A stretch of 64,000 bases of DNA from Eledone cirrhosa (lineage: Eukaryota). Position 1 is the stretch's first letter; the number at the start of each line of letters is the position of its first letter. The stretch is taken from NCBI GenBank assembly GCA_964016885.1, contig OZ024758.1:16988001-17052000 (forward strand), written 5' to 3'. The notes beneath the pieces were generated by a model. The model saw only the letters and a program-made list of their open reading frames with translations. It made no database searches and was not told where the DNA came from. Below, one piece after another: positions 1 through 64,000 of the stretch. The position numbers and the translations under genes were made by a program.

Positions 1-110
1 CAGTGTGTACTGGGTGTATTTTTTAGTGGCACCAATACTACCAATTTACAGTGTGTACTGGGTGTACTTTTTTTTTAGAGGAACTTGCATGGATTATATC
101 ATCATCATTA

Positions 111-293
111 TCATCTGGCAGCCTCAGCCGAAATCAACTCAACAATTGATCTCCACGTGGGTCTGTCATTCATTGCCACTGCCAAATCCTGGATTTTGAT
201 AGCAAAATCTCTGGAGATGACATCAGGATAGGAGAGCTTACATCCCCTGTTATTAGTGACTGCTTGTGGTTTCCAAAGCACTAATGAGGACAC
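111..293 (-). mobile_element. 3' remnant of an RTE-like LINE ORF
   Basis: Minus-strand peptide LWKPQ..RGCKLSYPDVISRD..DLAVAMNDRPTWRSIV fits the RTE C-terminal GRP..W/Y.D....D......DR..WR pattern; it ends in a (TGA)n-like tail. Confidence 0.6.
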
Positions 294-355
294 AGCCTCG
301 TAGGTGGCACTCAGTCAGGATTAAAAATGCCATAGAAATGCCATACATCAATATT

Positions 356-535
356 GATTCTACTTTTGGCACAAGGCCAGCAATTATCCCAGTGTGTTAC
401 TGGTACTTTATTTTATCGACCCCCGTAAGGATGAAAGGCAAAGTTAACCTTGGCAGGATTTGAACTCAGATCATGAAGGGCCGTAACTCTTTGCTGCAAA
501 GCATGGCGTCCGACCCTTTACCGATACTGCCAATC
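356..535 (-). mobile_element. tRNA-derived SINE family A copy
   Basis: On the minus strand: A-box-like TGGCAGTATCGGT, B-box GAGTTCAAATCC, central GCCTTTCATCCTTACGGGGGTCGATAAAATAAAGTACCAG, tail GCTGGCCTTGTGCCAAAAGTAGAA; about 20 copies in the window. Confidence 0.85.
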
Positions 536-1049
536 AATATTGCGCCCCTATGACGCTATTGAAAGTTAAGGGGACTAAAAGAAAATAAAGTGTGTAATTT
601 CAAGGAGATTTAAGGGTTATTTCAAGAAGATTCAAGGGTTATTTCTTATAGGTTGAGTGACCACATAGCTATAGAAGTTAAATGGAGGTGAAAATGTTTT
701 TCAATGAATAATCAAACTCTGGTTCAAAAATTATTTTGCCCTGAGTTTTCAGATCATTCTGATGATCGGCAACTGATCATCATACTTGTCAGTTAATAAA
801 AATTAATTAACAAATATGAAATAAATGGGAATAAATTTAAGAAAAATATATATAAATTTATGAGTCGTGTGAACAATTTGAACATGTGTAATTTGTTGTT
901 TTAAAAATGTTTGTCATAGGGTTGAATAGGCGAAAAAATAAATTAAACATTTTAAGTCAATTATATTTTAATTTCAAGTTTTTACATAAAACATGTTCCA
1001 TAAATACTTTACCATTCTCATTCATCTTGTTGTATACAAATTCTCACAT

Positions 1050-1384
1050 TTATACACATATACACCCAGATACATATATATATATGTGTTCATGATCTCA
1101 CACATACACACACATATATGAACACACACTCACACTCACTCACACACATCTGTACACACAGACACATATACATACATGTATATATGTATGTGTATGATTA
1201 TACCATATATATATATACATATATATATATATATGTATACAAACGCACACACATATACGTGTGTGTGTGTGTGTCTATGCGTGTGTATGTATATATGTAC
1301 ATGTATATATATGTGTGTGTGTATATATGTATATGTATGTATGTGTCTGTACGTATAAATGTACATGTACATATATATATGTGC

Positions 1385-1428
<44 letters not shown>

Positions 1429-1475
1429 ATATAAACATACATACATTCATTTATATATTCATACACAATATATAC
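1050..1475. repeat. Mixed (TA)n/(CA)n/(TG)n microsatellite
   Basis: Direct reading. Confidence 0.95.
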
Positions 1476-1621
1476 ATTTGCACCACAAGGTGGATGTAGG
1501 AATGTAAAACATGAAGAAAAAAGGTATCAGTATTAAAATTAGAATTTCTCAAGTTTTAGTTCATTTGATATTTGAATAAAATGATTAATCATTTTTAATT
1601 AATTGAACAAAAATTTAAACA

Positions 1622-2285
<664 letters not shown>

Positions 2286-2444
2286 GGGGGGGGGTGTCGT
2301 GACAAAAAATGTAATGTAAAGAATATAATGAATAAAACAATTAAAAATAGCTTCTACTCATTCATTTTTTAGTTTTTCCTGACACCAACAACTAATTAAC
2401 CACTTTTCATATTTGGTGGAATTTATAAACTATTTAATTATGCT

Positions 2445-2457
2445 ACAATCATCGTGT

Positions 2458-2490
<33 letters not shown>

Positions 2491-2646
2491 ACAGCAGCAT
2501 TGCCATACCACTCACAACCTTCAATTTCATCATCATCATCATCGACAATCACACCACCACCACCACCACCACCATCACCATAACCATCATTATCATTATC
2601 ATCATCGTTATTATCATCATTATCATCATCATCATTATCATCATCA
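2445..2646. repeat. (CAT/CAC/CAG)n trinucleotide tract
   Basis: Direct reading; a similar tract lies at 2860-2980. Confidence 0.9.
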
Positions 2647-2653
2647 GAGAGAT

Positions 2654-2860
2654 GGATTGACCAGTATCGGTAGAGGGTCGGATGCCATGCTTTGCAGCAT
2701 AGAGTTACGGCCCTTTGCGTTCTGAGTTCAAATCCTGCCGATGTTAAATTTGCCTTTCATCCTTACGGGGCGGGGGGGGGGGGAGTCGATTCGATAAAAT
2801 AAAGCACCAGTAATACGCTGGGGGTCGATTTAATGGCCTTGTGCCAAAAGTGGAAACAAT
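2654..2860 (+). mobile_element. SINE family A copy
   Basis: GGATTGACCAGTATCGGTAGAGG..GAGTTCAAATCC..GCCTTTCATCCTTACGGG..GGCCTTGTGCCAAAAGTGGAAAC. Confidence 0.85.
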
Positions 2861-3169
2861 CATTATCCTCATCACAACCAGCAACACCACCACCACCACC
2901 ATCACCATTGACATCACCACCACCATCACCATCACCACCACCACCAACAACAACAATTTTATCATCACCATCATCATCATTCTCGTCCCTACCCACATAC
3001 TTTTTTTAAGCCCCCCCCCCCCCGACGTCTGGCTTGGACAGGAATATCAATATCAATATCAATGGTTATAAAGCAAACAAATATAATAAAAAAAGACCCC
3101 AAAAACATAAAACAGAGATAAAATAAATGTAAATAAAATAAATAAATGTGAAAATGTGTAAATATTAAT

Positions 3170-3206
3170 GGAGAGAGAGAGAGAGAGAGAGAATGGGGGA
3201 GAGAGG

Positions 3207-3242
<36 letters not shown>

Positions 3243-3316
3243 GAGTGTCAGGCGAGGCTTTTTATGGTAGAGTCTACAGGACTTTGATGTGTAATTATAT
3301 ATGATAGAGAGAGGGG

Positions 3317-3348
<32 letters not shown>

Positions 3349-3619
3349 AAGAGAGAGAGAGAGGGGGAGAATGAGGGTGAGAGAGAGGGGGGAGAATGAG
3401 GGTGAGAGAGAGAGAGAGAGAGAATGAGGGAGAGAGAGATATAGAGAGGGGGGTGAGAGAGAGATAGAGGGAGAATGAGGGTGAGAGAGAGAGAGAGAGA
3501 ATGAGGGTGAGAGAGAGAGAGAGAGAGAATGAGGGAGAGAGAGAGATAGAGAGAGAGGGGCTGAGAGAGAGAGAGATAGAGAGAGAGGGGCTGAGAGAGA
3601 GAGAGATAGAGAGAGAGGG

Positions 3620-3659
<40 letters not shown>

Positions 3660-3810
3660 GAGTGTCAGGTGAGGCTTTTTATGGTAGAGTGTACAGGACT
3701 TTGATGTGTAATTATATAGTCTGATAGAGAGAGGGGGAGAGGGAGACGGAAGAAGAGGAAGAGTGAGGGAGAGATAGATAGATAGATAGATAAATTGAGA
3801 TAGAGAGATA
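3170..3810. repeat. (GA)n-rich tract containing a duplicated ~70-bp unique segment (3237-3305, 3654-3725)
   Basis: GATTGTGAGTGTCAGG..GGACTTTGATGTGTAATTATA occurs twice. Confidence 0.85.
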
Positions 3811-3811
3811 G

Positions 3812-3850
<39 letters not shown>

Positions 3851-4014
3851 TACAATAACAGAGAAAGCTTTAAGCTAAACTCCGACTGGTAACCATCTCA
3901 CTCAACAAACATTAGGTTATACGTTAGTATAAACCCAATTTAATGTCTGGGATGCTAACTATAAGTATTTTGTGGAAAGCCAGTTGTATTATTTTATATG
4001 AGATATAATTAAAA

Positions 4015-4226
4015 TTAACGAAGGAAATGTGGTAAGGAACCAGGTGGACCATAACGCACCAAAGTACTCAATACTTAGGGTAGTAGAGTGGGTAATAGGA
4101 ACGAGTAGGACCCCGACGGCTGAGCTCAAGCCGTTTCGACGGCTAATGCTAATTCTGGACTAAAATTTTAGTCCAGAATTAGCCGTCGAAACGACTTGAA
4201 CTCTGCCGTCGGGGTCCTACTCGTTC

Positions 4227-4230
<4 letters not shown>
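4015..4230 (-). mobile_element. Penelope-like terminal fragment ending in a fold-back palindrome (4095-4230)
   Basis: Related sequence at 29436-29568, 34495-34575 and 22945-23048; contains a hammerhead 3' half GAAACGGCT-TGAGCTC-AGCCGTC; bordered by (TA)n. Confidence 0.55.
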
Positions 4231-4254
<24 letters not shown>

Positions 4255-4259
<5 letters not shown>

Positions 4260-4935
4260 GAGAGAGAGTGAGTGTGAGGGGAGAAAGAGGGAGAGAGAGA
4301 GGGGAGGGCATAAAGAGAGTGAGTGTTAAGAGAGAGAGGGGGAGAGGGAGAGTGAGAGAGCGAGGGGAGAGGGGGGGGTGAGAGCGCGAGGGGAGAGGGG
4401 TTGAGAGAGAGCGAGGGGAGAGGGGGTGAGAGCGAGCGAGGGGGAGTGAGAGAGAGCGAGGGGGAGTGAGAGAGAGCGAGGGGGAGTGAGAGAGAGCGAG
4501 GGGGAGTGAGAGAAAGAGAGCAAAAAGAAACATTCAAATGACATATGTAGATATGTATATGTGTATGCTTTTGTGTGTATGTGTACTTTTTATGTCTGTG
4601 TGTGTGTGTGGTTGTAATGATATATGTGTATATGTGTATGTGCACATGTGTATGTTTTTGTGTGTGTGTGTGTGTGATCATATATGTAGACATGTACATG
4701 TGTATGTGTTTGTCTGTATGTGTTTCTGTTTGTGTGCATGTGTATATGTGTGTGTGTGATGATATATGAGAACATGTACATGTTTATGCATATGTGTATG
4801 TGTTTGTGTCCATGTGTACATTTTTATATCTGTATGTGTATGTGTGTGTGTGTGCGTGATGGTAAGTGTAAGTGTATGTGTGTGTGCATGTGTAGTTTTT
4901 CATATCCGTGTGTGTGTATGTGTATGTGTGTGTGT
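4255..4935. repeat. (GA)n then (TG)n low-complexity tract
   Basis: Direct reading. Confidence 0.9.
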
Positions 4936-4978
4936 GATGAGATATTTGGAATAAAAAAATTATATTATAAAGTTATAA

Positions 4979-5877
4979 TTGTTTCTACTTTTGGCACAAG
5001 GCCAGCAATTATCTCAGCGTATTACTGGTACTTTATTTTATCGACCCCATAAGGTTGAAAGGCAAAGTTAACCTCGGCGGGATTTGAACTCAGTCCGTAA
5101 AGGGACGTAACTGTGCTGTAAAGCATGGCGCCCGACCCTCTACCGATACTAATAAATGCTTAAATCAATTAAATACATTGGGGAAAGGGACGTCGATTAA
5201 ATTGACCCCAGAGCATTACTGGTACTTTATTTTATCAACCCTGTAAAGATGAAAGGCAAAGTTAACCTCGGCAGGATTTGAAATCAGACCATAAAGGGCC
5301 GTAACTCTTTGCTGCAAAGCATGACGTCCGACCCTCTACCGATATTGCCAATCCACGCCTTAAAATAATTGTTTCTACATTTGGCACAGGGCCAGCAATT
5401 ACCCCAGTGCATTACTGGTACTTTAATAATAATAATTGTTTCTACGATAGGCACAAGGCCAGCAATTTTTGGGGAAGGGGAAAGTTGATTGAATCGACCC
5501 AAGTGCATTACTGGTACTTTATTTTATCGACCTCTGTAAGGATGAAAGGCAAAGTTAACCTCGGAGGGATTTGAACTCAGAATGGCAAGGGCCGTAACTC
5601 TATGCGTCAAATCATGGTGTCCGACCCTCTACCGACTCTGCCAAGCCAATGAAAATAATAATGATTTCTAGTATAGGCACAAGGCCAATGATTTTGGGGC
5701 GAGAGGAAAATCGATTAATTCGACCCCAGTACATTACTGGTACTTTAATTTATCGACCCTGTAAGGATGAAAGGCAAAGTTAACCTCGGCGAGATTTGAA
5801 CTCAGACCGTAAAGGGGTGTAACTCAATGCTGCAAAGCATGGTGTCTGAATCTCTACCGATACTGCCAATCCCCCGC
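4979..5877 (-). mobile_element. Head-to-tail cluster of about 5 SINE family A copies (one partial)
   Basis: GAAAGGCAAAGTTAACCTCGG recurs at about 5057, 5251, 5544 and 5769; a partial tail lies at 5366-5425. Confidence 0.9.
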
Positions 5878-5921
5878 GATGACTGGAAAGTGAGAATAGA
5901 GATTTCAATGTTAGAGTAACC

Positions 5922-6270
5922 TTCTCCTTCTTCTTCTTCTTCGTCTTTATTTTCTTCTTCTTTGCCCTCTTATTCCTGAGAGGGTTGTGGGGGATAGAGT
6001 CCTGAAACACTTCTTTCAGCAGGTCCCATCAGAAGCAACTGTGTCCAACTGATCTGGCTGGATCCTCCTGTGAGACCTGCAAAGCTCATGTATGTTATCC
6101 AACCATCTTGCTTGGGGCCTCTTGCTGGTTGGGTTTTGCCTCATATTAGACCAACCAAGTTCATGGATGTTATCCAACCATCTTGCTTGGGGTCTAGCCC
6201 TGGGTCCCTTGCTGGTTGGCTTTGCCTTATGCAAGACCAACCAAGTTCAAGGATGTTATTCAACCATCTT
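5922..6270 (-). mobile_element. 3' end of RTE LINE (family with (GAA)n tail), with internal duplication
   Basis: Peptide KPTSKGPRARPQARWLDNIHEL is repeated; (TTC)n tail at 5922-5962. Confidence 0.8.
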
Positions 6271-6682
6271 GCTCAAACATTTTCAAATACGGAACACTTT
6301 TTGGTTCAGAAATTTTTTAGGGGACCCCAAAGTGTGATACTGATATATGGTCATAATATAAATATACTCCTGTACCTTTTTTCACAGAACCCCACACATT
6401 CCTTCGCAGAACACTGGAGTTCCACAGAAACTACTTTGGGAAGCTACTCCTCTAAACATACTATCAATTCAGCCAATCAACAACTGCATACAATGTCAAT
6501 GATAAGCTAGTTAAGGTTTTGTACTTATGTGAGAAATCAATAATTTATTCCATTGAATGTTTGACTTGTGACATAGTAGAGATATCTCAAAGAAAAATAA
6601 TGGTTTCTTTCAGTTAAATAAAAGCTCAAGAATTTGCCTATATTTGAGTGAATAAATCTGAATATATTATTGTCATTTACAT

Positions 6683-6848
6683 TGGCAGTATTGATAGAGA
6701 GTCGGATGCCATGCTTTGCAGCATAGTTACAGTCCTTTTTGGTCTGAGTTCAAATCCCGCCGAGGTTAACTTTGCCTTTCATCCTTACAGGGTCGATAAA
6801 ATAAAGAACAAGTAATGCTGGCCTTGTGCCAAAAGTAGAAACAATTAT
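6683..6848 (+). mobile_element. SINE family A copy
   Basis: TGGCAGTATTGATAGAG..GAGTTCAAATCCCGCCGAGGTTAACTTTGCC.. Confidence 0.85.
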
Positions 6849-6879
6849 ATATATTATCTATCTATCTATCATATATATC

Positions 6880-7126
6880 ATCATCATCATCATCATCGTT
6901 TAACGTCCATGTTCCACGCTTGCATGGGTTTGGATGGGAGTTTTCCCACTTGAAGCAAGAGTGGTTGTCTTGCTCGCATAGGACTGTCTGGCGGGTTTTC
7001 TACAGCTGGATGCCCTTCCTAACACCAACCACATTTACAGTGTGGGGCTGGGAGGTTTTTACCGTGTTGCCTACACGGCCACATTACAGCGTGGACTGTG
7101 TGTTTTTTTGTCGTGACACCTACACG
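6880..7126 (-). mobile_element. SINE/LINE-UTR repeat family C (GTTAGGAAGGGCATCCAGCTGTAGAAAA module, (TGA)n tail)
   Basis: Homologous to 18600-18755, 39965-40132 and 51945-52410. Confidence 0.75.
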
Positions 7127-7325
7127 ATATATATATATATATATTAATTATATATTAATTATATATATATATATATTATCTATATATATATATATATAAT
7201 GTAGGAGGTGAGTTTTATTGTAAGCACAATAAAGCAATGCAAATATCAGATAAGTAGCACTCAACAGTTTATTGGACTGGAGTATATATAAGAAGAAATT
7301 AAAAGATGGTTAAAAAAGTTCCATG

Positions 7326-7396
7326 TATTTTATTATGCGCATTTCAAAAACAAATATCATTCTGGGACGATATTTGCGTTCTCATCAGATAAAATA
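7326..7396 (-). ncRNA. Minimal type I hammerhead ribozyme (Penelope-like element type)
   Basis: Minus strand: TATTTTAT-CTGATGA-[GAACGCAAATATCG tcccagaa TGATATTTGTTTTT]-GAAA-TGCGCA-TA-ATAAAATA; 8-bp stem I, long stem II, palindromic stem III ATGCGCAT. Confidence 0.8.
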
Positions 7397-7691
7397 GGGA
7401 GATATGATATGAAGCTTAAAAAAAACACTTGTGAGCAAGGTAGTGTCTAAACAACATATGATAAATAAATTTAAAAGGATATAGGAGATTGGAAAAAAAG
7501 GAAAGGAAGGGGAGAAAAAGGAAGGAAGAGGAAAAAAGGAAAAAAGGAAAATAGAAGGAAAGGATAACGGAGGAAGAGTATTAGTAGATAATATATATAT
7601 ATGGAGGTATCTGTAAATGAGTGTGTATATTTATTATATATATATATATCAATATAATATATATATCTATCTCTCTCTCTATCCCCCCACA

Positions 7692-7704
<13 letters not shown>

Positions 7705-7723
<19 letters not shown>

Positions 7724-7763
7724 CACAATATGATATATATATATATATAATATATACACAATA

Positions 7764-7815
<52 letters not shown>

Positions 7816-8070
7816 ATATGATATATATATATATAATATATACACAATATGATATATGTATATATATAATATATACACAATATGATATATATATATAATA
7901 TATACACAATATGATATATATATATATAATATATACACAATATGATATATATATATATATATATATACACAATATGATATATATATATATAATATATACA
8001 CAATATGATATATATATATATATATATATACACAATATGATATATATATATATAATATATACACAATATG

Positions 8071-8102
<32 letters not shown>

Positions 8103-8107
8103 ATATG

Positions 8108-8139
<32 letters not shown>

Positions 8140-8295
8140 ATATGATATATATATATATAATATATACACAATATGATATATACATATATATATATAATAT
8201 ATACACAATATGATATATATACATATATATATATAATATATACACAATATGTATATATATATATATACATATATATATGATATATATATATATAT
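7705..8295. repeat. Minisatellite TAATATATACACAATATGA with variable (TA)n spacer
   Basis: Direct reading; more than 15 copies of CACAATATG. Confidence 0.95.
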
Positions 8296-8729
8296 GGGTG
8301 CATTCTTTTTAGATATCAGATATGTTTATATGGCTGTCCAGATACTTCTATATATAATAGTATTTTACATCTGAATATCTAAATTATGTTCCTTTAGCTT
8401 CATTCAAAATTAATAATGGTTTTCACAATAAAATGGGGAGAATCTTTTTTCCTGTGTATTGGTTCATGAGTGTTTATATCTGTAAATAGTTATTTTTAAG
8501 CGCAGCTGGACTTTTTTTTCAGACTTTCTCTATAGAGTATTCTGCCCTCTTTAGTTGAACTCTTCAACTTTATTTTGTTTCTTGTTTCTTGTCTCTGTTT
8601 GTTTGTCTGTATGTTTTTTTGTGTGTGTGTTTGAGGCATTAGATCTTTCACCCTTTTCTTTCAAGTTTTCTAGATTTCTTTGCACTTTCCTCACCTTGGG
8701 CTTCTGACATCTGGTCCTCTTATTCTACC

Positions 8730-8746
8730 ATGTCTCTCTTTCATTC

Positions 8747-8794
<48 letters not shown>

Positions 8795-9220
8795 CATCTC
8801 TCTCTCTTCATTGTCTCTCTTTCCCTCTTCTTTCCCTCTCTCTCTTTTTCATGTCTCTTTCTCTCTTTTCCTTTACCTCTCTTTCTTCCTTTTCTCTCTC
8901 CCTCTTTCCCCGTCTCTCTCTCTTCTTTGCCCCCTCCCCCTCTCTCTTCCTTCTCTCTCTCTTCCTTCTCTTTCTCTCTTTCTTGTTTGTCCCTCTCTCT
9001 CTCTTCCTTCTCTCACTCTTTCTCTCTCTTCTTTATCCCTCTCTCTCTCTCTCTTCCTTCTCCCTCTCTCTCTCTCTCTCTTCCTTCTCCCTCTCTTTCT
9101 CTCACTCCCCCTCCGTTATCCCTCTCTCTTTCTCATTTTCCAAGTCTCTCTTTCTTCCCCTCTCTCCCTTCTCTCTCTCTCCCCCCCTCTCTTCTCTGCG
9201 CCTTTCTTCCCCCTCCGCCC
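8730..9220. repeat. (CT)n-rich polypyrimidine tract
   Basis: Direct reading; a similar tract lies at 10950-11305. Confidence 0.95.
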
Positions 9221-9424
9221 TGGACCATACCTACTTGTTCCAACATCCACACCAACTTTAATTCTCTGTTTTCGTTCACAGCAGAGTCCTATATAAACAT
9301 TATAAAAACATATAAACCTCTCGCAGGAGTGTTCAATATCTAAAACCAATAAGGAATATATATAAATCTAATGAGATCAATTTATCAAAATATTTTGGTA
9401 CAGTAGATAGAAGTGAATATATTT

Positions 9425-9758
9425 TCTTTATCCCAGTTTCACCAGGAAGTGGGGTCAGCACCTAAGATCCTTTATTTTTCAAGGACTTCAAGACTGGCAT
9501 GGGGCAGGTTGTATGTGTGACAGCTCACACCTATGCAGCTTTAGCTGGCCCCCTCCAATGTATATCTCAGCGGTGTCTTGGGTAATTTAATGATAGGGAC
9601 CTCATTCCTATCATCTCATTTCTACAGCTGAGTAAACTGGAGCAATGTGAAATAAAGTGTCTTGCTCAAGGAAACAACACATCACCCGGTCTGAGAATTG
9701 AACTCACAACCTTTCGATTGCAAGGCCAATGCTCTAACCACTAAGCCATCTGCCTCCA
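9425..9758 (-). mobile_element. SINE family B head with an alternative 3' body
   Basis: 9590-9758 matches the tRNA head of 30030-30199 and 34190-34357; the distal part is unrelated to their tail. Confidence 0.7.
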
Positions 9759-10124
9759 ATGATTTTATATAAATACCTTACGTTAAGTAACTATTTTAGT
9801 AATGAAATAATTAATAATTTTAGTAGATCCTTCAAAATTCTCTCAAGTAAATATAAAAACTGATAGAGGGTGCAGGGGATTCTTATGTCTAGTAAGACAG
9901 CCTCTCTAGTGCTGGCGGCATGAACAATGTGCCCCGCCCATGCTGTAAAGTGTTTGATGACATCCAGCCAGAAAAACCCAACCAAAATCAGGAAAAGCTT
10001 AAAGTTTGAAGGTAAAATTGACTTTAATGAGATTTGAACTGAGATTACAAAGAGCCAGAATGATTACAGTAAGACATTAATTAATTAAAATAGAATGAAT
10101 TTCATTAGAAATGCAGTCATGAAC

Positions 10125-10330
10125 ATTGCTCTCTATATATAATACTATTGTGTTTTTGCGGTAAAGGCTTTATTTTACATAATTATCTCACATAATACCA
10201 AATCTATGAGATTTTGATGTTATTTATTTTGAGAACAATACCTTAACATCAGTATGAGCAGCTGGTTACAACCGGTTTAAACAGAAAGAGGTGAGAGAAT
10301 TCTGACCGGTTATGGCTGGTTTAATTTTTG
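10125..10330. mobile_element. Decayed piggyBac-type MITE copy
   Basis: Internal sequence matches 20942-21161. Confidence 0.65.
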
Positions 10331-12204
10331 ACATTGCAGACTAACATCAGTTTTTTCAGAGTTCCCAGTTTCTCTACCTTTTTGGTAGCATGTTAGCACA
10401 TTATTAACCTACACAACACTGATTGTTATTAAAAAAGATTGTTGTATTCTACAAACATTCCAAAGTAATATAGTATTTTCTAGAAACTAGTTATGACATT
10501 ATTATTATAGCTTCTTGGCGTTCTTCTTGTTATGTGGTTATTCTATTTTGGCAGCAGTATTTCATGATTCTCTGTTAAATTCTTTACCAAGTTTTATTTC
10601 ATTTCATTTTTTATGGTTTTATTTTATCGCCACCATCTCCTCCTCTAATATTCTATAGTCTGACAGTTTTGTAAAATGTTCAGAGACACAATCTCCATCA
10701 ATAATATTGACAGAAATAAAGTTGAAGCTATGTGCATGGTAAAGAGGTGAAATATAAAGCTAGACAACAAACTCCCAGAACAACAGTCTACATTTTCTTT
10801 TTCTGCCTTATATTATATATATGCCATTATACAATTTTCAAATAATACTTTTAAAATAGTCCATTTATCTTTTCAAATATTTTCTTTTACACTTTCATTT
10901 TAAAGAGAAATATTTTTCTTCTTGAAGATTTTTCACAACACACCCAGTGCTATCTCTCTCCCTTTCTTACTCTTTCTGTCTCTTCTTTCTTCTCTCTCTC
11001 TCTCTTTCTTACACTTTCTGTCTCTCCTTTCTTTTCTTTCTCTCATCCTCACTCTTTCTCTCTCCTTTCTTCTCTCTCTTTCTGTCTCTTTCTCTCCTTT
11101 TTTCTCTGTGTGTGTCTCTCTCTCTCTCTCACTCACACTTTGTCTCTCATTTCTTCTCTCTCCCTCCTTTCTCCCATATCTCCTCTTCTTTCTTCTCACC
11201 CCCCCCCCTATCTCCCTCCTTCTTCCCCTCCCTCTCTTTCTCACTCTCCTTCTCTCTCTCTCTCTCTTTCTCTCTCTCATATCTCTTCCCCACCTTACTC
11301 TCTCTTTAGCATTATGTTGTATATTTTATTAGAAAATTTCTTCTGGGTTATGTTAATATTTCTATTACTGGTATTTTTCTATTTTTCTTGTTTTTGTTTT
11401 ATTTACACTCATTTCATTTTTTATTTTGCTATTTTTTTTTTTTTTTTACAACAATTGTCTGATTTATTTTGACTTTTGGTTTTACTATGTCGTATATTGT
11501 TTAATTTCTGAGGTGAAATTCCTTGTAAGAAAATATAAATTCTTTGGAATAAAACAAATTTGTGATGTTTGCATTAAACATCAATTTATATTGACACAGA
11601 ATCAGAAAAATCGTTTTGTATAGGAATAGACATGGTAGAAAATATATGATCAATTCATTCTACTTTCAGAAAAGGAGTTAGTCAAGCGGAATAGAAACTA
11701 TGAGAGGAAATCCATATGTTCTGCTGTTTATTGGATGAATGAATTTTGAAAGCACACATTGTTTCCTCCAATATGGCTCAGGTTTTGCAGTTAATGAAGT
11801 TAACATTTATATATAAATATATTTTTTGCCTTTTCTGGGGATCAAATACAGATTAGTTTAAACAAATTTTCCCAGATCACTGCATTCAAATAATGGATAA
11901 TAGTGTTCACACACCATCAGATTACTTCTTTATTTCTACAGATTGATGTCACACTGCAGTGATACCATAAACTAATGCTGATCAGCAACAGACAGATATA
12001 TAACCTTGTTAGAGATAGTTTTAACCCTTTTGTTACCAAACAAACTCTGAACTTCATCATCACCATCATTTTACGTCTGTTGTTCCATGCTGGCATAGGT
12101 TAAATGGGTTCTCCTTAGTACAGGATTTCTCCACTTGTTTATAATACAAATTGTTTGTTTTAATGTTTAAATTTATCTAGGCAGCGAATTGGAAGAGTCA
12201 TTGA

Positions 12205-12634
12205 TGCTTTAGCATTTAAACTGGCTGTATCTGGCCAGAATTCTGTCACCTCTACCTGTTCAAACTGGCTGTAACTAGCTACTCATATTTATGTTAAGGT
12301 ATTGTTCTCAAAATAAATAATATAAAAATCTCATAGATTCAATATTATGTGAGATAATTATGTGAGGTAAAGCCTTTACCATGAAAATAGATTAGTAAAT
12401 ATAGAATAATTGTTTCTACTTTAGGCACAAGGCCAGCAAATACCCAGTGCATTACTGGTACTTTATTTTATCGACCCCGTAAGGATGAAAGGCAAAGTCA
12501 ACCTCGGCGGGATTTGAACTCAGATCGTAAAGGGACATAACTATGCTGGAAAGCATGGCGACCGACCCTCTACCGATACTGCCAATCCACCGCCCTTTAG
12601 TAAATATAGAATAATGTAAATGCTAAAGGGTTAA
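12205..12634. mobile_element. piggyBac-type MITE interrupted by a SINE A insertion
   Basis: CTTTAGCATTTAAA left end and ATGCTAAAGGG-TTAA right end. Confidence 0.8.
12411..12596 (-). mobile_element. Full-length SINE family A with 19-bp target-site duplication
   Basis: TTAGTAAATATAGAATAAT at 12392-12410 and 12597-12615. Confidence 0.92.
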
Positions 12635-13084
12635 AACGTTGGATAGAATGCTTTACGGTATTTATCCCACCTCATTGCATGCTCTGAGTTCAAATCTCAC
12701 CATAGTCAACTTTGCTTTTCAACCTTTCAAGGTCGATAAAAAATGTACCATTTCAGTACTGGGGTTGATTCTTCATCTATAGAAAAAAAATCGGCTGTTT
12801 TCAGACCTGGAGAGGGTTGGGCTCCACCAGGTGTAAAAGTACCCTAGACACGCTGTATGGCAGTGCCTCTACGACCCCACAAAGAGTTATGGGATCTTTA
12901 TCCAAACAAATCCTGGTTTTCATCATCATCATCATCATCATCATTTTACGTTTGTTGTTCCATGCTGGTGTAGCTTAAATGGGTTTTCCTCAGCACAGTA
13001 TTTCTCCACTTGTATATGATAAAAACTGTTTGTTTTAATATGTTTAAATTTATCTAGGTAGAAAATTAGCAGAGTCGTTAAGTC

Positions 13085-13462
13085 AGGGACTATATTGAAA
13101 AATAAACCTATCTTGGTCAGCCTATGAGGAAGTGATGCTAGAGCTGAGAAATCTTGCATGCATAATTTCAACTCATCTTATTAATAACTACATTGTTTCT
13201 TTCCAGGGATTCTGTTGAAAAATAAACCTCATTTGGTCATTCCATGAGAGTAACTTGGCCAGCCTATAAACTCTTATTAATAACTGCATTGTTTCTTTCT
13301 AGGGAGTATGTTGAAAAATAAACCTCATTTGGTCATTCCATGAGAGTATCTTGGTCAGCCTATGAACTCTCCTTAATAACTGCATTGTTTCTTTCGAGGG
13401 ACTATGTTGAAAAATAAACCTCATTTGGTTATTCCATGAGAGTATCTTGGTCAGCCTATGAA
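13085..13462. repeat. ~96-bp tandem repeat, 3-4 diverged copies
   Basis: TGAAAAATAAACCT at about 13096, 13216, 13312 and 13408. Confidence 0.85.
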
Positions 13463-13667
13463 TGTTTCAGCCAGCCCTTGTAATGATGATGATGCTGTGG
13501 GTGTTAGTGGGGTTGAGTGGGTGTTAGTGGCAGTCTTAAGAAGATCTGTGGAGATCGATGAATGGTAAGTAAGTATTGTAAAGGTCAAATTGATCTGAAA
13601 GGAAAGCAGACATTTGTAATGTCAAACCTGTTCAACTATGTCAACAATTCAAGGCAGATATTGAAAC

Positions 13668-14200
13668 AATGATGATGAAAATGATGACGGTGACGAATTT
13701 GATGACTATGATGATGCTGCTGCTACTATTGTTGATGATGATGATGATGATGATGACGTTAATGTTGATGTTTTCATTGTTTAACATCTGGATATAATTA
13801 CGAAACACCTCAACACATCAACTGATGTTAGCATGGAAAATGGACGTTAGATGACGATGAAGATGATGATGATGATGATGATGGTGATGAAGATGATGAT
13901 GATGATGATAATGTTGATGATGATGGTGATGTTGATGATGATGATGAAGATGATAGTGTTGATGATGATGATGATAATGTTGACAATGATGATGATGGTG
14001 TTGATGATAGTGTTGATGCTGATGATGATGATAATGATAGTGATGATGATGATGATGATGATGATGATCATCATCATCATCATCAACATATCAATGCTAG
14101 TGTGGAAGATGGACGTTAAATGATGACAATGATGATGATAATGTTGGTGATGTTGATGATACTGATGATGGTGATGATGATGACAACGACATCAACTGAT
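13668..14200. repeat. (GAT)n trinucleotide-rich tract
   Basis: Direct reading. Confidence 0.95.
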
Positions 14201-14859
14201 GCATACTCATAATGTTGGAAGTAAAAAATCCCGAAGATGAAGTTTTTAGTATCATTAATCATTATCTACCAATCTACCAATCTAGAAAATGTATAATTAT
14301 AGAATTTTCTATTGTAAAAGACCAAAAGCCAAAAATCATTTAGGAAAACAGGAAGAAAAATTGTTCCATTAGCTGTGCATTGCTTTAGATATAAGAGCCA
14401 TGTTGAAATTAATGTAGCTGGATCACTTAACTGTATAAGGGTTCGTAATTGCTGTAAATTACCCCCTTAAGGGTATCAACAATGTAAGAAAAAAACAAAA
14501 GCTACAAGAGAAAGTAAATGTATAGAATTAAAGTTTCCAATGACTAGTAATTATTTATGATTACCTTGTTAATATAGTAAAGGCTGGGAGGTGTCTCTCT
14601 ATATCAAGGATAGAAAGCTGTATATCAAATAGAAAGCTGTGTGAAATTGCTTTTAACCTTGTAATATGAGGTGGAAATGATTTACATTGAAGTATACTTT
14701 TTATTACCCCAATGGCTCGTGGATTTGATGTCCCAAAGTCAACGTTGGAGTAAACATGTAAATTCAAATCAGGAATTCCAACATAAAAATCACCCAGTGT
14801 ATGTTGTAAAGTGGTTTTTGTGAGGAAAAGTTTACAATCAAAGGAACTGTGCTAAATAA

Positions 14860-15052
14860 TTGTTTCTACTTTTAGCACAAGGCCAGCAATCACCCCCCCC
14901 CCTCAGTACGTTACTTGTGCTTTATTTTATCGACCCCGTAAGGATGAAAGTTAACCTCGGCGGGATTTGAACTTAGAATAGCAAGGGCCGTAACTCTATC
15001 CATCAAAGCATGGCGTCCGACCCTCTTCTACCAATACTGCCAATCTACCACC
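14860..15052 (-). mobile_element. SINE family A copy
   Basis: Same head, central motif and tail as other copies. Confidence 0.85.
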
Positions 15053-15379
15053 CACGCCAACATTGCTAAATAATGAATTTAGAAAACTTTTCGTTCATAT
15101 TGAGTACATGTAAATATCTCTTCTAGTACTGGTGCTTGAATAAAATACATTCAGTAAACTCTGTAATGTGATTGGTATTAGGAAGGATATGCATTTTTAG
15201 AAACTATGCCAAAATTAGAATGTAAGCAAGACGTTGCTCTTGACCTGTATAGGAGGTGAGTAGCTCCAAAAAGTACTGATTTGGCCTGTAATAGCTTGTG
15301 TTGAGGTGACCATATCTGTACCAGTGAGCTGCTCAACATTACCAAACTTAGACCAATTACATCAATTGTCAAGTGAAGA

Positions 15380-15620
15380 GTACTCAAATTATACGGCCAT
15401 ATAAAAAGATCAACTCGTGCTGTGAGTTAGTTATGCCTGGAGAGAAGCAGAACTTGGCAGCCAAAACGATGGCTTGACAATGTCAATTTATGGACTGGAC
15501 TTCATCTTTGCTCTTTGAATTCTGCTGCTGGTGATCGAACTTTGTGGAAAAAAATATCTCATGTTGATGCATAGTCTGCAACTGGCAGAGTTTAGCATCA
15601 CAAGAGAGCCTATGTTAGCA
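15380..15620 (+). mobile_element. Old RTE-like LINE 3' remnant
   Basis: Traces of YGHI..QPKRWLDNVNLWTGL..AAGDRTLWKKI. Confidence 0.55.
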
Positions 15621-15943
15621 TGGATAAATGGTTGTAAAATAATATGAGAATGATGATGTTGACAACGAAAATATATATTGAGGTGTATTTCATATATAAA
15701 TTTCTTTCTTTTCATTGCAATAGTTTCTTCCATAGCTTAATATTAGAGAGTTATTATGAAAGGATCTAGATCCATGTCAACTCTGATCAAGCAGACCTAT
15801 AGTGTAAAACATTCCAACCATGACCATCTTGTCTTTTAGAGGTATTTATAACTGCATTATCTAATGTGCTTTTGCTGTTCCATCTTTTTAAGACAACAGG
15901 GTGTTATTCATAGAAAATTTGGTTGTACTTTCCAGTGGCTTAA

Positions 15944-16090
15944 CCCTTCAGCATTTGAACTGTCAGTATCCAGCCAGAATTTTCTCACCTTCTTCTGTTG
16001 AAACCAGTCATAACTAGCCATATTATGTGAGGTAAAGCCTTCACCACAAAAATACAATAGTATATATAGAGTAATGTAAATGCTAAAGGG
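15944..16090. mobile_element. Internally deleted piggyBac-type MITE
   Basis: TTAA|CCCTTCAGCATTT...AAATGCTAAAGGG|TTAA. Confidence 0.85.
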
Positions 16091-16534
16091 TTAAAGAGGT
16101 TTCCCTCTATGGAATGTGAGAGCTGACATTTATTATGTGGGATTTAAGTGATACCATTTTAATATAGTCACTTGGGAAAGTTTGTTTAAATTAATCTGTT
16201 TTTGATCCATCCTCAGGAAAATCAACAAAAATCTGTAAATATAAATGTTTAAACTCAATTCAATTCTTGTCATCAACATCATCATTTAATGCCTGTTTTC
16301 CCTGCTGGCAAATGCTGGAAATTCTCTTTAAATCTTATTAAAAGATCAATGGAAGCTACCATCTTTTTCTTTATGTTCTTCATTAACTGCAAAGCCTCAG
16401 CAATATTAGATAAAACAACAAGTGGTTTAAAAATTTCTTCATCCAATAAACAGCAGATAATATGGATTTCGTCTCCTAGTTTCTATTCAGTTTGATTAAT
16501 AGGGATGGGACCTGTTTGTTAACTAACCAGATAA

Positions 16535-17378
16535 TGGTTTCAGATTTGGGCACAAGGCCAGCAATTTTGGAGGAGGGGAGGATAAAGCCGATTAAATCGA
16601 TCCCAGTCTATGACTGGTATTTTATTTCATAGAAACTGTAAGGGTGAAAGGCAAAACTAACCTTGGCGGGATTTGAACTCAGATCAGAAAGGGCCATAAC
16701 TTTATGCTGCAAAAGATGGCGTCCAACTCTCTACCGATTCTGCCAATCCACTGCCCTTATAATAATTTTTTTCTACTTTTAGCACAAAGCTAGCAATTAT
16801 CCCAGTGTATTACTGGTACTTTATTTTATTGACCCTATAAGGATGAAAGGCAAAGTTAACATTGGCGGGATTTGAACTCAGATCAAAAAAGGGTCGTAAC
16901 TCTATGATGCAAAGCATGGTGTCGGACGCTCTACCGATTCTGCCAATCCACCACCCTAATAATAATAATAATTCTTTCTACTTTAGCCACAAGGCCAGCA
17001 ATTTGAAGGGGAGGGGTAAAGTCGTTTAAATTGCCCTCCAGTGCATGACTGGTATTTTATCAACTCTGTAAGGATGACAGGCAAAGCTATCCTTGGCAAG
17101 ATTCGAACTTGTAAAGGGCCGTAACTCTATGCTGCAAAAGATGGCGTCCCACTCTCTACTGATACTGCCGATCCACTGCCTCTATAATGATTGTTTCTAC
17201 TTTTAGCACAAGGCCAGCAATTATCCCAGTGCATTACTGGTATTTTATATTACTGACCCTATAAGGATTAAAGACAATGCTAACCTCAGCAGGATTTGAC
17301 CTCAGAACGCAAAGGGCCACAACTCTACGCTGCAAAGCATGGCGTGAGACGCTCTACCGATTCTGCTCAGCGACTGCT
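16535..17378 (-). mobile_element. Four head-to-tail SINE A copies, alternating long and short subtypes
   Basis: Units begin at about 16535 (long), 16765 (short), 16975 (long) and 17190 (short). Confidence 0.88.
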
Positions 17379-17547
17379 CTCTAACTAACTATATAATAAG
17401 AATGTGACCAGTTTTGACATTTCATTGAAGCTGGAAGAAGAATATGTAACAAGGTTTGAGTAAGATCACAACATACAGGATCTCTAAATAAAGATGGAAA
17501 TATTCCCTACAAGAGCTTTTTTCAACCTGCTGACACATGTATGAGTA

Positions 17548-17740
17548 CGGTGGATTGGTAGTATCGGTAGAGGGTCGGACGCTATGCTTTGCTGCATAGA
17601 GTTACGGCCCTATACGGTCTGAGTTCAAACCCCACCGAGGTTAACTTTGCCTTTCATCCTTACAGGGGTCGGTGAAATAAAGTACCAGTAATACACTGGG
17701 ATCATAGCTGGTCTTGTGCCAAAAAGTAGAAACAATTATT
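17548..17740 (+). mobile_element. SINE family A copy
   Basis: GGTGGATTGGTAGTATCGGTAGAGGG..GAGTTCAAACCCC..GTGCCAAAAAGTAGAAAC. Confidence 0.88.
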
Positions 17741-17859
17741 ATAAACATGCAAGCACAGACACACAAAAATGCACACTCACAGACATACATTCACACAAAT
17801 AAACATACTTTGACACAAACAAACACATGCATACATTTACACAAACACATAGGTGTTAC

Positions 17860-18755
17860 GACAAAAAGCACCCAGCACACACTGTAAATGTGGTTGGCGT
17901 TAGAAAGGACATCCAGCCATAGAAAACCAGACCCAAAACACCCAGCCCACACTGTAAAGTGGGTGTGTAAAAGACACGGCAAAAAGCACCCAGCACACAC
18001 TGTCAATGTGGTTGGCGTTAGGAAGGACATCCAGCTGTAGAAAACCAGCCCCAAAACACCCAGCCCACACTGTAAATTGGATGTGTAAAAGACACGGCAA
18101 AAAGCACCCAGCACACACTGTCAATGTGGTTGGCGTTAGGAAGGACATCCAGCCATAGAAAACCAGCCCCAAAACGCCCAGCCCACACTGTAAAGTGGAT
18201 GTGTAAAAGACACGGCAAAAAGCACCCAGCACACACTGTCAATGTGGTTGGCGTTAGGAAGGACATCCAGCTGTAGAAAACCAGCCCCAAAACACCCAGC
18301 CCACACTGTAAATTGGATGTGTAAAAGACACGGCAAAAAGCACCCAGCACACACTGTAAATGTGGTTGGCGTTAGGAAGGACATCCAGCCATAGAAAACC
18401 AGACCCAAAACACCCAGCCCACACTGTAAAGTGGATGTGTAAAAGACACGGCAAAAAGCACCCAGCACACACTGTAAATGTGGTTGGCGTTAGGAAGGAC
18501 ATCCAGCCATAGAAAACCAGCCCCAAAACACCCAGCCCACACTGTAAAGTGGATGTGTAAAAGACACGGCAAAAAGTACCCAGCACACACTGTAAATGTG
18601 GTTGGCGTTAGGAAGGGCATCCAGCTGTAGAAAACCAGCCAGAAACTCTCCTTTATGAGCGAGGCACGGTCTCCCGACCCAACTTGTCTCTAGTTGGGGC
18701 AAATCTGTCAAACCCATGCTAGCATTGAAGATATACGTTAATTGATAATGATGAT
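17860..18755 (+). repeat. 118-bp tandem array (~6.5 copies) amplified inside a family C repeat, followed by its 3' tail
   Basis: Unit AAAAAGCACCCAGCACACACTGT..GTTAGGAAGGACATCCAGC..; ORF track offsets of exactly 118 bp. Confidence 0.92.
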
Positions 18756-19721
18756 AATACATTTTCACATACACTTACACTCACACACAGCATAGCAAAT
18801 GGAATGCCAGCCATTGTTTTGCTATAGTTTTTTCACCAACCCCTTCCCTCCTTTTACACACATACATTCACCCCCCCCCCCCCCTCACACACACATACAT
18901 ACATACACTCACACACAGCATAGCAAATGGAACACCTACCGCTGTTTTCCTATGGTTTTTTCACCACCGCTTCCTTCCTTTTACACATGCATACATTCAC
19001 ACAAATACATACACAAACACCTATACACTTACACAAACACACATATACACATACACTCACACACAGCATAACAAATGGAATGCCATCTGCTGTTCTGTTA
19101 TAGTTTTATCACCATCCCCTTCCTTCCTTTTACACACGTACATTCACACGAACACAGATACACGCAAATTGTGTGATGAATGAATGGATGGATGGAAGCC
19201 ATTCAAATTTATATATAGAGTGTCTTGCTAATACACTTCTCTTAAGAGTTAAGAGAGTCATGAGAAATATCTCACTGATGAGGCCTAAAACATGTACCTG
19301 TCACTTGCTATACAACCACATAACTGCTTATATTACAGCATACCTAACCTAACATTGTATCTTCAGAAATGAAATTCAATAATCTGTTTCTGCTAATGAA
19401 ATGTTAATAAGCCTGTGGCTTATAATATTTGATATTTAATATCATTGACATAAAAATCTTAGCTATTAATATTTATATTTTGTAACATATTTTATTATAT
19501 AATTTAGTCTAGACTTTATTTCATAAAGTTTTGTTTATATTAATGTGCTGACCAAATATTAGTCTTCACAATGCAAGTTTCTATTTAATTTTTTAAAAAA
19601 TTTAAATTCTGAAGTTCATTCCCTTGTTTCTCTTAATCATTATGTTTAATAACTTTTTTTCTTATTATGGATTTAATTTTGATTTAATTTGGATTTAATT
19701 TGGATTTAATTTGGAGTAACA

Positions 19722-20335
19722 ATATTCGATAAATTATGTAGCTCGGAGATCAGAGAGTCACTCCAAGTATAGTTGCTACTTCTCCGATTTGAGAGATCAC
19801 AGCTCCGATATTATGGGCATGAGGTTAGAATAGGGTTCCTCTGAAGGGTTTTTGTGGTAATGTTACTTGATAGATTATGTAGCTCAGAGATCAGAGAGTC
19901 ACTCCAAGTATAGCTGCTACTTCTCCGATTTGAGAGATCACAGCTCCGATACTATGGGTATGGGGTTAGAATAGGGTTCCTTTAAAGAGTCATTGTGGTA
20001 ATGTTACTCAATAGAATGTTTAGCTCAGAGAGTCACTCCAGGAAGAGCTGCTACTTCTCCGAATCAAGATATCACAGCTCTGATACTATGGGCATTTGGT
20101 TAGAATGTCTCAGGAAAGAATTGCTGGACAGATTTTACGAGCAAAACCAACTGGCAGGAGACCCAGGGGTAGACCCTGAGCAAGATGGTTGGATAACATC
20201 CGTGAGCTTCGCTGGTCACACCTGGGGATCCAGTCAGATCAGTTGGAGTTGGTTGCTTCTGACAGGACCCATTGAAAGGAGTGTTTAAAGGCTCGGCCTT
20301 CATGACCCATGATAATGAAAATGATGAGGAGAGCT
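19722..20335 (+). mobile_element. RTE LINE 3' fragment with a triplicated ~135-bp segment
   Basis: Traces of EIRESLQV.LLLLR.ERSQLRYYG..RMSQERIA..KPTGRRPRG..RWLDNI; TAGCTCAGAGATCAGAGAGTCACTCCA-like motif three times. Confidence 0.8.
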
Positions 20336-20442
20336 GGAGGAGGAAGAAAATATTATAACAAGGCAAATATACTGAAATCCTCTTAAACCCATTTGCAACC
20401 ATATTTCTAATAAAAATTACACCATATATCAATTAATTAATT

Positions 20443-20625
20443 CTTTCTACTTTTGGCACAAGGCCAGCAATTACCCAGTGTATTACTGGTACTTTATTTT
20501 ATCAACCCCGTAAGGATGAAAGGCAAAGCTAACTTTGACGGGATTTGAACTCAGAATGGCAAGGGCCTTAACTATATGCATCAAAGCATGGCGTCCGACC
20601 CTCTACCAATACTGCCAATCCACCC
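20443..20625 (-). mobile_element. SINE family A copy
   Basis: Full head-to-tail match; CAATTAATTAAT on both flanks (possible TSD). Confidence 0.88.
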
Positions 20626-20941
20626 AATTAATTAATAAAGGATTGAAAGAGATTTACTAAACTTATTTATTATTTCACTATTAAGATGGTATATATATAT
20701 ATATCATTAAAAAATTAATATATAAAATTCTATTGGGATATTTAATTTAATTCAATTTATTTAGTAGAACTAGAGGTGTCTTTGAACAGGCTGTTATCAA
20801 AAGGGTTAAACCTTTAACATTTATGTTACTCTATATTTACTATAGTATTTTCACAGTAAAGGCTTTACCTCACATAATTATCTCACATAATATCAAATCT
20901 ACGAGATTTTGATATTATTTATTTTGTGAACAATACCTTAA

Positions 20942-21161
20942 CCCTTTAGTATTTACATTACTGTATATATACTATTGTGTTTTCACAATAAAGGTTCTAT
21001 CTTACATAATATTTCACATGATATTGAATTTATGACATTTTGGTATTATTTATTTTGAGAACAATACCTTAACCTAAGTATGATTAGCTAGTTACAGCCA
21101 GTTTGAACAGAAGGAGTTGAGGGTATTCTGGCCAGTTATGGCCAGTTTAAATGCTAAAGGG
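20942..21161. mobile_element. Full-length ~220-bp piggyBac-type MITE nested in another copy (outer about 20811-21273)
   Basis: TTAA|CCCTTTAGTATTTA...TAAATGCTAAAGGG|TTAA; TTAA TSD with CCC..GGG termini is diagnostic of the piggyBac superfamily. Confidence 0.88.
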
Positions 21162-21704
21162 TTAAGATAACTATCAGCAGCCAGTTATGGCTGGTTTGAA
21201 CAGAAAGAGGTGAGAGAATTCTGGCCGAATACGGCCACTTTAACCCTTTAGCATTTAAATGTTAAAGGGTTAAAATGCAATTTTTAAAAACTATATATTT
21301 CCATATATATATATCATCATAGAATTTTGTAATCGTGGGTCTATTATTTATAAATTTATCTTCTGAAATTTCCGATTTCCTTTAATAGTTGTTGTTGTGA
21401 TTGTACATTTATTATGACAGTCTCTTTTATAAATACTCATGCCCATTATTTATCATATCTATTACAAGTCATCGAGGTATCCCAGAGTTCCTTCTAGTTA
21501 TTCATTCATCACTGAAACCTTTCAAATTGATATGATCACTACACATTTACTCAACCAAACACATTTTCTAAAACGTTGCACTCTCACATTTATCATCTAA
21601 ACATTCCATGAAAATGCTTCAAAATTGCAGCAATTAACCAGCCAGAATAATGCTGGCACTCTGTTTAAACACCTCTTCAAGGGTTATTTAACAAACTTTG
21701 TTGT

Positions 21705-21850
21705 AAAGGCATGTGGCTGGGTGGTTAGAGAATTGGATTTGTAATCATGAGGTTGTGAGTTCGATTCCCAGACTGGAAATGTGTTATGTCCTTGAGCAAG
21801 GCACTTTATTTCATGTTGCTCCTTCTAACTGGAGCTGCAACCAATAGATA
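21705..21850 (+). mobile_element. Older tRNA-SINE related to the family B head
   Basis: TGGCTGGGTGGTTAGAG..GAGTTCGATTCC..TCCTTGAGCAAGGCACTTTATTTCA. Confidence 0.7.
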
Positions 21851-22290
21851 GTATTAGCAATTGGAAAGACCAATGGAAACATTGTTTCCTCGGTCCAATT
21901 TGATGACATTTGATCAACTGTCGATTGTAATGGCTTACAAATTTGCAAGAATTTTAACACTATTATTATTATTATTAGTAGTAGTATTATTATCAATGAT
22001 ACTATTATGCCATTAAGCAATCTCTTCCTCTATCTCTTTCTCTTACTCTAGCTTGATCACCCAAATCTATTTTGTGTCTGTGTGTATATATATATATATA
22101 TATATATTTGGGTTTGTTGGTTCACCACTGGATAGAACTGGTCATTCTGTGTGGTCAGCCATGTTATGGATAACACTCAACGTAATGCAACCATCCGTCT
22201 TCATTTGTGTAGTTGGTGGTGCGAGTACGGAGTTAATTATTACAAAATAACAGGAGGCATGTTCTGGTGTAAATCCTTGAAAGGTTTATT

Positions 22291-22348
22291 TTACTATGAT
22301 CATTTCAATGACCGGGTTCAGTATGAATCCGGTGACATCATCAGGTAA
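22291..22348 (-). ncRNA. Minimal type I hammerhead ribozyme
   Basis: Minus strand: TTAC-CTGATGA-[TGTCACCGGATTCA tac TGAACCCGGTCATT]-GAAA-TGATCA-TA-GTAA, then AATAAA; palindromic stem III ATGATCAT. Confidence 0.78.
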
Positions 22349-22637
22349 TTCAAAACATAAGGAAGGAATATATCAGATAAAAATCTTTGGTGTTTAAATC
22401 AGAGACAGGAGGGCGGCTGGTATTTTAGCGACTTGTATCTACGTCGACCGCCCTTGAGGTCTCCTTAATGCCTCTTTAATTATTATACTATTCCCTTGTG
22501 ATATCTGTCACATCATATATGTCAACTAATTTCCTAAACATTCCACTCTGTAAATACGAAACTGTTGTTGACAGCATTAATATCCATGTATCTACATGAT
22601 TGTTCAGTTGAATAGGAGGTTAACTATATGTACAAAC

Positions 22638-22694
22638 ATTGCTAGTTCTCTGATGATTCCAAATGAAAGTTTGGAAGAAACGATTGTCAGCAAT
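22638..22694 (+). ncRNA. Type I hammerhead ribozyme candidate
   Basis: CTGATGA(22650)-TTCCAAA tgaaag TTTGGAA-GAAA-CGATTG-TC-AGCAAT, then AATAAA; perfect 7-bp stem II and GUC site; stem I imperfect. Confidence 0.7.
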
Positions 22695-23972
22695 AAATGA
22701 TTTGAACATAACTTTGTGTAATTTATTGTGTAACTTATATTCCTGCTGTGTAAAACACCTGATGTTCTTACATTGAGCTATTTTTCTTACTGGTAATAAG
22801 GTAGTAATAAATTACTGACCTTCCCTGTTTATAGTTGTATATAGTGTATACATAACTATGAATAGAATCATCATTATTATTATATGTATACATATATATA
22901 AATCAAGATGGGTTCAGTTTGAAACTGGTTAGACCATTACTCAAGTGAGTACTTGATACTTGGGGTAGTAGTATATTATAAAGAGTCTGGAACTAGCTGT
23001 TGAACAGGCAAGAGCTCAGCCGCTGGGGTCCTGACTCTTTATATACCATACATGAAAATATGACAGTGTGTGTTAGAATTAAGAAAGGCATTTGACCATA
23101 GAAAAACTAAAAACTGCCTCAAAACTGTCTCATCTAACCCATGCCAGCATGTAAAAGTAGAAGTAAAAATCACACTGCTGCTATTGCTGCTGCTGCTAAT
23201 GATGATCTTGATGTTGAGAATGATGTATATATTATATACATCATATACACATATATATTATTTTTTACTTTTATATTCTACCACATCAAATATCAGTTAT
23301 ATATGATCTTGCTCATTAATATCTACCAGCTTCAGCAGCTTTGCTTTTCCTTTCATCAACAAATATCAGTAATTTCCAAAAAATAAAATAAAAAAACAAA
23401 ACGAACTTATATTTTATTATATTTTATGTTTGAAAATTTGTAAATTACCTTTAAATTTCAATCAACTGACAGAGCATAATCACTGCAACCTTCAGTTAAA
23501 AAATAAAATATTTATCTAATGATTTATATTTACAACTCATCAACTTCATTTGCTGAGAAACATACCAAAAGCTAACTTGTCATTCCTCTATAGACCCTAT
23601 ATTTTATCACAGAAAAGTTGAATAGCATAATTAATACACAAATATATAAACGTTTTGAAAAAAAAAAAAATAATAATATAACTATGAGAAAGAATAAATG
23701 CGAAAAATATTGGAATAAAACAAATCAGAACTTATGGGAAAATATTTTGTGATGTATCAAAGTTAATTTTCACCTTTACAAACATTTTATGATGTGGTTT
23801 GATGTGCAATAATTTACAGCTTGTAAATTACAGAAATGATATCAAAGGATCTATAATAAAGCATTTAGAAGTCCAGCAATGATCTACCTTATAACATTGG
23901 AATCAGTTCGTCTTAAAGAAATAAATACTTGGGTAGAAAATAAAATATTGCGATAAAATTTAGTAGAAAACT

Positions 23973-24298
23973 TTCTTCTTCTTCTTTGCCCACTTTTTCC
24001 TGAGAGGGTCGTAGGAGGAAGATTCCTTCCAGCAGAACCTGCCAGAAGCAACAGCCTTCAAAATAGAAGCTGTGGGAAATATACTTATTGTAATGAACCA
24101 TATATATATTTAGATAGTTGAAATTAACCCACCCTTCTTCTTCTTTGCCCACTTATTTCTGAGAGGGTTGGGGGGGGGGGGCACTTCTTCCAGCAGGTCC
24201 TGTCCGAATAAACCGTCTACACTTGAAACTCAGTCACATTTTGTGAAATTCTCATATATATCATGTAAATGTAAGAGATGATAATAATGTTAATATTT

Positions 24299-24329
<31 letters not shown>

Positions 24330-24490
24330 CGACTTCTTCTTCTTCTTCTTCACCCACTTATTCCTGAGAGGGTCGTGAGGGCAGAATCCTCAAACACTCC
24401 TTCCAGCAGGTCCTATCAGAAGCAACCTTCTACATTTGAAAGCTACAGTTACATTTTGTGAAACTCTCATGTATATCATAGTATCTTCTT
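23973..24490 (-). mobile_element. Three tandem short RTE 3' tails ((GAA)n family)
   Basis: (TTC)n..CCCACTT..TCCTGAGAGGGT..TTCCAGCAG at about 23973, 24135 and 24335. Confidence 0.75.
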
Positions 24491-24671
24491 CTTCTGAGAA
24501 GGACTAGTGCAGCGTAAAATAAAGTGTCCTGCTCAAGGACACAATGCACCGATTGTGAGCCAAATACCCTAGTCAAAAAGCCACGCACTGTCATGAAAGG
24601 GCTAAGACAGTAAGGTGTTATTTTAGGTTGATGTGTCTAGTATTTTTATTAAGACAAGCAACCCTCTAGAG

Positions 24672-25229
24672 CAGGGGTGTGCAACATATTCCATTGGCGG
24701 GCCACTTTTGAACATTGGAACAATTATTAGGGCCATTAATATTTATTAAGCACTATTCCAAAGATTCACCATAACTTCTTGGAACTGGGAAATTATAACA
24801 CACATAACCCTATCAGTGAAGCCCTTCAGTGTAGATCAAAACCACAACTTCTTTCCATAACACGGAACTGGGAAATTATAACACACATAACCCTATCAAT
24901 GAAGCCCTTTAATATAGATCAAAACCACAACTTCTTTCCATAACATGGAACTGGGAAATTATAACACACATAACCCTATCAGTGAAGCCCTTTAGTATAG
25001 GTCAAAACCACAACTTCTTTCCATAACATGGAACTGGGAAATTATAACACACATAACCCTATCAGTGAAGCCCATTAGTATAGGTCAACTAACAGAAAAT
25101 TGTATTACAGTTACAAAAAAAATTCTAAATAAGCCTACAAGATAAAGCTTAAAAACAGTCATCGTGGGCCACTCTGACTGGTCTGGAGGGTTGGATTGTG
25201 GCCCGCAGCCGCTTGTTTGCATGCCCCTG
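24672..25229. mobile_element. hAT (Charlie-like) non-autonomous element with an internal 83-bp tandem repeat
   Basis: TIRs CAGGGGTGTGCAA / TTGCATGCCCCTG; flanks CTCTAGAG and ATTTAGAA resemble the NTCTAGAN target; GGAACTGGG at 24781, 24864, 24947 and 25030. Confidence 0.8.
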
Positions 25230-26009
25230 ATTTAGAAGATCGATCATTGGTTTAGTGGCTCCAAGATTATTTGGTGTCATTTGGAACATTTTACTGAATT
25301 TTATTAGTTTGCAATTCACATATTTACCAGCAATATGTATCATGACTTGCAATATTGCAGTATTGCCTGCAGCAGTCTGGCATCTTATTTCCCTTTTGTT
25401 CCACTCTCCTGCCATGTTTATTTTCTCTCTCTCTCCCAGCACTGAGCATCAGGGACAGTGTACAAGAAAGAAAACACGATGGGTATGGAAAGAAATAAGA
25501 GGTAGAGAGAGGGGATAAAGGCTGCATAAATGAAAATGACAAAACAATGTAAAGAAAATCCAAGAAAGAGGTGGAATGAAGTAGTAAGATGTGATCTCAA
25601 TAAGGTCTGATCTCTCATAAGACATGACACAGAAGAATGACAAGTGAAGAGATGCTTTGCTGAGACAGACATATGCAATTGGTGGATGTTGTCTGTAAAA
25701 ATAGAGGTCAAATGTTGTTGCTGCTGATGATAACATTAATGATGATGATGATGATGATGATGACATTATTATTGACGATGATGATGATGACGCTGCCGCC
25801 TACAATGCTGCAGCTGATGATGATGATGATATCAACAATGATGACAATAATGAACTACAATATATTCAGATCTTACTTGTAGAATTAATGGCATAAATAA
25901 CCAAGTCATATGACACTAGTATAGCAGCTGAAAACTTGATTCCTATTTTGTGTACCTAGAAAAGATAGGTTGCTTTTATGATGACTCCTTTTATGATGAT
26001 AGTATTAAT

Positions 26010-26662
26010 TGTTTCTACTTTTGACACAAGGCCAGCAATTAATTATCCCAGTGTATTACTGGTACTTTATTTTATTGACCCCGTAAGGATGAAAGGCAAA
26101 GTTAACCTTGGTGGGATGTGAACTCAGAATGGAAAGGGCCATAACTCTATGCTGCAAAACATGGCGTCTGACGCTCTACCGATACTGCCAAGCCACCACC
26201 TGATGATGGTAATAATAAGGCTGCTTGTGATCAGTTTAATAATAATTGTTTCTACTTTAGGCACAAGGCCAGCAATTATTCCAGTACATTACTGGTACTT
26301 TATTTTATCGACCCCGTAAGGATGAAAGGCAAAGTTAACCTCAGCGGGATTTGAACTCAGATCATAAAGGGACGTAACTATGCTGGAAAGGATGTCTGAC
26401 CCTCTACCGATACTGCCAATTTAATGGTTTCTAATTTAGGCACAAAGCCAATAATTTTGGGGGAGGGGAAAGTGTATTAAATCGACTTCAGTATGTTACT
26501 GGTGCTTTATTTTATTGATTCCGTAAGGATGAAAGGCAAAGCTAACCTTGGCAGAATTTGAACTGAGACCGTAAAGGACCATAACTCTATTCTGCAAAGT
26601 ATGGTGACCGACTCTAACGATGCTGCCAATATTGATGGTTTCTAATTTAGACACAAGGCCTG
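26010..26662 (-). mobile_element. Cluster of 3 SINE A copies plus a tail stub
   Basis: Units at about 26010, 26245 and 26425; stub at 26636-26662. Confidence 0.88.
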
Positions 26663-26851
26663 GAATTTCATTACATGGAACCCAAAACTTGAGAGATACC
26701 ATATAAACTCAAATATAAGCTGAGGAATTTGTGACCAAAACAATCGATGGTAGAAGTGTGTTGAGGATGACATTTGACTCTGAGGTGTTCATCTGCCAGG
26801 CTGCTGGCATTCCACTTACCCTCCTCACCAGACTATGGCATGGTGGGAATC

Positions 26852-27530
26852 ATGACCTAACCAGTGTCTGGTAGGGGAGCCAGTTTAGCCACTGACCACT
26901 TGACCATGAAGCAAGTTGTACTGGGTTACATAGTATCAATAGCAGGCAGAAGCCCGACCTGACCAGTGTCAGGTGTGGGAACCAGTTTAGCCACTGGCTA
27001 CTTGACCATGAAGCAATTTGTACTGGGTTACATAGTACCAATAGCAGGCAGAAGGCTGACTTGACCTGTGTCTGGTGGGGGAGCCAGTTTAGCCACTGGC
27101 TACTTGACCATGAAGCAATTTGTACTGGGTTACATAGTACCAATAGCAGGCAGAAGGCTGACTTGACCTGTGTCTGGTGGGGGAGCCAGTTTAGCCACTG
27201 ACCACTTGACCATGAAGCAAGTTGTACTGGGTTACATAGTATCAATAGCAAGCAGAAACCTGACCAGTGTCAGGTGCAGGAACCAGTTTAGCCACTGGCT
27301 ACTTGACAATGAAGCAATTTGTACTGTGTTACATAGTACCAATAGCAGGCAGAAAACCTGACCAGTGTCTGGTGGGGGAGCCAGTTTAGCAGCTGACCAC
27401 TTGACCACGAAGCAGGTTGTACTGGGTTACATAGTATCAATAGTAAGCAGAAGGCTGACCTGACCACTCAACAATGAATCAACTTGTACTGAGGTACATA
27501 GTGCTGATAGCAGGCAGAATCCTGACATGA
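26852..27530. repeat. ~102-bp tandem array, about 6.5 copies
   Basis: GTTTAG at 26883, 26985, 27087, 27189, 27286 and 27384. Confidence 0.92.
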
Positions 27531-28413
27531 CAATATATTAGAATTAAAATACCAGAAGGAACACTACACTTGACATATTTCTAGCTCTAAAAATAATGAC
27601 AAAGTTAAATAGATTTAATAAAATAACTAACTTTTTCATTATCAAACTGACATTTATAACATAACTTAACAAATATTCTCACAGAATTATGATGGAAGGT
27701 AATTAAATGAATATAACACTTTGAAATATAGCTCTTTGTATCAGAAACAAGATAGGTGGTTTCAGGCTGTTTGTTATCAAAAGGGTTAGATTTAAGACTG
27801 ACAATATGAAAGAATAATAAAGTTAACAAAGAAAAATAAGATTTTAGGAATTTCCAAGGGGATTCACAACACATGAATATATGCCTGAAAATATTCTTTC
27901 ATCTTTACATTTGAGATTTGAGACAATGACTACAACTAACATGATTCAATTTTAGCATATAGAGAGACAGAAGATTATAGTGTTTATACACTAGGGAAGA
28001 AGATTTCAACACAGCACAAGAATCCAATTAGACATTTATCAGTTTCACTGTACTGCCATAGCTATTTACAGATAGAACCTACAGCCAAACAATTTACCTT
28101 CTTCCAACTGACCTCTACACATGAATACAGACATTTACACAGAGAGTGGTACACACTGGTACATACATAAATGCACAAATACACTCAAAAACACACAAAC
28201 ATACCCACAATCGTATATACGTTTATAAATATATATATATATCATCATCATCATCGATTAACGTCCGTCTTCCATGCTAGCATGGGTTAGACGGGTCCCA
28301 TTTAGAGGCAAGTTTGGTCGGATGACCGTGTCTCACTCATATTGGAGTGTTTCTGGCTGCTTTTCTACATATACATACAAATATATACACACACACACAC
28401 ACACATATATATA

Positions 28414-28476
<63 letters not shown>

Positions 28477-28593
28477 GTATATAGATACATATATATATAT
28501 ATGCATATATATATATATATATACGTATATAGATACATATATATATATATGCATATATATATATATATATATATACGTTTATAAATATATATA

Positions 28594-28932
28594 ATGGAGG
28601 CACATGGCTTAGTGGTTAGAGCATTGGCCTTGCAATCGAAAGGTTGTGAGTTCAATTCTCAGACCGGGTGATTTGTTGTTTCCTTGAGCAATATGAGTGA
28701 GACACGGTCATCCGACCCAACTTACCTCTAAATGGGACCCATCTAACCCATGCTAGCATGGAAGTGGACATGCAAAGTGGACGTGTAGGCGCCATGGCAA
28801 AAAAGCACCCAGCACTCACTGTAAATGAGGTTGGTGTTAGGAAGGGCATCCAGCTGTAGAAATCAAGCCAGAATCAGTTCCCGTCCCACCCTTGCAAGCA
28901 GGGAAAAGCAGACGTAAAATGAAATGACAATG
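28594..28932 (+). mobile_element. Chimeric SINE family B copy
   Basis: tRNA head TGGCTTAGTGGTTAGAGC..GAGTTCAATTC and RTE-type tail CCCTTGCAAGCAGGGAAAAGCAGACGTAAAATGA; the centre is replaced by other sequence. Confidence 0.85.
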
Positions 28933-29869
28933 ATACGTATATAGATACATATATATATATATATGCATATATATATATATATATATATATATACCCACAT
29001 ATTCATTTATTAAGTTCATAACTCTTAACAGAGCTATTCCCCTGAGAGTTGTTAAGTTAATAAATGTAAATAGAACTACACTACTTAAGGACATTGAGTA
29101 CTTACTTACCCATATATTATGGTTCTCCCCACTTTAAACCAGCACATTAACAACACAGATACACACACACATACACAAATACACACACAAATACACACAC
29201 AAATACACACACACATAATATACTGTATATATTAGTTATTAAATTAACAATGAAAATAGTAACAACAAAGGCAAGTTATTTTACCTATTCATATCATTGC
29301 TTTACGATCGTTTCGGAGGGTTGAGCATATTGACATATTGTCTGTTCTATAGCAGTTATATAACTGTATACCATCAGATCTCATATATAGGTTCGATCAG
29401 ACCGTCTTCTTCGGAAATATATATGTATGTACAACAAAGAAAGTGTGGTAAGGAACCAGGTGGGCCATAACACACCAGAGTACTCGACACTTAGGGTAGT
29501 AGAGTGAGTAATAGGAAAAGAGTCAGGACCCCGATGGCTGGGCTCCGGCCATTGGGGTCATGACTCGGAAAAAATGAAACGAAATTTCATTTCCCATATT
29601 TACCTTATGCATAATAACATAATAATTTCATTTCCCATACTTACCTTATGCATAATAACGACTGAGTAGCCCAATTTGCATATCGAGTGGGTTAATCGGC
29701 CGGGTGCACCGAAAATAATAAACGGAAAAAATGAAACAAAATTTAATTTCCCACTCTTAGTACGGCTGTTACTTAAATATAAGTATGTACACATTGTTTA
29801 CAAACACACCGAGCATTATAATAAATGTTCGGTGAATCCATACGTACATATATATATGTGTGCATGTCA

Positions 29870-30199
29870 TTTCATCATTTCATTTTACGTCCACTTTTCC
29901 CTGCTTGCAAGGGTGGGACGGGAACTGATTCTGGCTTGATTTCTACAGCTGGATGCCCTTCCTAACACCAACCTCATTTACAGTGGGTGCTTTTTTGCCG
30001 TGGCACCTCCACGTCCACTTTGCAGTGGAATGATAGGGACCCCAGTCCCTATCATCTCATTTCTACAGCTGAGTAAACTGGAGCAATGTGAAATAAAGTG
30101 TCTTGCTCAAGGAAACAACACATCACCCGGTCTGAGAATTGAACTCACAACCTTTCGATTGCAAGGCCAATGCTCTAACCACTAAGCCATGTGCCTCCA
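29870..30199 (-). mobile_element. SINE family B copy
   Basis: Near-identical to 34025-34357 and to the reverse complement of 38974-39317. Confidence 0.9.
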
Positions 30200-30434
30200 T
30201 ATATATATATACATACTACTGTACGTCTGTATACATATATGTATGTACATGTACATACTTATATTTAAGTAACAGCCGTACTAAGAGTGGGAAATGAAAT
30301 TTTGTTTCATTTTTTCCGTTTATTATTTTCGGTGCACCCGGCCGATTAACCCACTCGATATGCAAATTGGGCTACTCAGTCGTTATTATGCATAAGGTAA
30401 GTATATAGTTCAACAATCTGGCAGGAAGGTATAC

Positions 30435-30473
30435 ATTGCTGGTGATAGCTAATAAGCTTGAAACTAGTACAGC
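30435..30473 (+). ncRNA. Degenerate minimal hammerhead (CUGGUGA core variant)
   Basis: TTG-CTGGTGA-TAGCT aata AGCTT-GAAA-CTAG-TA-CAG; palindromic stem III ACTAGT; A6 replaced by G, so probably inactive. Confidence 0.5.
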
Positions 30474-30759
30474 GTTCCTTTGTCAGTGTTGAACAAACGA
30501 GCAACGATGGTTGCTAGACACTACGGCTTAATACGGGATGTTTGTTTACAAACACACCAAGCATTATAATAAATGTTCGGTGAATCCATACATACATACA
30601 TATATATATGTGTACATGTATGTATATATATATACATACTTCTGTACGTCTGTATACATATATGTATGTACGTGTACATACTTATATTTAAGTAACAGCC
30701 GTACTAAGAGTGGGAAATGAAATTTCGTTTCATTTTTTCCGTTTATATATATATATATG

Positions 30760-30822
<63 letters not shown>

Positions 30823-30845
30823 ATAAATATATATATATATGTATG

Positions 30846-30906
<61 letters not shown>

Positions 30907-31314
30907 ATATTTATATATATGTATATATATATATATATTTGTATATATATATGTATATATATATATTATTTATTATTAGTACAGATTAACTGTTTAAGCA
31001 ACACATTTCTGTTTAACCCTAAGTGGGATAGTCTGAAACTGAGAAAAAGGTTTTCAGTATTAATAATGTAAATAAAACCCTTTTTGTACAGCCGACCATG
31101 TTATTCTTCACTCTTTACCTATATATATATATATAATACATACAACAAATATTAGATTTGATATATATATATCAAATAAAAAAACAGAGTTGCATTTATC
31201 CCTGTAATTTAATGAACTCAAGGAATAAGTACCGGGCTCTTCATAATAGTGTATATAGAGAAGAAAACAGAAAAAGGGTATGTTTTCAATTACAAGGGGT
31301 AGAGAACTACTAGA

Positions 31315-32365
31315 GTGAAGGGATCTGTTCTTGGTCCCCTTTTGTTTGTGGCATATATTAATGACATAGATGCCAACTTACAGAATGCCACGGTACTGAA
31401 ATATGCAGATGACATCAAGCTGTACCTTGAAATCAAAAGGACTGATCCTGAAATCTACAACTCTTTCTTACAATCAGACCTGGACACAATGCAGCAATGG
31501 ATCACAGACTGGCAACTGAAGCTGGCTGTGGACAAGTGTACCACCATGCATTTTCGGAGGAAAAATCCAGCATCCATATACTCCCTCCACAACACTGATA
31601 TCAAGAAGTCCTCTTGTGAACGTGACTTGGGCATTACTGTCAGCAGCGATTTGAGTTGGACAAAGCATGTCTCTAAGATTGTCAAAAAGGCCGAGGGTGT
31701 CTTGGCATCACTCAGCAAGACCTTTGTTAGCTGCTCTCCAGTCATCTATTTAAAACTGAATACAGCTATGGTACGACCACACTTGGAATTCGCATCATCA
31801 GTCTGGAATCCCTATCTTGCTCAGAACATTGACCACCTGGAAACTGTTCAGAAACGTGCAACCAAGCGCATACCCTCCATCAGACACCTACCATACTCTG
31901 AATGCCTTGCTTCCCTGGGCATGGATTCATTGAAGCTCCGACGTCTGGCAATGGACTTGGTAAACACCCACAAAGTTATTAACCATCACGCCAACAACAA
32001 CCCTGAGCACCTTTTTGATCTCCATGTGTCTAACACACGTGGACATGCTTACAAAATCAGAAACCATGACTTTCGTAAACATCTTTTCACGCTCAGAGTT
32101 GCTGAAGCATGGAACAAACTGCCTGTGTCAGTTGTTAGCTGCCGAGACACTGCATCCTTTAAAACACTCATGCTTCCCCAAATACGCCAAAACTACACCT
32201 GATGTACCCCTTCCATACACATGCACACATGTGTATATCATGACTCCTGCACTGTTCATTTTCCTGGCGTTTGTACATTACCCTATGTACTATACATACA
32301 CTTTTTGATGAGTTGTAGTGCACCTGAGCACTGTACACAATATTTCATTATTATTATATTATTAT
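31315..32365 (+). mobile_element. 5'-truncated CR1/L2-group LINE: RT C-terminal ORF remnant (31315-32202) plus 3' UTR and (ATT)n tail
   Basis: GSVLGPLLFVAYIND, KYADDIKLY, ERDLGI, MVRPHLEFASSVWNPY, LETVQKRATK, NTRGH, FTLRVAEAWNKLP; no true start and no endonuclease domain. Confidence 0.93.
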
Positions 32366-32516
32366 AAGGGTTTATATTCTTCACTCTAGTGGTTCTCTAC
32401 CCCCTTGTAATTGAAAACATACTCTTTTTGTGTTTCTTCTCTTTTTTGTGTTTTCTTCTATATACTGTATTTTATATATATATACAACAAATATTAAATT
32501 TGATATATATATATAT

Positions 32517-33057
32517 CGGTTACGCTGGTATGGACATGTGATGCGTATGAAGGATGACAGCTGCATAAAAAGGTGCAGAGCACTAGAAGTTGATGGAAAC
32601 CGCGGAGTGGGGAGACCCAAGATGACTTGGGATGAGGTGATAAAAGCCGACCTTACCCAACTACACCTCTCAAAGTCAATGACACACGACCGTGACTTCT
32701 GGCGTCACGCAGTAATACAGGGTACCCGACCTCCCATGGGTACATGCTGAAGCATATAAACAATATGCCCCCCCCCCCCCCCCACCGCAAGGTGGTCGTG
32801 GAGGTGCCACGGCAAAAAAGCACCCAGCCCACACTGTAAAGTGGACGTGTAGGCGCCACGAAAAAGCACCCAGCACTCACTGTAAATGAGGTTGGTGTTA
32901 GGAAGGGCATCCAGCTGTAGAAATCAAGCCAGATCAGTTCCTGTATGAGCAAGGCATGGTCAGCCGACCAGACACTGCCCACAACAGGACAACCCGTCTA
33001 ACCCATGCTAGCGTGGAAGAACGGACGTAAAACGGTGATGATGATGATGATGATGAT
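32517..33057 (+). mobile_element. 5'-truncated RTE LINE end with a long 3' UTR containing the GTTAGGAAGGGCATCCAGC module
   Basis: RLRWYGHVMRM..GNRGVGRPKMTWDEVIKADL..DRDFWR; near-identical copy at 49040-49619. Confidence 0.9.
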
Positions 33058-33362
33058 ATAAATATATAAATATATATGCAACAAATTTAATATAGAAATG
33101 GCTATTACAGGACTACAACTGTTTCATTCGAAGGAAATCACCAGGGCTTTCCTGATGATACACACACACACACACATATACATATATATCAGCCAGCATA
33201 ACTTCGAGTTTCATATTTAATCAAGATCATATAACTAAATGCGATAAATTAAGAATTTTCTGGAGGGAATCAGGACATACATGAAAATAGCTCTGGTATT
33301 GCATGCTGTGCCTAAGATATCTGTAAGGAGTACAACTCATTGCAGATATATGTATATATATA

Positions 33363-33399
<37 letters not shown>

Positions 33400-34024
33400 G
33401 CATGTGTGTGTGTGTGAGGGGGGTGGTTATTTCCCTTGGCTAATAAGGAATTATTATATGTATGAACTAAAGAGTAATAATAATGAAGTAATAATTTAAA
33501 AGAAAAAATATAATATATGTACAGAATTGCAATATAATAAGTATGAGAAAATATGAAGAACTACAAAGTTTATTGGATGTTTCGAAGTTTATAATGAGCT
33601 CGGGACTGAATCTGTCCCTATCAGTGGTATAACAGCATCACATCAGTGATTGCATTCATAATCATTCTAGTTTTAATGTCTGCTGTCCCTGCTAGCAAAC
33701 TTATTAATTAGAAAAAATATAACCTCCAGTTTTTACAGTATGATGTTGTCTAACTTTCCTTTCTTATCTCATCAAAGTTTTATATTTAACAACTGTTTAT
33801 AAGTTATGTCATAATGGCATAGGTATAATTTCACATTTTAGACAGACAAGGTTATTCAGTAAACTATCTTTATCAAAATCTAGAGACACCTCAAATTTAT
33901 TCAATTCAAAGTTAGTATGGGATCATTGTAATGTACTGAGATATGTGATCTTGATGGACTCATAGTATCACATTAGATGTACTCAGAAATACATTTACCA
34001 CAAACATTGGATTCATCATCATCA

Positions 34025-34357
34025 TCATTTCATTTTACATCCGCTTTTCCCTGCTTGCAAGCAAGGGTGGGATGGGAACTGATTCTGGCTTGATTTCTAC
34101 AGCTGGATGCCCTTCCTAACACCAACCTCATTTACAGTGAGTGCTGGGTGCTTTTTTGCCATGGCACCTACACGACCACTTTGCAGTGGAATGATAGGGA
34201 CCCCAGTCCCTATCATCTCATTTCTACAGCTGAGTAAACTGGAGCAATGTGAAATAAAGTGTCTTGCTCAAGGAAACAACACATCACCCGGTCTGAGAAT
34301 TGAACTCACGACCTTTCGATTGCAAGGCCAATGCTCTAACCACTAAGCCATGTGCCT
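34025..34357 (-). mobile_element. SINE family B copy
   Basis: Head, hairpin, module and RTE tail all present. Confidence 0.9.
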
Positions 34358-35254
34358 ATATAGAAATAATGGGTTGATGATATCTCATCAAACTTTTCAG
34401 ATATAAAAAAACTCTGGTCTAAAAATAACTATCATTACCAAAATTTGCATCATGAACTTCACAAATTTACTCAATAAAATTACAATACAGCAAACCTTAA
34501 GTAGCCATGAGTAAAAGAGAGTATATAGGAAAAGTGTCAGGAACCCGATGGCTGAGCTCTGGCTGTTTCGTCAGCAAAATCTGAACTAAGCCTGCAGTAT
34601 TAGAATGGCGGGAATCTAGCTGAACTTATCAAGGGGTACAGTCCATATATGGGCATGCAGTCAAAACAAAAAAGCAGGAATATCAAATAAAAAATCCTAA
34701 AAATTTGTTGTTTTTCTTGTCCGTCACCAGGAATGGTCAATGAATTTGGGATGTCATGTACATGGTTAAATTTCTTCATAGCAGCGGGGCTGAACTGGTC
34801 ATTGAGATTTGAACTCAGAATAAATACAGTAAAGTATTTTGTCAAAATGCTCTACAATATTCAATGTTCAACTTGGAGTACTCATTCCAACAAGTAAAAA
34901 TATTCTGATTAAGCTTGGTAAATTGGTTGCATGATATGTGAGAAAATGCAAATTGGTTGCTATTAGAGCTAATTACTCTAATTTTGAATTTGCAGCTCTG
35001 AAATGCAGTGGAGTAAGCTTATATTATCTCGCCATAGTTGCATAGATAATGAGGCAAATTGACAGAGTCAGTAGAACATAAGATAAAATGCCAGGTAGTC
35101 TTAGTTTCTTATTCATATGTTCTTAATTAAAACCTCACTGAAATCGTCTTCACATTTCATCCTTTTGGGGTTGAAAGAATAAAGTAATAATGTAGAAAGG
35201 TGGGTTCAAATAATTGCTAGAGCATTAGCTAAAATGAGGTATTTCTTTTGCCAC

Positions 35255-35660
35255 ATGCAGCGACACTTTCTACAACTGCAACCTGGTGCAGTCTGCGACT
35301 AACCCAGGTTGTGCTGCACGTCCGGCTGAGGAGGCCAAACTCTCCAAGTACCGGTCGCTCTCTGACAGGTTCGCTGTCGTGCCCTTAGTAGTGGAGACTT
35401 CTGGTATCTTTGGCCCTAGGGCTACCTCCCTCCTTACCACCATAGGCGCTGAGCTGGCCAGCCGCAGGTGCTGGAGTTGGAATTGCTCTTCTCTTCCAGT
35501 GTATCTCCCTTACCATCCTCCGGGGAAACACCTTCTCCATTCTGTCCACCGGGGCTGTGGGGAGGTCAGCACGTGGGACCTGTGCAGTAATGATAGTCAG
35601 TCCATCCACTGAAGCTTGCATTGTGACACAGACATATAAACTAATTATTTGTACATTCAA
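35255..35660 (+). mobile_element. 3' fragment of a CRE-like (restriction-like endonuclease) non-LTR retrotransposon
   Basis: AARPAEEAKLSKYRSL..FAVVPLVVETSGIFGPRATSLL matches the RLE motif AE..K..KY..L....F.P...ET.G..G..A; GC-richer than its flanks. Confidence 0.75.
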
Positions 35661-35734
35661 TTGTTTGTGAATCTACTACAATAGAAATTCTGAAATTTGA
35701 CACTGAATCTCCGAGTTACTCAGCACATGATATC

Positions 35735-36125
35735 ATCATCATCATCATCATCATCATTTCACATCCGTTTTTCCCTGCTTGCAAGGGTGTGACAGGTCCT
35801 ATTTAGCACAGCATCTCTCCACGTGTCACGGTCCTTCGTCATCTCTGTGAGCTTCAGCGATCTGAGGTCTGCTCTCACCAGCTCTGCCCATGTTTTTCAT
35901 GGTCTTCCTCTACTGTGTCTTCCTTCTACTGGGATTTCTTGGCACTTCTTTACCCAGCGGTCATCCTCCATGCGCATCACATGTCCATACCATCTCAGTC
36001 TTCTCTCTTGCACACCACAACTTATTCCTCTTATACCCAGTTTCTTTCTCAACTCGTCTATGCTTGGTTGTTCAAGCACATTGACATTGCACATCCAACG
36101 GAGCATGGTTGCTTCATTTCTCTTG
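35735..36125 (-). mobile_element. RTE LINE 3' fragment
   Basis: RNEATMLRWMCNV..RRLRWYGHVMRM..EGRHSRGRP; tail CCCTTGCAAGCAGGGAAAAACGGATGTGAAA(TGA)n. Confidence 0.9.
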
Positions 36126-37434
36126 TTATAATCTATAACAAATAGTAAACTTAACAAAACAAATACTAGTCTGCCTTTCCCTCCTTGACGAAACTGTAAA
36201 AAAAGTCACTCATAAAAACAAAATATTAAACAGTACACTGTAGGTATCTCCTTCCACAAAGTCATATATAAGATTAAAACACTATAAGTAAAAGAAACTA
36301 AATCATTGATTAGTCAGTGAAATTGATAATATATTTTCCAGACACCCATTTTGACACTTTCTAACCCAAGTTAGAGGCATATCATCAGTTTGGTTCTAAT
36401 ATATGCAACTGGAAATTTCATTTAAAAGAGTTTTCTTGTGAAATATTCAGATGTAAATTGTTACTTTGACTATTTCATGATAAAACTTAAAATTTCTAAA
36501 GTTTTCTATCTTTCATTGTACATTTAGTGAAAGGGTTACTAAGTGTTTTAGACAAGTAGTTTTAATCTTTTTTGTTTTTTTCAAATCAAGTATCTGTCAG
36601 TTTTCATTGTCTTAACTGCATAGCTAAATCTTGGTAATAGTTTCATTTAAATTGTGGTCTTCAGAAGGCTATAAAAAAGATTTTGACGATAGAACTATTT
36701 CAAAACCTTCAATTGTCAAATAAATAATTTAGCCAATAAAAAAAAAGAAGAAAATACGAAATAAAAAGTAATTTAGAATAATACAGAATGTAAACATTGA
36801 ATTATTCATCATTTCATAAAAAGGAAAAATAAAAAAATAAAAAGAAAACAGGTAAAATAGAGAAGGAAAAGGAAAACTATTTTGTAAAGAACAGCCACAT
36901 GAACAAAATAGCTGCTGAAAGAATTTCAATGAAGATTAGTTTGACGAAAAATTGGATAACTTTAAATTCATAAACAACCTGATACTAAATATTGATTGTG
37001 GGATATAGAAAAAAAATATATTGTTGTGATAAAGAAAATAGCAATTGTAGTGAATTTATTGAAGACAATTTAGAAACCCAATTTAAGTACAGATCTGCTG
37101 TTGTGTTTAATAATATGTAATTTATCAAATTGAAGTTCTTTAAATATTATAATATTAAAGGATAAGAAAAGAATGTTTTGAAGTTGCAGGAGGTTTTTTT
37201 TTTTTAAAGTTATGCTTACAGATTATATATTTCTATAGAATATACTAAGAATATATTGTTGGTTGTAAGTTAGTTAAAGAAGTGTATGGGGGGTATATAG
37301 GGTTTGTTATTCAAGCAAATTCACTTATTAGAATGCTATTTCTGTCAGAATAATATGTTTCACTTTTTCCAATAAAATATTTCTAATATTAATACAAGTT
37401 TTTTTGTGGGATGGAGGCGTAGAAGCTAAATTTG

Positions 37435-38075
37435 TTATCTTCAATTCTGTATTCATACCCATCCTTACCTATGGTCATGAACCTTGGTTAATAACCGAAA
37501 GAATACGATCACGAATACAAGCAGCTGAAATAGAGTTTCTTTGAAGGGTCTTTCGAATAATGTTACTCAATCAAGTGCATAGCTTGAAGATCAGAGAGTC
37601 ACTCCAGGTAGAGCTGCTGCTTCTTTGAATTGAAAGATCACAGCTCCAATTTTATGGGCAGTTAGAATGTCTCAGGAAAGAATCACTGGTCAGATCTTAC
37701 AGGTAAAACAAACTGGTAGGAGACCCAACCAAGAGTAGACCTCGAGCAAGATGGTTGTGGGAGCAGAGTCCTTAAACATCCCTTCCAGTGAGTCCTGTCA
37801 GAGGCGACCATCTCCAAATGATTCGGCTGTATCCCCAAGCATGACCAGCCAAGTTCATGGATGTTATCTAACCATCTTGCTCAGGGTCTACCCTGGGTCT
37901 CCTGCCAGTTGGTTTCTCCTTTAAAATCAACCCAGCAATTCTTTCCTGTGACATTATAATCACATGCCAATAGTATCGTAGTTGTGATCACTCAATTCGG
38001 AGAAGTAACAGCTCTACCTAGGAGTGACTCTCTGATCTCCGAGTTGCGCACTTTATCGAGTAATGCTACTCCAAA
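37435..38075. mobile_element. Two RTE fragments joined tail-to-tail (+ 37435-37757, - 37757-38075)
   Basis: Plus strand FNSVFIPILTYGHEPW..RIQAAE..; the minus strand carries the 3' end of the same family. Confidence 0.8.
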
Positions 38076-38476
38076 GACATTTCATTAATATGACAGGGTG
38101 TGGCTTAAGGGAGATGATTTAGCTGTTATTTCCCACAGAGTGAATGATTAGGTAGAGGTTCACAGCATCATGCCATAAATTTCAATATTGCATCTCCTTT
38201 TGGCTCTAACAATCCTTTCATACCAAAATTGTTGGCACAGTCGAATATTTTACCATTCTAAACTATCTTCAATGATATTGTATCTACTGTGCCAGCTATC
38301 ATGTTATGGGAGGATTGTGAGAGCCAAAAGCTAAGCTCTTTTCAATATCATCATCATCGTCTTTACATCTTTTCCATGCTTCCATGGGTTGGACAATATT
38401 AACTTATACCCATATTTCTAAAACAATTAGAGACAGCAAGAGAGATAGATAGATACATAGAGAGAGAGAGAGAGAG

Positions 38477-38568
<92 letters not shown>

Positions 38569-38814
38569 TGTGTGTGTGTGTGAGTGTGTGTACACATTAG
38601 CTAGTCAAAGACTTGGAAACCTTATTACTAAAGCACAATTAAATAGTTTATTGATTATGCCTCAGTCCTGTAGAGAAAATACTTGACAAATACAGAGATA
38701 TTAAAACTCAATTCTGGACAGTTAACCTTATACTATGCAGATCACTCCAATGGGGTTATTGATTTAGTTTTCATTTAGTGCTGTATATACAGCTTGTTGT
38801 TTTTAGTGGTGCTT

Positions 38815-39600
38815 TAAGCCTTTAGCATTTAAACCAGCCGTATCTGGCCAGAACTCTCTCATCTCTTTCTGTTCAAACCGGCTGTAACTAGTCATTCATG
38901 CCTACATTAAGGTATTGTATTGTTTTCAAAATAAATAACATCAAAATTTCGTAGATTTGATATTATGTGCGCTAATGGAGGCACATGGCTTAGTGGTTAG
39001 AGCATTGGCCTTGCAATCGAAAGGTTGTGAGTTCAATTCTCAGACCGGGTGATGTGTTGTTTCCTTGAGCAAGACACTTTATTTCACATTGCTCCAGTTT
39101 ACTCAGCTGTAGAAATGAGATGATAGGGACTGGGGTCCCTATCATTCCACTGCAAAGTGGTCGTGGAGGTGCCACAGCAAAAAAGCACCCAGCACACACT
39201 GTAAATGAGGTTGGTGTTAGGAAGGGCATCCAGCTGTAGAAATCAAGCCAGAATCAGTTCCCGTCCCACCCTTGCAAGCAGGGAAAAGCGGACGTAGAAT
39301 GATGATGATGATGATGAATGATGTAAGGTAAAGCCTTTACTGTGAAAATACCATAGTAAATATAGAGTAATGTAAATGCTAAAGGATTAAATAGGCTATA
39401 TCTGTTCAGAATTCTCTCGCCATTTTCTGTTCAAACCGGCTGTAACTGCTCACTCATACTTACATTAAGGTATTGTTCTCAAAATAAATGATATCAAAAT
39501 TTCGTAATTTGATGTTAGATGAGATAATTATGTAAGATAAAACCTTTACTGGGAAAATACTATAGTATATATAGAGTAATGTGAATGCTAAATGGTTAAG
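38815..39600. mobile_element. piggyBac-type MITE split by SINE B (38974-39317), followed by a second MITE copy (about 39395-39600)
   Basis: CCTTTAGCATTTAAACC start; MITE sequence resumes at about 39320; ends AATGCTAAAGGATTAA and AATGCTAAATGGTTAA. Confidence 0.8.
38974..39317 (+). mobile_element. Full-length SINE family B
   Basis: A box TGGCTTAGTGG, B box GAGTTCAATTC, TCCTTGAGCAAGACACTT domain, hairpin ATGATAGGGAC-tggg-GTCCCTATCAT, RTE tail plus (TGA)n. Confidence 0.92.
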
Positions 39601-39772
39601 TCCAGGCAAGTCTGACAATGGTAACATATGATCAAAAGCTTTTAGGCCTTCCCCACCCTATCTTTTTCTAAGACTATATTATCCGAATTGTATTTCCTTC
39701 TTTTAAGATAGTAATGGTTGTATATAATTTAATAGAAACTTGACTGTTATTTCTATAGGCTTCTCATTAACA

Positions 39773-39960
39773 ATTGTTTCAACTTTTGGCACAAGGCCAG
39801 CAAATACCCAGTGCATTACTGGTACATTATTTTATTGAACCTGTAAGGATAAAAGGCAAAGTTAACCTCGGCGAGATTTGAACTCAGACGGCATGGGCCG
39901 TAACTCTATGCATCAAAGCATGGCGTCCGACCCTCTACCAATACTGCCAATTCATTGCCC
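39773..39960 (-). mobile_element. SINE family A copy
   Basis: Full match to the family. Confidence 0.88.
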
Positions 39961-40867
39961 TTCATCATCATCATCATCATCATCGTTTAACGTCCATCTT
40001 CCACACTAGTATGGGTTTGACGGTTTTGTCCCACTTGAAGCAAGATTGGTCGGGAGACTGTGTCTCACTCATACAGAACTCTCTCTGGCAGGTTTTCTAC
40101 AGCTGGATGCACTTCCTAACACCAACCACATTTGTGTAAATAAAAAAAATGGTATTTTGAATTTTTATAAATATACTTTAACTTTTAAAACAATGAATTG
40201 CAGAGAAATGGAATGAAATGGCTGAATCATGTGATAGGACAGGACGAAAATGATTGGGTGTGAAGAGTGATGGAAATAAATGTAGAAGGAAATAAAGTAA
40301 AGCAAAGAATAGACCAATCAAGACCTGGCTATTGGCAATGGAATGGAGAAGGAGACAATATAATGAAATGGGGAAGTCTGCCATAATGCCTGGAAAATTG
40401 CCTTAAAACATTTGTTTGAAATGCAGAATATTTCTCACATTTTCTCATTTTCTTTTATCAAATTCCATCCACAATTGGTGCCAGTAAGACAGAATCCTTA
40501 AAATTAAATTTATATATAATTCTAAAATTGTAATGATATAAGGACATAAAGAAAAAAAAAATCAATTTTCTACAATTAGCTTTAAATAAATTGACTTGGT
40601 CCATACAAAAAAATTTGTTTTAAAAAGAAATATATTACATGTTCTATCATATTGTTTGGTTTTATCATTTGAAAGTGTAGCTTATGTTTTTATATATTTT
40701 ATGTCTGAACAGTTTGAGATGTATTTCTCTTATGTTTTTTGATCTTTCAGCTGAGTTGAGTCAGAGTTGTTTTGTTTATATTATTTCTTCCATATCCAAC
40801 TAAATCTATATTTACTGTTAAATATTCACTTTATTTAAATTTGTCTGACATAAAGACCCCCACCCCA

Positions 40868-40893
40868 CACACATATATATATAAATACACATA

Positions 40894-40942
<49 letters not shown>

Positions 40943-41110
40943 ATATATATATATATAAACATATATATATATATATAAACATATATATATATATATAAAC
41001 ACATACATATATATAAACATATATATATATATATAAACATACATATATATAAACATATATATATATATATATAAACATACATACATATATATAAACATAT
41101 ATATATAAAC

Positions 41111-41176
<66 letters not shown>

Positions 41177-41518
41177 TGTATATATGTAAAATATATATAT
41201 TCATATATATATATATATATATACACAGATATGTATATTTATATATATATATACATATATGTATATTTATATATATATATATATTTATATATATATACAT
41301 ATATGTATATTTATATATATATATATTGTTATGCTTTGGGAGGGTCATGTTGCCAATAAGAAACACATGCACCAGTTACTTTCACTTCAATTTCAACACA
41401 CGTTTTCAACACATGGTTTCAACACACGTTTTCAGATAAAGAATCTTGCTAAACAAATTCAGAAACGATATATATATATACATATATGTATATTTATATA
41501 TATATATATATACACACG

Positions 41519-41588
<70 letters not shown>

Positions 41589-41639
41589 AATATATATATA
41601 TATATTATATATATATATATATTATATATATATATATAT

Positions 41640-41704
<65 letters not shown>

Positions 41705-41732
41705 CACACATATATGTACATATGTATATATA
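40868..41732. repeat. (TA)n microsatellite blocks
   Basis: Direct reading. Confidence 0.95.
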
Positions 41733-42464
41733 GGTTTGTATATTCGCTAAAATCACCTTCAATGAAAAAGGAATTCTTTAAACATAACTAGCAAATATGT
41801 TCTTAATATCTTCATGCTTATGGTTTTTCCTTTTCCCATTTTCTGCATCTTTTGCTCGGCTCATAAGGAACAGGACAACAACAACAACAACAACAACTAC
41901 AACAACAACACAAAAACAAATATTTTATATTCTATATAACCTATTGGCTCAAGTTATAAAATTGTTTATACATTCCTTACTAGATCTCTAACTGTTGATA
42001 TCTTCTGCCCCGATATTCTGTTAAGTCAGTTAGAAAAAAGGGGAAAATAATACATTATGATGATAAAAATAAAAGCAAATAAATATAAAAATGAATAAAT
42101 AACTAAAAAAAAAAAAAAAAGATATCTATTCTTTATGCATCATATCATTTCCAGTTTGGTGATCTTATCTGATTCTTGAGGAAGAGATATTTATTTATCG
42201 ATTAGGAAGCTATTTGAAATCATTGAGATTATATCATAAAAAGTTAAGATACTCTGACCAACACAGAAATAGCTTCTTGCTATTCAAACAAGAATCTTTT
42301 CTTCTTTTCTATCCTCTCTGCCACTTTCTCAAGTAAATATTTTCCTGATAAAAAACTGAGATATGCTTTGAAACTGTACCTTTATCACAACTGTCTTCTA
42401 TTGCTGTTTAACTATGCATAAAACTGAGTACAGATGTGATATGTGTGATTCTATAAGTATATAT

Positions 42465-45045
42465 GTATATGTTTGTCTGTTTGTGAGGGTAATGCGTCTA
42501 TGTAGGTTTCCATAAGTATGTATTATGTATATATTTGTCTGTGAGAGTAGTGTGTCTATATGTGATTCCATAAGTATGTATTATGTATATATATGTCTGT
42601 GAGGGTAGTGTGTCTATATGTTATTTCCATAAGTATGTATATATTTGTCAGTTTGTGAGGGTAATGTGTCTATATGTGACCCCATAAGTATGTATATATT
42701 TGTCTGTCTGTGAGGGTAGTGTGTCTATATGTGACCCCATAAGTATGTATATATTTGTCTGTCTGTGAGGGTAGTGTGTCTATATGTGACCCCATAAGTA
42801 TGTATATATTTGTCTGTCTGTGAGGGTAGTGTGTCTATATGTGACCCCATAAGTATGTATATATTTGTCTGTGAGGGTAATGTGTCTATATGTGACCCCA
42901 TAAGTATGTATATATTTGTCTGTGAGGGTAATGTGTCTATATGTTATTTCCATAAGTATGTATATATTTGTCTGTGAGGGTAGTGTGTCTATGCGTTGTT
43001 TCCATAAGTATGTATATATTTGTCTGTCTGTGAGGGTAGTGTGTCTATATGTGTTCCCATAAGTATGTATATATTTGTCTGTCTGTGAGGGTAATGTGTC
43101 TATATGTGACCCCATAAGTATGTATATATTTGTCTGTGAGGGTAATGTGTCTATATGTGACCCCATAAGTATGTATATATTTGTCTGTCTGTGAGGGTAG
43201 TGTGTCTATATGTGACCCCATAAGTATGTATATATTTGTCTGTGAGGGTAATGTGTCTATATGTGACCCCATAAGTATGTATATATTTGTCTGTCTGTGA
43301 GGGTAGTGTGTCTATATGTGACCCCATAAGTATGTATATATTTGTCTGTGAGGGTAATGTGTCTATATGTGACCCCATAAGCATGTATATATTTGTCTGT
43401 CTGTGAGGGTAGTGTGTCTATATGTGATTCCATAAGTATGTATATATTTGTCTGTCTGTGAGGGTAGTGTGTCTATATGTGACCCCATAAGTATGTATAT
43501 ATTTGTCTGCCTGTGAGGGTAATGTGTCTATATGTGACCCCATAAGTATGTATATATTTGTCTGTGAGGGTAATGTGTCTATATGTGACCCCATAAGTAT
43601 GTATATATTTGTCTGTCTGTGAGGGTAGTGTGTCTATATGTGACCCCATAAGTATGTATATATTTGTCTGTCTGTGAGGGTAGTGTGTCTATATGTGACC
43701 CCATAAGTATGTATATATTTGTCTGTCTGTGAGGGTAATGTGTCTATATGTGACCCCATAAGTATGTATATATTTGTCTGTCTGTGAGGGTAATGTGTCT
43801 ATATGTGACCCCATAGGTATGTATATATTTGTCTGTCTGTGAGGGTAGTGTGTCTATATGTGACCCCATAAGTATGTATATATTTGTCTGTCTGTGAGGG
43901 TAGTGTGTCTATATGTGACCCCATAAGTATGTATATATTTGTCTGTGAGGGTAGTGTGTATATATGTGATCCCATAAGTATGTATATATTTGTCTGTCTG
44001 TGAGGATAGTGTGTCTATATGTGACCCCATAAGCATGTATATATTTCTCTGTGAGGGGAGTGTGTCTATATGTGACCCCATAAGTATGTATATATTTGTC
44101 TGTCTGTGAGGGTAGTGTGTCTATATGTGACCCCATAAGTATGTATATATTTGTCTGTCTGTGAGGGCAGTGTGTCTATATGTGACCCCATAAGTATGTA
44201 TATATTTGTCTGTGAGGGTAGTGTGTCTATATGTGATTCCATAAGTATGTATATATTTGTCTGTCTGTGAGGGTAATGTGTCTATATGTGACCCCATAAG
44301 AATGTGTATATATTTGTCTGTGAGGGTATTGTGTCTATATGTGACCCCATAAGTATGTATATATTTGTCTGTCTTTGAGGGTAATGTGTCTATATGTGAC
44401 CCCATAAGTATGTATATATTTGTCTGTCTGTGAGGGTAGTGTGTCTATATGTGACCCCATAAGTATGTATATATTTGTCTGTGAGGGTAGTGTGTCTATG
44501 TGACCCCATAAGTATGTATATATTTGTCTGTCTGTGAGGGTAATGTGTCTATATGTGACCCCATAAGTATGTATATATTTGTCTGTGAGGGTAGTGTGTC
44601 TATATGTGACCCCATAAGTATGTATATATTTGTCTGTCTGTGAGGGGAGTGTGTCTATATGTGACCCCATAAGTATGTATATATTTGTCTGTCTGTGAGG
44701 GGAGTGTGTCTATATGTGACCCCATAAGTATGTATATATTTGTCTGTGAGGGTAGTGTGACTATATGTGACTCCATAAGTATGTATATATTTGTCTGTGA
44801 GGGTAATGTGTCTATATGTGACCCCATAAGTATGTATATATTTGTCAGTTTGGGAGGGTAATGTATCTATGCGTTGTTTCCATAAGTATGTATATATTTG
44901 TCTGTCTGTGAGGGTAGTGTGTCTATATGTTATTTCCATATGTATGTATATATTTGTCAGTTTGTGAGGGTAATGTGTCTATGCGTTGTTTCCATAAGTA
45001 TGTATATATTTGTCAGTTTGGGAGGGTAGTGTGTCTATATGTGTG
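42465..45045. repeat. 51/55-bp minisatellite, roughly 48 copies
   Basis: Unit GTGAGGGTAGTGTGTCTATATGTGACCCCATAAGTATGTATATATTTGTCT, with or without an extra GTCT. Confidence 0.97.
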
Positions 45046-45443
45046 TTTATGTTGATATTTCAATGAAATATAGCTTTTGCGACTTAACAGGAAAACAAAA
45101 CAAAAAGAAAAAAAGATAGCAGGTGGTGTTTGGCTGCGAGAAATGCATTATCACTTTGTCATGTTATCAGTTTCTTCAGATGCTTGCGTAGCATCAAGAG
45201 GTAGTGAAGGTATTATTTACGTCTTGTCGAAGATGAGGAAAAAACAAACAAACAAAAATACCCCCCTCAAAAAAAAAAAAAAAAAATCGATGAAAAAAAA
45301 ATGTAACAACAACCACAATAACAACAATAGTGATAGTAATAAAAATAACAATGAAAATAATAATAATGATGATAAAGAATCAAATGAATTTCAGTTAATA
45401 ACATGCATTATATAGAAATGTAAACTGATAAAGAAATATAAAG

Positions 45444-45444
<1 letters not shown>

Positions 45445-45524
<80 letters not shown>

Positions 45525-45707
45525 CATACATATATATATACATATATATATACATATATACATATACATATTTATATACACATATACATATTTATATATA
45601 CATATATACATATATATATATATACATGTACATATATATATATATACATATATATATATAGACATATACGTGTACATATTTATATATATATATACATATA
45701 TGTGTAC

Positions 45708-45756
<49 letters not shown>

Positions 45757-45757
45757 A
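45445..45757. repeat. (TA)n/(TACA)n microsatellite
   Basis: Direct reading. Confidence 0.95.
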
Positions 45758-46369
45758 ATGCTCAATGTGTGAGTGGCAGAGAAAATAAAATATATTTTCC
45801 CCTTTCTTTCTTTTATATAAACATTCATCAGAAAAAAAAGAACAATTTTCCATAAATATTATTTAATGGCTGGCAAAGATGAGAAGAAAAAAATGTCAGA
45901 AGATACCAACTTGTAAGTATACTGAAGAAATCTCATACAATATTATCAATATCAGATTTTTCATCACTTCCTTTCTATTATTTTTATATCACTTACCTTA
46001 TAATGCCCCTCCTCAATCTGAATCCTTATTCTTATATATATTCTTCTCATTTTTTTTCTCCATTTTCCTGGTCTTTTGTTTCAAGGGTTCTCATCTCTTT
46101 CATTTGGTATATTTATTTATTTCTATATGATGAAAAAAATATTTCTTTGCACTCTGTTTTTCCCTTTCACACTATATCCTAAAATGAAAAGAATTAAATT
46201 TTAAACTAGTTTCTGAACCATAGACATTTGTTTTAGTATATTTGAAACTCTTATAGGTAATTTGCTGCTGTATATAAAGCTAACTTTCGTTCTAAATATG
46301 ACAGTATGTAAGCAGAGTACAGAACCCTTGGCTTGTCAGGGTGGTCAGTAGCCTTGCTACGGTACTGAC

Positions 46370-46429
<60 letters not shown>

Positions 46430-46449
46430 CATACATATATATATAGAAT

Positions 46450-47252
46450 AGGAAAGGAACTGGCATAAATTCCATAAAATGTACGCAATGCAGATCTTGG
46501 GTACACAAGAGATGTAGTGGGTTAGCAAACAAACTAACAGGTAGGGAAAACTATGTATGCAGTAGATGTACAGGCAAAGTTGGCAATAGTAATCGAAGTG
46601 AGAGACACATTTTTCCAATGCAGGTGGGTTCTATAGAAGTGGTAATAGCTTCCAGTACCTAGGTGATCAGATTAGCATGGGAGGAGGGTGTTCCGAGGCC
46701 ATAGTATCTAGAATAAGGACGGGTTGGGAGAAGTTTAGGGAGCTGCTTCCTCTGTTGAGAAAAAGGGTTTCTCCCTGCGTACAAAAGGACGGTTATATGA
46801 TGCCTGTGTAAGATGCGCGATGCTGCATGGTAGTGAGACATGGGCAGCAACTGCAGAAGATATGCGACGGTTGGATAGAAATGAAGCATGTATGCTCCGT
46901 TGGATGTGCAATGTCAATGTGTGTGAACGACCAAGCATAGATGAGTTGAGAAAGAAACTGTATAAGAGGGATAAGTTGTGGTGTGCAAGAGAGAAGGCTG
47001 AGATGGTATGGACATGTGATGTGCATGGGGGATGACCCCTGGGTAAAGAAGTGCCAAGAAATCCCAGTAGACTAAGACACAGTAGAGCTAGACCATGCAA
47101 AACATGGGCAGAGGTGGTGAGAGCAGACCTCAGATCACTGAAACTCACCGAGGAGATGACGAAGGACCATGACAAGTGGAGAGATGGTGTTCTGAATAGG
47201 ACCCGTCCAACCCTTGCAAGCAGTGAAAAGCAGACGTAAAATGATAATGATG
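46450..47252 (+). mobile_element. 5'-truncated, frameshifted RTE LINE with a Cys/His finger insertion
   Basis: RKGTGINSIKCTQCRSWVHKRCSG..YVCSRC, then YLGDQIS..GWEKFRELLPL..MLHGSETWA..RNEACMLRWMCNV..RPCKTWAEVVRADL. Confidence 0.9.
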
Positions 47253-47399
47253 ATTATATATACATAATACATACATATATATATATATATACACACACAC
47301 ACATAATATAATAAAATTATCTTTGCAGCGCCACCCTGAGATCAAACCTCCCATCACGAAAGATTGGACAGCCAACAGTCCTACCAACGAAGCCACCTG

Positions 47400-47455
<56 letters not shown>

Positions 47456-47574
47456 TTTTCTGTAGTGTTGTAATATGAATATTACACACAGTTAGATGGA
47501 CAGCTCAAGTAGGGTTTGCTCGACAGTTCCAGTTGTAGTTTCAAAAGTAATCCGGAGAAAATAGAAGGATTTAA

Positions 47575-47705
47575 ATGGATACAGTTCAGTAAAAGGAATT
47601 TATTGACACGTGTTTCAATAACAGTTATATAACCAGCTGTTTTCAGGTTATATAAGTGTTATTGAAACACGTGTCAATAAATTCCTTTTACTGAACTGTA
47701 TCCAT
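47575..47705. repeat. Palindrome with 60-bp arms and 11-nt loop (Penelope-like terminus)
   Basis: ATGGATACAGTTCAGTAAAAGG...CCTTTTACTGAACTGTATCCAT; contains GAAACACGTGTC-AATAAA. Confidence 0.9.
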
Positions 47706-47772
47706 ATATATATATATATATATATATATATTCCAGGTGGCTTCGTTGGTAAGACTGTTGGCTGTCCAATCT

Positions 47773-47817
47773 ATATAATGAAATAAATAGAGATGATATA
47801 AAGTATATATCTTTCAT

Positions 47818-47848
<31 letters not shown>

Positions 47849-48020
47849 ATGTACTGGGTAATTGCTGGTCTTGTGCCAAAAGAAGAAACAATAATTATTA
47901 TTATTATTATATAGGTGGTGAAGGCAGATTCTAATCTTTCAGGATGTTCAATAAATTTTACAAAGCAATGTTGGGCAATATTTTTTTGATATATATATAT
48001 ATATATATATTTTACTTTCT

Positions 48021-48064
<44 letters not shown>

Positions 48065-48104
48065 GCAATATTTTTTTTATATATATATATATATTTTACT
48101 TTCT

Positions 48105-48146
<42 letters not shown>

Positions 48147-48543
48147 GCAATATTTTTTTTATATATATATATATATTTTACTTTCTTGATATATATATAT
48201 ATATATATATATGGGGAATATTTTTTTGATATATATATATATATATTTTACTTTCTTGAGATATATATATATATATATATATCAAGAAAGTAAAATATAT
48301 ATATATATATATATATATATCAAAAATATATTGCCCAACATGAAATGCTTTGTAAAATTTACTGAACATCCTGAAAGATTAGAATCTGCCTTCACCACCT
48401 ATATAATAATAATAATAATTATTATTTCTTCTTTTGGTACAAGGCCAGCAATTACCCAGTACATTATATAATAATAATAATAATAATAATAGTAATAAAT
48501 GAAAGATATATACTTTATGTCATCTCTATTTATTTCATTATAT
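47773..48543. repeat. Large inverted duplication (arms about 230-280 bp) around TA-rich tandem units
   Basis: ORFs 47842-48150(-) and 48211-48471(+) translate to the same peptide end. Confidence 0.9.
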
Positions 48544-48574
48544 ATATTTAGAAGATGCAAAGTTTTATGTATAA

Positions 48575-48758
48575 TTGTTTCTACTTTAGGCACAAGGCCA
48601 GCAACTACCCAGTACATTACTGGTACTTTTATTTTATCGACCCCGTAAGGATGAAAGGCAAAGTTAACCTCGGCAGGATTTGAACTCAGAATGTAAAGGG
48701 ACGTAACTATGCTAAAAAGCATGGCGTCCAACCCTCTACCGATACTGCCAATTCACCG
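48575..48758 (-). mobile_element. SINE family A copy
   Basis: Full match to the family. Confidence 0.88.
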
Positions 48759-48878
48759 CAATGTTTTATGTATAATATAAAGCAAAACATGTTCTCCTCA
48801 GACAAAATACATAGAAAATGTATAATTTTTTCTGATATGCTGGTAGACAAACGAACTGGACATATCAGTTACCACCAG

Positions 48879-48909
<31 letters not shown>

Positions 48910-48938
48910 CATTTATATATACACATACTGACACAAAG

Positions 48939-48975
<37 letters not shown>

Positions 48976-49039
48976 CATTTATATATACACATACTGACAC
49001 AAAGACACACACACACACATATATATACAAAGCATAAAT

Positions 49040-49619
49040 GAATTGCGAGAGAGACTGAGCGTAAGAGGAATCAAATGCTGTGTGCAGGAGAGGCGGTTGC
49101 GCTGGTATCGACATGTGATGCGTATGAAGGATGACAGCTGCATAAAAAGGTGCAGAGCACTAGAAGTCGATGGAAACCGCGGAGTGGGGAGATCCAAGAC
49201 GACCTGGGATGAGGTGATAAAAGCTGACCTTACCCAATTACACCTCTCAAAGGCAATGACACACGACCGTGACCTCTGGCGTCACGCAGTAATAAAGAGT
49301 ACCCGACCTCCGATGGGTACAAGCTGAAGCATATAGACAATATTCCCCCACACCCCCCACCGCAAGGTGGTCGTGGAGGTGCCATGGCAAAAAAGCACCC
49401 AGCCCACACTGTAAAGTGGACGTGTAGGCGCCACGGAAAAGCACCCAGCACTTACTGTAAATGAGGTTGGTGTTAGGAAGGGCATCCAGCTGTAGAAATC
49501 AAGCCAAATCAGTTCCTGTATGAGCAAGGCATGGTCAGCCGACCAGACACTGCCCACAACAGGACAACCCATCTAACCCATGCTAGCGTGGAAGAACGGA
49601 CGTAAAACGGTGATGATGA
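49040..49619 (+). mobile_element. 5'-truncated RTE LINE end with long 3' UTR
   Basis: RERLSVRGIKCCVQERRLRWYRHVMRM..; paralog of 32517-33057. Confidence 0.9.
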
Positions 49620-49966
49620 AATGTTTGAATTTGTAAAGCCAAACAATGCAGGTATGGACATAGAATAAAAATGCAAATGCAAAAGATATTGTTGACAATT
49701 AGTCTTTTACATTAGATTTATTTAAATGTCCTTAATTTCCGAGATAATATCTCTTCTTCGGAGGGAAGTAAAGCGGTTAAACCAGTATTCTAAATAGCTT
49801 GCCAAGTCAATGACTTGGCAAGCTCCGAAGAAGAGATATTATCTCGAAAATTAAGGACATTTAAATAAATCTAATGTAAAAGACTAATTGTCAACAATAT
49901 CTTTTGCATTTGCATTTTATACTATGTCCATACCTGCATTGTTTGGCTTTACACATTCAAACGTTT
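49619..49966. repeat. Inverted repeat with ~145-bp arms and an inner 14-bp-stem hairpin
   Basis: Arms 49619-49763 and 49823-49966; inner AGCTTGCCAAGTCA-a-TGACTTGGCAAGCT at 49796-49824. Confidence 0.9.
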
Positions 49967-50062
49967 AGACCTCATTACACAATGCTTCAAGTGAACTATA
50001 ACTTCCTCATATATATATATATATAATATATAAGAACAAAAGATGGTTAAAAGAGTTCCATG

Positions 50063-50132
50063 TATTTTATTATGCGCATTTCAAAAACAAATATCATCAT
50101 GCAATAATATTTGTGTTTTCATCAGATAAAAC
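50063..50132 (-). ncRNA. Minimal type I hammerhead ribozyme, paralog of 7326-7396
   Basis: Minus strand: GTTTTAT-CTGATGA-[AAACACAAATATTA ttgcatga TGATATTTGTTTTT]-GAAA-TGCGCA-TA-ATAAAATA. Confidence 0.78.
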
Positions 50133-50689
50133 AGGAAGACATGATATGAAGGTTAAAAAACACTTGTGGATAGTTCAGTTTTAAATCAACATATTGCTTT
50201 ATTGTACTACAATATAACTCACCTCCTACAGTCCATGCCGTAAATGTGGTTTGCATTATGATGGCCATCCAGCTATAAAAACCAAGCAAGAAACAGTTCT
50301 GCATGAGCAAGACTTGGTCATCCCATCTAATTTAATTCACAATGGGACAACTCTAACCCATAATGGTGATGATGATGATGCTGTGTATATATGATGGACT
50401 TTCACACAGGTTCTATTCATCAAATTCTTTCACAAACTATTTGTTAGCTGGAGTCATAGAAGACAACATTTTCCAGAACTATCCCACTGTGGGATTGAAC
50501 CTGAAAACAAGTGGTTGCAAATCACACTCCTTGAATACCTATATATACACATACATGTGTGAGTGTATGTGCACGTATGTATGTGCATGTGTCAGTGAGT
50601 GTGTGTGTGTGTGTGTGTACTTGTACATCAAGCTACTACTATATAGGAGAATGTGTGTGTGCATATCTATGTGCATGTGTGTGTGTTTG

Positions 50690-51260
50690 TATGTTATACT
50701 AATATATGGGTGACCGTGTGTGCATGTGTAAGTGCGTGTGTGTGCATGAGTGTGTGCGTGTGTGTGGGGGGGCTATTTGTACATCATACTAATATATGGG
50801 GGAGTGTAAGTGTGGATATGTATGTCGTGTGTGTGACTCCGTGCGCGGGTGTATGTATGTGTGCATGTGTGTGTGCATGAGAGTGTGCGCATGTGTGTGT
50901 GTGTGCATGAGAGTGTGTGTGTATGTGGGTGGGTGGGGGGGGTATTTGTACATCATACTAATATATGGGGGAGTGTAAGTGTGGATATGTATGTCGTGTG
51001 TGTGACTCCGTGCGCGGGTGTATGTATGTGTGTGTGTGTGCATGTGTGTGTGCATGAGAGTGTGTGTGTGTGTGTGTGTGTGCATGAGAGTGTGTGTATG
51101 TGGGTGGGTGGGGGGGGGTATTTGTACATCATACTAATATATGGGGGAGTGTAAGTGTGGATATATATGTCGTGTGTGCGAGTGTGTTTGACTGTGTGCG
51201 GGTGTGAGTGTCTGTGTGTGTGTGTATGTGTGCATGTGTGTGTATGTATGTATTTGTAGA
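50690..51260. repeat. ~170-180-bp tandem units built around (TG)n
   Basis: TATTTGTACATCATACTAATATATGGGGGAGTGTAAGTGTGGATAT occurs three times. Confidence 0.85.
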
Positions 51261-51944
51261 TCATGGTAATACCTGAATCCTAAATAAAAGTACTCAACAA
51301 AATTTCACGAGGAAACCTTGAATGGACCAAAACCTATCACTAAGTATGTTCTGTAGCATTTAATATATCATTAGGTTATGATCAAAGAGTTAATTTTCTT
51401 AAGAGTGAGTGACCATGACTGAATCTACCCCACCCCAAACTACTGCTTAACCTACCCCACCCCAAGCTACTGCCTGAAACTAGAAATATTATTGGTACAA
51501 AATATAAAAATTAAGTAAAAGAGCTCACATAGGAACTGAACCTACGACACCTCACAGACACAACTTATCTAGAACTTACTATTGCTTTAGAACACTTTAC
51601 TAATTGAAACTAAGGATCCCTACAGAACTAAATGAAATGAATTTCATTCTGACGTTCCATTACTTTCGTTCTATATATTTTCTATATTTTTTGTTTCATC
51701 ATTTTAAATGGTTTCTAATTTAGGCACAAGGCCAGCGGTGTTATAGGGAAGAGAATGTCACTTAAATAGACCTAATACTTGACTGGTATTTTATTTTATT
51801 GATCTAGGAATGAAGAAAGAAGAAGTTGATCCTAGGAGGATTTCAACTAAAAATGTTAAGAATCAGATCAAATACAGTGAAACATTTTTTCTAGTGTTTT
51901 AACAATTCTGCCAATCCAGTCCAGCTTTGATCATCATCATCATA

Positions 51945-52412
51945 TTCATCATCGTTTAACGTCCATCTTCCACGCTTGCATGGGTTTGGGCGGGAGTTTT
52001 CCCACTTGAGGCAAGATTGGTTGTCCTGCTCGTATAGGACTGTCTGGCAGGTTTTCTACGGCTGGATGCCCTTCCTAACACCAACCACGTTTACAGTGTG
52101 GACTGGGAGGTTTTTACCGTGTTACCTACACGGCCACATTACAGCATGGACTGTGTGTTTTTTTGTCATGACACCTACATGTCTGGCGGGTTTTCTACAG
52201 CTGGATGCCCTTCCTAACACCAACCACGTTTACAGTGTGGACTGGGAGGTTTTTACCGTGTTACCTACACGGCCACATTACAGCATGGACTGTGTGTTTT
52301 TTTGTCATGACACCTACATGTCTGGCGGGTTTTCTACGGCTGGGTGCCCTTCCCAACACCAACCACGTTTACAGCGTGGACTGTGTGTTTTTTTGTCGTG
52401 ACACCTACACGA
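51945..52412 (-). mobile_element. Family C repeat with a 139-bp internal tandem duplication
   Basis: GCCCTTCC(T/C)AACACCAACCACGTTTACAG at 139-bp spacing. Confidence 0.85.
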
Positions 52413-52789
52413 CCTCATTTGTTTCGGACTGGATGTTGTGGAACCAACATAACTTCACATTTAAGGGGGTGGTGTGGATGGAGTGCGGTAGTGAGACAGG
52501 GGTGTATTTTGTTAGAGGTGCCTACTGACTGTAGGTTTCGCTTTGTACTTAGGCAAGGAGGGTCTTCTGTATAACTGATCATATTAAATAAATAATCTTT
52601 ATCTTTTACTGGTTTTAGTCATTAGACTGTGACCACACTGGGGCACTGGCTTGAAGGGGTCTAGTTGATCATATTGACTTCAGTACTTATTTCATCAATC
52701 AAACTCTTTTTCTTGAACCACTCAACTGCAGGACCTAAACAAACAGTAAATGTCAACACAGACATAGGCACACATATATATACACAAAC

Positions 52790-52930
52790 ATCATCATCAT
52801 CATCATTTTACGTCCACTTTTCCCTGCTTGCAAGGGTGGGACAGGTCCTATTCAGCACAGCATCTCTCCACTTGTCACGGTCCTTCGTCATCTCCTCCGT
52901 GAGCATCAGCGATCTGAGGCTGCTCTCCCC
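52790..52930 (-). mobile_element. RTE LINE extreme 3' end
   Basis: LRSLMLTEEMTKDRDKWRDAVLNRTCPTLASREK plus (TGA)n. Confidence 0.85.
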
Positions 52931-53028
52931 ACCTCCGCCCATTTTAATATATATATACAATGAGCTACTACACAATTTCTGGTTACGAAATTTCACTCAA
53001 AAAGACATGCTCAATGAGTGAAACTTAC

Positions 53029-54470
53029 ATAACCCTTTAGATTACCCTATATATACTATTATAACCCTTTAGATTACCCTATATATACTATTATAACCCT
53101 TTAGATTACCCTATATATACTATTATAACCCTTTAGATTACCCTATATATACTATTATAACCCTTTAGATTACCCTATATATACTATTATAACCCTTTAG
53201 ATTACCCTATATATACTATTATAACCCTTTAGATTACCCTATATATACTATTATAACCCTTTAGATTACCCTATATATACTATTATAACCCTTTAGATTA
53301 CCCTATATATACTATTATAACCCTTTAGATTACCCTATATATACTATTATAACCCTTTAGATTACCCTATATATACTATTATAACCCTTTAGATTACCCT
53401 ATATATACTATTATAACCCTTTAGATTACCCTATATATACTATTATAACCCTTTAGATTACCCTATATATACTATCATAACCCTTTAGATTACCCTATAT
53501 ATACTATTATAACTCTTTAGATTACCCTATATATACTATTATAACCCTTTAGATTACCCTATATATACTATTATAACCCTTTAGATTACCCTATATATAC
53601 TATTATAACTCTTTAGATTACCCTATATATACTATTATAACCCTTTAGATTACCCTATATATACTATTATAACCCTTTAGATTACCCTATATATACTATT
53701 ATAACCCTTTAGATTACCCTATATATACTATTATAACCCTTTAGATTACCCTATATATACTATTATAACCCTTTAGATTACCCTATATATACTATTATAA
53801 CTCTTTAGATTACCCTATATATACTATTATAACCCTTTAGATTACCCTATATATACTATTATAACCCTTTAGATTACCCTATATATACTATTATAACTCT
53901 TTAGATTACCCTATATATACTATTATAACCCTTTAGATTACCCTATATATACTATTATAACTCTTTAGATTACCCTATATATACTATTATAACCCTTTAG
54001 ATTACCCTATATATACTATTATAACCCTTTAGATTACCCTATATATACTATTATAACCCTTTAGATTACCCTATATATACTATTATAACCCTTTAGATTA
54101 CCCTATATATACTATTATAACCCTTTAGATTACCCTATATATACTATTATAACCCTTTAGATTACCCTATATATACTATTATAACCCTTTAGATTACCCT
54201 ATATATACTATCATAACCCTTTAGATTACCCTATATATACTATTATAACCCTTTAGATTACCCTATATATACTATTATAACCCTTTAGATTACCCTATAT
54301 ATACTATTATAACCCTTTAGATTACCCTATATATACTATTATAACTCTTTAGATTACCCTATATATACTATTATAACCCTTTAGATTACCCTATATATAC
54401 TATTATAACCCTTTAGATTACCCTATATATACTATTATAACCCTTTAGATTATTTTATATATACTATTAT
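53029..54470. repeat. Highly homogeneous 32-bp tandem array (~45 copies) derived from the piggyBac MITE terminus
   Basis: Unit ATAACCCTTTAGATTACCCTATATATACTATT; it runs directly into MITE body sequence at 54470-54625. Confidence 0.95.
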
Positions 54471-55904
54471 ATTTTCATGGTAAAGGCTTTATCTCACATA
54501 ATATCGAATCTATGAGATTTTGATATTTATTTATTTTGAGAACAATATCTTAACATCAGTATGAGTCGCTGGTTACAGCTGGTTTGAACAGAAAGTGGTG
54601 AGAGAATTCTGGCCAGATATGGCGACATGCAGGGGACTGAGCCTGAATACATGGTTGAGAAGAAACCCCCTTAACCACACAGCCATACCTGCACCAATAT
54701 TGTAGATTAATTGTAAAATCGGTTGAGCATTAGACAAAACTATGCTACAATATTTAGGAACATTCCTTCATATTCTTAGTTCAATGTTTCCTACTTAGTT
54801 TCAATTTGATTTACACATTCTTCAGATTGATAAAATAAGTAAAGGGTTAATGTAATTGACTATAGACTGGAAAGTGGTGCCCTATCATGGCCACAGTCAT
54901 GTGACTGAAAAAATAAAATAATAAATGACTATGAATATACAATTTTAAGTCCCTACTTAGGAAATCAAGCAGAAAAAATTACATTAGTTTTGTTTTAAAA
55001 TTCCATTTCTTATTTTGCTTTTTATTTTCCTTAAATTCATAAGGCGAAACACATTTATCAATCTTTAAAATGAAATAAGATTTAGTCGTAGAAAACAAAA
55101 GGAATTTCCTTGCAGCCACAAGTGCTAACTAGCTGTTTTGAAATATTAGAAATTCTACTAAAAATACATTAACACTAACTGCTTAAAACTTAGTCGATTA
55201 TAAGAAAAATAAGCACATTTCAAGATATCCTGAAGCTGTCAGTAAAACAAACATTTTGTTTTTTGCCTTCTCATGTTTTTGAGATTATATATATTCCATA
55301 GAATTTAATCCAGTGATTCTGCTACTGTTTGTGAGGTTTGTTGTTTTAGTTTTCTTTGTTGAAGAAATACAAAATTCCTGTCAATCCATTTATTATCTAA
55401 AAGTTTGAATAATCTGTTCTGATATTGAAATTATGTTTGACAAGGCAATATTTCACAGAAATATTTAAATGTTGCTTTGTGTTGAAGATTTTTAAAAGAA
55501 GGATTTTTATAAGCTAGAAATAGCATTAAGCAAAGTAGATCAGATTTGCAAACGTTTTCTACAGTCATATATCAATATTACATGATTTTGCTAAACCTTT
55601 CTTTATTTTTTTTGTGGTGATATGTCTAAAGATCTACATATTTCAAAATACCATTCATAAAATATAATTACCATCTTAGTTTAACTTACTGGTATTCATA
55701 CCAAAATTTACAACAAAACTACTTTAAAGTCTGATCTTAAGTGCTGAATAAGAAACCTACTTGGTAAAAGCCTATATATATATATATATTTATACTTACA
55801 TCATACAAACATATGTATCATCATGTATGTATATATGTATATATTTTCATCATACAAACATATGTATATATATATACTTTCATAATACAAACATATATAT
55901 GTAT

Positions 55905-55964
<60 letters not shown>

Positions 55965-56309
55965 GTATATGTGTATATATATATATATCATCAACATCGA
56001 CATCATTATATAATGTCTGCTTTCCAAGCTGGTATAGGTTGTTTCAATATGACTGAGTTCTTATTCAGATTTACCTCAGTTCTAGATTGGCTAGAGTACA
56101 TTCATTCATACATTCCAATCCAATTTGTAGCATGGTTTCTATGATTAGATGCATCTCCTATCATTTACATACATATATATTTAACAGCTCTTAATCTATA
56201 TACTGAAAAGACCGGTCATACAATAAAAAAACACAGTATATTAAAATGTTAAATGAAAGTCACCTTGCCATAGAGAACCAAGCCCCAAATGTGTTTAACT
56301 GACCTGACT

Positions 56310-56986
56310 AGTCTCATAAAACGACAGCCCATCTAACATAAGCAAGCTTGGAAAATAGATGGTGATGACAACACACACACACACATATATATACACACAC
56401 ATATATATATATAAGGGATAACAAAATATCGTTATAAGTACTCCAGTTAGAGGTTGTGAATACTCCGTATTGTGGATAGTCTCATAAAACGACAGCCCAT
56501 CTAACATAAGCAAGCTTGGAAAATAGATGGTGATGACAACACACACACACACATATATATACACACACATATATATATATAAGGGATAACAAAATATCGT
56601 TATAGGTACTCCAGTTAGAGGTTGTGAATACTCCGTATTGTGGATAGTCTCATAAAACGACAGCCCATCTAACATAAGCAAGCTTGGAAAATAGATGGTG
56701 ATGACAACACACACACACATATATATACACACACACATATATATATATAAGGGATAACAAAATATCGTTATAGGTAATCCAGTTAGAGGTTGTGAATACT
56801 CCGTATTGTGGATAGTCTCATAAAACGACAGCCCATCTAACATAAGCAAGCTTGGAAAATAGATGGTGATGACAACACACACACACACATATATATACAC
56901 ACACACATATATATATATAAGGGATAACAAAATATCGTTATAGGTAATCCAGTTAGAGGTTGTGAATACTCCTTATTGTGGATAGT
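56310..56986. repeat. 168-bp tandem repeat, 4 copies, each containing (CA)n(TA)n
   Basis: GTCTCATAAAACGAC at 56311, 56479, 56647 and 56815. Confidence 0.95.
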
Positions 56987-57084
56987 TTTAGCGTACGGCG
57001 TTGTTTGACTCAACAAGAGGTTTCCGTAGGTAGCGAGTTTGTGAGATCTCGGGAATTCCTATGTAAGTTTATCATGGAGTAATA

Positions 57085-57319
57085 ATATTGAAAGAGTGAA
57101 TAATAACATGGTCAACAGTACAAAAAAGGGTTTTATTTACAGTATTAACAATTGTTTCACTGATTAAGTTGTCTAAAAATTGCTGAACACTTGAAGCTGT
57201 GCCACAGTTTCAAGTGTTCAGCAATTTTTAGACAACTTAATCAGTGAAACAATTGTTAATACTGTAAATAAAACACTTTTTTGTACTGTTGACCATGTTA
57301 TTATTCACTCTTTCAATAT
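57085..57319. repeat. Near-perfect palindrome with 117-bp arms and 1-nt loop (Penelope-like terminus)
   Basis: Centre at 57202; about 2 mismatches; arm end resembles 31060-31120; abuts (TA)n. Confidence 0.93.
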
Positions 57320-57344
57320 ATATATATATATATATATATACCGC

Positions 57345-57900
57345 GTGTACTAGCAAGATTGTCCGAATTTTAGATTCAGCTTCGAACCTCTATATCTCAG
57401 GAATGCTTAAAGATAACTTAATGGAATTGTCAGGGGGGTTTTCTAACACTATTGGACTCTACTTTGAGCAAGATAAATGTCGATTACTCTCCAAGCTCAC
57501 CAGAAGAATTTATGATGAAGTTGATCATGGACGAAAATTACATTTTGATAAATAATTAACCATAGCCCAGGATTGGGAGCTCATAAAGGATAGGAATATA
57601 TAAGTAAAAAAAGCATGTAAGATATATGAGGGATACAGAAAACGTGGAAAAGACGGGCTCATAGATATATCCCCCACTCATCAGCTATCGACTAATTGTC
57701 TCTGTAGTTTCTGAAGCTTTAAAAACAGTACTTCACTTCCCATTGCATCAATACTTTCAAAAGCAAGAGAGCTATTCACGATAAAAAAAAAACACAGCAG
57801 ATACTGAACTAGATAATGATGGTACCGGTCATGTTTTTAGAATCCATTGAACAGGGAAACAAAAAAAAAAAAATCTATATATTGATACGAGACAGAAAAA
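57345..57900 (+). mobile_element. Highly decayed R4/Dong-like RT remnant
   Basis: FSNTIGLYFEQDKCR resembles the FS.DIGM.FG.DKC motif; it lies between (TA)n tracts. Confidence 0.4.
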
Positions 57901-57981
57901 TTCCAACAATTGAATATAAGGAGGTAATCATATGAGAAATAGAAAGATATTTTCATATAAATGTATGTGTGTGTTTGTAAG

Positions 57982-57984
<3 letters not shown>

Positions 57985-58035
<51 letters not shown>

Positions 58036-58258
58036 ATGTATATATGTATATTTATTTACATACATATATGTTTGCATGTACAGTTGACAGATAAAATATT
58101 ACTTTATATGGGTTTTGTATAGTTTATGCATTAAGGATTTCCATGCATATATTTATGTAAGGACATATGGAAGTTTATACATTTATTCTCATATATATAT
58201 ATATGTGTATATGTTAGTATACATTTATTCTCCTATATTATGCATACTAACACTTGCA

Positions 58259-58298
<40 letters not shown>

Positions 58299-58427
58299 TA
58301 TATATATATGTATGCAGATATATGTATGCAGATATATGTATATATATGCATATATATATGTATATACTTGCATATATATATATATATACATGCATATATA
58401 TATACATGTATATATATATATATGTAT

Positions 58428-58493
<66 letters not shown>

Positions 58494-58508
58494 ATATATA
58501 TACATGTA

Positions 58509-58571
<63 letters not shown>

Positions 58572-58572
58572 G
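57985..58572. repeat. (TA)n/(TGCA)-interrupted microsatellite
   Basis: Direct reading. Confidence 0.95.
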
Positions 58573-59095
58573 CTTCCATGTACTAGCAGTAATGCTAATA
58601 GACTGTGACTTTGTTGTTACAACTATAATACAGTTTTACCATTGAGTATTCAAACAGTGTGCTCTATCCATTATAATAACATGAACCACAATATGTATAT
58701 ATATAGAGATAAATGTCCAATACAATTTAATATAAATGACTAAATGACAATCTAGAATAGATAATGGAAAATATGTTAAATAGTCAGATGTCAGAGATAT
58801 ATCTGAAAAATATATGAAATGAAATTTTGTTCTAGTTAATATTTATCTAAATTTCACTGGGATTATATATATATAGATACACAATCTACAATTGCCAAGG
58901 AGGCATTATTTAGTTGTATCACTATGTCAAAGTTATGTCAGGTTCTCGCATTTGAATATGCTTGTTTATTCATTTTTCAAATATATAGAAGTAGTTTAGA
59001 TGATGGATATCGCTTCATGTTTACCATGTGGGGAAACCTGTTTACAAGTTTGTTTATCTGTAAGTTTTGCATACACTGAATATACAATGAGTGTT

Positions 59096-60812
59096 TTAAT
59101 CCTTTAGCATTTAAACCGACCATATCTGGCCAGAATTCTCCCACCTCTTTCTGTTCAAACCGACTGTATCCAGTCAGAATTTTCTCTCCTCTTTCTGTTC
59201 AAACCGACCACATCCGGCCAGAATTCTCTCACTTCTTTCTCTTCAAACTGGCTGTATCCAGCCAGAATCTCTCCCCTCTTTCTTTTCAAACTGGCTGCAT
59301 CGGGCTCCCACCTCTTTCTGTTCAAACCGACTGCATCCAGTCAGAATTTTCTCTCCTCTTTCTGTTCAAACCGACCACATCCGGCCAGAATTCTCTCACT
59401 TCTTTCTCTTCAAACTGGCTGTATCCAGCCAGAATCTCTCCCCTCTTTCTTTTCAAACTGGCTGCATCGGGCTCCCACCTCTTTCTGTTCAAACCGACTG
59501 TATCCAGTCAGAATTTTCTCTCCTCTTTCTGTTCAAACTGGCCATATCCGGCCAGAACTCCCTCATTTCTTTCTGTTCAAACCGACCACATCCGGCCAGA
59601 ATTCTCTCACTTCTTTCTCTTCAAACTGGCTGTATCCAGCCAGAATCTCTCCCCTCTTTCTTTTCAAACTGGCTGCATCGGGCTCCCACCTCTTTCTGTT
59701 CAAACCGACTGTATCCAGTCAGAATTTTCTCTCCTCTTTCTGTTCAAACTGGCCATATCCGGCCAGAACTCCCTCATTTCTTTCTGTTCAAACCGACCAC
59801 ATCCGGCCAGAATTCTCTCACTTCTTTCTCTTCAAACTGGCTGTATCCAGCCAGAATCTCTCCCCTCTTTCTTTTCAAACTGGCTGCATCGGGCTCCCAC
59901 CTCTTTCTGTTCAAACCGACTGCATCCAGTCAGAATTTTCTCTCCTCTTTCTGTTCAAACCGACCACATCCGGCCAGAATTCTCTCACTTCTTTCTCTTC
60001 AAACTGGCTGTATCCAGCCAGAATCTCTCCCCTCTTTCTTTTCAAACTGGCTGCATCGGGCTCCCACCTCTTTCTGTTCAAACCGACTGTATCCAGTCAG
60101 AATTTTCTCTCCTCTTTCTGTTCAAACTGGCCATATCCGGCCAGAACTCCCTCATTTCTTTCTGTTCAAACCGACCACATCCGGCCAGAATTCTCTCACT
60201 TCTTTCTCTTCAAACTGGCTGTATCCAGCCAGAATCTCTCCCCTCTTTCTTTTCAAACTGGCTGCATCGGGCTCCCACCTCTTTCTGTTCAAACCGACTG
60301 TATCCAGTCAGAATTTTCTCTCCTCTTTCTGTTCAAACTGGCCATATCCGGCCAGAACTCCCTCATTTCTTTCTGTTCAAACCGACCACATCCGGCCAGA
60401 ATTCTCTCACTTCTTTCTCTTCAAACTGGCTGTATCCAGCCAGAATCTCTCCCCTCTTTCTTTTCAAACTGGCTGCATCGGGCTCCCACCTCTTTCTGTT
60501 CAAACCGACTGTATCCAGTCAGAATTTTCTCTCCTCTTTCTGTTCAAACTGGCCATATCCGGCCAGAACTCCCTCATTTCTTTCTGTTCAAACCGACCAC
60601 ATCCGGCCAGAATTCTCTCACTTCTTTCTCTTCAAACTGGCTGTATCCAGCCAGAATCTCTCCCCTCTTTCTTTTCAAACTGGCTGCATCGGGCTCCCAT
60701 CTCTTTCTGTTCAAAGTGGCTGTATCCAGCTCCCATCTCTTTCTGTTTAAACTGGCTGTATCCAGCCAGAATTCTCTCACCTCTTTCTCTTCAAACCAGC
60801 CATAAGTAGTCA
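59096..60812. repeat. Higher-order repeat array (211-bp pentamer and 167-bp tetramer of 36-44-bp monomers) expanded inside a piggyBac MITE
   Basis: Begins TTAATCCTTTAGCATTTAAACC; CGGGCTCCCA marker at 59301, 59468, 59679, 59890, 60057, 60268, 60479 and 60690. Confidence 0.95.
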
Positions 60813-60922
60813 TTGTTCCTGTTAAAGGGATTAACCTTGCAAATCCTATGACAACTTTCAGGCTTCTCATGGGTCACTTTTTGAGTTAATGTTTTATGGA
60901 GGGGTGTCCTTCCAAGTGTCAA

Positions 60923-61198
60923 CCCTTTTAGTTACTTCATACATTAGTGCCTTTTAGTTACTTACATTAGTGCCCTTTTAGTTACTTCATACATTAGTGC
61001 CTTTTAGTTACTTACATTAGTGCCCTTTTAGTTACTTCTTACATTAGTGCCTTTTAGTTACTTACATTAGTGCCCTTTTAGTTACTTCTTACATTAGTGC
61101 CTTTTAGTTACTTACATTAGTGCCCTTTTAGTTACTTCTTACATTAGTGCCTTTTAGTTACTTACATTAGTGCCCTTTTAGTTACTTCTTACATTAGT
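60923..61198. repeat. 50-bp dimeric (23+27) tandem repeat, about 5.5 copies
   Basis: ACATTAGTGCCTTTTAGTTACTT alternating with ACATTAGTGCCCTTTTAGTTACTTC(A/T)T. Confidence 0.93.
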
Positions 61199-62282
61199 GA
61201 AGATAATCAAGTTACATATTGTCATAGTTGTTAGATCATGAGACAAAATGGCATGCAGTATTTGTTCTGTCCTTCTCTGCTCTGAGTTCAAATCCCACCA
61301 TAGTTATCTGCACAATATATTTATTTTATTTCTAAGGTCAATAAAACAAAGAACCAGTTCAGAATGATGAATTGACAAAAATTATTAGTTTGCTGGATGA
61401 GATGCCTTGCATGTTTTGTTTTGACACCTTGTTTTCTAATTTCAAATCTCGCTATAGCCTATTCTTCTTCCCTCACTTCTTCCTGAGAGGATCATGGGAG
61501 CAGAGTCCTTATACACTCATTCGAGTGGGATCCAAGGCTACAGCGAGGCGAAAACCAACTCTGGTGCTATGTAACAAACTATTTTAAAGTTTTTAAAGAG
61601 ATCCTATTAAAACTAAAATTTCAGTACTGTCTTAATAGTGCAATATTTAATAATTTTCATAAATTTCATAAATCTCTCAAACCTCTTTATTAATGAAATA
61701 GAGTGTATTTCATTAGAAATATCGTTCATGAAAGGGTTAAATGTTAGCAAAAGCAACAATAGAGAAACTTATGAGTATTTTCTTAGCTTATAGCCCTACA
61801 TTCACTTTTTCTTGTAGAAAAATCTATTTATGATAGACCAGTATTCAATCCAGTTAAAAATATATCACTCTTTATCTTTGTGTTATGGAAACTGGAATTT
61901 TGTACCAAGTCTATTGATCCTTGTGATTCAGAGAGGATTACCATGGTTGGTTTTAGATACATAATTAAGTGAAGTGAGGAATCAGAGAAACTTTTCAGAC
62001 TGGGCTGGCAAGAAGATAATCCCTGCCTCTATGTGACAGCCAACATATGAATTAAATATATATAAAGGAAGAAACTGTACGCTATTGATTAGATATCATG
62101 TATTTTTCTTTTACATGAGATACTGACTGTCAAAGCATTTTTGTATTGTTCTCTCTTAACAATGATAAATGTTTTGAATCTCAATTATGTGAAGCCACTA
62201 ACAAAGAGATTGGTGGATTGTATCTTGTCACCACAGTTCTTTGAGAAAAGCAGTTAATTATCAACAGATAAGTAAGTTCATA

Positions 62283-64000
62283 TAGTGCTATGTAATGACA
62301 ACAGAGCTGTGGAGTTCATCTCATACCCAAAAAGTTCCACAGAGTGGTTTGTAACAACAGCAGAGTTGTGTAGTTCATCTCATACCCAGGAAGTACCACA
62401 GAGTGCTATATAACAACAGCAGAGTTGTGTAGTTCATCTCATACCCAGGAAGTACCACAGAGTGCTATATAACAACAGCAGAGTTGTGTAGTTCATCTCA
62501 TACCCAGGAAGTACTGCAGAGTGCTATATAACAACAACAGAGTTGTGGAGTTCATCTCATACCCAGGAAGTACTGCAGAGTGCTATATAACAACAACAGA
62601 GTTGTGGAGTTCATCTCATACCCAGGAAGTACTGCAGAGTGCTATATAACAACAACAGAGTTGTGGAGTTCATCTCATACCCAGGAAGTGCTGCAGAGTG
62701 CTATATAACAACAACAGAGTTGTGAAGTTCATCTCATACCCAGGAAGTACTGCAGAGTGCTATATAACAACAACAGAGTTGTGGAGTTCATCTCATACCC
62801 AGGAAGTGCCACAGAGTGCTATGTAACAACAACAGAGTTGTGGAGTTCATCTCATACCCAGGAAGTACTGCAGAGTGCTATATAACAACAACAGAGTTGT
62901 GGAGTTCATCTCATACCCAGGAAGTGCTGCAGAGTGCTATATAACAACAGAGTTGTGGAGTTCATCTCATACCCAGGAAGTACTGCAGAGTGCTATATAA
63001 CAACAACAGAGTTGTGGAGTTCATCTCATACCCAGGAAGTACCACAGAGTGCTATATAACAACAACAGAGTTGTGGAGTTCATCTCATACCCAGGAAGTA
63101 CTGCAGAGTGCTATATAACAACAACAGAGTTGTGGAGTTCATCTCATACCCAGGAAGTACTGCAGAGTGCTATATAACAACAACAGAGTTGTGGAGTTCA
63201 TCTCATACCCAGGAAGTACTGCAGAGTGCTATATAACAACAACAGAGTTGTGGAGTTCATCTCATACCCAGGAAGTGCCACAGAGTGCTATATAACAACA
63301 ACAGAGTTGTGGAGTTCATCTCATACCCAGGAAGTGCTGCAGAGTGCTATATAACAACAACAGAGTTGTGAAGTTCATCTCATACCCAGGAAGTACTGCA
63401 GAGTGCTATATAACAACAACAGAGTTGTGGAGTTCATCTCATACCCAGGAAGTGCCACAGAGTGCTATATAACAACAACAGAGTTGTGGAGTTCATCTCA
63501 TACCCAGGAAGTGCCGCAGAGTGCTATATAACAACAACAGAGTTGTGGAGTTCATCTCATACCCAGGAAGTGCCACAGAGTGCTATATAACAACAACAGA
63601 GTTGTGGAGTTCATCTCATACCCAGGAAGTGCCGCAGAGTGCTATATAACAACAACAGAGTTGTGGAGTTCATCTCATACCCAGGAAGTACTGCAGAGTG
63701 CTATATAACAACAACAGAGTTGTGGAGTTCATCTCATACCCAGGAAGTACTGCAGAGTGCTATATAACAACAACAGAGTTGTGGAGTTCATCTCATACCC
63801 AGGAAGTGCCACAGAGTGCTATATAACAACAACAGAGTTGTGGAGTTCATCTCATACCCAGGAAGTGCCGCAGAGTGCTATATAACAACAACAGAGTTGT
63901 GGAGTTCATCTCATACCCAGGAAGTGCCACAGAGTGCTATATAACAACAACAGAGTTGTGGAGTTCATCTCATACCCAGGAAGTACTGCAGAGTGCTATA
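62283..64000. repeat. 59-bp tandem array (about 29 copies visible, runs off the window end)
   Basis: Unit ACAACAGAGTTGTGGAGTTCATCTCATACCCAGGAAGTACTGCAGAGTGCTATATAACA. Confidence 0.97.

What the first reader, a model, noticed from the sequence alone, without database searches (positions are those of the whole stretch)
22100..22800. Two different hammerheads pointing outward, 300 bp apart, each followed by AATAAA
Seen: a minus-strand HHR at 22291-22348 (stem III palindrome AUGAUCAU) and a plus-strand HHR at 22638-22694 (perfect 7-bp stem II, GUC site). Their sequences are unrelated, each has AATAAA just downstream, and the block starts at a (TA)n tract. Between them the minus strand has a trace IIKEAL, reminiscent of a GIY-YIG C-terminal helix (weak). 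Inference: two distinct PLE families joined head-to-head, or one composite element able to self-cleave in both polarities, as in viroid-like RNAs with ambisense ribozymes.
Basis: partly seen in the sequence, partly recalled or inferred. Interest (0 to 1): 0.75.

Follow-up and report, generated by a model that had tools for sequence, protein, structure and literature searches.

The report
Two Penelope families fused back-to-back
This is a one-off junction where the tail ends of two different, very common jumping-gene families, each carrying its usual hammerhead RNA motif, sit back to back; it likely arose from two separate insertions into the same TA-repeat spot and is an ordinary product of these elements, with no sign of being a viroid-like unit.

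Summary
Both hammerheads are real and at the stated places, but each belongs to its own high-copy Penelope-like (PLE) family. Family A (22110-22458, minus) has 6,009 exact motif copies, and the long copies seen are non-coding 2.1-kb units. Family B (22460-22885, plus) has 1,737, and its long copies encode RT plus GIY-YIG with Hydra-clade motifs. The junction occurs once in 3.0 Gb; random placement alone predicts about 0.6 such pairs. Outward-facing hammerhead pairs are routine here: 66 same-family against 2 cross-family pairs without TA between (this one included). Same-family pairs have one long and one short 3' end (42 of 47); this pair is long+long, which favours two events. IIKEAL is antisense to B's non-coding 3' region and is chance. 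The plus-strand copy is decayed: family B's core is CCGAUGA (U4C), and here helix I is broken. Opposite-strand PLE hammerheads 100-700 bp apart are published. The scan noted the two-fixed-ends footprint before on other DNA. The open novel reading (about 0.2) is one insertion event using RNAs of two families. Cleavage and expression are untested.

The parts
22086..22107 (.). (TA)n tract at the 3' end of family A (likely the insertion target)
   Evidence: sequence; A copies elsewhere also end in (TA)n
22110..22458 (-). Family A arm: 5'-truncated 3' end (pLTR plus about 130-bp tail, the 'long' end) of a non-coding Penelope-like element
   Evidence: 6,009 exact 18-mer copies; 5 of 315 non-CpG differences from the majority of its 15 nearest copies
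22238..22238 (-). Alternative 'short' 3' end of family A (not used in this copy)
   Evidence: inverted arms of other copies end at or near here
22291..22348 (-). Type I hammerhead of family A: canonical core, palindromic helix III AUGAUCAU, UA cleavage site; matches the family majority
   Evidence: fold z -2.1
22285..22290 (-). AATAAA just after helix I; a family-wide feature, function untested
22410..22455 (-). GC-rich hairpin whose base marks the preferred 5' truncation site of family A
   Evidence: fold -20.5 kcal/mol for 22401-22462; 23 of 32 copies that reach this site end at or near it (my count)
22459..22459 (.). Junction: one extra G, no microhomology and no TA between the two 5'-truncated ends
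   Evidence: unique in the genome
22460..22885 (+). Family B arm: 5'-truncated 3' end (3' non-coding region, pLTR and about 150-bp tail, the 'long' end) of a Hydra-type RT plus GIY-YIG Penelope-like element
   Evidence: 1,737 exact 18-mer copies; 12 of 329 non-CpG differences
22466..22483 (-). IIKEAL letters: antisense to B's non-coding 3' region, chance
   Evidence: 22-codon stop-to-stop frame that crosses the junction; no tblastn hit below E 0.3 anywhere in the window with 9 PLE protein pieces
22646..22692 (+). Type I hammerhead of family B, decayed copy (22647 G>T breaks helix I; 22651 C>T; 22664 C>T); near-palindromic ACGAUUGU, GUC site
22692..22697 (+). AATAAA just after helix I; a family-wide feature, function untested
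22740..22740 (+). Alternative 'short' 3' end of family B (not used in this copy)
22886..22900 (.). TA run closing the B arm
   Evidence: sequence; a 102-nt contig with no differences spans 22835-22936 in runs X1 and X2

Best explanation
The block is two dead, 5'-truncated 3' ends of two different Penelope-like families, each carrying its family's hammerhead motif and ending in a TA repeat, whose cut 5' ends are joined once in the genome, likely because two separate insertions hit the same TA tract and the DNA between them was lost. Shown: two independent families, TA at both outer ends, a unique junction, both arms with the 'long' 3' end, and RT plus GIY-YIG in long B copies. Inferred steps: a Hydra-type endonuclease cuts (TA)n; the reverse transcriptase copies the RNA from a fixed 3' site and stops early (for A at a hairpin where most copies stop); the TA left at that 5' end is cut again by the other family's enzyme; the second cDNA is end-joined with loss of the residual TA, or a later small deletion removes the inner TA and any short second arms. 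The order is unresolved. The hammerheads are passengers of the pLTRs, predicted to fold only as dimers or with protein help, and there is no sign that the fused unit is copied.
For: Each half is a separate family: 6,009 and 1,737 exact 18-mers, reversed controls 0. The junction 32-mer with up to 3 mismatches has 1 hit. Random placement predicts 0.61 divergent A-B pairs within 350 bp. Different families cluster at shared TA tracts: 78 of 81 cross-family neighbour pairs within 1.5 kb have 8 or more nt of TA between them (for tandem and convergent pairs this follows from the 3' ends themselves), and in L170 a B copy starts right behind an A copy's TA tail. Same-family two-armed inserts are long+short in 42 of 47. 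Of the 4 long+long cases, 3 have a short end at the true outer terminus, the counted arm being an internal tandem pLTR. This locus is long+long, so it does not match the usual single-event footprint. The A arm ends at a truncation hot spot that 9 other loci follow directly with TA, the predicted intermediate. Long A arms with no partner found within 1.5 kb are common, 15 of 32 (sample enriched for solos).
Against: No TA and no remnant of a short arm lies at the junction, so a loss has to be assumed. The two arms cannot be dated apart (1.6% against 3.6%, Fisher p 0.14). A second cross-family fusion, L181 (A plus a third family), is short+long with TA only outside, as a single event would give. 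Long B arms with no partner are few (2 of 10). No empty site or intermediate allele was seen, and no listed read or contig bridges the junction.
Confidence: 0.65

Rival explanations
1. One integration event with two templates: both DNA ends of one cut in the TA tract were extended, one on a family A RNA and one on a family B RNA, and the two cDNAs were joined at their truncated ends.
For: TA lies only at the outer ends and the junction is clean, like the 66 same-family pairs without inner TA. The two arms have similar ages. A appears non-coding and needs a borrowed enzyme. A purified PLE protein cuts and extends both strands and is predicted to be a dimer (PMC11167929, parts 1-2 of 4). L181 is a second cross-family pair and is short+long.
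Against: This locus is long+long against 42 of 47 long+short. A and B share no sequence, and nothing shows that one enzyme binds both RNAs. A chance adjacency is expected anyway. PMC3846280 (passages) reports no cross-mobilisation between PLE types in a rotifer.
Confidence: 0.22
2. A rearrangement bridge: two insertions began at different sites, and their first-strand (long) arms were joined, fusing DNA that was not adjacent before.
For: It explains long+long without an extra loss. Bridges from two synchronous L1 insertions are described in tumours (10.1101/2024.08.27.596794, abstract and passages).
Against: There is no direct evidence here, the flanks are repeats, and no related genome was available to compare.
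Confidence: 0.07
3. Assembly artefact joining two repeat copies.
For: No listed read or contig bridges 22459 (only the longest pieces are shown, and a hole proves nothing).
Against: A second fusion of the same design exists (L181). Both arms carry private substitutions, and the right end with its flank is matched exactly by a contig in two runs of one sample.
Confidence: 0.04
4. A composite, self-propagating element or viroid-like circular RNA with hammerheads in both polarities.
For: Only the geometry: two hammerheads on opposite strands.
Against: Single copy. Each half spreads without the other. There is no tandem repeat of the unit, so a transcript of either strand has one cut site and no unit-length product. 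The plus hammerhead has a broken helix I. The same geometry is the routine PLE inverted insertion (PMC8557442, PMC4209133).
Confidence: 0.02

Closest known systems
Hydra clade of C-terminal EN+ Penelope-like elements (Craig et al. 2021, PMC8557442; section 11 and passages read)
   Same: Family B has RT followed by GIY-YIG, DKT, a CxCX5C linker, CxxC and CxH around the endonuclease E/N residues, a hammerhead in the pLTR, (TA)n targets, and direct and inverted pLTRs.
   Different: B has RWR or RWT where the paper gives RWK. It is about 4.2 kb with a 3' non-coding region of about 1.5 kb (paper: generally under 3 kb). Its tail is about 130-160 bp (paper: 30-40 bp for PLEs). At this locus the inverted partner comes from another family.
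PLE pLTR hammerheads (Cervera and de la Pena 2014, PMC4209133; parts 1-2 of 4 read)
   Same: Type I motif with long helix II, short helix I and small palindromic helix III; mostly single motifs in truncated copies; dual motifs about 100-700 bp apart on opposite strands are reported in Schistosoma.
   Different: The text read does not say whether those pairs are of one family or two. Here neither motif has the usual G10.1-C11.1 pair, and family B has a U4C core.
Inverted (head-to-head) PLE insertions with a one-sided tail (PMC3846280, passages; PMC11167929, parts 1-2 of 4)
   Same: Two 5'-truncated arms back to back and two fixed 3' ends, matching two reverse-transcription start sites.
   Different: The published cases read are of one family with the tail on one arm; this locus has two families and both tails.
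Viroids and viroid-like circles with ambisense hammerheads; metazoan non-LTR retrozymes (recalled; preprint 10.64898/2026.07.22.740005, part 1 of 5 read)
   Same: Hammerheads on opposite strands (viroids); type I hammerheads related to PLEs (retrozymes).
   Different: There is no repeated monomer, no second copy and no evidence of a circle; retrozymes are defined by tandem units, each with a hammerhead.

Membership tests
Hydra-clade PLE (family B) | RT followed by a C-terminal GIY-YIG endonuclease | tested here: met
   L066 and L068; Pfam GIY-YIG E 7e-4 and 2e-3, both below the curated cut-off; YRDD; reading frames are broken in the copies seen
Hydra-clade PLE (family B) | DKT in place of DKG | tested here: met
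   HADKTNN in L066 and L148
Hydra-clade PLE (family B) | CxCX5C linker; CxxC and CxH around E and N; no CCHH | tested here: met
   CNCRTNRTC, LCNLC and SCQH; absence of CCHH judged by eye from the translation
Hydra-clade PLE (family B) | N-terminal RWK motif | tested here: inconclusive
   RVRWR in L066 and RVRWT in L148; RVRWK in a related family in L168
Hydra-clade PLE (family B) | (TA)n targets and a hammerhead in the pLTR | tested here: met
Hydra-clade PLE (family B) | Placement in the Hydra clade on an RT tree | not tested
   no reference sequences were fetched; the paper's supplements were not read
Non-autonomous PLE derivative (family A) | pLTR with hammerhead, tandem and inverted partial copies, one-sided tail, (TA)n targets | tested here: met
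Non-autonomous PLE derivative (family A) | No coding capacity; an autonomous partner that shares the pLTR | tested here: inconclusive
   2.1-kb unit with longest stop-free frame 130 codons and no tblastn hit in 6 copies; no partner found in 4 extended loci; other A subfamilies not fully examined
Type I hammerhead ribozyme | Core and three helices | tested here: met
   A: canonical core, intact. B family: U4C core, 92% of cells paired in 8 related motifs against 23-47% when slid, covariation weak (25 of 500 shuffles reach the score). The window's B copy has a broken helix I. No Rfam match
Type I hammerhead ribozyme | Self-cleavage | not testable with these tools
   needs an in vitro assay
Viroid-like or ambisense-ribozyme replicon | A unit that recurs as a unit (multiple copies or head-to-tail multimers) | tested here: not met
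Viroid-like or ambisense-ribozyme replicon | Circular RNA of both polarities | not testable with these tools
   needs RNA data or RT-PCR
Non-LTR retrozyme | Tandem units each with a hammerhead | tested here: not met
   no tandem repeat covers 22110-22900

The most novel reading that the evidence does not exclude
A Penelope-type enzyme complex can load two unrelated RNAs, copy one into each end of a single DNA cut and join them. This locus and L181 would be fossils of cross-family two-template priming, showing that the two arms of ordinary inverted PLE insertions are copied from two RNA molecules. At about 1 such fusion per 67-140 copies sampled, the genome would hold tens of test cases.
Probability: 0.22. 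Interest if true: 0.55.

Novelty: new member of a known kind. Interest (0 to 1): 0.24.

Why it matters
As read here it matters little: it is one junction between two of at least a dozen hammerhead-bearing PLE families that pile into TA tracts. It warns that opposite-strand hammerheads in animal DNA are usually PLE inverted insertions and not viroid-like replicons. If cross-family fusions prove to be single events, they would bear on an open point in PLE integration (one RNA or two per inverted insertion), and a genome census could test that. A side result worth an assay is a family of at least 1,700 copies with a U4C core, a variant that lowers activity in vitro in a viroid (PMC3088659, passage).

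Tried and rejected
Rfam scans of the whole window and of 21600-23100 gave no hammerhead match. IIKEAL as a GIY-YIG remnant was rejected. The PDB sequence search with the B endonuclease region found nothing. A genome-wide A-B co-occurrence count over a wide spacing could not be run, so co-occurrence rests on samples and on junction patterns. The gap pattern had the A motif in the wrong orientation; it could not match this locus and is uninformative. One search used a structure string off by one in helix I and is replaced. The automatic labels (L104, L222; L007, L021, L160, L162) were wrong and were corrected by eye. Sequencing runs: no RNA holder listed, which says nothing on expression; laying 7 runs was swamped by other family copies and showed no alternative allele and no bridging piece. 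The search for an autonomous partner of A failed. Dating the arms apart failed (p 0.14). Cross-family candidates L014 and L041 and L190 and L214 have TA and other sequence between the arms and were dropped as fusions; L103, L130 and L172 were dropped on their inner TA alone. Five literature searches listed no paper whose title or abstract describes cross-family head-to-head PLE fusions; only six papers were opened in part, and no supplements were read (those of PMC8557442 and PMC4209133 may list these families or motifs).

Full report
Observation. The window lies at G000:C19 in a 3.0-Gb animal genome; its repeat landscape looks octopus-like (recalled, and so named in other scan notes, not tested). 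The minus motif (22348-22291) has a canonical core, helix I UUAC/GUAA, palindromic AUGAUCAU and a UA site. The plus motif has CUGAUGA at 22650, a 7-bp helix II, ACGAUUGU and a GUC site. AATAAA follows each. A strict descriptor gave 0 hits on average in 30 shuffles. Rfam matched neither. Each helix III octamer can pair with a second copy of itself (-7.2 and -5.8 kcal/mol), as described for PLE hammerheads that are thought to work as dimers (PMC4209133, parts 1-2 of 4).

Two families. A DNA search with 22110-22830 returned, apart from the locus itself, only matches to the first 350 or so bases (40 of 5,723 candidates scored). A search with 22460-22900 returned a separate set (40 of 4,272). Exact 18-mers from the two ribozymes occur 6,009 (A) and 1,737 (B) times, with reversed controls 0. 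Both families end in (TA)n. Long B copies (L066, L068) run pLTR, RT, GIY-YIG, about 1.5 kb non-coding, pLTR. They carry DKT, CNCRTNRTC, LCNLC and SCQH, the diagnostics of the Hydra clade in PMC8557442 (section 11); the RWK motif reads RWR or RWT, and no tree was built. The long A copies examined form a 2.1-kb unit with tandem and inverted partial pLTRs, a longest stop-free frame of 130 codons and no tblastn match to PLE proteins in 6 copies. I found no autonomous partner for A. A and B share no real similarity (best E 0.35).

IIKEAL. It lies at 22466-22483 on the strand opposite to B's ORF, in B's 3' non-coding region more than 1 kb after the true endonuclease, in a 22-codon frame that crosses the junction. 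Nine PLE protein pieces give no tblastn hit below E 0.3 in the whole window. It is chance.

The junction is unique. A 32-mer across it, allowing 3 mismatches, hits only this place, and so does an exact 16-mer ending at the junction. A DNA search centred on the junction returned only A halves elsewhere (40 of 1,415 scored). From the copy numbers, random placement predicts 0.61 divergent A-B pairs within 350 bp; shared TA targeting would raise that. The junction has one extra G, no microhomology and no TA.

Outward-facing pairs are routine. In about 936 kb of fetched loci plus the window (overlaps included, 403 distinct motifs), neighbouring hammerheads within 1.5 kb that face outward with no TA between them are same-family in 66 cases and cross-family in 2: this locus and L181. 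The motifs fall into 12 multi-copy clusters and 10 singletons. Among 140 loci centred on an A or B motif (60 first listed, 80 picked for lacking a nearby exact partner), 6 have another family's outward motif as the nearest upstream neighbour after two mislabels are removed, and only L181 lacks TA between. Opposite-strand motifs about 100-700 bp apart are reported for Schistosoma in PMC4209133, and inverted 5'-truncated partners are a standard PLE structure (PMC8557442 and PMC3846280, passages).

How it formed. Each family has two fixed 3' ends, about 130 bp (A) and 150-160 bp (B) apart. Of 47 same-family head-to-head pairs, 42 are long+short, 4 long+long and 1 short+short; in 3 of the 4 the counted arm is an internal tandem pLTR and the true outer end is short. 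This fits two reverse-transcription start sites and extension of both strands, shown in vitro for a lizard PLE (PMC11167929, parts 1-2 of 4). The window pair is long+long, so it departs from the single-event footprint. The A arm also stops at a hot spot: 23 of 32 copies that reach this hairpin base end at or near it, and 9 are followed directly by TA, some with a few bases of a short second arm. Such a copy offers a TA target at its 5' end. In L170 a B copy starts right behind an A tail, which shows that the two families reuse the same tracts. I therefore put two separate insertions with loss of the inner TA at 0.65. Against this: no inner remnant survives, the arms are not datably different (5 of 315 against 12 of 329, p 0.14), long B arms without a partner are few (2 of 10), and L181 is short+long with TA only outside. 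One event on two RNAs therefore keeps 0.22. A rearrangement bridge, as described for synchronous L1 insertions (10.1101/2024.08.27.596794, passages), would also give long+long (0.07). No listed read or contig bridges the junction, so an artefact keeps 0.04.

State of the ribozymes. The A motif equals its family majority (68 rows, some duplicated loci). In family B, 31 of 46 rows read CCGAUGA and 6 read CUGAUGA; in RAD reads most family copies have C at 22651 (for example 49 of 53 and 58 of 71 in run X5). The window's canonical look is therefore likely CpG decay. The same copy has G>T at 22647, which breaks helix I, and C>T at 22664. Across 8 B-like motifs the structure holds (92% of cells paired against 23-47% when slid), with weak covariation. 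U4C is known from a viroid, where it lowers activity in vitro (PMC3088659, passage). An A-rich hexamer follows most motifs of several families (116 of 120 and 62 of 89 motif rows of the A and B clusters under a loose three-variant pattern), so AATAAA is no special feature of this pair; its function is untested. In the lizard PLE the ribozyme needed protein to cleave and was dispensable for insertion in vitro (PMC11167929). Cleavage and expression were not testable here.

Earlier scan notes. After reaching this reading I looked at earlier notes. Several describe two-armed inserts with two fixed ends in other families of this genome and in another genome, and one describes arms from two subfamily templates. 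I tested the two-ends rule only on families A and B. They are AI notes and are not independent support.

Verdict. New members of a known kind; interest 0.24.

Noticed in passing
L181 (G000:C1:26324348-26327365), about 1450-1860: Second cross-family head-to-head fusion: a short-end A arm joined to a long-end arm of a third hammerhead family, TA only outside, with a 16-bp palindrome at the junction; the third family's motif has lost its GAAA.
   Followed up: partly
family B and relatives, e.g. L066, L094, L115, L149, L122: A U4C core (CCGA) is the majority state: 75 of 89 motif rows in the B-like cluster, and it also occurs in two other clusters.
   Followed up: partly
window 7388 and 50125, minus strand: Two more type I hammerheads of another family (palindromic AUGCGCAU, 8-bp helix I).
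   Followed up: no
L069-L093: Family A forms a 2.1-kb non-coding unit with a fixed 5' start preceded by a partial copy of its own 3' end, as if copied from a multimer or circle; its enzyme source is unknown.
   Followed up: partly
L170:500-720 (G000:C2): A B copy begins directly behind an A copy's TA tail, with a short motif repeated three times between TA runs at its 5' junction.
   Followed up: no
L050:2521: A divergent hammerhead keeps the same mismatched base of helix II as family A (UGUCAC...GUCAUU), which suggests a conserved non-canonical element.
   Followed up: no
window 21707-21822, also about 9640-9755, 28598-28691, 30080-30196, 34241-34360, 38979-39095: Dispersed tRNA-like SINE copies; five of them score just below the Rfam tRNA cut-off.
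   Followed up: no
window 22897-23045: Two further dispersed repeats abut the right TA run; not identified.
   Followed up: no
window 31303-32199 (+): A 299-codon stop-free frame with a YADD motif, probably a LINE reverse transcriptase fragment (label recalled).
   Followed up: no
window 22539-22880: 6 of the 12 non-CpG differences of the B arm from its nearest copies are T>C on the element's sense strand; too few to call editing.
   Followed up: no
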